Of a stretch of DNA of 64,000 nucleotides, positions 1-64,000 are shown piece by piece (within the stretch, counting starts at the first letter, position 1; every line of letters begins with the position of its first letter). Source of the DNA: Candidatus Obscuribacterales bacterium (GTDB lineage Bacteria; Cyanobacteriota; Vampirovibrionia; Obscuribacterales; Obscuribacteraceae). The stretch covers positions 576,001 to 640,000 of the forward strand of contig CBDDIJ010000002.1 in NCBI GenBank assembly GCA_965228855.1, given 5' to 3'. Under the pieces are notes generated by a model. It searched no databases. It saw only the letters and a program-made list of their open reading frames with translations, and was not told the DNA's origin. The translations under genes were made by a program, and so were the position numbers.

Positions 1-353
1 GCAATCGCACCGTCAACGAAGTGGTGCGCAACGCCAAGATAATTCCCGGCGCGGGCAACGTTCTCGACGCAGCCGAGGCGCTCTCGGACAGCGGCGTCAC
101 GAGAAAAATGCGCGACGGAAGCGGAACAGTCAACAAAGACGCGCTCATTCGTGGAGCAGTCAAAGTCGCACCGGTTTCAGGCGACGCGGCGCGGCTGAAA
201 GCGCTTGCAGACCGCACGGGTGTTACCGACCGCGCCACTGATTTTGTTCAGCAAAAAATCGAAGAAAATCGAAAAGGCGAAAAGGCACAGCCCACGACCG
301 AAGATGCGAACAAACAGCACGAAGTGCAAAAGCGTTCGCAGGTGAAGCGCTGA
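1..353 (+). CDS. hypothetical protein, 3' part (truncated by window start)
   Basis: Open frame ending TGA at 351-353. A degenerate paralogous copy lies at ~2818-3150. Confidence 0.5.
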   Translation, partial: NRTVNEVVRNAKIIPGAGNVLDAAEALSDSGVTRKMRDGSGTVNKDALIRGAVKVAPVSGDAARLKALADRTGVTDRATDFVQQKIEENRKGEKAQPTTEDANKQHEVQKRSQVKR

Positions 354-395
354 ACTTAAGCGTAAATTCTTTTCCGTCTTGCGCAGACGTCCACA

Positions 396-1703
396 TCAAC
401 CTGAAACCCAAAGGATGCGGTCTTTGGCTCGAGTCACCGCTGTGTACAACCATTGACGACCATACTCAAGATTGGCATTCAGACAGTCTCTCGCGTCGTC
501 TGCGTGAATCATCACAGTTGGCCATTCCGAACCCTGTGCCGTGTGACACGTTAGAACATATCCGAATCTGCAGGCGAGACCATGCCCCTGCCCATATTCT
601 TCGGGGTTGACCTCAATGGGTCGCGGAGTCCGCTGTCCAAGACAATCTTCGAGTACGCATTTTGCGCCGACAGTTTCGACAACCTTCCAAATCGAATTGC
701 GAACAAAATCGATGCCGTCAATACTTCTGTTATCTCTGCAAACGAGATATTCGTTCTCGACAGGAGTCGGCGATGTCCGTCCGAGCGCACGCCTGATCAT
801 TTTTGTAAGCGCGATGCGCCGTTTGTTTGTCCAGACGATAACGGGAGTTCCGGCTGCGATCATCGCCAGATCGATTGGCGCCACCGGCCGCATCTCGACA
901 GGCAAAGCTTTTTTGATCAATTCCGCGATATTTAAAACCATGCTCGAACCGCTCTGCCGATGCACTTCGGTAAGAACGACGCGAGCTTCTATTATGGAGT
1001 CGTCCCAGAAAACAGGGGTGTCGTTGACGGGAGGCAGTTGAAATTGATCTCCTACCAAGATTATTTTCGAAAAACAGTGGCGTACCTTCGCGAGTAATTC
1101 ACCTCCCAGCATCGAGGCTTCATCAATGATGAGGACTCCATCTTGTGGCATACGCGGTTCCCATCCATCGAAAAATTCTCTGTAGAAATCATCGCATCCC
1201 AATACTTGCGCACCGCTTTTGATACCACTTCTCCGGTTTACCTCCCAGGCTTTCCTGAGATTTCCGAGATCGAAATAGGAGAGAAGCTCCTCCTCCTTAA
1301 TGCTGCCGTGCGGCTCATCCAGATTGAAATACGCCAGCAGCGATTCGCCTGGTTCCTTGTAGGTCGAAATCAGGCTTGCCTTGTAAGCAGTCACTGCATC
1401 AGGCAATTCTTTTCTGCGCAAAACATCGACTGCTTTGTTGGTCATCGCTGAAATTACAACTTCGCCGGAGAGAGTTGTTTTGAGTTGCTTTATGAGACTC
1501 GTTTTTCCAGAGCCGGCGGGACCGGAAAGGGCGATGATCGAATGACCGCACTCGGTCAACGTGTGAATTCTTAGTGCCGCGCTGATTTGCTCGAACGACA
1601 AATTTCGTGCATGAGTTTCATGCGGCGGCGCTTCGCTTTTGATGAGCAGACCAGAAGAGTCGTGTGGCATAAAGCAGTTCCGTAAATCACCTTGATACTC
1701 CAA
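396..1703 (-). CDS. RecD/Dda-like superfamily 1B helicase (ExoV-like)
   Basis: Walker A GPAGSGKT, IIDEASM, LVGDQFQLPPV, HRQ, TCHTAQGSEW and LYTAVTRAK motifs. Confidence 0.85.
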   Translation of the reverse strand: MEYQGDLRNCFMPHDSSGLLIKSEAPPHETHARNLSFEQISAALRIHTLTECGHSIIALSGPAGSGKTSLIKQLKTTLSGEVVISAMTNKAVDVLRRKELPDAVTAYKASLISTYKEPGESLLAYFNLDEPHGSIKEEELLSYFDLGNLRKAWEVNRRSGIKSGAQVLGCDDFYREFFDGWEPRMPQDGVLIIDEASMLGGELLAKVRHCFSKIILVGDQFQLPPVNDTPVFWDDSIIEARVVLTEVHRQSGSSMVLNIAELIKKALPVEMRPVAPIDLAMIAAGTPVIVWTNKRRIALTKMIRRALGRTSPTPVENEYLVCRDNRSIDGIDFVRNSIWKVVETVGAKCVLEDCLGQRTPRPIEVNPEEYGQGHGLACRFGYVLTCHTAQGSEWPTVMIHADDARDCLNANLEYGRQWLYTAVTRAKDRILWVSG

Positions 1704-1902
1704 TTATTCAAATTTGGTTTTGCGACGGCACTGTTGAATTCAACAGTTGACTGACATGGGCTTTCCCGATGCCACTAGCGTTGAGTACGCAAGAGAGAAC
1801 AGGAACAAACGCGGCGCGCGCTCCCAAAAACAACCGAACAACTTCCGTGGAATTACCATAGGTCAATGAGCGGAATTCTGATATGTTCAAACTAGGACAG
1901 AC

Positions 1903-2589
1903 TTGGAAGCGATGAAATACTCAAAAATACTCTCAGACATATTAGTGACGACGGGTCTCGCAATCCTAGTCTCAACGTTTCTTGGTGTCACGATAACGAG
2001 TTTTGGAGCGGCTGCACGTCGTGTTCTACTGATAGAAGGATATAACTACTACTGCACTAAGGATTTCGACAAAGCTGAAAAGCTCTGGAAACTTTCCTCT
2101 CTGTTTCCGGTCTCTCCTTCTGATGAGATTCGAATGAAAACCGCATCTTGGCTCGGTGTGATGTATTTAGAGCAAGGTCGATATCACGCTGCAGAAAAGA
2201 TACTAGCGCCGGAACTTCGAAGAAGAAGTTACTTGTTCGGCGACCGGAACCTTTGGACAGCAGCTACTGAGGATAATCTAGGGGGCTGTTATTTCGAACA
2301 GAAGCGTTACACAGAAGCATTGGCTCTTTATTCCCACTGTTTGCTAGTCCGCAAAGAACTACTTGGCAGTGAGGACTTAAAAACACTATGCACAATGGAA
2401 CATTATGCAATCACACTGCACAAGTTAGGAAAGCCTAGAGAAGCAGAAAAGCTGTTAAGGCAGTGTCTAGAAAGTTTAGAAAGGACCTTGCCTCGAAACG
2501 ACGTTCGAATTAGCTCTTGCACACACAATCTTGACTGTGTTTGCCGTCAGATACAGCGGAGCGAAGCTATTACGCAAATCGTCAATTAA
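1903..2589 (+). CDS. membrane-anchored TPR protein
   Basis: N-terminal hydrophobic segment followed by kinesin-light-chain-type TPRs (NLGGCYFEQKRYTEALALY). Confidence 0.7.
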   Translation: MEAMKYSKILSDILVTTGLAILVSTFLGVTITSFGAAARRVLLIEGYNYYCTKDFDKAEKLWKLSSLFPVSPSDEIRMKTASWLGVMYLEQGRYHAAEKILAPELRRRSYLFGDRNLWTAATEDNLGGCYFEQKRYTEALALYSHCLLVRKELLGSEDLKTLCTMEHYAITLHKLGKPREAEKLLRQCLESLERTLPRNDVRISSCTHNLDCVCRQIQRSEAITQIVN

Positions 2590-2699
2590 GCCCGGATGCT
2601 TTAGGTCAAAGATGGTTCGTACAGGCTTCGGGCACAGTTTTCGAAGGGCTAAATGGATTGATTAATGATTGATTCAGCCATGCGTAATGGTGTAGTAGA

Positions 2700-3150
2700 A
2701 GCGCGCGCAGCGGAGAAACGAGAAGCCGTCGCCATCGAAGACGTCTCTCGAGCAACTCCGGCCCAAAGGCGCCCGGAGGCTCCGCAGATACCGTCAAAGC
2801 GCTCGGTGGTCATTCGAGCAATCGCACAGTCAACGACGTCGTGCGCAACGCCAAGATAATTTCCGGCGCGGGCAACGTTCGCGGCGCACCCTAAGCACTA
2901 TCCGATAGCGGCGCTACGAGAGAAATGCGAGAAAAAAGAGACGGTCATTTGCGGAGCAGTCAAAGTCGCACCGGTTGCAGGTGACACGCCGCCGCTCAAA
3001 TCGCTTGCAGACCGAACGGGTGTTACCGATCGCGCCACCGAATTTGTTCAGCAAAAATCGAAGAGTCCCCAAAAGGCGAAAAGGCAAAGCCCGCAACAGA
3101 CGATGCGAACAAACAGCACCATGTGCTCTACCGTTAGCAGGGAAGCGGCA
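2700..3150 (+). pseudogene. degenerate copy of the gene at 1-353
   Basis: 2818 onward aligns by eye to position 1 onward (gcaatcgcac..gtgcgcaacgccaagataat..ggagcagtcaaagtcgcaccggtt..gatgcgaacaaacagcac), with a stop and indels. The left boundary is approximate. Confidence 0.7.
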
Positions 3151-3652
3151 ACGAACGAGCAGACAATCAACACATTGTCTCGCTACAAAGGCAGCGTAAC
3201 TAGGCACTGCAGACGCGCCTTTGCGACGCGCCAATTTTACTCTGCCTAAAATAGCCATTTTAAGCAATGACAATCGGACGACAAACTTTCAGATTGCCCA
3301 AAGGCAGCAGCTACACTCAGATTTTCGATTGGTGTTGCTTGCGCCAAACACAGCCGAAAGTAGGTGTTTTAGGCTGACTTTTGTCAAAAAAGGAGCGCTG
3401 ATAATTCGCTCCTGAAAAGTTCCTAGAAGGTTAAGAGTAGGAACTTATCGGTCAAAAAAGCTTAGCACCAACCTCGAATAGCCCAGACTTCGTTTAGCAA
3501 TGGCTTTATATTCCGTCACCATTTTAAAAGTCGGAATTGTGTCTTCAAAAAAAGAAAAATGAAATTTAAAATTGGTCCAGATCGATGCGTGTGGCTATTG
3601 TTTTTTTCTTGGGCTAAAGGGGATTCATGTGAACGCAGACGAAGAGGGAGAG

Positions 3653-4609
3653 ATGTCGGCGCAAAGTTATTTAAACCGCGCCTTAAGGATTATTCAAAAA
3701 CATGCTTTGAACAGTGATTTAGTCAATTGGCCGGAGCTTAGAGAACAGTGTTTTCGAATGGCTCGGGGAGCTAAAAGTAATACTGAAACTTACGAGGCAA
3801 TCCGTCATGCCATTCAAAGTCTCGGAGACGGACACAGCTTTCTTCTCGTGCCGAAGTTTCAATCAGAGGAGGTGGAGGGATCGCCGCCGAGCGCCGTGCC
3901 GGTTTCTCGGCCCAGCATCGCGAGTTTCTATTTTGAGGAATTCCACGTAGCAGCAATCAAGGTTCCTTCTTTCTCATCAATTCTTCAACCAAATCGCCTA
4001 GAACTCGAAACACAGTTTTCTGCTGAAATGCAACAAACAATTGCTCAACAGCTTCTTCGGCGTCCAAAAGGATGGATTGTTGACTTGCGAGGAAACATGG
4101 GCGGTAACATGTGGCCAATGCTGTGTGGATTAGGTCCACTGATGGGACAAGAGGTGGTCGGGTATTTCAAAGCTTCAAAGCACTGTCTCGCGTGGTTCTA
4201 TTTTCTAGGCAGAGCGGGTCTTCGAAGCATGGATGGCACTGAGACCGTCAAAGTAGAAATTCAACACCCGGTCCTTCATCAAATAACTGAGAGCGTTCCT
4301 GTTGCGGTTTTGATTGACCAAACTACAGCAAGTTCCGGAGAAGCTATCGGAATTGCATTTCGCAGCCGGCTAAACACGCGCTTTTTCGGGCAGCAATCTC
4401 GCGGACTTTGTACAGGAAACGGACCGGTCGAATTGAGTGATGGAGTTCAACTAATCCTGACAAAAACTGTTTTCCTAGACCGACAAGGCTCCTCTTATCC
4501 AAATGGGATTTTTCCCGACGTGTTCGTTGAACCAACAGATGCAAATCCTACGGACGGAGACCGAACAGTTGACGCGGCTCTCAGCTGGTTTAAAAGACAT
4601 CATGTGTAG
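3653..4609 (+). CDS. S41 family peptidase, nisin-resistance-protein (NSR)-like
   Basis: GDGHS, IVDLRGNMGGNMWPM and TASSGE motifs. Start ATG 3653 follows GAGGGAG (the ORF track starts at 3572). Confidence 0.85.
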   Translation: MSAQSYLNRALRIIQKHALNSDLVNWPELREQCFRMARGAKSNTETYEAIRHAIQSLGDGHSFLLVPKFQSEEVEGSPPSAVPVSRPSIASFYFEEFHVAAIKVPSFSSILQPNRLELETQFSAEMQQTIAQQLLRRPKGWIVDLRGNMGGNMWPMLCGLGPLMGQEVVGYFKASKHCLAWFYFLGRAGLRSMDGTETVKVEIQHPVLHQITESVPVAVLIDQTTASSGEAIGIAFRSRLNTRFFGQQSRGLCTGNGPVELSDGVQLILTKTVFLDRQGSSYPNGIFPDVFVEPTDANPTDGDRTVDAALSWFKRHHV

Positions 4610-4613
4610 AAGC

Positions 4614-4642
4614 GAACGAGGCGATCAGTGACCGCCTCGTTC
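4614..4642. terminator. hairpin between convergent S41 peptidase and lanB
   Basis: gaacgaggcg / cgcctcgttc perfect 10-bp inverted repeat. Confidence 0.65.
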
Positions 4643-4647
4643 AAGTT

Positions 4648-7600
4648 CTATACAGCCACCGATTGGGAACTTTGATTCTCTGTATTACAGGGTCGCATGA
4701 TCAGCGCCTCTACGCTGTTGGAAAGAAGGGCAAGGGTTTCGTTCTCAGCTTTCCTATCAATTCCTAGAAGGCGGTTACAGTGCATGTGAATGCACGCGCT
4801 CAAAATACTGAGCAAGGGCTGGGTTAACTTGCCATTTTCTTCAAGCTTACGTAACTCCCGACCAATTCGTTTGATACCGGACATCGAGTGGAAGCGGATT
4901 GCGTGAGCGATATTCTTAAGTTCGGTATTGCACGTTTTCATTGGGCTCGTTAAGGCAGCGTACAAGTCATTCTTCCAGACTCTATATTCTGCGGAGACAG
5001 AACGCTTAATGCCCAACGGGAAAGCATTCTTCAACAACTCTCTCTTCTCCTCGTTGCTAATGCCCAACGAGCTTAGAAGGTTGTCTATCGACAGTATGCA
5101 CGCTAGGCGTCGATCAAGACTCTTTATTTCCGGCATCGATAACAATTGGCATGCATTTATCGAATCGATACAGAAAAGCTCCTCAACAAGACTCATAGCA
5201 AGTGTTCCGCCGTAACGTTCAACTTCACGATCGTAAGTCATGACTGAGAACTCGGAGCACACGTCGGCACTGGCTAACTGGTTGGCCCACGGCAAGATTT
5301 TTGAAAGCAGAGTTTCATACGCTACTTCAGTATGAAACCTTACGCGCAAGTGATCTCCAGCGCTGTCTTGGTAGCGCACAAAAAACCACTCTTTCAAAAA
5401 TCCTTGGTCGGTCAGAGAATTCGCCATACTATTGCATTCACGAATCGCAGCTTCCTGAATACTAGTGCCACAGTTTAGCCGCAAGTACAACCAGTCACTT
5501 CCCGGGAGTCGTAGGTAATCACTACGAGTGTTTGGCATTACTGGCTGAAATTGCAGTAGCTTTGACTCGCTTTTCTGGGCATCTTTCAGCAAATCGATTC
5601 GCACAAGACTTACGACTATTTCGGACATGTAGTGGCCGTCATCTGTTGAGTGCCAGTTATGGCAAGGCAAATATTCGCGTAGCGTACGTGCCGATCCTCT
5701 TGCAAGAGCGGAACGAAGCAACTCACAATCCTCTGTCAAAGTCAGATTTAAGAGCAGAGGGCGATCATCATCCTTACCAAAAGACATTTGAACAAATGAG
5801 GGCACCTTCCAAACTGTTCGCCACTTTTGTAAGTGATTGAAAAATGCTTTCGGGGTGTTCTTGGAAATTACAGATATCTCTTTGAGGTCCCACTGTGCAG
5901 ACCGCAGGACCAGATTTCCAACAGTCAACCGAGGAAGAAAGGGTAGTTTTTCTGCTGTGCCCCAATTAAACTCCGACACGTTTGGGGAGTCATCGGCTGC
6001 AATTTCAAGTAGAAAGCGGATTGCATTAGGTGCTGAAGCCCAATTGAGCATGTTGTTAGATTTTGCGATTATCTTTTGACCAGTCTGATTCCATCGAGCG
6101 CAGAAACGGCCATCTTTATCTAATCCCACAACAATTTCTGAGAGTGGAATGTCGTTGGAGCTGGAATTCGGATAGCAGCGGGCGATTATCGAATAATTTC
6201 TGAAGCCCCGTACGGTAGACACGTTCCCGGCCCTAGATTTAGCTGGCCAATAACTTACATCTGCGTAGATTGCGGATCTATCTTCTGCTTCCTCGACTAC
6301 GGCGATATTTCTCAAAAATTCGTTGGCCTCTTCTCCGAACATATCCGCGAATCGACCAAGCGTTCGACCAGCTCCAATCTCACCAGCTCTCGGTGCGACC
6401 GCAACTTTGAAGTTTCCAGCATCAATATCTTGACGAGAGTCTGCCAGAATGTTGACAAACAAATCCAGACTTGATGGAAGAGCGACTTGTGTCTGTGGAG
6501 TCTCAAGTGTTTTCAGGTCTGTTTCAGAGAGCTCAACCGCAGTCACCCCGTCCTTCAGAGCAGTCGAGGCTATACTGAGAAGCAACTGCTCCCTTTTTTG
6601 CAGCGACTCGGGCGTTGATTGGCGAATGGGAAAGGGACAGCCTAAGCCGAAAGTTTCATCCAGTAATTCGAGAATTGGTATTTCCCGACCCATCTGATAC
6701 CTGTTCCGAAAGGCCGCTGCAAATTTGGTTAACCCACGCGTTGCTTTTACAGTGTTCAAACGGATACACAGTTCGGCAGCTTTCGACACTTCCACTGCTA
6801 CTTTGTTCGAGAGCATCTTCCCCTGTAGCCCTAAGGACGAATCCACTTGAATTGCATTCCCTCCGTCCGTGTCCGTTGGTCGCGAGGTTTTTAAAAGCTC
6901 AACCAGACGAAGATATTCAACGCTGGATTTGGTAATTCCGTTATCCCAGTTGCTCAAAGCCGCTTTTATTTTTTCCAGTGTACGGGCGTCCGAATGCCTT
7001 CGAAACGTGGGATTGTTGAGCAGATCACGCAGTGGGTCATCAGTGAGCAAAGGCATTCGTAGTTCTGATATGAGGATAGATAAGTCGCACATCTGGTGAA
7101 AAGCATCTTCAACCAACTCACGATCCGCTTGAAACTCACTAGCAATTTGAGCAGCGACTTTTGCGAAAGTTTTCGTCCCCTGGCAAAGGTCTAAGATGCG
7201 AGTGACTGCAGCCGTAACCCTAATGCTCACAGTTTTATTTTTTGAATTGATTGGAGTAATCCAGATACGGTTTGCTGCGTTAAACGCTTCCGGATTTTGC
7301 CGATAGCGCAGCTTCCTGCGGAAAGTGCGGTCACTTTCCAGCTCCTCGACTAAATTCATTATCAGCGTAGAATCAGTCCGTGAGCGTGTCCGGTGATTAC
7401 CAGAGAACGATAAATCTGTTTTGGATCCGAAATGACCCAATGCAACGCCCGCGAAAAGTCCAAAGGGAGTCGGTCTTGAGGACATTCTTTTCTGATACTG
7501 ATACCACTTGCTTTCGGCTTTTTCGCCAGCGTTGTTGAATAGCGATGGACTTGCCACTGCAACCGCAGTCCGAAATAACTCGCTGAATTTCTCTGGCAAA

Positions 7601-7680
7601 GTAGCATCGGCGCATTCGATAGGAAGTAAAGGCGAACGGAGTAGGAAGGTATCTAATACCTTGTAGCTTGCCTTCGGCAT
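4648..7680 (-). CDS. lanB: class I lanthipeptide dehydratase, full length (glutamylation + elimination domains)
   Basis: 1010 aa. LLRSPLLP and RMSSRPTPFGLFAGV at the N-terminus; WFFVRYQD..HLRVRF, YDREVERYGG and HMHCNRLLG at the C-terminus. Confidence 0.95.
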   Translation of the reverse strand: MPKASYKVLDTFLLRSPLLPIECADATLPEKFSELFRTAVAVASPSLFNNAGEKAESKWYQYQKRMSSRPTPFGLFAGVALGHFGSKTDLSFSGNHRTRSRTDSTLIMNLVEELESDRTFRRKLRYRQNPEAFNAANRIWITPINSKNKTVSIRVTAAVTRILDLCQGTKTFAKVAAQIASEFQADRELVEDAFHQMCDLSILISELRMPLLTDDPLRDLLNNPTFRRHSDARTLEKIKAALSNWDNGITKSSVEYLRLVELLKTSRPTDTDGGNAIQVDSSLGLQGKMLSNKVAVEVSKAAELCIRLNTVKATRGLTKFAAAFRNRYQMGREIPILELLDETFGLGCPFPIRQSTPESLQKREQLLLSIASTALKDGVTAVELSETDLKTLETPQTQVALPSSLDLFVNILADSRQDIDAGNFKVAVAPRAGEIGAGRTLGRFADMFGEEANEFLRNIAVVEEAEDRSAIYADVSYWPAKSRAGNVSTVRGFRNYSIIARCYPNSSSNDIPLSEIVVGLDKDGRFCARWNQTGQKIIAKSNNMLNWASAPNAIRFLLEIAADDSPNVSEFNWGTAEKLPFLPRLTVGNLVLRSAQWDLKEISVISKNTPKAFFNHLQKWRTVWKVPSFVQMSFGKDDDRPLLLNLTLTEDCELLRSALARGSARTLREYLPCHNWHSTDDGHYMSEIVVSLVRIDLLKDAQKSESKLLQFQPVMPNTRSDYLRLPGSDWLYLRLNCGTSIQEAAIRECNSMANSLTDQGFLKEWFFVRYQDSAGDHLRVRFHTEVAYETLLSKILPWANQLASADVCSEFSVMTYDREVERYGGTLAMSLVEELFCIDSINACQLLSMPEIKSLDRRLACILSIDNLLSSLGISNEEKRELLKNAFPLGIKRSVSAEYRVWKNDLYAALTSPMKTCNTELKNIAHAIRFHSMSGIKRIGRELRKLEENGKLTQPLLSILSACIHMHCNRLLGIDRKAENETLALLSNSVEALIMRPCNTENQSSQSVAV

Positions 7681-7696
7681 TTAGGTCTCCTTTAAG

Positions 7697-8992
7697 TTAG
7701 GAAAGAAGAGCAATACGGTCCCACTTGGGAGCCACCGGATTGATTGAGGCTATGAGGACCAAAAGAATTCCGGAGACTCCAGTCATCAAGCTTAAATCGG
7801 TTGTATCGTCTCCATTCGTTCCGAGTTTCCAAAATTTCAAGTCAGCCAACGAGTCGTATTGATCCACAATCTTGTCAAACAAGTCTAAACACTGAGCTTG
7901 ATGTTCTGCACTACCCGTTTCATTGAAAAAACGGAGCATAATCTGTAACAGCCCCGCCACTCCGTGGCAGAAAGTTGGTGTGCTGGCTTCCCAATCGGTA
8001 CCTGCTCTAGAAACCGCTTGTAGCGCAACTCTTTTGTTATCGTCTCTATTAAGAGCAACTCCTGACAGATATAACGCTCTGGCGACTCCGGGAGCTCCAT
8101 AGCACCAAGCGGCACGATGACACCGCTCAGTAGACGTCGCGTTTCGCACGATACTGCCGTCGAAGGTACATGCCACGGGCCAGTTTAAACCGGCTGTTGT
8201 AGTTTCTAAACGATTCATGATTATAAACTGTGAGATGCGTTCGATTGCTTCTTGCATGCCACTGCATTTGATACCATTCTGCCAAGCTAATGATAAAAGC
8301 ATGAGCAGTCCTGGCAACCCATGCGAAAGCCCTAAATTGATTAGACCGTTTTTGTACGCACGCTTGCTTTTATCTTGAATTGGAAGCATAGATCTCGGAG
8401 TATAAAAGCCCATAAGGTCATCCTTACTATTTGTGCGTGTACACAGCCAGAGCAATATGGCACTGAGAGCGTCAGAATCTCTACCACTTTGCACCCTTTC
8501 GAGAAGGTATGCACCGACTCCGGTAAGCCCGGAGATCAAGTCGTAGTGACTTGGTGATAGGCCCCTCTCAGAGCTAGATAGTTGTCGCAGAAGAACCACA
8601 ATATGTTCCGAGACCGTTTGATCAATAGCCGACAAAAGCTGCTTGTATGCTTGACCTTGTTTCACCAGGGAACAGTGCAGACCAAGACCAGCTAAGCCAC
8701 CATGTAATGCAATACTTGAAGAACGACGAGTTAATTGGAACGCCTCCTGGAGATGAGCATGCGAAACGTAATCAAGGTTCGAGTCAGGCATAAGCTCATG
8801 AGCCACACCTAGAGCGTACATTAGTCCCACATGAGAACGCTGATTGACTTTCAAAACCAGCGGTGAGTCGGAGGATTTGATGATCGACTTTACGATGTTT
8901 TGGTCAGTACATGATTGGACAAGCGACCGAATCACTTCCTGAGCTTTAATTTTTCGAGGTTCATCAAGAGGGGATGCCCACATTTTTTTCAT
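7697..8992 (-). CDS. lanC: lanthionine cyclase LanC
   Basis: 431 aa. YDLISGLTG, GLSHGLPG, WCYGAPG and FCHGVAG (Cys/Cys/His zinc ligands present), LMTGVSG. Confidence 0.95.
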   Translation of the reverse strand: MKKMWASPLDEPRKIKAQEVIRSLVQSCTDQNIVKSIIKSSDSPLVLKVNQRSHVGLMYALGVAHELMPDSNLDYVSHAHLQEAFQLTRRSSSIALHGGLAGLGLHCSLVKQGQAYKQLLSAIDQTVSEHIVVLLRQLSSSERGLSPSHYDLISGLTGVGAYLLERVQSGRDSDALSAILLWLCTRTNSKDDLMGFYTPRSMLPIQDKSKRAYKNGLINLGLSHGLPGLLMLLSLAWQNGIKCSGMQEAIERISQFIIMNRLETTTAGLNWPVACTFDGSIVRNATSTERCHRAAWCYGAPGVARALYLSGVALNRDDNKRVALQAVSRAGTDWEASTPTFCHGVAGLLQIMLRFFNETGSAEHQAQCLDLFDKIVDQYDSLADLKFWKLGTNGDDTTDLSLMTGVSGILLVLIASINPVAPKWDRIALLS

Positions 8993-9015
8993 CCTTTAAA
9001 CGATTGTTGAATGAT

Positions 9016-9047
9016 CAAAAACAGGGAGGGCTTTCGCCCTCCCTGTT
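9016..9047 (-). terminator. intrinsic terminator/attenuator between Rhs and lanC
   Basis: On the minus strand: aacagggagggc-GAAA-gccctccctgtt followed by a T run. Confidence 0.85.
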
Positions 9048-9081
9048 CTAGCCCAGATTTTGAAAGGTCAACAGAAGTTAC

Positions 9082-14550
<5,469 letters not shown>

Positions 14551-14629
14551 GTTTGCTTCCTTTTTGTTCGTATTGAAACCAGCTGCAACATCCTGTTGAA
14601 GCTGGTTAAACTGCAGTGATTGATTGCGG

Positions 14630-14776
14630 TTAGCAGCCACCACCACCGCAGGTGGTGACAACAGAAGTCCTGTTGCCAGCGGCATCGTAGTTGTAGACTA
14701 CGGTCGTGCCATTGGCAAAAGTAATTTTCTTGAGCCAGCCCTGGGGCCAGTACTCATATGTAGCGGCGTCTGTCAT
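14630..14776 (-). CDS. 48-aa mini YD/RHS-repeat protein (not in ORF track)
   Basis: MTDAATYEYWPQGWLKKITFANGTTVVYNYDAAGNRTSVVTTCGGGGC*. AAGGAG Shine-Dalgarno upstream; typical YD hairpin YxYDAAGNRT. Confidence 0.8.
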   Translation of the reverse strand: MTDAATYEYWPQGWLKKITFANGTTVVYNYDAAGNRTSVVTTCGGGGC

Positions 14777-14940
14777 TTTGTTCTCCTTGATAGTTTTCAG
14801 CAGTAAAGTCTCGACTGCATTACTTCGCGACCTGAATGACTAGTAAGCACTCATGTTTCATTTTCTTTGCTGCCGATCCGGTCGGACTTACAACAAGAAA
14901 CACTTGCGTCACCAGCCACTCTGGAGCCATCTCACTGACG

Positions 14941-14992
14941 AAATGGCTCATCTAAAAGAAGGACAATCGCCCTTCTTTTAGATAAACCATTT
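14941..14992. promoter_or_regulatory. long inverted repeat upstream of the Rhs operon
   Basis: atctaaaagaagg..ccttcttttagat (13 bp perfect), extended by aaatgg/ccattt. Confidence 0.55.
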
Positions 14993-15403
14993 CTTGTTCA
15001 AATTGGATTCAATAGAAAACTGAAACCGCGCCATCCTGTCAAAGACAGGACGGATTTTGCTCTATAAAGTTACGGTTCAGGACAATTCAGAAGGTTTGGA
15101 GATGCGGCTCTTGCGGTGTCGGTGAATCAATTTGTTTCCTGACCATAGCCATAACATGCTCCAAATTGCAAGGCAAACAAGCCACCGCCCGTAGTGGCTT
15201 TCAAGAAGTCTTAATACCGCAGGCGGTGGCTATTTCGCCGGTTTCAAATCCAACACATCCGGCGCAGGATACCTATATTCTTTGTCGCAGCTTAGGCAAA
15301 GTCGGTTAGCTAGACTAGCGCGAACACCACTTCGCCTATATAAAAGTAATTCTGATTTTTATCCTTATAGAGCGGACCGAATTGCTGAAGCAGCGCCAAG
15401 CTG

Positions 15404-15964
15404 CTAACGACTTTTGATGGTTCCGTTTGAAATGCTTTTGCGGAAAACATCGCGCAAAGCAGGGTCCTTCAAGTTCTCGATGATGGCGCGCTGCTCCTTC
15501 GCCAGGTCCGTATCCGCAAGCCGGAGAACCGTGTCGAGCGCCTGCTTGTAGAGTGCCGCAATCTGCTCGTTATTCAGCTGGCCATTCATGCCCTGCTCGC
15601 AGAGGCGATATAGGCTCTCGCGCAGAACAAGCACAAGCTGTGTTCGCCCTGCGAGCTCGACGATCTTCTGCTGAAGTTCAACCTGTGCGTTCGCATCAGC
15701 ATTCGCCTGCTGGAGCTTCAGGTTTGCGATGATATTGGTGATGGACTCCATCGCGACATCGGGCGCGGGCTCAGCACACATCTTCATGCTGCCGTCACCG
15801 GGCAGGATATATGCACCACGCCTGGTTGCGTCGTAATCAATCGCGTAAGATTTACCTGTCTCCAACGCATGAGTGCGCATGGGTGATGTCATTGACGCGC
15901 ATCCAGACAGAAGCGAAGCTGCACAGATTGCCGCAATACAAAGGGATAGACTTTTCTTCATCAC
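15404..15964 (-). CDS. putative lipoprotein
   Basis: Basic N-terminus, hydrophobic stretch and lipobox LLSG|C. Confidence 0.75.
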   Translation of the reverse strand: MMKKSLSLCIAAICAASLLSGCASMTSPMRTHALETGKSYAIDYDATRRGAYILPGDGSMKMCAEPAPDVAMESITNIIANLKLQQANADANAQVELQQKIVELAGRTQLVLVLRESLYRLCEQGMNGQLNNEQIAALYKQALDTVLRLADTDLAKEQRAIIENLKDPALRDVFRKSISNGTIKSR

Positions 15965-15972
15965 GATTTCCT

Positions 15973-16431
15973 TTACTTTAGTTTCGGCTGGAAGAATTTC
16001 AGTTTCATCGCTGCCGCTTCAATGATTGGAATTGTCAGCGTGGTCAGTATCAGCAAAAGAGAGCCATAGACAGGTCGGTAGATGTCCGGGAAGGTCAGTG
16101 CAAAAGGACCGCCCAGGGCAAAGACCCAGACCGCAAATGCCACTGTTGCCGCACAACAGTGAAAACGTACAGATTGCTTCTCAGCTTCCTCTGACGGGCG
16201 ATACTTTATGTATAGAGGGGTGAGGACGAGGAGGAAAACAAAAACGCCCCAGTAAAGCCACACAGCAATCGGATCTGAAACCATTTCCTCTCGCAAAATA
16301 CCGTCGATAGCAATGTACGCTGCATTCAATTCGCCCGGTATGTATTTGATGAGCTTCTCAAAATATGAGCTCGTACGTGGATCCGGTGGCGTTGGAGTAT
16401 CGGAATTCTTGTCGTCAGGTTCATCAGACAT
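15973..16431 (-). CDS. small integral membrane protein of unknown function
   Basis: About 4 hydrophobic segments. Likely start MSDEP at 16431; 8-bp gap to the lipoprotein gene. Confidence 0.7.
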   Translation of the reverse strand: MSDEPDDKNSDTPTPPDPRTSSYFEKLIKYIPGELNAAYIAIDGILREEMVSDPIAVWLYWGVFVFLLVLTPLYIKYRPSEEAEKQSVRFHCCAATVAFAVWVFALGGPFALTFPDIYRPVYGSLLLILTTLTIPIIEAAAMKLKFFQPKLK

Positions 16432-17223
16432 GACCGAGCCTTTCACTAGGATTGAGAGATGACAGTTCCTAACTTCGTTGACAGTAGACAACGGAAGAGT
16501 CTCGTTGCGCAGTCAGTGACTTTACTCCCGGATTTTGTGCCGTCGGGATATTAGAGGTCTTACTAAAAGGTGGCCGTATCCGCATCGCAAAAGAGAGTTT
16601 GAAAACTTCTTGTTTGGCGGTACATTTATTGCAGTGGTGGCAGACCTCAAGTAAAGGTGGAAGTTAAGAGATAAGCCGATACTAGTCAGTCCGCCGCCAC
16701 TGAATCAATGATCACACCGCAAACACAACTGTAACGAATTTCAGTCAGTCCGATGAAATCCGAAAACGTTGACTATGCAATGCTTTGTAGCCGACAGGCT
16801 ACAGTGACCCTTTACACTTCATCATTCCTTTAACTTTCAAAAGTCCCAGCACCAGCGGCTTCTCGAAATACCTCCGCTAGCGATTGAAGCTGAACCTCCG
16901 TCGGCTTCACATAACTTCTATGAGGGCGCGGTAGCGCGCTTTGCAGAGCAATGGCTGCTTTCCGTATCATTACGAGATGAAGTCTTCGTATACATGACAC
17001 CGTATTTAGTGACGGACGAAAGTCTGCACAGGTTCGCAAATAGATAGCCTTGAGATTTCCTTAGATTGGAATAATCGTACGAACGGGTGATTGAAAAAGA
17101 TTCTTTCCTACGGATAATAGTATTCGAACGCTTATCTCTTGACATCCAGCTAAATGCCACTCAAATGCTTGCTCTGTCTGACGAGCGAGCATTTTTGCAC
17201 CTGGCGGAAATAGGGGTCGCTAG

Positions 17224-17973
17224 ATGCGCAAACCCTTTCAGAACCCCTTCGCCAGCCTGATTTTCATTTCAATCGTTCGAGCAGCGGCCAAATCAGCACT
17301 GTCGTGCTTTCCAAAACAATACGCGAATGAAACTGCTGGCTTGAAGGAGAAGACTTCCCATAGACAGGATGCAATCGAGCTTTTCACCATCTGTCTGAAC
17401 GGCTAAGGTCATCAGTGGCTGAGCGACGACGAAACAAGAGTCTTTGAATATTTCTTCGAACAAGATGGGAACGAGCGTAAGGAATTTTGTCAGATATTTG
17501 GAGCAGACAAGATTGTCGAGAATGTCGGTGAGTTTGTCGGCTATTTTCTAGTTCGAAAAGTAATGAATTCCCCGACTTACATTGGAAAGATTGCAAAAGA
17601 AGTTGAGCTACTCTGGCGTTGGCTAGAGGAAAAGAATTATGCAAGTTCGGAGGCAGCGCAACAAGCCGCTACCTGCGCAGCAACAGCGGCGAAACAGTTG
17701 CCTCGTTCTGCAAAAGCGGCTGAACTGTTATGGACTATCGCACAGGAATTTGACGGCATTGCAGAGCCCCTTGAAGAAGGAACGATGGACATCACAAAGG
17801 TTAGCAGTGATTTCATTTGGCTCTGCCCAATCGGCGGCAAGGAAATAGGACCGATATTCTTGCCAAAGAAGATAACTGACCTTCTCGAGGTCGGCTGGGA
17901 CATGAATTGCGCGCTAGCACAGTCTGATGGGAAGTGGATAATCGTAGAAGTAGGGAATGTTTATCCAAGATAA
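17224..17973 (+). pseudogene. hypothetical gene interrupted by one in-frame TAA at 17404-17406
   Basis: ORFs 17224-17406 and 17563-17973 are in the same frame, and 17407-17562 is open (GHQWLSDDETRVFEYFF..FLVRKV). Confidence 0.6.
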
Positions 17974-18104
17974 ACAGAGTAATTCTCTCTCCATTCGGAG
18001 TTCGCGCCTATGACAGCCGAAAATGACTGCTTTCGGCTGATTTTATTACCAGCGAGGAAGTTTGGAGCTGTCTCGATGAACCGTCCTCTTCCTTCGCCAA
18101 CAAG

Positions 18105-18419
18105 TTATGTTTTCTTCCATGACGGGCGGGAAGTTTCTCCACGTGCAGAATACAGCTTCAAGGAATGACTTTCGAGATATTCGTGTAGTCGGTTCAATGC
18201 CCGATCAGAGAGGTCCTTGGTATCAAGGACAATGCCATCTATTGGCTCGTCTGTGATTTGCAAATCTTTAATGTACTCAACAAGCATGTCTGCCTTGACG
18301 GAGTAGTCAATTTTTTTTTCGACCAACTCTACTTCGGATGCGTTCGCATGAAGCCATTGATCGATGAATCCATTTCCTGGGACTGTGATTGCAATCCCGA
18401 ATATCTTTTCCTTTGCCAT
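18105..18419 (-). CDS. hypothetical protein
   Basis: 104 aa with globular composition; AAGGAAG upstream. Confidence 0.55.
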   Translation of the reverse strand: MAKEKIFGIAITVPGNGFIDQWLHANASEVELVEKKIDYSVKADMLVEYIKDLQITDEPIDGIVLDTKDLSDRALNRLHEYLESHSLKLYSARGETSRPSWKKT

Positions 18420-19066
18420 TTGAACTTCCTTGTTGAAAGGGCTAGACTACCCGCTCAAGCCGATTGTACGCGCGAATTTGTTTTCTCAATAGCGATATTT
18501 GTTTTTTCAATCCGGCTTCTGTGATCCGGTGTGGCCATCGCTCGCCAGTCTCAATAATGAAAGCGCAATGTGTCTCTTACTGGGCATTAGTTGTCTCCTG
18601 AAATCTTTTCGAACCAATAATTCTCTCACAGAAGCTGCGAGCAGCGATGCTTAAAGCTGACCAATCATCCTAAAATACCGAAGCATTAAACTACTAGCAG
18701 CGTCCGCGTTCATCGTCTTTGGCGCCGCGTTCCTGCCATCTCAATTGCCGCTGGAAATTCTGTTTGTGAAATCGTTTCCGCTGTTGCTGGTGGCGCCGCT
18801 GCCACTCTTGCTTACAGACCTCATACGAGCCAACGAAAACAACGTTTTCGCCAACCCAGCTGGTAGGTACCTTGTTTGCGCTGTTCTTTTTTGTCTGCCA
18901 TGATTGGCTCTCGGTGCGCCTTATCTCAAGAGCGCTTTGACTTTCGTGGCTTTCTTTTGGACGGCAGTGTGTGAGTCTTCATCGGAATTTCTCCGGAAAC
19001 ATCATACTGCACCATGTAGCAAAGACAACCGTCAAACAAATCACCTACTTGGCAAATCGGCGTTTT

Positions 19067-19093
19067 TGTATTACACTAACTACATGTAATACA
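19067..19093. promoter_or_regulatory. putative antitoxin operator (inverted repeat)
   Basis: TGTATTACA-N9-TGTAATACA, 12 bp before the antitoxin ATG. Confidence 0.7.
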
Positions 19094-19105
19094 AGGTGTT
19101 CAAAA

Positions 19106-19333
19106 ATGACAACCTCTGTTCGATTTGACGATTTAATTGAGAAGCGCTTGGATGAGCTTGCGAAGAAAACCGGTCGCACCAAGAGCTACTACATTCGTGA
19201 ATTGGTCGAAAGCCATATTGACGACTTGGAAGACTACTACCTTGGAAGCAGTACCTTGGAACGTGTCCGAGCAGGAAAAGAAAAAGTACATACCAGTGCA
19301 TCCGTGAGAGAGCAACTTGGCTTGGACGATTGA
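19106..19333 (+). CDS. relB: type II antitoxin, ribbon-helix-helix (RelB/StbD-like)
   Basis: MTTSVRFDDLIEKRLDELAKKTGRTKSYYIRE..DLEDYY; overlaps the toxin start. Confidence 0.85.
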   Translation: MTTSVRFDDLIEKRLDELAKKTGRTKSYYIRELVESHIDDLEDYYLGSSTLERVRAGKEKVHTSASVREQLGLDD

Positions 19334-19736
19334 CTATTCCGATAGTGTTCTAAAACAGCTTAAAAAGCTCGATAAGCCAGTCGCGAAAAAAGTGCTCGCG
19401 TACATGGACGAGCGAATAGCTGTCTTGGAAGATCCAGCAACTGCCGGTAAGCCTCTAACTGGCAGGCTTGGTAATCTTCACCGCTACCGAGTAGGTGACA
19501 TCCGCGTTGTTTGCTTCATCTCCAAGGAAACTGTATCTGTCCTAGTTTTGCGGGTGGCCCATCGAAGCAAAGTCTATGAGGATGAGGATAAATTTGCAAC
19601 AAAAGCTTCGTCGGAAGTGAACGCGTTCCTGCAACGGAAGGAGGATGAAGATTCCGAAAAAGAACTTGCTGAGGGTCTCGAATATTTGGACAAAGAGTAC
19701 AAAGCTCATATAGAGCGGCAGGAGAGAGAGAGTTAA
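19317..19736 (+). CDS. relE: RelE/StbE family toxin with acidic C-terminal extension
   Basis: MAWTIDY..GKPLTG..RYRVGDIRV..HRSKVY, plus ~50 extra residues. Confidence 0.85.
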   Translation: MAWTIDYSDSVLKQLKKLDKPVAKKVLAYMDERIAVLEDPATAGKPLTGRLGNLHRYRVGDIRVVCFISKETVSVLVLRVAHRSKVYEDEDKFATKASSEVNAFLQRKEDEDSEKELAEGLEYLDKEYKAHIERQERES

Positions 19737-19737
19737 T

Positions 19738-20778
19738 ATGGCAACGAACGCGCAATTGATAGCGAACATGCAAAAGCAGCATGCGGCCATGATGGCCTTG
19801 CCGGATTCCCCTGTTATGGAGGCAATGCTAAAAATGCCGATTTATCCGACCGAACTCCAAGCATGGGACGCCAAACTAGCTCAACTATCGTATTCTCCTG
19901 TTGTGGAAGCGATGTTGAAAATGCCGAACTATGCAGCCGAACTTCAAAAATGGGATGCCACGCTAGCCGAACTATCGCATTCCCCTGTAGTGGAAGCGAT
20001 GGCAAACATGCACCACTACACGATGATGCCATCGACTTTCGAACTCGCCGCTGATTTCCAGAGGAAGAGCGCGGAAGCCGAGAATTTCGCGAGCTTTCCT
20101 GTAATGGGAGCAATGACAAGTCTCTGGAACCACGACTATTTATTGCGGTCAGAGGAAATTCAAAATTTAAAATTGCAGGCAGAATTTCAAAAGCTCTCGG
20201 CTCAAACTCCAATGATTGAAGAAATGAGTCGCATCTCGAAGGAGTACGATTCACTGCGAGCCGCTGCGCTGAACATCCAACAGCAAAGTGCAGACTTAGC
20301 AGCGCTTGCCCGTTCTCCATTCTTGGAGGCGATTGAACAAAACAATCAGCATTGGGAGTCATTGCGCGCTCTCTCTCGATCGCTTCAGCATCTGTGCCCG
20401 CCGATCTCCGAGTTCATCTCAACTGGCACGGACAACGGAGTACTTGAAGAGACCGAGAGGACCATCATTCTTGGATTCTTCCGTGACACTCAAAAACATG
20501 CTCAGCAGGTCCATGTGCAACTTTGCGCAGCTGAGATGGAATTTGCACATCAACCCGAAATATTCTCGGCAAGTTGGATGGATGAAATCGTTGCTGAGCT
20601 TCGAAATAAACAATGCACCATGGATGATGCACTCGAAAAGCTAGACCCTCTTCTGAGACAGGTCGATCCGAATGACTCTAGAATCTTCCGCTACTGGTGG
20701 ATTTTGCGAAAAATCGAACAGAAGTTAATCGAAATCAGAGTCAAACTGGTCGAAATATTTGAGGAGTTCAATAGCTAA
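19738..20778 (+). CDS. helical hypothetical protein with 29-aa repeats
   Basis: 346 aa; starts 1 bp after the relE stop. Confidence 0.6.
   Translation: MATNAQLIANMQKQHAAMMALPDSPVMEAMLKMPIYPTELQAWDAKLAQLSYSPVVEAMLKMPNYAAELQKWDATLAELSHSPVVEAMANMHHYTMMPSTFELAADFQRKSAEAENFASFPVMGAMTSLWNHDYLLRSEEIQNLKLQAEFQKLSAQTPMIEEMSRISKEYDSLRAAALNIQQQSADLAALARSPFLEAIEQNNQHWESLRALSRSLQHLCPPISEFISTGTDNGVLEETERTIILGFFRDTQKHAQQVHVQLCAAEMEFAHQPEIFSASWMDEIVAELRNKQCTMDDALEKLDPLLRQVDPNDSRIFRYWWILRKIEQKLIEIRVKLVEIFEEFNS
19807..20010 (+). repeat. 87-bp coding tandem repeat (~2.3 copies)
   Basis: SPV(M/V)EAM units start at 19807, 19894 and 19981. Confidence 0.85.
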
Positions 20779-20788
20779 ATCGAGTTCG

Positions 20789-21088
20789 TTACCCTTTCCA
20801 GAGCGGTATACCAGCAGCGTTGAAGCACTCTGGCCATACATGTTCGGGAGTATGAGGCGTCCGTTTAAAACCGATCGTGGGATACGCTCGCCCATCTTGC
20901 GGCGATGCAATGAACATCGGATGTTGCGAGCAATTTCCCAAAATTTGCCAATCATGTTCACGCGGAATTATCGTGTACAACAAATATTCATTTGCACCAC
21001 GTGAAAAGCCGCTCTTCATTTGATTCATTAGTCGTGTGGATAGAATTTCTCGTTGACGAGCTTCTCTTTCTCTCTTTTTCATTGTCAT
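20789..21088 (-). CDS. hypothetical protein
   Basis: 99 aa; GGAG upstream. Confidence 0.45.
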   Translation of the reverse strand: MTMKKREREARQREILSTRLMNQMKSGFSRGANEYLLYTIIPREHDWQILGNCSQHPMFIASPQDGRAYPTIGFKRTPHTPEHVWPECFNAAGIPLWKG

Positions 21089-21418
21089 ATTTACTCTCCA
21101 ATGAGATTGTGTAAAAGGGCTTTGTGAATCGGTTGTTCGTTTTTTCTACTTCTTATCGGTTTCTTGACTATAAATCTCGTTGACGCTAAATCAAAGGCCG
21201 GTTGATTTCGGTTGTGAAATCCTGAATCACGTGCGCCGTAAGCGAATATAGGCGTGAATAAACGCAAAAGATTTTTCTAATCCAGCACCGTCTTCAGTGT
21301 CATTTGAACCTTAGCCGGATAGTAGCATTGGGTGCGAGTCGAAAGAAGGCGCCAGCCCTAGCCGTCGGACTCTTGAATCCATTCACGTATCTCAGAGATA
21401 CAATGACCCAAGTCGACA

Positions 21419-21781
21419 TTAATAGGCGAACTGCTCTCGCCATTTTCCGCTGCATGGATCTGAATTAACCTTCAAATCGAAAAATGCATCGACCTGCTGA
21501 ATCATATGGCAGTAGTTTTCCTCAACCGGGCCAGCTTCGTCTATTCTGCGGCGCGCCCATTTACTTTCTTGTTGTAATTCGTTCTTGAACTCCTTCAGTG
21601 CTGCTCGGGCCTCAGCCTTTGAAAACGGTGGCTCAATCATCTCGCGCAGGACGTCTAGTTTTTTTGTCCCATTCTTCGGCTTTTTTGATCCACGGTTCAG
21701 CTTCTTCCGCTTTTGGTTTTCTGCGTTCAATGTTATTCGGCATGTTGGTTCAGAGCTGTTCGATTTCCTTTTTGACTGCAT
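21419..21781 (-). CDS. hypothetical protein
   Basis: 120 aa with a basic N-terminus. Confidence 0.4.
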   Translation of the reverse strand: MQSKRKSNSSEPTCRITLNAENQKRKKLNRGSKKPKNGTKKLDVLREMIEPPFSKAEARAALKEFKNELQQESKWARRRIDEAGPVEENYCHMIQQVDAFFDLKVNSDPCSGKWREQFAY

Positions 21782-21956
21782 TATGAAGTCTCACACTCAC
21801 GATGGTAATCGTCAGGCGGCACCGCATGCGACGACTCCAACAGTGCGAACGGAAATTGAATTCCGTAAATCTCATACGAATTAAAGACGTGCATGATCTC
21901 TTCTTGGTTGGCCTACTTTGATTTATTATGTAACTGTGTGTTTCAAGGGCTAGTAA

Positions 21957-24314
21957 ATGACATCAGTATCGGGTCAAGTATTTTTCGCTTATCCATCTCA
22001 GCCCGCCCAGATTGGTACAACGATCGAGGCGGCAGCACAGATACTTAAGGGAGGTGGAATTTCAGCGCGAACCTGGCGAGAGATGGATGTTGCAGGACAT
22101 TTCATAGCCTCTGGAGTAATGCAAGAGATTGATGAAGCAGAATTGGTCGTGCTTGATATTACTCGACTTAACTTCAATGTGACTTTTGAAGCCGGCTATG
22201 CAATGGCTAAACGAAAAAAGCTTTTGCCAATAATGAACACGAGCCTTAACCCCGCAACAAAGGAAATAAGTCAGCTTGGGCTTTTTGATACTCTTGGATA
22301 TGAGACATATCAGAACAGCAACGATCTGGCACGCATCGTAAGCGAAAAGCTCTCTAAGCCAATTGTTGAGTTGAGAGAATATGCAATTGATCATGGAGCA
22401 CCTGTTTATGTTCTTGACACGCTGTATAAAACTGACGCCTCGCTGAGAATTGCTTCGAAGATCAAGAAAACAAAAATTCGCTTCAGGAGTTTCGATCCGA
22501 AAGAACAAGCTCGTCTTTCGGCAATGGAAGCATACCGGAATGTTGCACAATCAGTTGCAGTGGTTATCAATCTTCTCTCGTCCCAAGCGACCGACTTCGA
22601 TAGAAACAACCTGCGAGGTGCCTTCCTAACCGGTCTCGCGTTCGGTATGGACAGAGAAACAGTTGTATTTCAGGACGGTCAAGAGCCGGTACCGCTGGAC
22701 TACAGGGATTTTGTGACTGTGTACAAAGGTCCGAATGATATCGATCCTCAAATAAATGCTCTCGCTCCAAAAGTCATTGATGCCTTACAAGCACAAATAG
22801 GCCATGTTTCCACACAAACTCTCGGAACGTTAGAAAAGCTGGATTTAGGGGCACCGGCTGCGGAGAACGAGATGGTGAATCTCGGTGAATACTATGTTCC
22901 CACCGACGAATTCAACAAGACTATGGCTGGCACAGTTCGACTAGTGGTGGGACGCAAAGGCGCAGGCAAAACGGCTCTCTTCCTTCAGGTGCGGGATAAG
23001 AAAAGACAGGGTAGAAGTCGTCTCGTATTGGATCTTCGTCCCGAAGGACACCAACTTAAACGTTTTAAAACCGCGGTTTTAGAGGTTCTAGCAGAAGCGG
23101 TTAAAGAGCATATCGCGACTGCCTTTTGGGAGTATTCACTTTTGCTGGAAATCGCATACAAGTTACTTGAGAAGGACCAGCACGCGTACCGACGGGATCA
23201 AGACTTGATGCCCAGATATCTTAAACTGAATGAGATCTACGAGGGCGCGGGTAGAGGAGCTGGTGAAGGCGATTTCTCTGAGAGGCTTCGGGAGCTTACT
23301 GACCGTATAAGTGTGGAATTTGAAACCAAATACGGTATCAAAGGCGTATCACATCTTTCTGTTGGTGAAGTTACGTCCCTCATATACAAGCAAGACATCG
23401 CTGTTCTCAGAGAGACTCTTTGTGATTATCTTCGACAGCGGGATGAGGTGTGGATCTTATTTGACAATATAGATAAGGGCTGGCCAACTCATGGAGTAGC
23501 CATAACTGATATTGTTATTCTAAGAGCCTTGTTGGAGGCGACTCGAAAAATCGAGCAATCATTCGCTCGCAAACATTTAACAGTTCATACCGTGGTGTTT
23601 CTTCGTAATGACGTCTTCGAACTTTTGGTAAATGAATCACCTGACAGAGGAAAGGAAGCACGAGTTTCATTGGACTGGACAGATCCTGATCGGCTTAGGG
23701 AATTGCTACGAAGGCGTATTGTTCATGGGGGGCTTTTTGATGCCGATGCTTCTTTTATGTCAGTTTGGTCATCAATTTGCGCATCTCATGTAGAGGGAAA
23801 CGAATCCTCAGAGTATCTGATAGAACGGTCCTTGATGAGGCCCAGAAACCTGCTTACACTCGTTAGTTACGCGAAGAGTAATGCGGTCAATTTGCGGCAT
23901 AACTTTATTCAACAAGATGACATCATTAAAGCTTGCAATACTCATTCCGCAGATATAGGAAATGAAATCGGACTAGAGATTCGCGATATTTATCCGCTAG
24001 CAGAAGATATTTTGTATTACTTCATGGACTGTAAAAGTTGGATGAACGTACGAGAATTAAAGGAGATTCTCAACAACGCAAAAGTCCCTCCAGTGGAACA
24101 CGCACATGTTATCGAGCTACTGCTCTGGTTTTCATTCCTTGGCGTCGTTCGGGAATCATCATCGGAAGGGGTGATGGAAGTTTTTATTTACGACGTTTTT
24201 TACGACATGAAGAAATTGCGTGTATTAGCGAAGAACCTTGAAGATGACTCCACTGTTCTTTGTGTTCATAAGGCTTTTTGGCCCTTTCTCAATATTTCAG
24301 AGAGACACGGATGA
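21957..24314 (+). CDS. P-loop ATPase with N-terminal TIR/nucleoside-deoxyribosyltransferase-like domain(s); putative defence protein
   Basis: FFAYPS..DITRLNFNVTFEAGYA; Walker A GRKGAGKT; Walker B ILFDNID; RPRN motif. Confidence 0.75.
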   Translation: MTSVSGQVFFAYPSQPAQIGTTIEAAAQILKGGGISARTWREMDVAGHFIASGVMQEIDEAELVVLDITRLNFNVTFEAGYAMAKRKKLLPIMNTSLNPATKEISQLGLFDTLGYETYQNSNDLARIVSEKLSKPIVELREYAIDHGAPVYVLDTLYKTDASLRIASKIKKTKIRFRSFDPKEQARLSAMEAYRNVAQSVAVVINLLSSQATDFDRNNLRGAFLTGLAFGMDRETVVFQDGQEPVPLDYRDFVTVYKGPNDIDPQINALAPKVIDALQAQIGHVSTQTLGTLEKLDLGAPAAENEMVNLGEYYVPTDEFNKTMAGTVRLVVGRKGAGKTALFLQVRDKKRQGRSRLVLDLRPEGHQLKRFKTAVLEVLAEAVKEHIATAFWEYSLLLEIAYKLLEKDQHAYRRDQDLMPRYLKLNEIYEGAGRGAGEGDFSERLRELTDRISVEFETKYGIKGVSHLSVGEVTSLIYKQDIAVLRETLCDYLRQRDEVWILFDNIDKGWPTHGVAITDIVILRALLEATRKIEQSFARKHLTVHTVVFLRNDVFELLVNESPDRGKEARVSLDWTDPDRLRELLRRRIVHGGLFDADASFMSVWSSICASHVEGNESSEYLIERSLMRPRNLLTLVSYAKSNAVNLRHNFIQQDDIIKACNTHSADIGNEIGLEIRDIYPLAEDILYYFMDCKSWMNVRELKEILNNAKVPPVEHAHVIELLLWFSFLGVVRESSSEGVMEVFIYDVFYDMKKLRVLAKNLEDDSTVLCVHKAFWPFLNISERHG

Positions 24315-24410
24315 TTCGCCTTTACATGCACGTTAGCACTAAGTTAACAGCGCATCTAGTGACGCGAAGCGACACAATCTAGTTAAACTTCAACGAGGAA
24401 ATGAAATCAC

Positions 24411-24782
24411 ATGGTTTGGCAGCTTTATGACGTCAGAGATTCAGAGATTGAAAAGGAAGATGGGTGGACCTTATCCTGCTCAAAGGATGCAACGAATGCC
24501 CAATTGTTAAACGCGACTGTCGATCAGGGTTGGCAATCTTACGATGACACCGCTGGGACAGATATGTGGAGGGCCGTGATTATCCAGGGACAAGTAAATA
24601 CGTTCATTCTTCGATGGGAAGATGCCGATCAAGCACCGAACAAGCAAGTTAAGAAGTTGCTTTCCGAGTTAGAGGTGCTGTTGAAAGTACATGTTCGTTC
24701 CGATGAGAGATGGGAGAGTTCTTTCAACCATCTTGTCAGTGCCGTTGAGGAATCTCTTCCTGAAACTAAATCACCAGAATAG
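24411..24782 (+). CDS. hypothetical protein
   Basis: 123 aa; GAGGA upstream. Confidence 0.55.
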   Translation: MVWQLYDVRDSEIEKEDGWTLSCSKDATNAQLLNATVDQGWQSYDDTAGTDMWRAVIIQGQVNTFILRWEDADQAPNKQVKKLLSELEVLLKVHVRSDERWESSFNHLVSAVEESLPETKSPE

Positions 24783-25151
24783 TGGTAGACGATGGATCGG
24801 TTATTCATACACAGCTGAAAACGACTTTCTTAAGCCGTGTACAAGTGAAGAAACGCTAAATCACAGGTCCCCATATTTGAACAAAGAACCTCCCAATCAC
24901 TATTTTCGGCAAAGTCGAAACCGCGACGGCGAATGCCACCAAACAAATCAAAAAATGAAAACATCGGTGCGCGATCACCTCACTCCAGCTACAGTTAAGC
25001 AATTTAAGAGACATTGCAAATACTTAGTTGGCAAACCCGAGACGCGCAAATTGCACGCCAATCTGATCGCCTGAATATTTACGCTGCTCACATTGAACCC
25101 GCACCACTTTGTTCATCTCCGAACGAGGCGGTCCAAATCGCCCACAAACAC

Positions 25152-26312
25152 CTAAAAATTCGCCAACCGCTTCAGCGCTTTCTCAAGCACCTCGACCTGC
25201 GCGTACAGGCGCGACATCTCCTCAAGGCTTGCTTTGCCACGCACCTTCTCGATCTCGTCTTCGAGCAGCTTCTTGGTTTTAGCCAGCTTCTTGGCGTTCA
25301 TAGAATAGCGATCCTGCGGCATCGAAACCTTGGTATCAACGCGCTGGGCGTTTAAATTGGTCTTGTCGAGCCGTTTCTTGTCTTGCCGCTTCTTCAAATC
25401 CTCACGTTCAACAGCAGCCGACATACCGGCGAGACCAGCGATGCCGGCGAGTCCGCCCATTTGCGACACATCACGACCTTCCATCGGTCGCGTGTACTGC
25501 GCAATCAATGCAGCCTTTCGCTGAATCTCGCTTGAATAGCCGCTTTGCTGCGCTTGCTTGTTCGCTTTGGTTCCATCAAATTTTTTGTTGAGCAACTCCT
25601 GCCCTTTACCCATTTTGGCACCGTGAGCCTGATCCATGATGGTCATGATCCCGCCCATTCCCAGCAACATCATCGGGTTGCAAAACAGCACCGAGATAAA
25701 CGCCATCTGGTCCTGGCTCGCCATGTGCTTCTGGCTCATATGACTTTTGTAATCGACAAGCTTGCCATCGGCATCAGCCGTCAGCAAGCGACCATCACGA
25801 TTGCGCGTGACAAAATTTCCGCTCCCATCCTTTTGCCAGTTGCGTCCATCGAAAGCGCTCGGGCGAAACTTGCCGTCTGACTCCGGTTTCGCTTGCGTTT
25901 CTCTTTGCTCAGCCCGACGTTGCTCCTCGGTGCGCTGTTGGTTTAAACGCTGTTCGCTCAATCTTTGTTCGGCACGCTGCTGTTCTACCGTTAGAGAATC
26001 AAACCGTTGCGCTCGTCGCTGTTCCGTAGCACGCTGCTCCACGCCTCGCTGTTCCGCCGCGCGCTGTTCCGAACGCTGCTGCTGTTCGCTATGCCGCGGC
26101 TCACCGCCCTGAAGCTCAACTTGCCGCAAGTTGCGAGCTTCGTTCCTAACTACAAAGTCCTTCGCACTCGCCGGTCCATTGTTCTGCAATTCGCGAGTAA
26201 TCTTGTCCGCTTCGCGCGCGAGCTGTTGACCGGCGGTCCTGTCACCGCTCGTATCTCGCATTCGTCGCTCGCTGAAACCGTCTATTGAGTGCATACTTCC
26301 CAGAAACGCCAT
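25152..26312 (-). CDS. Q/E/R-rich hypothetical protein with EQR pentapeptide repeats
   Basis: 386-aa ORF containing SEQRA/AEQRG/VEQRA/TEQRR repeats. Confidence 0.6.
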   Translation of the reverse strand: MAFLGSMHSIDGFSERRMRDTSGDRTAGQQLAREADKITRELQNNGPASAKDFVVRNEARNLRQVELQGGEPRHSEQQQRSEQRAAEQRGVEQRATEQRRAQRFDSLTVEQQRAEQRLSEQRLNQQRTEEQRRAEQRETQAKPESDGKFRPSAFDGRNWQKDGSGNFVTRNRDGRLLTADADGKLVDYKSHMSQKHMASQDQMAFISVLFCNPMMLLGMGGIMTIMDQAHGAKMGKGQELLNKKFDGTKANKQAQQSGYSSEIQRKAALIAQYTRPMEGRDVSQMGGLAGIAGLAGMSAAVEREDLKKRQDKKRLDKTNLNAQRVDTKVSMPQDRYSMNAKKLAKTKKLLEDEIEKVRGKASLEEMSRLYAQVEVLEKALKRLANF

Positions 26313-26556
26313 CTCATCTCAATCGCATCAACGCCATTTGTCGGGATTGAGGAATCTCCTATTAAATTACGATTCCGGAGAGATGATGTCGATGGGAAGA
26401 CTACTAACCACAACCACTTCACCTGCGTGAAAACCGCCGCCGCCACTCGCGCACTATCTAAGCGCACTTCTTGCCAACCAGGGCAGGAATGCCAAATCCG
26501 CCGCGGTTTGGCTACGCCAGAATGACGGAATTTCGAAAATCCGGCATTCCCACGAA

Positions 26557-26767
26557 GACAACGACTGCCTTCTGACACAACCAACCCAGCGATAGATCCC
26601 GTAACAACCTACCGTTTCTACACTTAGGGACTCTACTGATCCTTATCTTTTATAGTAGTAAGTCGGGACAACGACTGCGTTTTGACACAACCTACCCAGC
26701 GATAGATCCCGTAACAACCCACCGTTTCTACACTTCGGGACTCCACTGAATCCTATCTTTTATAGTA
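26557..26767. repeat. intergenic tandem direct repeat, period 110 bp, 2 copies
   Basis: gacaacgactgc..cccagcgatagatcccgtaacaacc..ccgtttctacactt..tatcttttatagta at 26557-26657 and 26667-26767. Confidence 0.9.
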
Positions 26768-26813
26768 ATCAAAATCGGAGGATGACACCCGAGAAGCTGC
26801 TACGATTAGTGCA

Positions 26814-27614
26814 ATGAAGGTTCGTAAGCCCGCTATCGGCTTCCTGACAATATTCTTGCTTGGCATTCTCCCGGCTGTCGCGGAGGACGCGTTCTCATTG
26901 ACGCCTGGACCCTGCATGGACAAGCGCAAGCAGATTGTCACCTATCTCGATAAAGCAAAGAAAGCCGGCATCGGAGTGAAGCCCTACACTGAGGCTCTTC
27001 AGCGGATTGAGGACGGGATAAAAGCCGGACAGAACGAAGACGAGGTCAAAAGGCAGGTCGGTAGCCTGGTTTCGGCACTGGCTCAGCAGGTAAACAACCT
27101 CAAGGTTCTAAAAGTTTCGTCCACGTACAGAGCGATATCCGGCTCGCCGTCAGGTGGTTCGGCGGGCAGCTCAGCAGCCGGTGCGGGCCGCAAAGCTGGA
27201 ACCTCCACGGTTTCTGTTTCAGAAATGGAATCGCATATGTTGTCTCTCGTAAACAAACACCGCTCGGCTGCCGGGCTTGGCGCGGTCGGAGCCAACGGAG
27301 CCCTGGCCGACATCGCAAGAGCGCACTCAGAAGACATGGCGAAACGTGGCTTTTTTTCGCACGTAAATCCTGACGGACGCGATCCGCAGGATCGAGCACG
27401 CAACGCAGGATGGCAAGGCGGAGTAATGGAGAACATCGCGTTCTCGTCAAATCGCGGAGACGGCATCACCACTACCGACTCGGCGGACGTTACGCTGATG
27501 AACTCGCCGCCTCACAGAGCGACAATACTCAACACCGGCGTTACACAGGTCGGAATCGGCATCGCTTATGACGCCACCGGCGGTATCAGGGTCACGCAAT
27601 TATTTTCGCCGTAA
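26814..27614 (+). CDS. secreted CAP (SCP) domain protein
   Basis: Signal peptide; LVNKHR..ARAHSEDMA..FFSH..ENIA..SPPHRATIL..GIG. Confidence 0.85.
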   Translation: MKVRKPAIGFLTIFLLGILPAVAEDAFSLTPGPCMDKRKQIVTYLDKAKKAGIGVKPYTEALQRIEDGIKAGQNEDEVKRQVGSLVSALAQQVNNLKVLKVSSTYRAISGSPSGGSAGSSAAGAGRKAGTSTVSVSEMESHMLSLVNKHRSAAGLGAVGANGALADIARAHSEDMAKRGFFSHVNPDGRDPQDRARNAGWQGGVMENIAFSSNRGDGITTTDSADVTLMNSPPHRATILNTGVTQVGIGIAYDATGGIRVTQLFSP

Positions 27615-27707
27615 GAACGGTCGAAGTTGAAACCAGTTTCAATGCTTGTATGGGAAACGGATTCAATTACTAGCTATATAATCCACAGTGAATCACAGGT
27701 CTAAACC

Positions 27708-28613
27708 ATGCCCGAACTGCCGGATATTCTTGCTTACATGAACGCGCTGGAACCGCGTGTGCTCGGACAGACTTTAGAACGCGTGCGCGTTGCCAGTCCT
27801 TTTCTTTTGCGAACAGTCGAGCCGCCACTATCCGCCGCAGAAGGGCAGCCAGTGCGGGAGTTGCGAAGAATCGGCAAACGCATCGCATTGGGTTTCGACA
27901 ATCAGATTTGGCTGGTTCTGCATCTTATGATTGCTGGACGATTGCACTGGCGAGCGCCCGGCGCGAAACTTGGCGGACGACAAAATCTCGCGGCGTTTGA
28001 TTTTGCTGACGGCTCACTAGTTTTGACCGAAGCCGGCAGCACAAGACGCGCATCACTTCAGGTTCTCCAGGGACAGGAAGCACTTGATGAAATCGATCCT
28101 GGCGGAATCGAGGTTTTTGAAAGCGACCTGGAACAGTTTCGACTTGCGCTCACAAACGAGAATCGCACGCTCAAACGGGCATTAACAGACCCGCGCATCA
28201 TCAGCGGAATAGGTAACGCATACTCAGACGAGATTTTGCACGCGGCCCGTTTGTCGCCAATCGTACAAACCGGAAAGCTCACCGACGAAGAGTGGGAGCG
28301 ACTTTACAATGCGACGAAGGAAACGCTGACGCTCTGGATCGAAAGATTTAACACCGAAGCACAGAAAAGTTTTCCTGAGAAAGTGACGGCGTTCCGGCCG
28401 GAGATGGCTGTTCATGGTCGTTATGGACAACCGTGTCCCGTATGCGGAGAGAAGGTGCAACGCATCAGATATGCAGACAACGAAACCAACTATTGCGCTC
28501 AATGCCAGACTGGCGGAAAGCTTCTGGCAGACAGAAGTCTATCGCGCGTAATGAAATCAGACTGGCCAAAAACACTGGCAGAACTCGAAGCACTGAAGAG
28601 ATCACACAAATAG
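27708..28613 (+). CDS. Fpg/Nei family DNA glycosylase
   Basis: N-terminal MPELPD, H2TH motif GIGNAYSDE and zinc finger CPVC..CAQCQ. Confidence 0.9.
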   Translation: MPELPDILAYMNALEPRVLGQTLERVRVASPFLLRTVEPPLSAAEGQPVRELRRIGKRIALGFDNQIWLVLHLMIAGRLHWRAPGAKLGGRQNLAAFDFADGSLVLTEAGSTRRASLQVLQGQEALDEIDPGGIEVFESDLEQFRLALTNENRTLKRALTDPRIISGIGNAYSDEILHAARLSPIVQTGKLTDEEWERLYNATKETLTLWIERFNTEAQKSFPEKVTAFRPEMAVHGRYGQPCPVCGEKVQRIRYADNETNYCAQCQTGGKLLADRSLSRVMKSDWPKTLAELEALKRSHK

Positions 28614-28632
28614 TAGCTACGGTTCTCAGAAT

Positions 28633-29043
28633 TTAAATCTGCTCTGCGTCTTTCTCTTTCAGTTTCTGTTCCAGCTCTGATGGCTCTTCGCGGTTCCTCT
28701 GCACCTTGTAAATCAATCGCTCATGAATTTCTTTGATCTTTTCGCGAAAACTCGGAATGTGGTTCTGGACAGTGTCCCAAACAATATCGTAGTTGACATC
28801 AAAATAATCATGTGTGATTCGGTCACGCATGCGCGCCGCACCGCGCCACTCTACATCAGGATTTTTCTCTCGAATGTCCTCAGACAAATCTTTGATTGCG
28901 TCGCCAATCACCTGCAAATTTCGAACGACAGCATCCTGAATTAGAGGCTTTCCGAAAAACTCGTTCTCACCATCTCTCGTGTATTCCTTGATTTTATCCG
29001 CGCACTCGATTATTTTTTCGAGCCTATCTTTGTCGTCTCTCAA
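28633..29043 (-). CDS. HEPN (DUF86/HepT-like) toxin
   Basis: DAVVRNLQVIGDA and RDRITHDY (RX4HXY). Confidence 0.85.
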   Translation of the reverse strand: MRDDKDRLEKIIECADKIKEYTRDGENEFFGKPLIQDAVVRNLQVIGDAIKDLSEDIREKNPDVEWRGAARMRDRITHDYFDVNYDIVWDTVQNHIPSFREKIKEIHERLIYKVQRNREEPSELEQKLKEKDAEQI

Positions 29044-29342
29044 AGCGCCACAGCCTCTTTTAAGATTCGCTCTTTGCGCTTCCCGGTCAAGCTGGCCTCA
29101 TCAACAAGGTCTACTTTGACACCGAGGAGCTGCCCGAGTTCGTCTTCCAAATCACCGAGGGCGCCGAAATACTCGAAGCCTTTCAGCGACTCTGGGACCT
29201 TAATAAGTACATCAATGTCGCTCTTTTCGTCGTACTCGTCACGAACGCAAGAACCAAAAATGCGCACGGCGGTTGCGCCATATCTGTTGCAGGCGGCTTT
29301 GATGTCTTCGCGTTTTTCAACAATCAAATCGACGAGAGTCAT
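29040..29342 (-). CDS. minimal nucleotidyltransferase antitoxin (MntA-like)
   Basis: FGS-X10-DID motif; 4-bp overlap with the HEPN gene. Confidence 0.85.
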   Translation of the reverse strand: MTLVDLIVEKREDIKAACNRYGATAVRIFGSCVRDEYDEKSDIDVLIKVPESLKGFEYFGALGDLEDELGQLLGVKVDLVDEASLTGKRKERILKEAVAL

Positions 29343-29560
29343 CTTCTCTATTCTCCCCGGCCGCTACCAAGTTTGGCTGAACAGCTCACCTTACGTTTCC
29401 ATACCGGTGATCATGAAATCAATCGACAGAAACTCAGCGACTTATCCCCAATGATAACCAACTCGAACCAGGACGTAAAGAGATGGAAGGTCTGGCTCTG
29501 ATCGCCTGATCAAATCGTCCACGATTCAGAACCGTCCGGTCTATCTGGGTTTTGAAATGA

Positions 29561-30259
29561 TCAAAACAGAAGCGCAACAAATGAACGCACCAGATGCGAT
29601 ACCTGCTTCATGGCACCGGGGAAATCGTGATTGCCGGCTTTCCGCTCGCCGCAAAAGTTGCTAACCACTCGCAAGTCAGCATAGTCAACGTTCCTCATGG
29701 CACAGACTTGAGCAATGGCACCGCTCTCCATCGTTTCTATTTTGACACTTGCCCTTCGAACATACGCATCACGAAGCTCATCGGTTCCCGATATTGTCGA
29801 TATGGTTGCAACGTCTCCCTCGTGATCGACTATCGTTTTACAGTGCTGGTGAAGCTCGCTATCCCGCCACACTGTGCTGGTCTTCGCCCATCCGGCATCC
29901 TCCATAGAAATGAAACCGGGCTCGCGATCCAATATGGTGCCTTCATCGAGAAGAAAGTGATTCAGCCCGAGAAACGTAGCTCGAAGTCCGATCGCCGGGT
30001 CATAGCTTCCCGCGACTCCTATGCTGAGAACAGCGCCGTATGTTTCAGAACCAAATAATTCTTTGGAAACTGCAGCAGCCGCCCAGGTTTTACCGACACC
30101 GGTGTGGAGGACTGAAATTCGTTCGTCCAGATCGAATTTTTCCCAGAGAGGCGGCACATCCTGGTCGGGCACATCAAGACCGTTGAACACGGCTTTGATC
30201 TCAATCGGCGACGCCACGGTCAAAAGAAGACGTTTCGACGATGAATATCGGAGCACCAT
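29561..30259 (-). CDS. nucleosidase of the MTA/SAH-futalosine hydrolase (MqnB-like) family
   Basis: GVGK, SIGVAGSY, ETMESGA and LRVVSN motifs. Confidence 0.75.
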   Translation of the reverse strand: MVLRYSSSKRLLLTVASPIEIKAVFNGLDVPDQDVPPLWEKFDLDERISVLHTGVGKTWAAAAVSKELFGSETYGAVLSIGVAGSYDPAIGLRATFLGLNHFLLDEGTILDREPGFISMEDAGWAKTSTVWRDSELHQHCKTIVDHEGDVATISTISGTDELRDAYVRRASVKIETMESGAIAQVCAMRNVDYADLRVVSNFCGERKAGNHDFPGAMKQVSHLVRSFVALLF

Positions 30260-30283
30260 ACTTCCTCCGGCGAGATGCCATGC

Positions 30284-32497
30284 CTAGTCCGCCGGAGATG
30301 GAGCGGCCTTGCTCTTCTTGTTGCCCATGTTCCAGATGAAGAGCGAGATTCCATACAGAAGCGCTGCAACCAGAAGCAAGCTGCGGATGCCCGTATACGT
30401 AGCCACGTACTCGAGCAGCCCACCAACAACCGCGCCGAGAATATTGAACGCGAGGCCGGCGCTTGGCTTGTCTTCGCTCTTGAACGAGGTCGAGAAAATC
30501 AAACCGGCAAAGAAGATTGGCACCGCCGACAGTGCCGAGGCGATACCTCCTCCAACCCACATTCCGAGGGCTGTGAGCGACTGCAACGGAGTCAGATACA
30601 CCGCCACCAAGGAGCCCAGTAGGCAAGCGTAGAGGACGGGAAGCGACATCAGATTCGGTTTCTTGATTACAAGCAGGTTCGACAAAATTATCGCGGTCAA
30701 CACTGCGAATATGCAGACGGAGTTGACGAACCAGGTTGTGCCGAAGACCAGCGCCAGGCGGTCGATAATCGAAAGCTCAAGCAACAAGAATGCGGCTCCA
30801 AGGAAGAACAAATGCCACCGTCGTGCCAGACTGTTCTTCCTGATGCTTGTTCCGCAAGTCGCCCAGGCAAGAAGCAGAATACAAGCGTTGATAGCGAGGT
30901 AAAGCGGATCGACCGACATTGTCGACAAGTAGAGGAACGGCCAGTCGTCGGTAGAAGAACGAATATCGCCCGGGTCCATATTCGTTTCGTCAGTGTAAGC
31001 GTGATCCTTGACCAGCTCTGGGACTTTGGCAAGCATCTCGGGAGTAGCCGGAGCGAACAGGTGCCAGATTCCACCGTCGTCCTTCTTGACGATCATGGTT
31101 TGCGTACCATCGCCGGCAGCTATGCGAATATTCTTCACAAGCCGCTGCGACAGCCAACCGACCATCTTTTCAGCATCGCAATAAGTGATACTGTATACGC
31201 CACCAGGTGCGACGTGGTCGATTGCGTCCTTCATTCCATCAACAGTGTACACATAATCATCAAGGCGCACAGAGAGTGAATTTCCAGCCACGGTATGCGA
31301 ATCGAGAAACCCGGTTAGCACGAGGTCGTATTTCTTGTCGGGATTCTGGCGCAAAAACGCGCGAGCGTCATTGACGTGTACATGCACTTTTGGTGAGTCA
31401 TATGGATGCTCAGGGTGCAATTCTTTTCCAAGCTCGATCATCTTCGGATCGATTTCTACAGCATCGATATACTCCGCTCCATTTTTAAGGGCAGACGCAA
31501 CATCGTTACCAGTGCCGGCTCCCATGATCAAAACGCGTTTCGGTTTCAAAAAGAAATAGGGAAGCTCATATTGGTCAAAGCGGAAATCCTCGACGCGTTT
31601 GCGCTCCGCGTCGGGCAAGGAGTTGATGAACTCCGGCGATAGGTTTAGAGCCTGTTGAAAATATCCTTTGTTCACAGACACGCGAAGACCCACACGCTTC
31701 GCATCCGGAGCCTTGGGATCGCCGTAGTACTGCGGCGCCACATCGACTCTGTGATAAGGCGACCACTCAATTCGCGGCTTGCCGTTCGGTCCCAGGTCAA
31801 AAACACTTCTCGCCGGCATCAGCGCCACAAGCGCGATCACGCCAACAAGTACGCCCATACCGATTTTCGTCTCACGGAAAGACCAGAGCGCACAGAGGCA
31901 ACCGATGGTGATCCACATTAAAGGCGGAGTTCCGCAAAAGGACAGCACCGAGAAGACGAGGATACCGAGCGCGGAACCGATCAAGTTCACCAAGTACGAC
32001 TGGAGCGCAGGACCGCTATTGAAGAGCTTTCCAAGTTTCTGCCCCATCGCTGCCATCATAGCCGCGACGAGAACAAAAATTCCGAAGAACACCGCGATTG
32101 AGAACGTGGTGTATAGCTTCATATCCTCAATGGCTGCCTTCGGCGGGTGGGTCATGTCCATCCAGCCAGCGTGAATCCCGGTTCGCAGCCCCGGCACTAG
32201 CATGTAAGTCAGACCGGTCAGGTCGCTCGTAGAGACAATCGCGACCAGCGCCAGAAGCAAAAAGGGAAACAGCTTGAACAACCCGTTTCCACTGTCCTTC
32301 ATGTAGCCGTATCCCAGACCGACGTAACACGCGATCAGCGGGAAGTTTTTGAAGATCGTGAACGCGCGAATTTCGGACGCCAGCCAGCGAATCGCGACAA
32401 GTTCAAAAAACAAAGACAGGGCGCTGAGCCACAGCAGGTCGAACTGTTCCTGCGTCAGTTTAAAACGCTTGTTTTCCACGTACAAACCCTTCCCCAA
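30284..32497 (-). CDS. polytopic membrane protein fused to a spermidine-synthase-like SAM-binding domain
   Basis: N- and C-terminal TM bundles; central VLIMGAGTGNDV..VEID..DARAFL. Confidence 0.8.
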   Translation of the reverse strand: MGKGLYVENKRFKLTQEQFDLLWLSALSLFFELVAIRWLASEIRAFTIFKNFPLIACYVGLGYGYMKDSGNGLFKLFPFLLLALVAIVSTSDLTGLTYMLVPGLRTGIHAGWMDMTHPPKAAIEDMKLYTTFSIAVFFGIFVLVAAMMAAMGQKLGKLFNSGPALQSYLVNLIGSALGILVFSVLSFCGTPPLMWITIGCLCALWSFRETKIGMGVLVGVIALVALMPARSVFDLGPNGKPRIEWSPYHRVDVAPQYYGDPKAPDAKRVGLRVSVNKGYFQQALNLSPEFINSLPDAERKRVEDFRFDQYELPYFFLKPKRVLIMGAGTGNDVASALKNGAEYIDAVEIDPKMIELGKELHPEHPYDSPKVHVHVNDARAFLRQNPDKKYDLVLTGFLDSHTVAGNSLSVRLDDYVYTVDGMKDAIDHVAPGGVYSITYCDAEKMVGWLSQRLVKNIRIAAGDGTQTMIVKKDDGGIWHLFAPATPEMLAKVPELVKDHAYTDETNMDPGDIRSSTDDWPFLYLSTMSVDPLYLAINACILLLAWATCGTSIRKNSLARRWHLFFLGAAFLLLELSIIDRLALVFGTTWFVNSVCIFAVLTAIILSNLLVIKKPNLMSLPVLYACLLGSLVAVYLTPLQSLTALGMWVGGGIASALSAVPIFFAGLIFSTSFKSEDKPSAGLAFNILGAVVGGLLEYVATYTGIRSLLLVAALLYGISLFIWNMGNKKSKAAPSPAD

Positions 32498-32590
32498 AGT
32501 TACGAGGCAGAAAAATCACCCGGATGAAACGCCAAAAGATAGTAAGTAATCACCTTCGCCAGTATAGCTGTTCTGATAGTATAGAAAACT

Positions 32591-33667
32591 ATGTTCCAGC
32601 AGACTCACATCGCTCTAGTCGTGCTCCTGGTGGCGCTTTTCGGCGCACCCGCGGCTGTTGCAGGTGAGACCGGTGCGCCGATAAATCAGGGCATCGAGAT
32701 CAGCCAAAATCCACTGGACGACGATACGGGCGGAAGCGGTTCCACGGATGCGAACGGAAGCGCCAGCAGTTCCAATTCAAGCCAGGAACCGGCCAAACAC
32801 GAAACCACATCGTCGTCAGCCAACCAGGCACTCGCGCCCGGTCCTCTACTGGACAGGCGCAATGAGATTCTAAATTTCTTGAACAAAGCCAAGAAAGCCG
32901 GTATCGGCGTCAAGCCTTACGAGGCGGCATTGGAATCGATAGAAACGGACGTGAAGGCAGGGAAAACGGAAGCGGAGATAAAACCGCGCGTTAATAGCCT
33001 GGTTGTTGCGTTGTCCAAGCAAGTTGAAAACTTGAAATCGCTGAAGGCCGCAGCCGCCAGCAAGGCGGCAAGCGCCCAGGCGGGCGGATTCCCCATGATG
33101 GGAACACCGGAATCGAATAGCGGTTTCGGTTTCGAAAATGGAGTTTTTAAAATCAAACCGGCGCGCCCATTGTCTCGATCCGTCTCCGGTCTTTTCGCCG
33201 GGCTGAGTCCCGAATATCAAAAATACGCAACCATAAACGGTCGAGGCGTACCCGAGGCGCTGATGGAGCGTCTGTTGTTTGACCTGACGAACAAACACCG
33301 CCGGGAAAACAATCTCAAGCCTTACAGCTGGAATTCCAAACTAGCCGGTCTGGCTAAGGGTCATGCTCGCGACATGGCAACTAATAACTTCTTCGCCCAT
33401 GTGAATAAGCGACACCAGGGTCCGCTAGATCGCTCGATGGCCGCCGGTTACAACGTCGGCGTCAGAGAAAACATCGGTATGGCCGGTGCCGGAAGAGGAA
33501 CCCCTTTAGGCATGGTAATCCTCGTAGATGATGGTCTTATGAAGTCGCCCGGACACAGAGCCGCTATCCTGGATCCGAAAGGTCAGGGAGCTGGCATGGG
33601 CGTCTGCTACGACTTGAAAAACGGCGGAATCAAAGTCTGCCAGGTGTTTTCGCCTAACGACTTCTAG
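32591..33667 (+). CDS. secreted CAP domain protein (paralog of 26814-27614)
   Basis: Signal peptide; HARDMA..FFAH..RENI..SPGHRAAIL. Confidence 0.85.
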   Translation: MFQQTHIALVVLLVALFGAPAAVAGETGAPINQGIEISQNPLDDDTGGSGSTDANGSASSSNSSQEPAKHETTSSSANQALAPGPLLDRRNEILNFLNKAKKAGIGVKPYEAALESIETDVKAGKTEAEIKPRVNSLVVALSKQVENLKSLKAAAASKAASAQAGGFPMMGTPESNSGFGFENGVFKIKPARPLSRSVSGLFAGLSPEYQKYATINGRGVPEALMERLLFDLTNKHRRENNLKPYSWNSKLAGLAKGHARDMATNNFFAHVNKRHQGPLDRSMAAGYNVGVRENIGMAGAGRGTPLGMVILVDDGLMKSPGHRAAILDPKGQGAGMGVCYDLKNGGIKVCQVFSPNDF

Positions 33668-33859
33668 TGACACTCGACAACCACGGACCGAAAAGCCCAT
33701 TCGATGGACGCCGGGGTGACTCTTGCGTGCTAAGTAAACAATTGGCAACGATCTTGACAGCCTCGAACGGTCAAACAGTTTCGAAACCGTTGCGCGCCTG
33801 GGCTTTTACCGCCAACCTTTTCTTATACTCATGGATGGTTTGGCAGAACACAATAAAAT

Positions 33860-34678
33860 GTGGCGATGACGTCAGCGCTAAAAAACAATCGAAAAACCTG
33901 GTTCAATCCATGGCTGTTCTTTGAAGAACAGATGACCGCCGGCATAGAATTGCTCGGTCAGGTCGTGACCATGTGGATCACGGCAATGAAGTACATCATT
34001 CGCAGAGACTTCGATGCGAAGGAAACCTGGCGCCAGTGCTACATGATTGGCGTTCGTTCATTCGTGGTCGTGGCTATTACGGCCCTTTTCACGGGATTCG
34101 CGATGTCGCTGCAGATTTCGCGAGAGCTTGTGCTGTTCGGCGCTGATACTGCTATCGGCGGCGTTGTGTCACTCGCGCTCGTTCGCGAAATTGGTCCGAT
34201 TACCGCCGGCGTTATGGTGGCTGGTCGCGTAGGATCTTCTGTGGCAGCCGAACTCGCAACGATGGTGATCACGGAACAAATCGACGCACTAAAGGTTATG
34301 CGCGTCGATCCCGTCAAATTTTTAGTGGTTCCGCGTTATATCGCAGGACTGACAATGACGCTCGTACTGTCAGTCTACGCGATGGCAATCGGTTTGCTCG
34401 CGGGAATTTACATTGCAAACATCGCAGCGAATTTGCCTGCTGCCACATTCCTCGATTCAGTAAAACAAACACTGCTAGACCGAGACTTCGTCACGCATTT
34501 CATCAAGTCAGAAATCAACGCGACAATAATCATCATGTTCTCTTGCGCGATCGGATTGCACACCAGGGGTGGTGCCGAAGATGTCGGTATCGCGACTACG
34601 AGAACGGTCGTCTGGACCATGACTTTGATTTTCGTGTTCAACTACATCGTCACGTCTTTGACGTATGCACCACGCTAG
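33860..34678 (+). CDS. mlaE: MlaE family ABC permease
   Basis: REIGP..AGRVGS..ELATM..EQIDAL..PR, GGAEDVG. Confidence 0.9.
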   Translation: MAMTSALKNNRKTWFNPWLFFEEQMTAGIELLGQVVTMWITAMKYIIRRDFDAKETWRQCYMIGVRSFVVVAITALFTGFAMSLQISRELVLFGADTAIGGVVSLALVREIGPITAGVMVAGRVGSSVAAELATMVITEQIDALKVMRVDPVKFLVVPRYIAGLTMTLVLSVYAMAIGLLAGIYIANIAANLPAATFLDSVKQTLLDRDFVTHFIKSEINATIIIMFSCAIGLHTRGGAEDVGIATTRTVVWTMTLIFVFNYIVTSLTYAPR

Positions 34679-34698
34679 GGACGGAGGATAGACCGCGT

Positions 34699-35418
34699 AT
34701 GGCAATGCCGCCAATGCTCGAAATAGTCAATCTGCATAAATCCTTCGGCAGTCGCCAGATTCTGAAGGGAATCTCCTTCAAGGTCTACAAGGGCGAGATG
34801 CTCGGTTTGATTGGTCCTTCGGGATGCGGCAAATCGACTTTGCTAAAACTGATTTGCGACTTGCTCACGCCTGACAGCGGCGAAGTTGTCCGCTGGTCGG
34901 ACGAGATTGGTCTGGTTTTCCAGGGCTCTGCGCTTTTGAACTCGTTCACCGTTCGCGAGAACTTGGCTCTGGCACTCAATCGCCGAAAACTCAAAAAATC
35001 AGAAGAAAACGCAATCATAGAAGAAAAGCTGCGCCTGGTCGGTTTAGCTGATTACATCGACTCCTACCCTTCACAACTGTCCGGCGGTCAACAAAAGCGA
35101 ACCAGTTTCGCCCGAGCAATCGTAAATGACCCAAAAATAATCCTTTACGATGAGCCGACAACCGGGCTCGATCCCGTCATGTCTACAGTCATTGAAGACT
35201 ACATGATTGAGCTCAGCAGTCAGCTGGACGCGGCATCCATCGTCGTGACGCATCAATACTCGACCTGGACGCGCACGGCATCCCGGATTCTGTTGATGCA
35301 CGCCGGCAAATCAGTCTGGGAAGGCAGTCCCGAGGAGGCGGTCGTAACGGACAATCCCTATATGAAACAGTTTGCCCACGCTACACGCGAAGGCCCAATG
35401 CTATCGACTCTCTTGTAA
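34699..35418 (+). CDS. mlaF: MlaF family ABC ATPase
   Basis: GPSGCGKS, LSGGQ and YDEPTTGLDP; start at 34699 after GGAGG. Confidence 0.9.
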   Translation: MAMPPMLEIVNLHKSFGSRQILKGISFKVYKGEMLGLIGPSGCGKSTLLKLICDLLTPDSGEVVRWSDEIGLVFQGSALLNSFTVRENLALALNRRKLKKSEENAIIEEKLRLVGLADYIDSYPSQLSGGQQKRTSFARAIVNDPKIILYDEPTTGLDPVMSTVIEDYMIELSSQLDAASIVVTHQYSTWTRTASRILLMHAGKSVWEGSPEEAVVTDNPYMKQFAHATREGPMLSTLL

Positions 35419-35441
35419 AATCGTATGGTGACCGAAGGAAC

Positions 35442-36866
35442 ATGAAATTGACCGCATCCCCAAAAGAGACAAAACAGCAAAGAACGGAAGCAACACCTGC
35501 ATCCGTGAACAAACCCGTCAACAAGCCGAACATGGAAGTGCGGGTAGGACTCTTCACCGTCTTTGCGTTCATCATCTTTATGTATGGACAGGCTTGGCTC
35601 AAACAATTCTCGATTATGCATCCGCCGCAAAAAATTACCGTGCAGTTCCATGACGTAGCAGGACTGGCTAACAATGCACCTGTGAACATCAACGGCGTTC
35701 GCGTCGGCACCGTCGAAAAAATTGAACTCGAAGGAAAAGGGCGCGTACTGTGCCGCTTGAAGATCAAAACAGAAGAAGCCACCGTTCCTCAAGGTTCGAC
35801 ATTCACGATTCAAACCCTGGGGTTGGTCGGAGCGAAATACATAGAAATCAGTTTGCCTGAAGAAAAGCCGGGAGAAGAACCGCGCCCGCCAATCGATCCG
35901 GACACCGTCGTAGTAGGCGACGACCCGGTTCGTGTCGAGTTGGTCATGAACAAGATTGCAACCAATCTAAACAGTATGATCAACAGATTGAGCGCGGACG
36001 AAACACAAGAAGGACTCGAAAACGCTCTTCGCACATCAGGCGAGACGATCAAGAACATCAACGAAGCTGCTTTGAAGTTGAACAAGAATATGGATAAGGT
36101 CAGCGACGTTACAGCCAGCGTCAAGACGACTTCCGACAAGTTTGGCAAGGTCGCTAGTTCCGCCGACAGCTTCTTCCATACAAGCGAAGGCACGATGGCG
36201 AGCTACAAGGATTTGAGCAAGAATTTGCAACGCACCTCGTCGAAAGTTAATTCATTGCTCGACGATCCGAAGCTTGGCGGCGACATCAAAGAAACAATCA
36301 AAATGGCTCAGCAGACCGCTGCCTCCATTCAAGCTACGATGAACGAGCTCAACGGAACTCTGAAGGATAAGGACCTGCGTACAGACCTCCTCGGAGCACT
36401 GGAGCGCGTCCGCGTTTCCACAGACAATATCTCCAGGTCGATGAACGAGTTGACGAAGATTTCGAACAACGGCGAATTGCGCGCTGATTTGAAAACTATC
36501 GTGGGCGATGCCAAAGAAGCTGTTTCTAAAGTAGAAGGCATAATGTCGGAGCCCGAGTTCAAATCTGATCTGCGCAAAACTATTAAGAAGGTAGAGGATG
36601 CGGCCACCGGCGTCGACACCGTCACCACTCAGATGCACCAGATCCTGAACAAACGCTCGCCCTTCTTTCAGATGATGTTCCGCGCTCCAGGTCGAATAAA
36701 GGAAACGAAAAAGACGACCACAACCGAGAAGAAACCGGACGGCAAGGGCGGCGACAAGACCACTAAGAAGGTCGAAACAGAAACAACAGTTGAAACAGAA
36801 AGCAAACCGGACGAGACAAAACCCGCTCCGAATGCTGACTCCGAACAGCCAGAGCTTCGTCAATAA
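35442..36866 (+). CDS. mlaD: MlaD/MCE family protein with long helical region
   Basis: VGLF TM anchor, GLANNAPVNINGVRVGTV and LGLVGAKYIEI. Confidence 0.9.
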   Translation: MKLTASPKETKQQRTEATPASVNKPVNKPNMEVRVGLFTVFAFIIFMYGQAWLKQFSIMHPPQKITVQFHDVAGLANNAPVNINGVRVGTVEKIELEGKGRVLCRLKIKTEEATVPQGSTFTIQTLGLVGAKYIEISLPEEKPGEEPRPPIDPDTVVVGDDPVRVELVMNKIATNLNSMINRLSADETQEGLENALRTSGETIKNINEAALKLNKNMDKVSDVTASVKTTSDKFGKVASSADSFFHTSEGTMASYKDLSKNLQRTSSKVNSLLDDPKLGGDIKETIKMAQQTAASIQATMNELNGTLKDKDLRTDLLGALERVRVSTDNISRSMNELTKISNNGELRADLKTIVGDAKEAVSKVEGIMSEPEFKSDLRKTIKKVEDAATGVDTVTTQMHQILNKRSPFFQMMFRAPGRIKETKKTTTTEKKPDGKGGDKTTKKVETETTVETESKPDETKPAPNADSEQPELRQ

Positions 36867-37069
36867 CATTCACCTTTCGCAATGAATTTGATTAATTCGT
36901 TTCGCGAGCATGGGAGAAATACGTAGTAAAGCCGCGCTCCATGCGACTCTTGTCACGATGCGGTCACGCACCAAACCTAACCTCTAGGTAAATCCCCCTT
37001 CCCCTTTATCGCAGTCTCGGCTGAGAAGCCGACAATCCCCATCTGCGCAATTTTTTACTCAGGTGCAGG

Positions 37070-39028
37070 ATGCCTCCCCAAACAGATCAACCCTCTCCTG
37101 CCGGAGATAAATCTTCGGCGCCCAAGTTCGATTTCACTCCCCCGCTAGAGCAGCGCCAGGAGTTCACAGAGTCCAGAAAAACGGACCAGCCCACAAGACA
37201 AAGTATCCAAGATAGTAACTTAGTAGTCCCTCCGCTTTTCACAAATGTTCAAATCGATGGCACCATCGGTAGTACCGGAACGAATTTCCTGAACATGACC
37301 AACCCCTATGATTCTTGGGGTCTTGAAGTGACGAAGCGCCGATGGACTGACGTTGCTCAGACAATACCGCCTGCGCACACAGATAGGCAAAGCACAATCG
37401 GGACCTCAGCGGATGCTGCGCGCCCTGTAGTCGCGGACACCTCACGTGGCGCGATAAAACGATCAGAGGTCGAAGGAACCGTTGGTCCACTCATTGCCGA
37501 TGCCTCACGCGGAGAGATTACAAGAACGGAAGTTGATGGCGTAGGCAGAGACAAAGTAGAAAAGCAGACGCCACCGCATGAAAAACTATCGGCCGCAGAC
37601 GTCCACAACAAAAATATACTGGATGCGTCGAAAAACGCAGTAGGCGAAAAAGTCTGGAAAGGTTCTCAATTTGAAAGAGCTACAGTAAAAGGAAAATTTG
37701 GTGGCGCAGCTAGCGTCTCCGTTCTTCTCCAGAACCAAGGATATGACTATGCCAAGTCCGCTAGCGTATCGCAATTGACGAAATCAATGATCGCAAATGG
37801 ATGGCGACTCGTCGGGCAAAACGATGCGAAACCGGGTGACATCATATTCGGTGGCAAAACCGGAACCAACTGGCGCAACGGCGGCGGTAACGGTCGTATC
37901 GGAATCGTCGGCGAAGACGGCAAGGTGTACAACAACGACTCCAGGACTGGCAAGTGGACACTTTCCGACAAACAGCAAGTGTTCGGAAAAGAATTTGGAG
38001 ACCAGGTTTGGATTCTCCGGCCTCCAACTGAAGGTCCTCAAGGCAGACCCGTTGAGAGAGAGCCAGCATCACCTGACGCAACGGTGGAACGTCGCCGCGG
38101 TCGCAGGCGTGGTCACGAACAGCCTCAACAGCGCGAGCGTGAGGACGATCCGAGCAGCCGGGACTATCGCGATTTCCGAGGTCGTCAGAACTGGCAAGGC
38201 AGAGACGACGGCCGCTATCCGCCTCAGTACGACCGCTCCAACGATATCAATCTCTCTGATTTTAACCCCATCGAAATCCTGAAAAACGCAGTGGATGGTA
38301 TTGGGAAAGCGCTCTGGGCGCTGACCCCGTTCAAACACTCCGTCAACAATGGTCGACTGGGCTGCGCGGCATCAGTGTCGGAAGTGCTTCAACGCTCCGG
38401 TTATAGATACGCAAATCATGCCGGAGTAGGCGGACTCGAATCACAACTGATGAAGAATGGCTGGCGGAAAGCACCTCTAAGCTCCGCACAACCAGGTGAT
38501 GTCGTAATGGTCGGACGGTCTCGCGGCTGGAGAGCCGGAGGCGGAGCGGCACACGTCGGCATAGTCGGCGAAAACGGCCGCGTCTATCACAATAATTCGG
38601 CTCGCGGTAAGTGGGTCGAAGACAACCTTCACGCCCGCTTCGGCCGAGGCATGGAAAGGTTCGTCTTAAAACCACCGTCCAATGGTTCGCACAAAATCGA
38701 CCCTCGCAGTTTCGCATCTCGAAATCCGGAACCGGAAGTGAATCCCGCTCCTAGACAAGCAGACCGCAGACATGAAAGAGGCGACCGAAGAGAGGATCGT
38801 GGGGAACATCGTGGATACGAGCCTCGCGGCTATGGTCGAGATCGCGGATTTGACCCGCGCGAATTTCAGGCGCGCTATCAACCAGAAGATCAACGAGACA
38901 ACGATGAAGATGGTGGTAGCAATAGAGGACGAAGGACACGCCGAATGCGCGAGAGGGAAGAGCGGAATCAAGAAGAGGACGCAACCGAACGACGCAGCAG
39001 ACGCCACCGACGATCACGTCGATACTAA
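37070..39028 (+). CDS. protein with two papain-like (NlpC/P60-type) domains and disordered R-rich regions
   Basis: GCAASVS..QPGDV..AHVGIV in domain 2; GGAASVS..KPGDI..GRIGIV in domain 1. Confidence 0.65.
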   Translation: MPPQTDQPSPAGDKSSAPKFDFTPPLEQRQEFTESRKTDQPTRQSIQDSNLVVPPLFTNVQIDGTIGSTGTNFLNMTNPYDSWGLEVTKRRWTDVAQTIPPAHTDRQSTIGTSADAARPVVADTSRGAIKRSEVEGTVGPLIADASRGEITRTEVDGVGRDKVEKQTPPHEKLSAADVHNKNILDASKNAVGEKVWKGSQFERATVKGKFGGAASVSVLLQNQGYDYAKSASVSQLTKSMIANGWRLVGQNDAKPGDIIFGGKTGTNWRNGGGNGRIGIVGEDGKVYNNDSRTGKWTLSDKQQVFGKEFGDQVWILRPPTEGPQGRPVEREPASPDATVERRRGRRRGHEQPQQREREDDPSSRDYRDFRGRQNWQGRDDGRYPPQYDRSNDINLSDFNPIEILKNAVDGIGKALWALTPFKHSVNNGRLGCAASVSEVLQRSGYRYANHAGVGGLESQLMKNGWRKAPLSSAQPGDVVMVGRSRGWRAGGGAAHVGIVGENGRVYHNNSARGKWVEDNLHARFGRGMERFVLKPPSNGSHKIDPRSFASRNPEPEVNPAPRQADRRHERGDRREDRGEHRGYEPRGYGRDRGFDPREFQARYQPEDQRDNDEDGGSNRGRRTRRMREREERNQEEDATERRSRRHRRSRRY

Positions 39029-39072
39029 AAATCAGTCTAGATAATCAGTCCCGTTAAGCGGAGTTTTTAAGA

Positions 39073-40050
39073 ATGGTAGAGATGAAATCCGAAGTTCAAA
39101 GCAATCCCACTGGGAACGACCAGTTCCATCCAAACCTAGAGCGCAACATCTTCGAAAGCGCTTACAGCGGGCAGATGACAAAGGGTGAGGATACACGACT
39201 TGCTTTCAACTCCACGGCAGCGCGGCCACCATCAGACGGAGCGTGGCCGCCACCACTGCAGGTGGCAGACACGGACGGAAACATTCTTACTAGAAGCTCT
39301 GACAAACAAAATAACGATGGTGCTAAAGCCGGTGAACCAGAGGGACACCACTCTGCCGAAGGCCCAAAGGAGACCGAAGAAAAACCGCCTGAGAAAACAG
39401 CGGAAAAACCTACTGATACCACTGCTGAAAAACCAGCAGAAAAATCTACTGACACATCAGCTGAAAAGCCGGCAGACAAACCAGCTGACACATCAGCTGA
39501 AAAACCGGCAGAGACTCAAGGTGATAAACCTGTTGACCCAAGCCTCCCACCTGAATTACAAAACGAAGCAGCTCTGATGAAAAGCTTGACCGGACCGCAA
39601 AAGACGTTGGTGGAAACGGCATTCAAAGCAGTGGGCACGCCACTCTGGGCCGCATCCGAATATGCGGACCTCACCGGCAACGGACGTTACGGATGCGCCG
39701 CCTCGGAATCGATTGTCAAACAGAGAGCCGGTTATGACTACGCAGACAGTCCGCTGGTTTCCGGTCTGGTTAACCAACTGCAAAAAAATGGTTGGACCAA
39801 ACACCCATTCGACGAGCGCCAACCCGGAGATACAATCATCCGGCACAAAGCAGGTCAGCATTGGAAGAAGGGCGGCGGCAACGCTCACATCGGCACCGTT
39901 GGTGCTGATATCAACTACGCCTACAACAACAATTCCGACTCCGCGACCTGGTCCTATAAGCCAATCAATGAATCATTCAGCCCGCGCAGCAAGCGATTCG
40001 TACTGAGACCGCCAGTCGAGTCTGAAACCTTGGTCGCCAAAGGCCGCTAG
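39073..40050 (+). CDS. NlpC/P60-type domain protein with AEKP repeats
   Basis: GCAASES..QPGDT..AHIGTV; AEKP/TDTS repeats at ~39379-39513. Confidence 0.65.
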   Translation: MVEMKSEVQSNPTGNDQFHPNLERNIFESAYSGQMTKGEDTRLAFNSTAARPPSDGAWPPPLQVADTDGNILTRSSDKQNNDGAKAGEPEGHHSAEGPKETEEKPPEKTAEKPTDTTAEKPAEKSTDTSAEKPADKPADTSAEKPAETQGDKPVDPSLPPELQNEAALMKSLTGPQKTLVETAFKAVGTPLWAASEYADLTGNGRYGCAASESIVKQRAGYDYADSPLVSGLVNQLQKNGWTKHPFDERQPGDTIIRHKAGQHWKKGGGNAHIGTVGADINYAYNNNSDSATWSYKPINESFSPRSKRFVLRPPVESETLVAKGR

Positions 40051-40161
40051 CGACGTTCAACCAACAAACGCGTTGACGAGAAAAAACGCACCAAATGCTT
40101 GCTTGATCTCAAGTCAATTTGTGACATCATTGAAAAGTTCGACTGACGCGGAGGTGCAATC

Positions 40162-40371
40162 ATGGCATCAATAACCGTTCGAAACATTCCGGAAGAGACT
40201 CACCGGGCTTTATGTGCGAGAGCGGCTCAAAACGGGCGTAGCACCGAAGCCGAAGTGCGCGACATCCTCGAAGCCGCATTGAGACCAAAAGACCGGGTAA
40301 AAATCGGGTCGGAATTGGCAGCTTTCGGAGATGAGCATAGGTTGGATGATCTGAAAATTGATCGAGAGTAG
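40162..40371 (+). CDS. FitA/StbC-like ribbon-helix-helix antitoxin (orphan)
   Basis: MASITVRNIPEETHRAL..AAQNGRSTEAEVRDIL; GGAGG Shine-Dalgarno. Confidence 0.8.
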   Translation: MASITVRNIPEETHRALCARAAQNGRSTEAEVRDILEAALRPKDRVKIGSELAAFGDEHRLDDLKIDRE

Positions 40372-40376
40372 AAGGG

Positions 40377-42032
40377 CTAATACCTGTTGTTTCGGATAAC
40401 AACGTCGCTTCCCACGTTGTTCTGGCGCCAGATGGGTCTTCTGTTTCCGCGCAGGTCGTTGTTCTCAACACTCGAACCGGTGACGCCACCATTACTAGTA
40501 TCACCACCGCCCAGTGTGATTCCAGCCAGTCGAGTGCCTTGAATGCGATTGCCGCGCACATGGACCTTTTCCGTATTCCAGCCTTCGCGCTCAGACGCGA
40601 TCTCAATTCCATAAGTCGCGTTGCGGACGTCGTTGTTTTCAATCAAAACATCTCGGCCACCATCAACATAAATCCCGGCCGCGCTGCGACGTCCGCTCAG
40701 ATCAATATTCCAAACCTGATTATTAGCAATCACGCCCCGACGCGCGCGATCATCCTTGCCTGAAATGCGCTCTCCACCAATCACGTCGATACCAATGTTA
40801 TCGTTGTCGTGCACCTTATTGTTCAAGATCTTGAAACCATCAACGTTTCCGTTAACTACAACAGCCTCGCTCGTTCCAAGTTTCAAATGGTGAACGTTGT
40901 TCCCTTCTATGCGAACGTCTGTGATCGGTTGCTTACCGGCACCATAGATGCTTATTCCATGTGCATCTTTTCCACTTTCGACGTGATGAATGTCATTGTT
41001 TAAAATCGAGATATTATTGCTGCGACCATCTACAGCAATCCCTGTAGGAGTGTCTCCGCCTCTGACATTTCTGATTTCGAAACCGTCAATAGTAACGTTG
41101 CGCCTGTTAGAGATGTGAATTGCACCGCCGCTGACTGACTTGTCTTGAAGGTCTAAGATGGCTTTGCCGTCACCTCTCAACGTTATGTTGTCGCGAGTGA
41201 TGTTTAAGCGTTCACGATAGACTCCAGGCTGAACATGAACAACTGCGCCCTCCGGAGCTCTGTCGATTGCACGTTGAATGCTTTCTCCGGCTCGCACTTC
41301 GACAACCGGTCTTTTGCGGTCGCGCTCATTACCAGGTCGAACCTCGTGGCGCCGCTCTTCAGGTTTGCCCTGCTCGCGCCTGGCGGGTGTCGGTTCAAAC
41401 CGTCTTTCTTCTGGGCGTGTCCGTTCACGTTCAGGAGTGTTCGGTTCCACGCGCCGTCCATCTGGTTTAGGAGGAAGGTCTGGTTTAGGAAGGTCCGGTT
41501 TGCGGCCGGGTTTAACAACGTCCGATTTCCGAACATCCGCAGGTCCGCTACGGTGCCCGTCCTTTTCGGCACCGCCGACTAATTTGCCGGACCAATCATA
41601 CTCGCGACAACTTAAAACTTGACCAAAACGACGCTCGAGTTCTACACGCCTTCCATCAGAAAAACGGCTCACAATCGACTCTTTACCGGCTTTGTCTACT
41701 GTGGAAATTTGCTTGTGCAATCCGTCTTGCCGTCCGGAAAATGTCTGTTCTGTTTTTACAGATCCATCCGCCAAACGGCTCTGCTCCAGCGTGGAGAGCC
41801 TATCATGTCGCAATTCGGGGCGGTAAGTCAGTTTAAAACCGTTTTGATCAAATGACAGTTGCGCTCCGCCGAGGTCGCCGCTTTTTTGAGGCACGTCCGG
41901 CCGCGTTTGCTTAGCAACATCAAAACTATCCGACAATCTGGCATCAGCCAGGTTGTCGCGCCCATCGCGGGCAGACGGTTCTACTCGATTATGCTTTGCG
42001 CCTTCGGACTCGATCATGGCTTCACCGCTCAC
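40377..42032 (-). CDS. right-handed parallel beta-helix (pectate-lyase-like) protein
   Basis: SIQRAID..PGVYRE followed by N-rich PbH1 repeats (NNDIHH, NKVHDN). Confidence 0.75.
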   Translation of the reverse strand: MSGEAMIESEGAKHNRVEPSARDGRDNLADARLSDSFDVAKQTRPDVPQKSGDLGGAQLSFDQNGFKLTYRPELRHDRLSTLEQSRLADGSVKTEQTFSGRQDGLHKQISTVDKAGKESIVSRFSDGRRVELERRFGQVLSCREYDWSGKLVGGAEKDGHRSGPADVRKSDVVKPGRKPDLPKPDLPPKPDGRRVEPNTPERERTRPEERRFEPTPARREQGKPEERRHEVRPGNERDRKRPVVEVRAGESIQRAIDRAPEGAVVHVQPGVYRERLNITRDNITLRGDGKAILDLQDKSVSGGAIHISNRRNVTIDGFEIRNVRGGDTPTGIAVDGRSNNISILNNDIHHVESGKDAHGISIYGAGKQPITDVRIEGNNVHHLKLGTSEAVVVNGNVDGFKILNNKVHDNDNIGIDVIGGERISGKDDRARRGVIANNQVWNIDLSGRRSAAGIYVDGGRDVLIENNDVRNATYGIEIASEREGWNTEKVHVRGNRIQGTRLAGITLGGGDTSNGGVTGSSVENNDLRGNRRPIWRQNNVGSDVVIRNNRY

Positions 42033-42144
42033 ATCATGCTTCGAGAATATTCGACCGCAATCAGGGATGTGTGACTTGAAGACCGACTGGACCTGCAGAA
42101 AATCCGCTCCAAAAATCGCCGGCGAAAAACCGCTACAACGAACA

Positions 42145-42164
42145 ACCGACCCTTTCGGGTCGGT
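42145..42164. terminator. hairpin
   Basis: accgaccc-tttc-gggtcggt. Confidence 0.5.
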
Positions 42165-42235
42165 CCTTCGCGCTGCACTGTAAAAGCTAGTCTGATTTTT
42201 CTTCTTCGTAGGAAACCGACGCCGCCGGTCCCTTT

Positions 42236-42748
42236 CTAGTTGCTACGCAGGCATGCAATGACTGTCTTCATTGGCACGTAACCGCCTTGCGTATCGGCAA
42301 TCAACAGATCGCCTTTATCGAGTTTGTAACTTCCGCCGCGTGTGGGCGGGAAGATGACGTCCGGTTGAGGAGCCGAATAATTGTTATACGGTCCAAAGTC
42401 AACGCGGGTCGCATAGGGCAAACTCATCCCTGCATTCAAGTAATTGCTGAGCTGTGTGAGTTCTTGAGCGGGCGCGGCAAACGGGTCCGGGTGATCGCTC
42501 ACAAACCATTCGACAGTCTTCAACGTAACTTCGGCTGCTAGAGCCAATTCCTGACGCTGGTTGTGAATGAGATTTTCATCTTTGATTATGGGTCTGTCGA
42601 GACCGGCACTACCGGCAATGGCAAACACATAAGATTCAACCGGGTTCCGAATGGAGGTTACTTGGACAGTGGTCGGTCGGCTAACTTCAAAATCGGGTAC
42701 GACTCGAAGGTGGCTTTGTGATGCAACTTGTTTAGCAGCGACCGTCAC
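42236..42748 (-). CDS. hypothetical protein
   Basis: 170 aa; GAGGG upstream. Confidence 0.55.
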   Translation of the reverse strand: MTVAAKQVASQSHLRVVPDFEVSRPTTVQVTSIRNPVESYVFAIAGSAGLDRPIIKDENLIHNQRQELALAAEVTLKTVEWFVSDHPDPFAAPAQELTQLSNYLNAGMSLPYATRVDFGPYNNYSAPQPDVIFPPTRGGSYKLDKGDLLIADTQGGYVPMKTVIACLRSN

Positions 42749-42978
42749 GTTTCAGTTCCCTCGTGTTCCATGAGCACAATGTACATTTCGATCGTTACTT
42801 CTGCGTGACCAAAATGAGATTAACAAAACATTTTTGAATTTTTCCTGAGCGGCACCCTTGAAATTGCCAACTAGCTTGGATTTCGATCTACCATATATTT
42901 TTTGCCGGGTGGCTGTTTCGGAATAAAACGCCCATTCGGTTCGATATCTATAGATTGGAATCAAAACCGGACCCTTAT

Positions 42979-44427
42979 ATGAAATACGAACCCGTAATCG
43001 GACTCGAAGTACACGCCCAGCTCCGCACGAAAACCAAAATCTTCTGTGGCTGCCCCACGGATTTCGGCGCCAATCCGAACGACCAGGTCTGCCAGGTTTG
43101 CCTGGGCATGCCCGGCGTTTTGCCGGTTTTAAACAAACATGCGGTCGAATGCGCCATCCGAGCTGGACTGGCGCTAAATTGCGAGATTTCGGAACAGACG
43201 AGGTTTGACCGGAAAAACTACTTCTATCCGGACTTATCCAAGGGTTATCAGATTTCGCAGCTTGACAAACCGATTTGCAAGACCGGTCACCTGGTTATAA
43301 ACGGTCGCACTATCCGCATAAACCGCGCTCATCTGGAAGAAGACGCTGGAAAACTCGTCCATGCGGGTGCGGCTGGTCTACATGGTTCGGATTACAGCCT
43401 TGTCGACTACAACCGCGGCGGCGTTCCGCTTCTCGAAATCGTGAGCGAACCGGATATCGAGACACCCGAAGAAGCGAAGGCTTATCTCACTGAGCTGCGA
43501 AACATTTTGCGCGCCATCGATGTTTGCGACGGCAACCTGGAAGAAGGAAGCTTCCGTTGTGACGCGAACGTTTCGATCCGGCCGGTTGGAGATAAGGAGC
43601 TTGGAACCAAAGCCGAAATTAAGAACATGAACAGCTTCCGTTCGGTTCAACGCGCGATTCAATCTGAAATCGAGAGACAAATCAACGTGGTCGAAGGCGG
43701 CGGCAGAGTTGTTCAGGAAACACGACTGTGGAACGAAGCTGACGGCACGACACATCCTATGCGCTCGAAAGAAGAAGCGCACGATTACAGATACTTCCCA
43801 GAACCTGATTTAGTGCCGCTTTCCATAGATCGCAAGTGGGTATCGGATGTTCAGTCCACACTTCCGGAACTTCCGGAGGCTAAACGCCAGAGATACATAA
43901 ACGAGCATGGTCTGTCAGTGGACGATGCCGTGGTCATGGTAGAAAATAAAGACCTCTGCGATTTCTTCGATGCCGCAATCAAACTTGGAACACCGGCGAA
44001 GCCAGCTGCCAACCTGCTAATTGGACCAACGACTGCTTATGTAAACGACAATAATCTCGAATTCAGTGCCATCAAAATGACACCGCAAAATTTATGCGAT
44101 CTGGTCAAAGCCATTGAATCAGGCAAGCTTGGTTCAACCAACGCGAAAAAATTGCTCGTCGAATTGCTCGCTTCCACAGGCGATGTGAATAAACTGATCG
44201 ACGAAAAGGGTCTTGCCCAGCTAAGTGACGAGACCGAACTTCGCAAAATGGTGCAAGAGGTTTTAGCCCGTTCGCAGCCGCAGGTCGAGCAATATCGCAG
44301 CGGTAAAACGAAGATACGCCAGTATTTCTTCGGAGAACTGATGAAGGTTTCAAAAGGAAAAGCTAATCCGGAAGTGACCAATAAGATCCTCGATGAATTG
44401 CTTCCACAGCCGGAATCCGGAGCATAA
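42979..44427 (+). CDS. gatB: Asp-tRNA(Asn)/Glu-tRNA(Gln) amidotransferase subunit B
   Basis: VIGLEVHAQL, FDRKNYFYPDL, HLEEDAGK, GSFRCDAN and DYRYFPEPDL. Confidence 0.97.
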   Translation: MKYEPVIGLEVHAQLRTKTKIFCGCPTDFGANPNDQVCQVCLGMPGVLPVLNKHAVECAIRAGLALNCEISEQTRFDRKNYFYPDLSKGYQISQLDKPICKTGHLVINGRTIRINRAHLEEDAGKLVHAGAAGLHGSDYSLVDYNRGGVPLLEIVSEPDIETPEEAKAYLTELRNILRAIDVCDGNLEEGSFRCDANVSIRPVGDKELGTKAEIKNMNSFRSVQRAIQSEIERQINVVEGGGRVVQETRLWNEADGTTHPMRSKEEAHDYRYFPEPDLVPLSIDRKWVSDVQSTLPELPEAKRQRYINEHGLSVDDAVVMVENKDLCDFFDAAIKLGTPAKPAANLLIGPTTAYVNDNNLEFSAIKMTPQNLCDLVKAIESGKLGSTNAKKLLVELLASTGDVNKLIDEKGLAQLSDETELRKMVQEVLARSQPQVEQYRSGKTKIRQYFFGELMKVSKGKANPEVTNKILDELLPQPESGA

Positions 44428-44430
44428 TCG

Positions 44431-44895
44431 ATGGAATACAGCAGGTTGATTTATTTCAAATCGTCTAAGCTTCCCACGATAGAACAAGTGGTGAAGGCGC
44501 TTTCGCAAGACGCAGACCTGCGCGTTTCCATTGACGACAAGTATGAAATGCTCTACAAGGACGACGCCGTTTCCTACTCAGTGGGCGAAACGATCCTGAT
44601 CGATGATGGAACATTTTCGATGCTGATTGGCATGACGACTGAATCTCACGTGGCTAAGGAAGCAGAAAAACTGGCGCAGGATTTGCTGAAAACTGTTGCC
44701 GTAAATTCGCCACAAGAGCAAATTCTGGCGAAGCTCGCGACATGCGACGCCCGCTTCGAGATCGGCGGCGTCTTCCCTGATGAGCTCAAGGATCTTTTCG
44801 AAGATCACACAGAGACATTTGACCTGGTCGACGAGCATTTAGAGACGCTCGTCGACGGTATAGTGGTCGATCCGGATAGAAACGAACTAAAGTAA
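44431..44895 (+). CDS. acidic hypothetical protein
   Basis: 154 aa; begins 3 bp after gatB. Confidence 0.6.
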   Translation: MEYSRLIYFKSSKLPTIEQVVKALSQDADLRVSIDDKYEMLYKDDAVSYSVGETILIDDGTFSMLIGMTTESHVAKEAEKLAQDLLKTVAVNSPQEQILAKLATCDARFEIGGVFPDELKDLFEDHTETFDLVDEHLETLVDGIVVDPDRNELK

Positions 44896-45016
44896 GTGCC
44901 GCTATCCATGAGGCTGTTCCTCAATACATACGCGTTTTTCACTAAATTTTTGAATTCCACATCTTTGTCACAAACCAAGACTTATACTGGATGTATCGAA
45001 AGCGCCACTCCGCACT

Positions 45017-45135
45017 TCACTCGCTCAAGTCCTCCGCACTGCACGGTTTCCCGCTCACTTACTACATAAGTCCTTCGCAAAGACTCTCAGCACTCACTCG
45101 CAAAGTCCTTCGCGCTGCACAGGTTTCCGCTCACT
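45017..45135. repeat. imperfect intergenic direct repeat (~43 bp, period 77)
   Basis: tcactcgc..aagtcct(c/t)cgc(a/g)ctgcac..ggtttcc..gctcact, twice. Confidence 0.6.
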
Positions 45136-45169
45136 CGCTCGCTGCTCAACCCATTCAAGGAGGCCCACT

Positions 45170-46009
45170 ATGGCGGGTCAAACTTCTGATGCTCACTCGG
45201 ATGCACGCACACTGGTAGACAGACAGGCTAGCGGTTTTTCAGCTGATTGTTTGTTTCAACAGTGGCCAAAAGACAGGCAAATGCAGGCTTACAGAGCGCT
45301 CAACGAAGTCAGCAGCGACTCTAATGCAAATCTGCCTGGTCTGACACTTTCCTACTCGGAACGCGGTCGTCATCTCACACCGGACAATGGCAGATGTGCT
45401 CCGGAAGATGTCGCAAAGCCAGTTCAACAGCAGAGACAAAACGACAGTCGCCGCACAGAAAACGTGAGCAGACCGGCGGACAACACTCCAAGTCCCCGTG
45501 AACTAGATCGCCTCGCGCATCCTGAACGACCGGCAGAGCGAATCGAGGACTTGGCCACACGCGCATTGGACGGCAAGGACGAACGAGCAAGGCTCGACCT
45601 GAGAAAAGAACTCGAAAAACTCGCAAATGAGCCGAACAAAGAATTTCGCGATAAAGTCCTCCAACGCATGGTCGAGGATGGAACCTATCTCGCTAATCCG
45701 ATGAACGGAAAGCCGCACGTAGAAGTAAAACGTGATGAACGTGGACGCCCGGAGAGCATCACTTTCAGCAAAAACCTGGGCGTGTATAAAACCGAAATTC
45801 CGTTGAACAAATCACTGGAAGAGCAGGTCACTGAAGCTCAAAAGAATTACATGGATTCGCTGGGCAAGATAACCGGCGGTCTCGGCAAGTTTGATACCAA
45901 CGCGACCATGGCGGCTTACGATATTCAGATGGGAGCCGATCCAACCAACGTCAGATGGTTCATGCTTCATAGAAAAGACCAGGGCAGACCGCTTCTGGAC
46001 CGCAACTAG
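45170..46009 (+). CDS. hypothetical protein
   Basis: 279 aa; AAGGAGG Shine-Dalgarno. Confidence 0.7.
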   Translation: MAGQTSDAHSDARTLVDRQASGFSADCLFQQWPKDRQMQAYRALNEVSSDSNANLPGLTLSYSERGRHLTPDNGRCAPEDVAKPVQQQRQNDSRRTENVSRPADNTPSPRELDRLAHPERPAERIEDLATRALDGKDERARLDLRKELEKLANEPNKEFRDKVLQRMVEDGTYLANPMNGKPHVEVKRDERGRPESITFSKNLGVYKTEIPLNKSLEEQVTEAQKNYMDSLGKITGGLGKFDTNATMAAYDIQMGADPTNVRWFMLHRKDQGRPLLDRN

Positions 46010-46056
46010 GTTCTGATAAATTGGGACACTCGTGAAACTTTCAATGCAACACACCC

Positions 46057-46082
46057 AACGGGCGCTTAACCGCGCCCGTTTT
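46057..46082 (+). terminator. intrinsic terminator
   Basis: aacgggcgc-ttaacc-gcgcccgtt followed by tt. Confidence 0.6.
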
Positions 46083-46198
46083 AACGTTCGAGCATTGAAA
46101 CACACCCGCGAACCTTGCGACTGTTTTTTATAACCCGGATGAGCAGACCCAATCTACTTTTCTTGTAGGCGTTTAGGGAAACGAACGACCTTAGTGGT

Positions 46199-46945
46199 AT
46201 GAGTATAGAGTCAGACGGCTGCCTACTACACAGGTTAATGCTCCCGTTCGAGAAAAGTAGAAAACTTTTTGGTGCCGCTTTGGGCGTGGGCTTCTTGATG
46301 TGGCTCAGCGACGGCGCGGTCATACAGCCGGCTCTAACGTACAACTTCAAAGGTTATTATGCGCCGACGGTTCTGATTTCGCCCCTGCGCGAAGATATCG
46401 TCTATTCTCCCGTCGGAGTCGGAAGAATCACATCTGGAGCTGGTTTTCGCAGACATCCCGTCACCGGCAAACACAGTTTTCATAGTGGCGTCGATCTCTC
46501 GGCGAAACTGAACGACAAGGTGTACAACCTCCTCGATGGCGTCGTCACTCGGGTTGGATGGCGTGGAAACCTGGGTGTGGCTGTAGAGGTTTACCATCCA
46601 TATCCAAACATCAAAACTATCAACGGTCACCTGAACGCCTACAGCGTGTTGCCCGGCATGTGGGTGCAACGCGGTCGGGTAATAGGTTACGCCGGATCAA
46701 CAGGTCGTTCCACCGGTGTTCACTTGCACTACACAGTCCTCAAAGCCGATACCGGTGAATACATCGAGCCACTCGACTTTTTGAAACAAGTTCCAGGCTA
46801 TCTGGCGGCGTTGCGCTCTGCTCGTGCTCAACAACAGATGCAATACAACTTGAAAAACATGAAGAAACCCGAGGAAAAACCGGTCGATACGGATGACGAG
46901 GATCTACCGGACGAAGGCGAGAGCGAGAAAGAAAAATCGAAATGA
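46199..46945 (+). CDS. M23 family metallopeptidase
   Basis: HSGVD and GSTGRSTGVHLHY motifs. Confidence 0.9.
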   Translation: MSIESDGCLLHRLMLPFEKSRKLFGAALGVGFLMWLSDGAVIQPALTYNFKGYYAPTVLISPLREDIVYSPVGVGRITSGAGFRRHPVTGKHSFHSGVDLSAKLNDKVYNLLDGVVTRVGWRGNLGVAVEVYHPYPNIKTINGHLNAYSVLPGMWVQRGRVIGYAGSTGRSTGVHLHYTVLKADTGEYIEPLDFLKQVPGYLAALRSARAQQQMQYNLKNMKKPEEKPVDTDDEDLPDEGESEKEKSK

Positions 46946-48990
46946 ACATGGCCCCAGACGTAGCTGTATCAACCTGGAAAAAGGGCAAACAACTTTTTCT
47001 TGATGGAAATTGGCGGGAAGCAGAAGAGGCTCTCACAGCCGCTCTTGATGGCGTCCGAAAGGACGGCGACGACGAGGTTGTGGAACGCTCGGTAGTCGAC
47101 CTCGAATACATTCCGTTGATGCTCGAGCTGGCGGAACTTCTCATTTTGAAAGAACGCAAGCAGGACAGTCGCACTCTGCTTCAAGAGATCATAAACATAA
47201 TCGAGGACCTCTATCCCGACGAGGAGGGGCTACTTCTGGACGCCTACCTGGCCTACATTGATGCGCTCTCCATGTGCGATGACTTCGCAGAAGCGGAGCC
47301 CTACATCGATCAGGCGGTAGAACTCGCGGAAGAGAAAACAGAGCACATTGCCGATGGAAAACTGATCCAGGCGCTGACCACGAAAGCAGCCAGCTATCTT
47401 GCCCAGGAACAATTCGAAGAATCCGGACCTGTAATTGATTCCTGCCTCGAACTATGCACCAACCACGGTATCACCAAAGGTGATGCTGTTTGTTCCGCAC
47501 TATTGTTCAAGGGACTTCTGCTGCACCTCGGCGGCGCAGTAGATCAATCAGAAGAAACTTTTTTAGAAGCGCTGGAAACTGTGCGCGACGAGATTCATTC
47601 GCGCTCATTCCAAGATGTCTGTTTCGGCTATACAACTCTTCTCATCTCGCAGAGCCGATTTAGCGATGCGATTGCGTTTCTCGACAAAGAAATTTCCTTG
47701 CGCGAAAAGCAAACTTCACCAGAGCATCCATTTTTAAAGCGCGCGATTGCATCACTGGCAATTGCGAACGCGGCTTATGGCGACCTTGAAGAAGCGGAGG
47801 CACACGCCCAGAGATATCATCGCCTTGTCGAGATGATGGGCAACGCCGGAGCGGAGTTGCGCATCGATTGCTTGCGAACTCTAGTCGATATTCTCGTCGA
47901 ACAATCTCGATACGCCGATGCCGAAGTGCTTCTCAACCGAGCGAATGACATACTCGAAAACCTGCAAGATAACTATGTCAAAGCAACTTTGATTTCGGAT
48001 GTTGCTCGCTTGAAAGTCGAACTCGGACAGTACGATGAAGCAGAGCGCCTCTGCACAAGGGCACTGGCGATGACGACGGAAATCAAAGGTGAAGAGCACA
48101 TCGAAACAGCTATGTGTTTGTCGATCCTCGGCAGCGCGTATTTCTCGAATCGAAAAATCAATGAGGCGGAGGCTACATACCGCAGAGCCATCGAACTTAT
48201 AGAAAAACATCATCACTTCTTCACGTCATTCGTCGGCGCGGAAAACTATCGCAACCTCGGAATTATCTTGACGCAGCAAAAGAAATTCGAGGAAGCCGAA
48301 GAGATGTTTCTCAAGATCCTCGCTCACCATGAGAAGAATAACGGTCAACTTCAGGTTCAAATGGCCGAAACCCATCGCAATCTGGGCGAATTGTTTGAAG
48401 CTCAAAACAAAAATCACGAGGCGCTGGGGCAGTACGAAATCGCGCTCGCCATTGCTAAAAACATCTACGGACCAGACAATGCGGAGGTTTCAGATTACGT
48501 CTGTTTCCTCGCGGATATCCACAGAAAAGATTCGCGATTTACAGAAGCGGAAGAGTTGTACAAACATGCACTGAAGCTTCTTGAGAATACGCTCGGGCCG
48601 CAGCATCCCAAGACATGCACTCTGCTGCAGCGCTTCGGGGAGATGGCGATCGAAAAGAAAGAATACATCGTCGCCGAAGAGTATTTCATGTCGGCGCTGC
48701 AACGCCTGGAGCAAACGCTCGGGACAATGCACCCTGAAATCGGCTACACGTGCTACTGCCTCGGCGCCGCGTTCCACTGGCAAGAGAAACTGCCGAAAGC
48801 CGAGGAATTCTACAAGCGCGCGCTTGCGATTAAAGAGAAGCAGCTCGGACGGAAACACCAGGATCTCGCCAACATAATCGAGCCTCTCATCGATATCCTC
48901 GCCCATCAGAAAAAGTATCCAGAGGTCGAGGGACTGCAACGGCGCATGCTGGAAATCAAAAGCTACGACGAGCAGAAGCAGTCATCATGA
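46942..48990 (+). CDS. TPR repeat protein
   Basis: Many 42-aa TPRs (AEELYKHAL..LGPQHP). Confidence 0.85.
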   Translation: MNMAPDVAVSTWKKGKQLFLDGNWREAEEALTAALDGVRKDGDDEVVERSVVDLEYIPLMLELAELLILKERKQDSRTLLQEIINIIEDLYPDEEGLLLDAYLAYIDALSMCDDFAEAEPYIDQAVELAEEKTEHIADGKLIQALTTKAASYLAQEQFEESGPVIDSCLELCTNHGITKGDAVCSALLFKGLLLHLGGAVDQSEETFLEALETVRDEIHSRSFQDVCFGYTTLLISQSRFSDAIAFLDKEISLREKQTSPEHPFLKRAIASLAIANAAYGDLEEAEAHAQRYHRLVEMMGNAGAELRIDCLRTLVDILVEQSRYADAEVLLNRANDILENLQDNYVKATLISDVARLKVELGQYDEAERLCTRALAMTTEIKGEEHIETAMCLSILGSAYFSNRKINEAEATYRRAIELIEKHHHFFTSFVGAENYRNLGIILTQQKKFEEAEEMFLKILAHHEKNNGQLQVQMAETHRNLGELFEAQNKNHEALGQYEIALAIAKNIYGPDNAEVSDYVCFLADIHRKDSRFTEAEELYKHALKLLENTLGPQHPKTCTLLQRFGEMAIEKKEYIVAEEYFMSALQRLEQTLGTMHPEIGYTCYCLGAAFHWQEKLPKAEEFYKRALAIKEKQLGRKHQDLANIIEPLIDILAHQKKYPEVEGLQRRMLEIKSYDEQKQSS

Positions 48991-49026
48991 TACATTCCGC
49001 CAGTTTCAAGTTCATCAGGAAACCTT

Positions 49027-52000
49027 CTATCTAGACGACCACATCATCTCAACTGGCGATGAACTGTTTACCCGCGAAAAGTATGCTGGAGCAACGGTCG
49101 CAGGAGGGTCGGCAATAATGGTCACGCCACCGTCAAGCTGAATTGCTGACGCTGCGAGCTTTCCTGTACTGAACACTAACTGAGTGTTGATCGCACTCAG
49201 AGAATTATTAGGAGCAAGGGCAGTAATTCCATTGTTAAAGAAGACTGTACCAGGCGTGGTGACCGTTACATTCGTGGGTGTTGACCCTGCGGAAGATGTC
49301 GCCGGTAATTCGCCAATAAATATGTCGATCTCGCCTCCGCCAGGCGCATCCATACTCAAAATGTTCGCGCTACTTCCGATCTCAATTTTGGTGCTTTTAG
49401 ATTTACCGGCGTTACTGAGCGAGATACCGCCAGCACTTGTTTCGACGGTCGCACCGGATTCAACCCGAAGCAGCCCGCCACCTGCCCTGATCGAAATCTG
49501 AGCCGCAGACAGATTGTTGATAAATAAACTTCCGGCGCTGGTTAGGCTAAAAGAGCCAGAAGCTGTTGAATCAAGCAATTCCACAGTCTTACTCAATTCG
49601 GAAATATTGACGGTGCCCCCAGGGCTGCCTGCGTTGTTCACGGTTAATGCGCCAGAGTTCAGACTCAATGGAGTTGATGCACTGCCAATGTTTCCGGAAT
49701 CACTGTAAAGCTCAATGCTGTTAGCCGTGAGGCGGACTTTGCTCGAAGACTGGGTAATATCGCCTGAACCAAAGACATCCAGAACAATCGATTGCGCCTT
49801 GTTGCTTCCAATAGATGCATTCAGCTCAATACCGCCATTGTTTGCGATGGTACTGAGCGCGATTGCCGACGCCGAATTCAACTTCTCGTCTACAAATATC
49901 GAACCGTCCGATGCAAGACTGACATCGCCTCTGCTTTTAACACTGAGAAGATGAGTTTCAACACCGTTGAAATTCCTCAGACTCACGCTGCCTTTGCCCT
50001 TCGACGAGATATTGGTGGTGGTCAAACGTAACGGGTTAGCGCTGGAACCTACATCACCATCTTTGCTGTCCAGATCAACCTGAAACGCTTGAATTGAGTC
50101 GAGACCCGCACTAGCGTTCGAAATCGAGCCTCCTTTGGTGTTAAGCGAAACAACACCACTGCTTAAGTCCGTTGAAATGACATCGCCAACAACAATGTTG
50201 GATGCCTTTCCTTCCGAAGTAAGTTCAACCGATGTAGCGCCCGTGATTGCCCCCACGGTGGCGATGTTGCCGTCCGAGGAAAACTTGAATGCACCACTTT
50301 GGCTCGCCGAAACGCCCAGCGAAACGGTATCTCCGGATGAATTTCGAATGTTCACAGAGGCACCGGTTGCGGACAGGCTCGCTGTTGAAACTGACAGAGC
50401 TTTGTTCGTCCCGATATTGCCGCCAGCGGTCTGAAGCGTAATCATGTCCGCTTCAATGGGTTTGCGCGATACTATATCGCCAGCTGTAAAACTTCGAAGA
50501 GAGATTTGACTCGTTGCCGAATCACCGAGGTTCTTGGTGATGTTGATCTGTCCTCGACTTCTGTAGTCGACGCTATCCACATCTACTAAATCAACGTATT
50601 GGGAAATTGGCCCATTGCTTTCGATGAAAACTGAGCCATTGGTCGAGCCTTTGACACTGATACTGCCCGTAATACCATTTTGCGTACCACTCTTACCGAT
50701 CTGAAATTCCTTATTGTTCATAAAGCCAACAGCACCACTAGACAGAAGCACATTGCCACCAATACCACTGCCCACTCCGTCTGCGACAAGATCGCCAATA
50801 ACTCTAAAACTATTTATCATTCCAGCAACAATAGAGATGCTCGCTCCGTCGCCGTTGGCACCAGTCGGATTAGCATGAATGGCGTCCGTAAAGGCGGTCA
50901 GGTTGAAACTATTCGATAGATAAATGGTTCCTCCATTGCCCTGAACGTTACCGCCCTCGGCAAAAAGCTCAAATTGTCCGGAATCGGTTCCGATGGTAAG
51001 CGGGAAAACCTGGGACCGCAAGTTTATGGAACCACCATTCCCTATTCCTACGCCAGAAGCCTGAAGTACGACATGGCTCATGTTTTCTGTTGCGAGACCG
51101 GCCGCTTGAAAGTCGATGCTACCGCCATTGCCGTTCAACCCGAGAGGCGATACATTAACGGCGCTTCCGTCGACAAGAAGAGTGCCGATATTTCGGAGAG
51201 TTGCGGTGCCACCATTGCCACCACTACTTCCACTGGTAGCCTCCAAGGATATTTGTCCTGCTCCAAAGCCCAAGGTGACATCATCAGTCACCTCCGGAAA
51301 GATTGTTAGCGTATGGTAGTCTACAACGCCACCATCTCCTACACCGCTCCCGTTTGCTCGCAAAATCAGTGGGCTGACATCGGAGTTCGACCACTCCAGG
51401 CGCTGCCTCGCAGCTAGGTGAATTTCACCTCCGTTTCCACTGCTGCCGCCCCCGCTTACGTCAAAAGTTCCGCCAGGCAGGGTAAGAACAGTGCCGCTTG
51501 TTAGTGAAATCCTTGCGCCATCCCCATCAGTAACATCATAAATTAAACCGTTAGGACTAACTGCAACGCTTCCTACGAGAAAGGATCCCCCAGAGGCAAC
51601 GTTACTGACAAATATTTCGCCCGCATCTCCACTTACAGAGCCTCCACTAACATTTATTGACAGCACACTATTGCTAGTAGCGGTCCCGACAGAAAACTCA
51701 GAGAACGCACTGAGGTCCAACTTCACTAAACCGGCGCTCGAATTACTCGAGCCACCTGTCGCATCTAAATTTCCTAATACCGCAGTTGCAGATACGACAT
51801 TTATTGCGCCACCCAGCGAGCGCAGGTCGCCAGTTTGAACGGTCGCGACCACGTTGCCTAGAGTCGTCCCTTCTAAAGAATTGCCGGACGAAATAGATCC
51901 GTTCGTCGCAAACACCAGGGAACCGCCATCTGAAATGACAGGCTGTGATGCGATTACATCGATGTCGTTCGCTCCAGCAGTTCCGCCGTGACTGACGGAG

Positions 52001-53781
52001 CCCACCACGATCGAATTTCGGGCGACAATGGTGACATCGCCAAAAGAGCCTGTCCCGCTACCGCTAGCATCAATATTACTGCTGGCAGGCAAAAGCACAT
52101 TTCCACCACCCGTCCCACTGAAAGCCGCAATAGTTATGTTTCCTCCGGCATTGTCGGAACTCGTAGAATTGCTGCTGATTAGCAGATTACTGTCTGCGGC
52201 GCTGAAGTCTACATTGCCTCCCGTGGTGCTCGCACCGGTCAGGGAAACATCACCCGTTGCGGCAGTTCCAGGAATTGAGTTAGTTGTATCTGTATTCAGT
52301 CCGGTGACATTGGCACCGGCAACTATATTGATATCATAGCCTTGCGCACCACTGGTGGTGATGGACGAGACAGCATTTGTTGCACTGATGTTTCCACTCG
52401 CGATAATCGCCAGTGCCTCTCCGACGGAAATATTTCCGCTAATGATGATGTCACCGGAATCGTTATAATATGTAGGATCCCCGCAAAGGTTCTGATTCCC
52501 GAGTACGAGTGTGTCAGTGCTCGCCTTAACGTGAACAGCCGCTCCGTCTGAAACGACGCTGCCGGTCAGGTTGTTCACATCCATGTTTAAAGTGCCAGAT
52601 CCGGCTCTCAGAAAGACGTTGCGCGAAAAGAAGTCACCGCCGTCGACTCTTACCGTGCCCGGACCTATTCCGGTTCCGTCTAATATGATATCGCCGTTGG
52701 AAGCACGTACAGTTCCACCTGCATTATCAAACCGAGCATCACCAACCGAATCCTGACTGAAAGTGGTGATGACGTTACCGCGGTCAGACCGTATCAGACC
52801 GTTGTTTTGAACCGCGCTGGCTTCGAGCAGCAAGTCCTCTCCTGCCGAAATCACCCCGCCTGAACCGCTGTTCGAAATGCTTCTGGGAGAAGCAAGCCTG
52901 AGAGAACTCGAAGATGATATCGTCCCCTCATTTAAGAGCTCACCCTGCGCAATCAACGTCAGACCGCTTGAGCGCTCCCGATTGCCCACAGCGAGTATCG
53001 AAGCCCCGGCATGATTCGTGATATCGTCCGCTCCGATTTGGGAAAGAGAACGTTTCCCCAACAGCGTTTCAGAAATCGTACCGTAGTTATTTAGATCACC
53101 GGTGATTTGAATCTGCGTGTGCGCGGTTATCTTATCCTGCGCAACTACGTTAGATGGAATCGTCACATCGCCAATTTTGATTCCTCCATCACTGGTCAAG
53201 GTTTTCAACGAGAACGAACCACCGACAGCGCGTCCTGACGCATCGATTTCAATAGATTGTCGACCACTGCGTTCCTGTTGAATTGCAATGAATTGAGCGG
53301 CGGTTACACTATCACCGGCAGAAAAGGTCTTTGCCTGCCCGCCACTCTCTATTGTTATAGTGCGCCCGTTTCGGAATAAAGCTGTCGGGAGCGTGACGTT
53401 CTGGTCTGCAGATGAGAGATCGAGGTTTAGAACATAATCTGACAAGCTTGCTGCTTGTTGCGACAAAAGGACATGGCCGATTTGGGTCGATAGTCTCTGC
53501 TCAAGCCGATCCGAAAGTCGTTGAACGTGCCGGGCATTTCGTTCGTTAAGTCCAACGCGGGGCAGTGAATTCAAGGTTTGAGTCGTGGGAATTGGCAAAA
53601 CACTAGCTTCGCGAGCTTGACTCTTGAACAGCAAGCGTGCTTGATGCCTTGCTATCTCTGGATTGTTCTGACGAAACTCCCTGAACTCCGAACGAGCCTC
53701 CGCTCTGGTTCCGCAGCTCATCACGACAAGCCCGGCTGCAATCGAAAACAGAGTAGCCGAACTCTTGGTTAATAGTTTCAT
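49027..53781 (-). CDS. large secreted G/S/N-rich beta-helical (filamentous-haemagglutinin-like) protein
   Basis: Signal-like N-terminus and repeated GNGGxIxL motifs; ~1580 aa. Confidence 0.75.
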   Translation of the reverse strand: MKLLTKSSATLFSIAAGLVVMSCGTRAEARSEFREFRQNNPEIARHQARLLFKSQAREASVLPIPTTQTLNSLPRVGLNERNARHVQRLSDRLEQRLSTQIGHVLLSQQAASLSDYVLNLDLSSADQNVTLPTALFRNGRTITIESGGQAKTFSAGDSVTAAQFIAIQQERSGRQSIEIDASGRAVGGSFSLKTLTSDGGIKIGDVTIPSNVVAQDKITAHTQIQITGDLNNYGTISETLLGKRSLSQIGADDITNHAGASILAVGNRERSSGLTLIAQGELLNEGTISSSSSLRLASPRSISNSGSGGVISAGEDLLLEASAVQNNGLIRSDRGNVITTFSQDSVGDARFDNAGGTVRASNGDIILDGTGIGPGTVRVDGGDFFSRNVFLRAGSGTLNMDVNNLTGSVVSDGAAVHVKASTDTLVLGNQNLCGDPTYYNDSGDIIISGNISVGEALAIIASGNISATNAVSSITTSGAQGYDINIVAGANVTGLNTDTTNSIPGTAATGDVSLTGASTTGGNVDFSAADSNLLISSNSTSSDNAGGNITIAAFSGTGGGNVLLPASSNIDASGSGTGSFGDVTIVARNSIVVGSVSHGGTAGANDIDVIASQPVISDGGSLVFATNGSISSGNSLEGTTLGNVVATVQTGDLRSLGGAINVVSATAVLGNLDATGGSSNSSAGLVKLDLSAFSEFSVGTATSNSVLSINVSGGSVSGDAGEIFVSNVASGGSFLVGSVAVSPNGLIYDVTDGDGARISLTSGTVLTLPGGTFDVSGGGSSGNGGEIHLAARQRLEWSNSDVSPLILRANGSGVGDGGVVDYHTLTIFPEVTDDVTLGFGAGQISLEATSGSSGGNGGTATLRNIGTLLVDGSAVNVSPLGLNGNGGSIDFQAAGLATENMSHVVLQASGVGIGNGGSINLRSQVFPLTIGTDSGQFELFAEGGNVQGNGGTIYLSNSFNLTAFTDAIHANPTGANGDGASISIVAGMINSFRVIGDLVADGVGSGIGGNVLLSSGAVGFMNNKEFQIGKSGTQNGITGSISVKGSTNGSVFIESNGPISQYVDLVDVDSVDYRSRGQINITKNLGDSATSQISLRSFTAGDIVSRKPIEADMITLQTAGGNIGTNKALSVSTASLSATGASVNIRNSSGDTVSLGVSASQSGAFKFSSDGNIATVGAITGATSVELTSEGKASNIVVGDVISTDLSSGVVSLNTKGGSISNASAGLDSIQAFQVDLDSKDGDVGSSANPLRLTTTNISSKGKGSVSLRNFNGVETHLLSVKSRGDVSLASDGSIFVDEKLNSASAIALSTIANNGGIELNASIGSNKAQSIVLDVFGSGDITQSSSKVRLTANSIELYSDSGNIGSASTPLSLNSGALTVNNAGSPGGTVNISELSKTVELLDSTASGSFSLTSAGSLFINNLSAAQISIRAGGGLLRVESGATVETSAGGISLSNAGKSKSTKIEIGSSANILSMDAPGGGEIDIFIGELPATSSAGSTPTNVTVTTPGTVFFNNGITALAPNNSLSAINTQLVFSTGKLAASAIQLDGGVTIIADPPATVAPAYFSRVNSSSPVEMMWSSR

Positions 53782-53929
53782 TCTGAAGCTCCAACGCACA
53801 GTCAATAGGCGAGCAATTTTATCGCCCGAACGAAAACAGTGTCAATTGTGACATCTGGCGCACAGAACAATTTGAAGGCCTGTAGCGAGACCGAGTTTGC
53901 CACCACAGCTTCCGCTGCCGTTGCAGACT

Positions 53930-55483
53930 CTAATTGATCAAGTACAGATTGCCGTCCTGACTGCCGACACATATGCCATTGTTAGAAACTGCCGGACTGC
54001 TGATAACGGGTCGCTGAGTTTTGAACTTCCATTTAACAGCGCCGTTGCGCAAGTCGATCGCATAGACGTTTGTATCCGGGCTACCGCAATAGATCATCGA
54101 GCCGGCGACAGCAGGTGTTGACGATAGCAGTGGAACCGGCGAGTAGATCTGGGTCTTCCAGAGCATTTTGCCGGAGTCGGCGCTGAGGCAGTACATCATC
54201 TTATCGTCGTTGCCCGCAAAGATTCTGTCTTTGAAGCCCGACGGCGCAATCGAGAACGACTCGGGAGCGAGGAACTTCCATTTGAGTCCACCGGTCGCCA
54301 GGTCAACTGCATAAAGATTGTGATCCCAACTTCCGAAATAGACCAGTCCGTTCAGAATCATCGGAGACCCGAGAATTTTCCCGTTGGTTTTGAACTTCCA
54401 TAGCTGCGAGCCGTTTTTCATCGACAGAGCGTGAACCGTTCCCAGGTGCGAAGCCACCACGACCACTCCGGGTGAGATGGCTGGACTTCCAGTCATACGT
54501 CCTATGCCTTTGATGAAATTGTCTCCCGCAGGCAATGCGGCCGCCGGCGTGCTGGTAGAGGGAGGAGTTGTTGCTGTTTCTCCCGCGGCACCTTCACCCG
54601 ACGCTTCGTCTTTCGGAAAAGTCCAGACCTTTGCGCCTGTTTGAACATTTAGCGCGTAAACATGACCGTCCCAACCACCGATGTATGCGATGTCGTCGAT
54701 GATTGTCGGGGAGGCGGAGACGCGATCGGCAGTCGCGACCGACCATTTAACCGCTCCGGTCTTAGCGTCTATTCCATATATTTTGAAATCTTCGCAACCG
54801 ACCACGATCATTTGATCGGTGACGGCAGGGGACGACTTCACCTTGCCGCCCAGTTCGGCTTTCCACAGCATTCTTCCGGTGCGCTCGTCGACCGCGTATA
54901 AACAGAAGTCGTCGCTTCCGACATAGACTACTCCTTTATGTATGGCTGGTGATGAGTCGATCGGACCCTCAGCTGGGAAAGTCCAACGCAACTTTCCAGT
55001 CGGATAGAAGTCCGGTCCGACATTAAAGTGGCTGGTATGACCGGGGTTTTGCAAAAACATCTTCCAACTGCCGGCGTAATTGGACATCATATTCGCGGAA
55101 CCCTGCAAGAGCTTATCCTTACTAGGAGCTGCTGGAGCATTTTCATCCGAGTGCTGAACATTCTGAACAGCAGAGCCTGTTAACGAAGTTGCTGCCGGCG
55201 CACCCGCATGGCCAGACGCTCCAGTCGAAGCAGTGCCGGATCCGGTTGGCGATTTGGTAGTTGAAACAGCAGCCGATCCAGACGCCGATTTGGCAGCGCC
55301 GGATGTTGTTGAAACAGCGGCAGCTGCCGGTTTCGCTTTCACATTCCCGGGCTTAGGGGCAGAAACTTTTGAAGCTGACCCACCCGCAGTGGAAGTCTGA
55401 GCAATTGCTGAAACGCCCCACAGACCGACCGTTATCGCAACTGTGAATGCTGCTGAAACCGTTGTTTTCTTTTGCATCTTCAT
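53930..55483 (-). CDS. secreted PQQ-repeat beta-propeller protein (BamB-like repeats)
   Basis: Signal peptide, low-complexity linker and repeated SSPAV..VYVGS.D..LYA.D..TG...W. Confidence 0.85.
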   Translation of the reverse strand: MKMQKKTTVSAAFTVAITVGLWGVSAIAQTSTAGGSASKVSAPKPGNVKAKPAAAAVSTTSGAAKSASGSAAVSTTKSPTGSGTASTGASGHAGAPAATSLTGSAVQNVQHSDENAPAAPSKDKLLQGSANMMSNYAGSWKMFLQNPGHTSHFNVGPDFYPTGKLRWTFPAEGPIDSSPAIHKGVVYVGSDDFCLYAVDERTGRMLWKAELGGKVKSSPAVTDQMIVVGCEDFKIYGIDAKTGAVKWSVATADRVSASPTIIDDIAYIGGWDGHVYALNVQTGAKVWTFPKDEASGEGAAGETATTPPSTSTPAAALPAGDNFIKGIGRMTGSPAISPGVVVVASHLGTVHALSMKNGSQLWKFKTNGKILGSPMILNGLVYFGSWDHNLYAVDLATGGLKWKFLAPESFSIAPSGFKDRIFAGNDDKMMYCLSADSGKMLWKTQIYSPVPLLSSTPAVAGSMIYCGSPDTNVYAIDLRNGAVKWKFKTQRPVISSPAVSNNGICVGSQDGNLYLIN

Positions 55484-56001
55484 GACAAGATCTCGCTCTA
55501 TCTTTCCCGCAACTACCGCTACCAATCGCAAGTAAGGTGATTATAGATGTATCCGTCATTTAATGTCGTTCTATTCGCGTTGATGAAAAGCTAATTTCAT
55601 CGATTCGTTTATTCCAGTTCCAAAAATCGACCGGTCGGAACCAAGAAATCATCAACGTTTTGAACGCTGCAAATCGGCTACCACAATCGGTTGTGCGATA
55701 AACGTCCCACACAGACAGCACTGCATATACCTTAGACTCGCGCAATATATCGCAAAAATAGACACGGAGTCATTCTTCGATTACGCACAAGCAGGCGACG
55801 CCGCAAAACCCGGAACAATAGGTGGATTGAGCTTGTCGGGGATTTTGCGTTTCCCTACAACGTCCTTAGCATCAAAGTTTCCGACGCAGAGCAAAAAAGT
55901 TTTTTTCTGAATTGCAGTCAGAATCTATTGTTTATTCAAAAGTGGGGTGATATCATCCCAGCTTGTGAGTTGGAATGAGTATTTCCATAGGAGGAAATCG
56001 C

Positions 56002-56412
56002 ATGAACCGAGCTGAGCTCGTCGAGCAAGTAGCAAAGGCTACAGGTAGTCCGAAGTCGGAAGTAACCCGTACTCTTTCGGCTATGCTCCACTCTATTACA
56101 GGCGCCCTGTCTAAAGGCGATAAAGTGACTCTCGTTGGCTTCGGCACATTCGAGCGTCGCATGCGTAAGGCTCGCACCGGACGCAACCCGAGAACCCTTG
56201 CTCCTTTGAAAATTGCTGCAGCAAGAGTTCCCGCTTTCCGCGCTGGAAAAGAACTCAAGGACATCGTGAACGGCCGTTCTAAACAGCCCGTTCTCAAATT
56301 GGCTAAAGCTAAAGCTGCTAAACCAGCTCCTAAAGCCAAAGCTGCTAAGCCAGCCAAAAAAGCTGCTAAGCCCGCTAAAAAAGCTGTCAAAAAAGGCGGC
56401 AAGAAAAGATAA
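56002..56412 (+). CDS. hup: HU family DNA-binding protein with K/A-rich tail
   Basis: MNRAELV..GDKVTLVGFGTFE..GRNPRT..VPAFRAGK plus PAKK repeats; AGGAGG Shine-Dalgarno. Confidence 0.95.
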   Translation: MNRAELVEQVAKATGSPKSEVTRTLSAMLHSITGALSKGDKVTLVGFGTFERRMRKARTGRNPRTLAPLKIAAARVPAFRAGKELKDIVNGRSKQPVLKLAKAKAAKPAPKAKAAKPAKKAAKPAKKAVKKGGKKR

Positions 56413-56503
56413 TCGATGAAAGTCGCAGTTCTACTCGGACTGCGACTTTTCTCAAATGACCGTTTGTGGATTAGGTAAGGCAAAAGTCATTCCAACTCAA
56501 TTT

Positions 56504-56536
56504 AAGAGGGCTCTACTCAGAGCCCTCTTTTCTTTT
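56504..56536 (+). terminator. intrinsic terminator after hup
   Basis: aagagggctct-actc-agagccctctt followed by ttctttt. Confidence 0.8.
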
Positions 56537-57303
56537 GGAATTAAACGTTGCGAGCAATCGCAGATGCTAGAACAGGGCGCGGCAGATGAGTTGACGAAGC
56601 GCCATCTTACAACAGAATAGAACACAACACCGTCTATGTCCTCGAACAATTTAGACTTTCGAGGCAAGCCGACACCACAGGCGACACCAGAAGCAGCGAT
56701 CTCAAACACAAAATGTGAACACAAACGCCACTGCATATGGTGCCCCGAAAACAATTAAATCCCGTACACCTGACTCCAGATGCGGTGGCAGTCTTTCGCT
56801 CAATTTTTTGCTGCATGCAAAGCAACTCCACCTCCCCTTTGGCTCGAGACTTGATGCCAGAAGTGGTGGCACAGCTGCGCGATGGATTTCGCGCCACTCT
56901 CTTGACATTTATCCCGCGAGGCGGGTTTCGACCCGGGTAGCAAAGCGTCGCTAGCCTATATTTACTTCAGAGATCAAAAACCAAAAGAACACTTCTGGTT
57001 CCCCGAGGCTGTAAAGCACCACCTAGCCTCTTTCTATATATCTAGCGTAGGCCTGAGATGCTTAAGTTAACCCTTGTCATGATGATCTCTATCTAATAGT
57101 CACTTGAGTGTAGATGCCCGCGTAGTCATAACATGGAGTTCTAAAGAGTTTATTTTCCTGTTTCACGCGATTCCCAACAACAACTGCTCACCGACTACGC
57201 CAACGTTTTGAACCTTCATCGCGGAAGGGGGTTGGATGACGTACGGAAAGGCAACGCGTCCGGAAACAACCGGTCGGCGTCTAACTGAAATTGGAGTTCC
57301 GCA

Positions 57304-58020
57304 ATGGATGCAGTCCTTGCAAACTCGCTCTCGGCTGACTTGTTCGCCTGGGCGAGGAATCTTTTTTCAACCATCGATTTCGACCTGATCAGCACGTACA
57401 TGCCCAAGATCGTAATCGCCGTTTTCCTCGGCGGTTTGCTTGGCTGGGAACGGCGCGTCAGGGGCAAGCAAGCCGGCATCCGCACCCACATGGTGCTGTC
57501 CGCCACGGCGTGCCTGGTTGCCGTTTGCGGCGTCTACCTCTTCGACATCTCGAAGTCTGGTGACCCCGCTCGTCTCGCGCATGGCGTTCTCGCCGGCGTG
57601 GGATTCGTGGGAGCGGGTGTGATCTTCAAGCGCGGGGTCAACACCTCGGGTTTGACCACCTCCGCCACGATTCTGTTCTCGGTCGGTGTCGGCATCGCGT
57701 GCGGTCTGGGGCTGTCGCTTGTCGCTACGGCGACGGTGCTGCTCACAATCCTCTCGCTGGGCATCAGCTATCGGCTGTTTCCCTCTTTCGATTACGGCGG
57801 CAACTTGCTGCGGGTGGTCTGCCCGATCAGCAAGTTCACCGAGATTCGCAAGCTGTTTGGCCCCAAGGCCCACGCGGCTCGCGTCAACAAGACGGGACAA
57901 CTGATCGAGGCGCACATCCACACGTCGCTCTCGCATCAGGAGCTGGACAAGCTCATCGCGTCGCTGATTCACAACGACGACATCGTCGCGATCGAAGTAC
58001 TCGACCGCACGGTCGACTAG
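57304..58020 (+). CDS. MgtC/SapB family membrane protein
   Basis: LGWER..AGIRTH..DPARLA..GVGFVGAGVI..GLTTSA. Confidence 0.9.
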   Translation: MDAVLANSLSADLFAWARNLFSTIDFDLISTYMPKIVIAVFLGGLLGWERRVRGKQAGIRTHMVLSATACLVAVCGVYLFDISKSGDPARLAHGVLAGVGFVGAGVIFKRGVNTSGLTTSATILFSVGVGIACGLGLSLVATATVLLTILSLGISYRLFPSFDYGGNLLRVVCPISKFTEIRKLFGPKAHAARVNKTGQLIEAHIHTSLSHQELDKLIASLIHNDDIVAIEVLDRTVD

Positions 58021-58138
58021 GTATTCGTCAGCCGGCGCACGCTGTTTTGCACGAGCGCTGGCGTCTCACCATTCCCATAACCGTAGTCGAAGGCGGCGAC
58101 ATCCTCGAAGTCGCCCTCGGCGTTTTTACGGAGATATC

Positions 58139-59050
58139 ATGTCGTCTCACGACATCGCAATCGTCTTCAACCCCAAAGGAGGTTCGGCAAGCGCCGGCCC
58201 CGTCAACAAGCTGGTCTCGCTTCTGGAAGCGCGCGGCTGCAAGGTCGAAAAACTGAGCACCACGCCCGAACCGGGATCGGCAACAAAGCTCGCTCGCAGT
58301 GCTGCTTCGAGTGGGGCGAAATTGGTCATCGCCTTCGGCGGTGATGGGACGATCTGCCAGGTGGCAGAAGGCCTGATTGGCACGGATGCAGCCATGGCAG
58401 CCTATCAAGGCGGCACCGGCAACCTCTTCGCGCGCACCTACAACTCGAAGCTCAGCCCTGAGCTGTTCGTCGAGATGGTGCTCGAAGGGACGCCTCAGCC
58501 GGTGGACATGATCAAGCTCGATTACGTGGACATCCACGGCGTCGCGCATGACCGGCTGTTCATGACCTGTTTCGGAATCGGCCCGCTGTCCGACTCCATT
58601 CTGGTCAGCCAGAACGTCAAACGCATCTTCGGCAAACTCGCCTATGTGTTCGGCGTGGCGAAGGCGAGCTTCATGCTCAAACCGATTCGCTGCTCGCTGG
58701 TCACCGAAGACCAGGGCAGGAAGCGCTCCATGGACGCGGCAATCGTCGCCGTCGCGAACGTGCTTCCGCCCAATATGACGCTCATCAGCCGCGGATGCAA
58801 CGCCTCCGACGGATTGATGGACACGACTTACGTGACAGCCCGCAACTTCTTCGACCTGCTTCCTCTTGCAGGATGGCTGCCACTGGGCTCGCCGGAGCGC
58901 TCGCCGCACTACGGGCGGTTGCGCACAGCCAGTCTCAAGATCAAGACCGAAACGCCGGTCATCCCGAACATCGATGGTGACGCCAGCCCCGCCACGACGG
59001 AGCTGTCACTGAAGGTGGTACCGGGTGCGGTGCGAATGGTTTTGATCTAG
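58139..59050 (+). CDS. diacylglycerol/lipid kinase family protein
   Basis: NPKGG, GGDGT, GTGNLFAR and IDGD. Confidence 0.9.
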   Translation: MSSHDIAIVFNPKGGSASAGPVNKLVSLLEARGCKVEKLSTTPEPGSATKLARSAASSGAKLVIAFGGDGTICQVAEGLIGTDAAMAAYQGGTGNLFARTYNSKLSPELFVEMVLEGTPQPVDMIKLDYVDIHGVAHDRLFMTCFGIGPLSDSILVSQNVKRIFGKLAYVFGVAKASFMLKPIRCSLVTEDQGRKRSMDAAIVAVANVLPPNMTLISRGCNASDGLMDTTYVTARNFFDLLPLAGWLPLGSPERSPHYGRLRTASLKIKTETPVIPNIDGDASPATTELSLKVVPGAVRMVLI

Positions 59051-59189
59051 TCCCAAAATTCAATGCAAACTGGAGCCGTCGAAGAGAGTGGCAACACGCG
59101 TCTGCGGATGGCTGAGGAGCCCTCCCGCGTGCACTCGAATCTCGGTTCTAAAATTCAACACGCAGTTCCAAACAGGAGCTACAGAGAAC

Positions 59190-60071
59190 ATGTCTCAATT
59201 CTCAATCGTCTACGGTCTCGCCGCTCTCGCCGTCATCTTCGTAGCCTGGCGCGCGGTATTCTGGTACCGCGAAGGTCAGAAGCTGCAGAAGGACGGCTAT
59301 CTGCCGCCGCACCCGACCTTCTTCGGTCAGTGGCTGCTGCGGCTCATCTCCAAGATCATGACGCGCCTGTTCGTCGGTCCGGTGAAGGTCATCGGCCGCG
59401 AGAACGCTACGGCGTTCAAGGGTCGCATCCACATCCTGCCGAACCACCAGTTTCCGCTGGACTTCATGGTGGTCGGCAAATCGCTGCCGTATGGCTTCCG
59501 TCACCTCGGCACCGCCGGGCAGATGGCGGGCGGCTTCCGCGGCACGCTCGCAGCGTTCGCCGGTTTCTTCGCCGTGAAAACGGAAGCCGGCAAGGCGACC
59601 GAAAAGGGCGGCGGCGAGAAGGCAGTGCATTCCATGGCACTCGCCCTGGCTCGCCACAAGAAGAGCCGCGTCCTGACGTTCGCGCAGGGCAAGCTGGTCG
59701 GCGACAACGTGCTCCGTCCGGAGGAATTCCGCACGGGCGTAATCCGCGCCAACCAGGCGGCAATCCAGGAGCATGGCGTGTCGCCGGATGACCTTGCGGT
59801 CCTGCCGATGGCCATTCACTACATGCGCGACCCGCGGCAGGCGACCTGGATGCACCGGCTGATCGTCAAGATCGGCTGGCGCTCGTTCCGCACGTTCCGC
59901 ATGTTCGGCGAAACCACCCGCAACTACGGCGCCGTCGTCGCGATCGGCAAGCCGATCAAGATGTCGCAGCTGCCGGCTGACCCGCGCGAGGCAATCGAGG
60001 TGGTGCGCCGCGCCATCGAAGGCCAGCTCACCGAAGCACGGGTCTGGGCGAACACGCGCATCGAGGGCTAA
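59190..60071 (+). CDS. lysophospholipid acyltransferase family protein
   Basis: N-terminal TM; NHQFPLD (HX4D); FAQG in place of FPEG. Confidence 0.75.
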   Translation: MSQFSIVYGLAALAVIFVAWRAVFWYREGQKLQKDGYLPPHPTFFGQWLLRLISKIMTRLFVGPVKVIGRENATAFKGRIHILPNHQFPLDFMVVGKSLPYGFRHLGTAGQMAGGFRGTLAAFAGFFAVKTEAGKATEKGGGEKAVHSMALALARHKKSRVLTFAQGKLVGDNVLRPEEFRTGVIRANQAAIQEHGVSPDDLAVLPMAIHYMRDPRQATWMHRLIVKIGWRSFRTFRMFGETTRNYGAVVAIGKPIKMSQLPADPREAIEVVRRAIEGQLTEARVWANTRIEG

Positions 60072-60117
60072 CCGCTCCAAACTGGCTGAGTTAAGCAGCC
60101 GGATAGTTTTTCGAGTA

Positions 60118-60160
60118 CCGCACCACCGACGCTCAGTATCGCCGGTGGTGCGGGGTTCTT
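60118..60160 (+). terminator. hairpin/terminator
   Basis: ccgcaccaccg..cggtggtgcgg. Confidence 0.5.
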
Positions 60161-60302
60161 AGTGTTTCGCACGGAGTCTGAACACTCTGCAAAGAAACCA
60201 CGCTGGACGCCGCGAGCCAGGCGACGAGACTGTTCAAACGGTTTCGCCGCCCTCGCGTCTGCCATAACAGAAGTCACCTTGAAGGTGACGTCAGGATGTC
60301 TC

Positions 60303-61154
60303 ATGTCACTTGAACAAATTCCGGCGATCGCATGGCTGCTTCTCGCAGCCATCGCCGTTTTCTCAGTCTGGCGACTCAGCCCCGTTCGTCAACGGGTTCG
60401 CCAGTACATCGATAAGGTGCAGACCTGCGGCTACCTCGCCCCTCCGCCCACACCACATGCGGTGCGGCGCTTGAGGAGAATGGCGAAAGCTCTGATCTTC
60501 ATCCAGGTCGGCAAAATCAAGGTCATCGGGCGCGAGAATCTCGAAAGCGCACCCGGTCCGATCGTCGTCACGCCCAACCATCCGCACTGGGCTGACACCG
60601 CTGCTCTCCCGATTCTGATGAACGGTCCGGCTCGCTACATGGCGGCACGGGGCGTCTTCACATTCGCAGGCGGGCTGGGCGGTCTCCTCGTCGGTCCGGT
60701 GGGCGCTTTCTGTGCCGACCTGACCAGGGGCAAAGGTGGTCCGGCCAAGGACGCCGCTGTCCAGGTGTTGACCTCCGGTCAGCGCCTGGTCATGTTCCCC
60801 GAAGGTTGGGCGTACCTCGACGGTAAGCTCGGTCCGTTCAAAAAGGGCGCCATTCGCATCGCGCGAGAGGCTTCCGAACGACTCCAGAAGCCGACCTACG
60901 TCGTCCCCGTCAATCTGCGTTACGGCAAGTATCCGGGCACCTGGATCACGAAACTGCCGCCGCCGATCGAGTATTTCCTCGTGTTCATGCTGTTCTTCCT
61001 CTTCCGCCGCGGACTGACCATGGTGGTCGGGAAACCGGTCGCCATCGACCAGTTTTCTAGCGATGACGCGGAGGCGACCGAGCAGCTGAAGAAGATGATC
61101 GTCGCTCTAGACCCTGCTCCGGAGAAGGTTGCGTACCAAGTCGGAAGCCACTGA
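60303..61154 (+). CDS. lysophospholipid acyltransferase (PlsC-like)
   Basis: NHPHWAD, FPEG and FKKG. Confidence 0.85.
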   Translation: MSLEQIPAIAWLLLAAIAVFSVWRLSPVRQRVRQYIDKVQTCGYLAPPPTPHAVRRLRRMAKALIFIQVGKIKVIGRENLESAPGPIVVTPNHPHWADTAALPILMNGPARYMAARGVFTFAGGLGGLLVGPVGAFCADLTRGKGGPAKDAAVQVLTSGQRLVMFPEGWAYLDGKLGPFKKGAIRIAREASERLQKPTYVVPVNLRYGKYPGTWITKLPPPIEYFLVFMLFFLFRRGLTMVVGKPVAIDQFSSDDAEATEQLKKMIVALDPAPEKVAYQVGSH

Positions 61155-61231
61155 GCTTCTGCGGCGAAGCGATTCGCGTACGTTAAACTATCCAAGACAG
61201 CTCGCTGGCAAACGAGTTACTCTTAGAGCAT

Positions 61232-61259
61232 AGAGGCTGTCGCTGTCGCGACAGCCTCT
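61232..61259. terminator. hairpin
   Basis: agaggctgtcgc-tgtc-gcgacagcctct. Confidence 0.5.
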
Positions 61260-61381
61260 CCGTTTACGCCGTCAACACTGTGCGTCTTTCTGCAAATCTC
61301 ACAGCAACCGAGATCGGTTTAACCGGCTCTGGTTGCGCATTCAAAACGACTCTCATGAGTCTGACCGAAAGGATAACTCAG

Positions 61382-63178
61382 ATGACTACTCTTCCGAAAC
61401 GTTCCGAGGTTCCCGTCTCCCGCACGTGGGACCTGACTCTGATCTACGCGACCGAGGCCGACTGGGAGAAGGATTTCGCCTTCGTCGAGTCCCAGATTCC
61501 CGTCCTCGCCGCCTACAAGGGCCGTCTGCGCCGCTCCGGCAAGACGCTGCTCGAATTCAACAAGCTCAACGAGGCCGCTTCGCAGATCCTGGGCAAGCTG
61601 TCGGTCTACGCGCACCTGCACGGTGACGCCGATACCGCCAACGGCCATTACCAGACCATGAACGGCCGCGTCTCCGACCTGGGCAGCAAGTTCGGCGCCG
61701 CCCTCTCCTGGGTGAGCGTGGAGCTGCTCTCCATCAAGCCGGAGCGCCTCGAGCAGTTTATCGCCAAGGTGCCCGAGCTCGCCGTCTATCGCCGCGACTT
61801 CGCCGAGATGAACCGCGAACGCGCCCACTACCGCTCGGCCGAGGTCGAAGCGCTGCTCGTCGAGGCCGGCAAGGCCATCGGCGGCTCGCGTGCGGTGTTC
61901 GGCATGTTCAACAACGCCGACCTGAAGCTGCCGGAAGTCGAAGACGAGACCGGCGCCAAGGTCCGCATCACCGGCGGCAACTGGGGCAGCAAGTGGCTGG
62001 ACAACCCCAACCGCGACGTCCGCAAGCGCGCCTACGATGCCATGTTCGGCACCTGGATGGGCTGGCGCAACACGATCGCCGCCAACTACGCCGCCAACGT
62101 GAAGGCCGACGTCTTCCGCGCCAAGGCGCGCAACTACCCGAGCTGCCGCAACATGGCGCTCGACGGCATCGACGTGCCGGAGTCGGTCTACGACTCGCTG
62201 GTCAGCACCGTGCATGCCAACCTGCCGCTGCTGCACCGCTACCTGAAGCTTCGCGAGAAGCTGCTGGGCGTGGACAAGCTGGCCTGGTACGACATGTACG
62301 TCCCGCTCGTGGGCGAGCTCGACTACAAGATCGGCTACGACGACGCCGTCAAGGAAGTCCTCGAGTCCGTGAAGGTCTACGGCGACGAATACCACGGCGC
62401 TCTCGCCAACGGTTTCGCCTCCCGCTGGGTCGACGTGGTCGAGAACGAAGGCAAGCGATCGGGCGCCTACAGCTCCGGCACGTACGGCACCGCGCCCTAC
62501 ATGCTGATGAACTGGCAGGACTCGATGGACTCGATGTTCACGCTGGCGCACGAAGCCGGCCACTCGATGCACTCGTGGCACTCGCGCAAGTACCAGCCGT
62601 ACACCTACAGCGGCTACACGCTGTTCGTCGCGGAAGTGGCGTCGACGCTCAACGAGGCGCTGCTCGCGCATCACCTCCTGAGCAAGACCGACGACAAGGT
62701 CATGCGCCGCTACATCCTGAACAAGCAGCTCGAGGGCATCCGTTCGACGCTCGTGCGTCAGACGATGTTCGCCGAATTCGAGTCGATCGCGCACGCGACC
62801 GCCGAAGCCGGCCAGCCGCTCACCGCGGACGTGCTGTGCGGCATCCACAAGGGGCTCAACGAGAAGTACTACGGTGCGGTCATCGACGTCGACGACAAGA
62901 TCGGCATCGAGTGGGCGCGCATCCCGCACTTCTACAACAGCTTCTACGTGTACCAATACGCGACCGGCATCAGCGCCGCGATGACCCTGGCTCGCCAGAT
63001 CATCACGGAAGGTCAGCCGGCCGTGGAGCGCACCCTGGGCTTCCTCAAGGGCGGCAGCTCCAAGTCGAGCATCGACCTGCTCAAGGGCGCCGGCGTGGAC
63101 CTCACGACCCCTGCCCCGATCCAGGCCGCGTTCGATCAGTTCGAGGACTACCTCAAGCAGTTCGAAGCGCTGAGCTAA
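61382..63178 (+). CDS. pepF: oligoendopeptidase F (M3B)
   Basis: TWDL, GKRSGAYS, HEAGHSMH, AEVAST and IPHFY..FYVYQYATG. Confidence 0.95.
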   Translation: MTTLPKRSEVPVSRTWDLTLIYATEADWEKDFAFVESQIPVLAAYKGRLRRSGKTLLEFNKLNEAASQILGKLSVYAHLHGDADTANGHYQTMNGRVSDLGSKFGAALSWVSVELLSIKPERLEQFIAKVPELAVYRRDFAEMNRERAHYRSAEVEALLVEAGKAIGGSRAVFGMFNNADLKLPEVEDETGAKVRITGGNWGSKWLDNPNRDVRKRAYDAMFGTWMGWRNTIAANYAANVKADVFRAKARNYPSCRNMALDGIDVPESVYDSLVSTVHANLPLLHRYLKLREKLLGVDKLAWYDMYVPLVGELDYKIGYDDAVKEVLESVKVYGDEYHGALANGFASRWVDVVENEGKRSGAYSSGTYGTAPYMLMNWQDSMDSMFTLAHEAGHSMHSWHSRKYQPYTYSGYTLFVAEVASTLNEALLAHHLLSKTDDKVMRRYILNKQLEGIRSTLVRQTMFAEFESIAHATAEAGQPLTADVLCGIHKGLNEKYYGAVIDVDDKIGIEWARIPHFYNSFYVYQYATGISAAMTLARQIITEGQPAVERTLGFLKGGSSKSSIDLLKGAGVDLTTPAPIQAAFDQFEDYLKQFEALS

Positions 63179-63248
63179 ACGGCTGATTGCGTTGGCGCCT
63201 TGTCTCAGACGGGCGGCGAGTCGCAATTAGCTGGTGTGTTTTCCGTGG

Positions 63249-63278
63249 TGGTGCGGCGGATGAAAATCCGTCGCACCA
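63249..63278. terminator. hairpin after pepF
   Basis: tggtgcggcggat-gaaa-atccgtcgcacca. Confidence 0.5.
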
Positions 63279-63379
63279 TCTGTGACACCACGCCGCTGCT
63301 TCAAGCAATCGGTGTTAAACGAAACGCAGCTGGACTTGCGGCTCACAGAGCGCTAGTCCGAACATAGGGAAAAACATAA

Positions 63380-63652
63380 ATGGCGCGCTTCATCGGTGCA
63401 CTCTTCATGGGTGCATGGGGCATCATCGCGGGCGGGTTCTTCGCCGGCATGTTTGTCATGGCAGGGCATCCGACCCAGGTGGCAGACCACCTCATGTGGG
63501 GTGCTTACGCCCTCTTCTTCTCGACGATGTGTCTCGTCGGGATGGGTCGTTTCATCGGTGACTTCAACTTCGGGAAGGTCCTCGCGATCATCTCGGCGGT
63601 CGTCATCGCGCTCATCTACAGCCTTCGCGTCCTCGGCGTCATGCCAGTCTAG
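63380..63652 (+). CDS. small membrane protein
   Basis: 90 aa with three hydrophobic segments. Confidence 0.6.
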   Translation: MARFIGALFMGAWGIIAGGFFAGMFVMAGHPTQVADHLMWGAYALFFSTMCLVGMGRFIGDFNFGKVLAIISAVVIALIYSLRVLGVMPV

Positions 63653-63833
63653 GCGTCCGAGTCCGTCCGACGACGCTCCGAAGTTCGGAGTGAAATCTGA
63701 AGCGTAAGCTGCAGCGCGGTATGTTTCGCGCCAAGCGGCTTGCGCAATCTTTGTGGTCGGCAGTGAAAACCTGCCCTGAGCGCCGTAACTTCGCGGCGCT
63801 TGATCTGAACTCGGCTATTTGAGGCACAGAAGG

Positions 63834-64000
63834 ATGAGTCAACAAGATAGTCCGGACAAAGTCAGCGCTGCGCAAACCCGCTTCCCGGGCGCGATGCCGG
63901 CGCTGATTCTGCTCCTCTCCATCAACATTTTCAACTACGTCGACAGGCAGATTCTGTCGGCAGTTGTCCCGATGCTCCGCACCGAGTTTTTCGGTCCGGA
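63834..64000 (+). CDS. MFS transporter (spinster-like), 5' part truncated by window end
   Basis: MSQQDSPDK..LILLLSINIFNYVDRQILSAVVPMLR (NYxDR motif). Confidence 0.75.
   Translation, partial: MSQQDSPDKVSAAQTRFPGAMPALILLLSINIFNYVDRQILSAVVPMLRTEFFGP

Follow-up and report, generated by a model that had tools for sequence, protein, structure and literature searches.

Can the polymorphic tail of an Rhs protein, the slot of a toxin, instead hold the precursor of an enzyme-matured peptide? The question is raised by a 64,000-nt stretch of DNA from a Candidatus Obscuribacterales bacterium (the window), in which an Rhs gene is followed by genes for a LanC cyclase and a LanB dehydratase. Judged from sequence, the precursor of a sulfur-bridged peptide appears to occupy the Rhs toxin slot, with the ring-forming enzymes in the usual place of the immunity gene.

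Organization of the locus

A reading made earlier from the sequence alone described a minus-strand series of a mini-YD ORF, an Rhs gene, a hairpin, lanC and lanB, and open reading frames and Pfam matches bear out this order, with all members in the same direction. Rhs and lanC are separated by 89 nt, which include the hairpin, and lanC and lanB by 16 nt. Upstream on the same strand (15404..16491) are genes for a lipoprotein-like protein of 186 aa and a membrane protein of 172 aa, which are found beside this Rhs family whether or not lan genes are present. The source genome is 95% complete and encodes one LanB and one LanC. Contigs from two runs, either of them possibly the source, cover the whole stretch with zero differences, and a third run adds one contig across positions 8837-9416, the junction of tail, hairpin and lanC.

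The Rhs protein resembles a self-cleaving cage

From its first ATG (14685, minus strand) the Rhs frame encodes 1867 aa, to which our residue numbers refer. A purine-rich run ahead of Met46 and agreement with the N terminus of the homologue in genome G109 make Met46, at 14550, the likelier start, giving a gene at 9082..14550 and a protein of ~1822 aa. No signal peptide is evident by eye. The N-terminal region contains a Pfam Transglut_core domain (13960..14343) with the fold of TglA (Z 11.2, rmsd 3.5, 133 residues aligned); fold searches barely covered the C-terminal half of this region. Across 51 sequences His229 and Asp244 of the domain are invariant, while Ser or Ala stands in the column that we infer by motif to be that of the catalytic Cys, and the domain is therefore probably inactive.

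The YD-repeat beta-cocoon and Rhs core (9310..12573) are modelled by AlphaFold2 at a mean pLDDT of 86.6 and match the T6SS Rhs cages 8qja and 7pq5 in Foldseek (E about 1e-57 to 1e-52). Both autocleavage aspartates, D1751 (GRFLQPD) and D1789 (DPLG), are invariant in 70 aligned sequences; the cleavage site and the DPxG boundary look intact, and cleavage itself is predicted. The family sets hypervariable tails, 83 of them distinct, on this conserved core.

Catalytic residues are conserved in LanB and LanC

The lanC product (7697..8992, minus strand; 431 aa; LANC_like E 5e-47) aligns its YD, GLSHG, WCYG and CHG motifs with those of NisC (2g02). The same motifs are kept in all four Rhs-linked LanCs. 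We take them to supply the zinc ligands and the catalytic His and Asp. LanB (4648..7680, minus strand; 1010 aa; Lant_dehydr_N E 4e-138, Lant_dehydr_C E 5e-50) is full-length and includes an RRE-like region. It combines PF04738 and PF14028 in the vicinity of LanC, the pattern by which excerpts of Walker et al. recognise a cluster. In NisB, excerpts of PMC4341554 assign glutamylation and elimination to R14, R83, R87, T89, D121, D299, R464, R786, R826 and H961. Alignment to 4wd9 and invariant columns match these essential residues with LanB R15, R65, R69, T71, D103, D280, R443, R779/R781, R822 and H965, R14 being placed by motif only and R786 mapping to either R779 or R781. Both enzymes thus look intact, and their activity is predicted.

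The Rhs tail is the best LanA candidate

The Rhs protein was said to end, after PLNKTDPLG, in only 75 residues that open with L-FDLDV, and this is exact (9085..9309, minus strand; LFDLDV). FDLDV (9292..9306) spans tail residues 2-6, one residue past the DPLG cleavage site. It is followed by a Ser/Thr-rich stretch with Cys28 and Cys34, an acidic DDG repeat (residues 36-55), Cys63 and a basic end; in all, the tail holds 3 Cys, 6 Ser and 6 Thr. AlphaFold2 predicts it to be unstructured (pLDDT <50). It has no NCBIfam match, and the next genes are lanC and lanB in place of a cognate immunity gene.

When Rhs tails are scored with a leader profile derived from 27 leaders of free LanAs, this tail ranks first of 170, at 13.6 to the runner-up's 7.2, below all the free leaders themselves, which score 20-36 on a profile that includes them. 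F[DN]LD occurs in none of 164 other Rhs tails, and among Cys-rich small ORFs next to related LanCs, FDLDV is the form in which FxLD most often occurs. The NCBIfam FDLD-family model NF038155 does not match the tail; it also missed its cut-off on the free LanA of genome G119. Of 120 proteins listed when the Rhs C-terminal region was used as a protein query, 98 were parsed, and none of these has an FDLD tail. Modelling LanB 1-700 in complex with tail residues 1-40, with no controls folded, gave a score of 0.01, which weighs neither for nor against binding.

The locus had also been described as lacking a free-standing lanA, lanT or lanP nearby. This stands: no lanA was found near the locus or among the top genome-wide ORFs, and the window, its ORFs annotated as far as 24 kb, has no C39 or S8 match, both peptidase types being present elsewhere in the genome. 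In the genome-wide screen for small ORFs with FxLD and Cys, the two best-scoring were inspected individually and rejected as shadows of longer genes that they overlap.

This rejection bears on the idea that LanB and LanC act on something other than the tail, either an unlinked or unassembled LanA or the Thr/Cys end of the mini-YD ORF. The mini-YD ORF (14630..14776, minus strand; Pfam RHS_repeat E 4e-10) encodes 48 aa with one YD hairpin and a Cys-Gly-rich end, and in the window it closes with Thr-Thr-Cys and a second Cys, much as it does in G109. The incompleteness of the genome leaves room for a missing LanA, and three lan-linked tails have no leader motif. Against this, the same Cys end is shared by 29 of the 47 counted mini-YD ORFs, almost always without lan genes, and is missing in the lan loci of G075 and G028; a mini-YD match lies near the 5′ end in 72 of 80 loci of the Rhs family. 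The mini-YD ORF was accordingly dropped as a lan-specific part or substrate, and we regard a substrate other than the tail as quite improbable.

Rhs-lan pairing recurs in divergent relatives

Genomes were searched for Rhs genes next to lanBC, as the sequence-only reading had suggested, and the arrangement recurs in four other distinct loci: Rhs-lanC-lanB in G075, G109 and the metagenome locus L189, and Rhs-lanB in G028, an 87%-complete genome in which lanC was not found. These and the window give five lan-linked tails; a split form in G096 is additional. The lan-linked Rhs cores are 43-57% identical and their tails unalignable. Three of the five tails have no FxLD-like motif and a fourth has only YDID (profile ranks of 170: G075, with YDID, 21; G028, 149; L189, 153; G109, with 12 Cys, 166), so that the expected opening with FxLD is not the family's rule. 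What had been named as a refuting case, homologous tails without both FxLD and Cys/Ser/Thr, is found in its first half, and the reading is to that extent refuted: FxLD is missing in three, and short tails with Cys, Ser and Thr are kept. The window tail is supported as the best LanA candidate by profile rank, recurrence and intact enzymes, without FxLD marking the family.

By composition, short tails (110 aa or less) in which three or more Cys come after Ser/Thr make up 5 of 5 lan-linked and 2 of 78 other same-family cases, and Cys-free tails 0 of 5 and 52 of 78, by criteria picked after the data were seen; the five loci are kin, and these contrasts are therefore not five independent events. 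The LanBs of the Rhs-lan loci, of the split G096 and of the decayed G010 form one clade (SH-aLRT 100, 34 rows; 99 in a quick mixture-model tree of 26 rows) despite being only 34-37% identical, and all have catalytic motifs, which indicates that the pairing with Rhs is old and has been kept. Four of the five lan-linked Rhs cores also form one clade (FastTree support 97).

These enzymes argue against lanC-lanB being a hitchhiker or relic without a LanA, the tail then being an unmodified Cys-rich toxin or metal-binding peptide like the CxC/CxxxC tails of sister proteins. Such a history would suit the 13 of 78 tails with at least 3 Cys in Rhs loci without lan genes, the insertion sequences that break the G075-type island in G072 and L131 and mark the region as mobile, the decay seen in G010 (truncated lanC) and G028, and the terminator-like hairpin that parts Rhs from lanC. 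A relic would not, however, keep catalytic motifs intact in five LanBs and four LanCs at 30-37% identity; moreover, the CxC/CxxxC tails precede a LolA/DUF2092-like protein of about 240 aa not found in lan loci, and FDLDV just past the cut site has no counterpart in the 164 other tails. We judge a relic improbable.

In G096, an Rhs-core fragment and lanC-lanB are separated by an independent 161-aa ORF, which carries FDIQV, a Cys/Thr stretch, a PG repeat and a Cys at its end; this ORF lies where an orphan array of another Rhs type ends. It shares the plan of the tails and behaves like a cassette that can be swapped. Elsewhere, related LanCs have as neighbours precursors of 225-260 aa in which FDLD lies internally, after an N-terminal domain. 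The LanC tree failed as a predictor of Rhs linkage on L134, whose LanC is weakly placed among the Rhs-linked ones and has a free FDLDL ORF in place of Rhs. No Rhs gene lies within 8 kb upstream of a lanC fragment in G015. A genome-contig scan with the Rhs N terminus returned the G109 stretch as its sole locus, viral contigs gave no LanC relatives, and a plasmid search gave 160 records below 60% identity. PF04738 was found in 3 of 401 genomes of a phylum sample, two of the three as short weak matches.

The hairpin and the neighbouring peptidase

The GC-rich hairpin and U-run (9017..9048, minus strand; -32.9 kcal/mol, z -4.9) between the Rhs stop codon and lanC look terminator- or attenuator-like. 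A z below -2.5 follows Rhs in all five lan loci and also in 44 of 78 loci without lan genes, and the hairpin was set aside as evidence for a lanA-type attenuator. Hairpin and mini-YD ORF, both members of the series described earlier, are therefore general to the Rhs family. A promoter and terminator scan gave counts at shuffle level and did not list the hairpin.

Convergent with lanB, an S41 peptidase (3572..4609, plus strand) has the nisin-resistance protein NSR as its closest solved relative (best PDB match 4y68, E 2e-17; PMC4698656). Neither this peptidase nor the transglutaminase-like domain of the Rhs protein figured in the earlier reading. A TASSAEM-type motif with the catalytic Ser (here TASSGE) and the aligned N-terminal His are kept, and the copy in the window differs from NSR in having no membrane anchor. 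It takes the same position in the island of G075, G072 and G069 and in G010, and is a candidate for self-protection or trimming; 21 of 107 genomes carry it, mostly without lanB, so its link to lan may be loose.

LanB and LanC could themselves confer immunity by dehydrating and stapling the tail, inactivating it in the producer or its kin. Their genes stand where an immunity gene would be expected, and none of the five loci has another such gene after the tail. Such modification, being irreversible, would disarm the exported cargo too, and where lanB has an NSR-like peptidase as its neighbour, as in some loci, a modified product that is toxic is the better fit. We consider this role very improbable. 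To our knowledge, immunity by LanB/LanC modification has no precedent.

A proposed pathway and the question of the cage

We slightly favour a class I lanthipeptide pathway in which the precursor is the polymorphic Rhs tail, lanC-lanB fill the immunity slot and the product is a released cargo. LanB, in this locus by binding FDLDV, would glutamylate and dehydrate Ser/Thr of the tail, and LanC would close thioether rings onto Cys28, Cys34 and perhaps Cys63. Modification would fall in a period when the tail is accessible, either ahead of cocoon closure or once the cocoon has opened. The Rhs core would cut after DPLG, and the ringed peptide would be carried or released against other cells, the NSR-like peptidase perhaps protecting the producer or trimming the product. 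NisBC modify NisA fused to the C terminus of pIII or MBP, according to excerpts of PMC5686179. Points against this pathway are the mere three Cys and the putative nature of the dehydration sites; further, Rhs proteins normally cage their cargo in an unfolded state (PMC11461821), where a large enzyme might be unable to reach it, and the genome searches yielded no export route.

That access problem disappears if the tail is a substrate without being a caged, exported toxin, being either an ordinary LanA that is cleaved off, matures in the cytoplasm and is exported by an unlinked transporter, or a stapled adhesive or recognition element that remains attached to the Rhs and is threaded outside the shell. 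Teneurin C-terminal domains leave the YD shell by a side gap (excerpts of PMC6425310), and an Acinetobacter Rhs toxin is often out of its cage before delivery (PMC11461821). The genome encodes an unlinked C39-ABC-type protein and, 95% complete, gave no match to markers of T6SS, contractile-injection or Tc systems (PAAR, VgrG, TssC, sheath, SpvB), and in G096 the precursor-like ORF is separate from the Rhs fragment. On the other side, both autocleavage aspartates are kept, and excerpts of PMC6425310 presume that bacterial YD proteins with them encapsulate the C terminus. A 1790-aa carrier kept across 50% divergence would be costly as a mere upstream fusion partner, and the fetched lan loci annotated by similarity have no linked transporter or leader protease. 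An uncaged substrate is unlikely, though a serious alternative. Taken jointly, the cargo reading and this one make it probable that the tail is a LanB/LanC substrate; that it is substrate and also released cargo is close to an even call.

More tentatively, and with some doubt, Rhs cocoons may form a hybrid class of weapon, as self-cleaving carriers for post-translationally cyclised peptides, with tail and lanC-lanB as an exchangeable cassette of the polymorphic-toxin array and with autoproteolysis and cage replacing LanP and LanT. Enzymes of this clade might recognise the Rhs core or the nascent chain, which would explain tails without FxLD.

Were the cargo pathway correct, one gene would join two separately studied weapons, polymorphic Rhs toxins and ribosomal peptide natural products, and Rhs cargo would include a non-enzymatic, enzyme-matured peptide. 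The class I precursor would lie inside a protein whose length exceeds the limit set in precursor mining fifteenfold, so that similar cases would be missed systematically. Dehydration of the tail offers a built-in timestamp for when it becomes inaccessible during folding, and the system makes testable how LanB finds substrates without FxLD. The shell with its tail further suggests a scaffold from nature in which cyclic peptides might be packaged.

Comparison with known systems

The literature searched contained no Rhs-lanthipeptide hybrid. With class I clusters (nisin NisA/B/C, microbisporicin MibB and the FxLD LanAs) the locus shares a full-length LanB with the NisB essential residues, a stand-alone zinc-type LanC, a candidate leader motif, FDLD, followed by Ser/Thr/Cys, and a hairpin between precursor and enzyme genes. 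It differs in that neither the window nor the top genome-wide hits gave a small LanA gene (30-120 aa) and that no LanT or LanP is linked; the proposed precursor takes up the final 75 aa of a ~1820-aa protein with scarcely any leader before FDLD, and FxLD is missing from three homologous tails. A survey of more than 100,000 genomes, as described in excerpts of bioRxiv 10.1101/2020.03.13.990614, dropped candidate ORFs above 120 aa and so could not call an Rhs-borne precursor.

Among Rhs toxins with an inactive N-terminal transglutaminase, as far as excerpts of Zhang et al. 2012 (PMC3482391) describe them, the degenerate transglutaminase, YD repeats, DPxG core, hypervariable tail, swappable cassettes of tail plus downstream gene, and orphan arrays are all shared. 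There the transglutaminase domain is said always to be preceded by a signal peptide or membrane helix, neither evident here; our tail has no enzyme domain, and its downstream genes encode modifying enzymes rather than immunity. The predicted beta-cocoon and two-aspartate autocleavage site are shared with T6SS Rhs effectors (RhsA, the Tre23 carrier, Tse15, RhsP) and Tc B-C shells, in contrast to a genome that matches none of their PAAR, VgrG, TssC, sheath or SpvB markers; TcB-TcC cargo, at 276-295 aa in excerpts of PMC6425310, is far longer than the tail. Engineered C-terminal lanthipeptide fusions to pIII and MBP (excerpts of PMC5686179) likewise present LanB and LanC with a leader-core unit behind a large protein, as we propose here; those are man-made constructs with a complete leader and a terminus that is exposed, whereas the Rhs tail is natural and potentially caged.

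Layout of the locus and its candidate precursor

Five elements lie in series on the minus strand, as the sequence-only reading had placed them: a mini-YD ORF (14630–14776), the rhs gene (9082–14550), a hairpin, lanC (7697–8992) and lanB (4648–7680), with 89 nt between rhs and lanC and 16 nt between lanC and lanB. Rhs probably starts at Met46 (14550) of the 1867-residue frame used for numbering. The 75-residue tail described behind PLNKTDPLG is also present, with FDLDV at tail positions 2–6, then a Ser/Thr-rich stretch containing Cys28 and Cys34; behind it come a DDG repeat, Cys63 and a basic C-terminus. In two public runs, either of which may be the source, contigs cover the window in one piece with 0 differences, and the tail–lanC junction is also spanned by one contig from a third run.

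The genome holds one lanB and one lanC. No free-standing lanA had been seen nearby, and a genome-wide scan of 102,638 ORFs agrees: none of the 44 with F[DN]L[DN] and two or more Cys behind it adjoins the locus. Two ORFs that outscored the Rhs tail as free LanA were rejected, both overlapping longer genes. That LanB and LanC act on another substrate seems to us quite improbable; reading the Rhs tail as the LanA is the most economical. No C39 or S8 peptidase was found within the window.

Window LanB aligns over its full length with 9g04, MibB and NisB, and the essential NisB residues, as listed in the accessible part of PMC4341554, correspond to invariant columns across 12 homologues. Window LanC keeps the NisC motifs YD, GxxHG, WCYG and CHG. 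Judged by these residues both enzymes look active, and we consider it unlikely that they are relics.

Recurrence and descent of lan-linked Rhs loci

PF04738 occurs in 13 of 107 genomes of the order. The order Rhs-lanC-lanB is found in the window's genome (G000), G075 and G109; G028 has Rhs-lanB, with lanC not found, and in G072 an insertion sequence interrupts the G075 island. In G096 a Rhs-core fragment is followed by a separate 161-aa precursor-like ORF, lanC and lanB. This ORF (L033:9918-10990; L201), with FDIQV and a PG repeat, stands behind the degenerate core fragment, where an orphan array of a different Rhs type, with integrases interspersed, comes to its end. In G010 lanC is truncated and the short contig carries no Rhs, the G015 lan locus is fragmentary, and G119 encodes two free FDLDL precursors. 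Another LanB clade, without adjacent Rhs, comprises G032, G067, G068 and G088, G068 having a Rhs fragment 4 kb off at a contig end. No precursor is evident nearby in this clade (L009, L029, L027 and L028, respectively); G067 keeps an intact lanC, G068 retains a C-terminal remnant of it and none was seen in G088 or G032, and outer-membrane efflux-type genes lie downstream in G068 and probably G067.

Rhs lies directly upstream of LanC in 3 of 80 metagenome LanC loci, of which L189 is new and L131 and L133 repeat G075. The window Rhs family itself is present in 58 of 107 genomes. Because none of 80 Rhs-side loci (fetched from ~140 listed places, mostly picked for long open frames) has lanB or lanC within at most ~7 kb downstream, less at contig ends, only a small part of the family is of the lan type.

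The G010 LanB groups with the six Rhs-linked LanBs in a single clade (SH-aLRT 100 with 34 rows; 99 under a mixture model with 26 rows), the larger tree keeping 34 of 46 rows after removal of ORFs of at least 1150 aa, wrong-frame and redundant rows. Four of five lan-linked Rhs cores also group together (support 97, FastTree, 76 rows), with G028 nearby. Identities are 34–37% for LanB, 30–37% for LanC and 43–57% for Rhs cores; the tails are not alignable. The LanC tree is weaker than the LanB tree and takes in L134, which carries a free FDLDL ORF (L134:175-453) directly upstream of lanC, with an in-frame TAG ahead of its Cys-containing part. The lan-linked loci go back to one origin, long retained, rather than to five separate events.

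Lan-linked tails differ from other Rhs tails

We compared 83 distinct complete tails (5 lan-linked, 78 other) after dropping two incomplete and four unparsed loci; all four criteria were picked after seeing the data. Tails of at most 110 aa number 5/5 among lan-linked versus 7/78 among others, and those with at least three Cys 5/5 versus 13/78. Short tails with at least three Cys and Ser/Thr within the six preceding residues number 5/5 versus 2/78, and Cys-free tails 0/5 versus 52/78.

The short Cys-rich non-lan tails mostly show CxC and CxxxC patterns followed by a LolA/DUF2092-like protein, which was not found in the lan loci. One paralogous Rhs (L010:5922-17980, G000:C5; also L056, L062, L064, L065 and L070) has a Gly/Ser-rich tail with CxC and CxxxC motifs, and downstream of it about six related proteins of 240 aa, with LolA/DUF2092-like features, are encoded in tandem. 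This is a second type of Cys-rich, non-enzymatic cargo, with a partner of its own. In L044, L057 and L037, whose Rhs lie near the lan-linked clade, the tails consist of short Pro-rich repeats and contain neither Cys nor a recognisable toxin domain.

Whether lanBC-adjacent Rhs C-termini begin with FxLD had been proposed as a check, and the answer is divided. F[DN]LD occurs in none of 164 pooled other Rhs tails, and a profile of 27 free LanA leaders ranks the window tail first among 170, the G096 ORF fourth and the G075 tail 21st, but places G109, L189 and G028 near the bottom. Leader evidence is thus strong for the window locus, whose tail nonetheless falls short of NF038155, and absent in three relatives.

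The Rhs cage and neighbouring genes

A model of Rhs residues 698–1867 (mean pLDDT 86.6) matches solved T6SS Rhs cocoons, with the tail unstructured, and both autocleavage Asp (D1751, D1789) are invariant in 70 aligned Rhs sequences; the accessible text of PMC11461821 describes the role of this pair and an unfolded caged toxin. As modelled, the window Rhs is a normal cage. Its N-terminal part shows a transglutaminase fold in which the place expected for Cys is taken by Ser or Ala, an architecture known from polymorphic toxins (PMC3482391, in the part available). The genome gave no match to TssC, sheath, PAAR, VgrG or SpvB. A tail that is a substrate without cage delivery is a possibility we regard as doubtful; with moderate confidence we favour, over four other readings, a tail that would be a modified cargo of Rhs.

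Several neighbours are not lan-specific: a mini-YD lies upstream in 72 of 80 Rhs family loci, 44 of 78 non-lan Rhs genes have a strong hairpin behind them, and the two upstream genes also accompany non-lan Rhs loci. The mini-YD, a single YD hairpin encoded apart from Rhs, shares a conserved Cys-x4-Cys ending in 29 of 47 such ORFs counted, and is possibly a lid or first cocoon strand supplied in trans. A convergent S41 peptidase (3572–4609, plus strand) is closest to nisin-resistance protein (E 2e-17; comparison drawn from the accessible part of PMC4698656). It stands beside lanB in three separate loci of the LanB clade, but similar proteins are present in 21 of 107 genomes; that it serves self-protection or trimming is no more than a lead. 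That the modification itself serves as immunity we rate as very improbable, the least probable of the readings.

Upstream, a lower-GC stretch (44–48% versus ~53% for the contig) with a ParE-type toxin gene (19317–19736) and a gene for a 785-aa weak AAA protein (21957–24314) is consistent with an island. A ~360-bp diverged direct repeat (~1–330 and 2767–3126) flanks a RecD-like helicase and TPR gene.

Comparison with known systems

NisBC modify precursors fused behind pIII or MBP (PMC5686179, accessible part), and related LanCs adjoin precursors with an internal FDLD after a ~110-aa domain; fusion as such is therefore no obstacle, and what stands between LanB/LanC and the tail is enclosure. These class I clusters (L117, L120, L122, L127, L135–L137, L145–L150, L153) encode 220–260-aa precursors, above the usual mining size limit, in which a conserved N-terminal domain without Pfam match precedes an internal FDLD leader and, after that, long repeats of Cys/Thr. 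Modification could precede cocoon closure, or follow tail release in the cytoplasm, or the tail could be threaded outside the cocoon, much as the C-terminal part of teneurins is threaded out of the shell (PMC6425310, as far as its accessible text goes).

No Rhs–lanthipeptide hybrid was found in the open-access literature, judged mostly by titles and abstract openings. The Walker survey left out ORFs above 120 aa (bioRxiv 10.1101/2020.03.13.990614), and one text supplement of it contains neither RHS nor PF05593; RiPP domains fused to larger proteins are described, for another enzyme family and without Rhs, in the accessible part of PMC12452194. The window locus is a real, conserved hybrid locus. 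Taken strictly, it lies outside the class I lanthipeptide family, having no free LanA, and outside the Rhs polymorphic toxin family, having neither toxin domain nor immunity gene; from its sequence, it most likely works like a class I lanthipeptide pathway that has been integrated into an Rhs.
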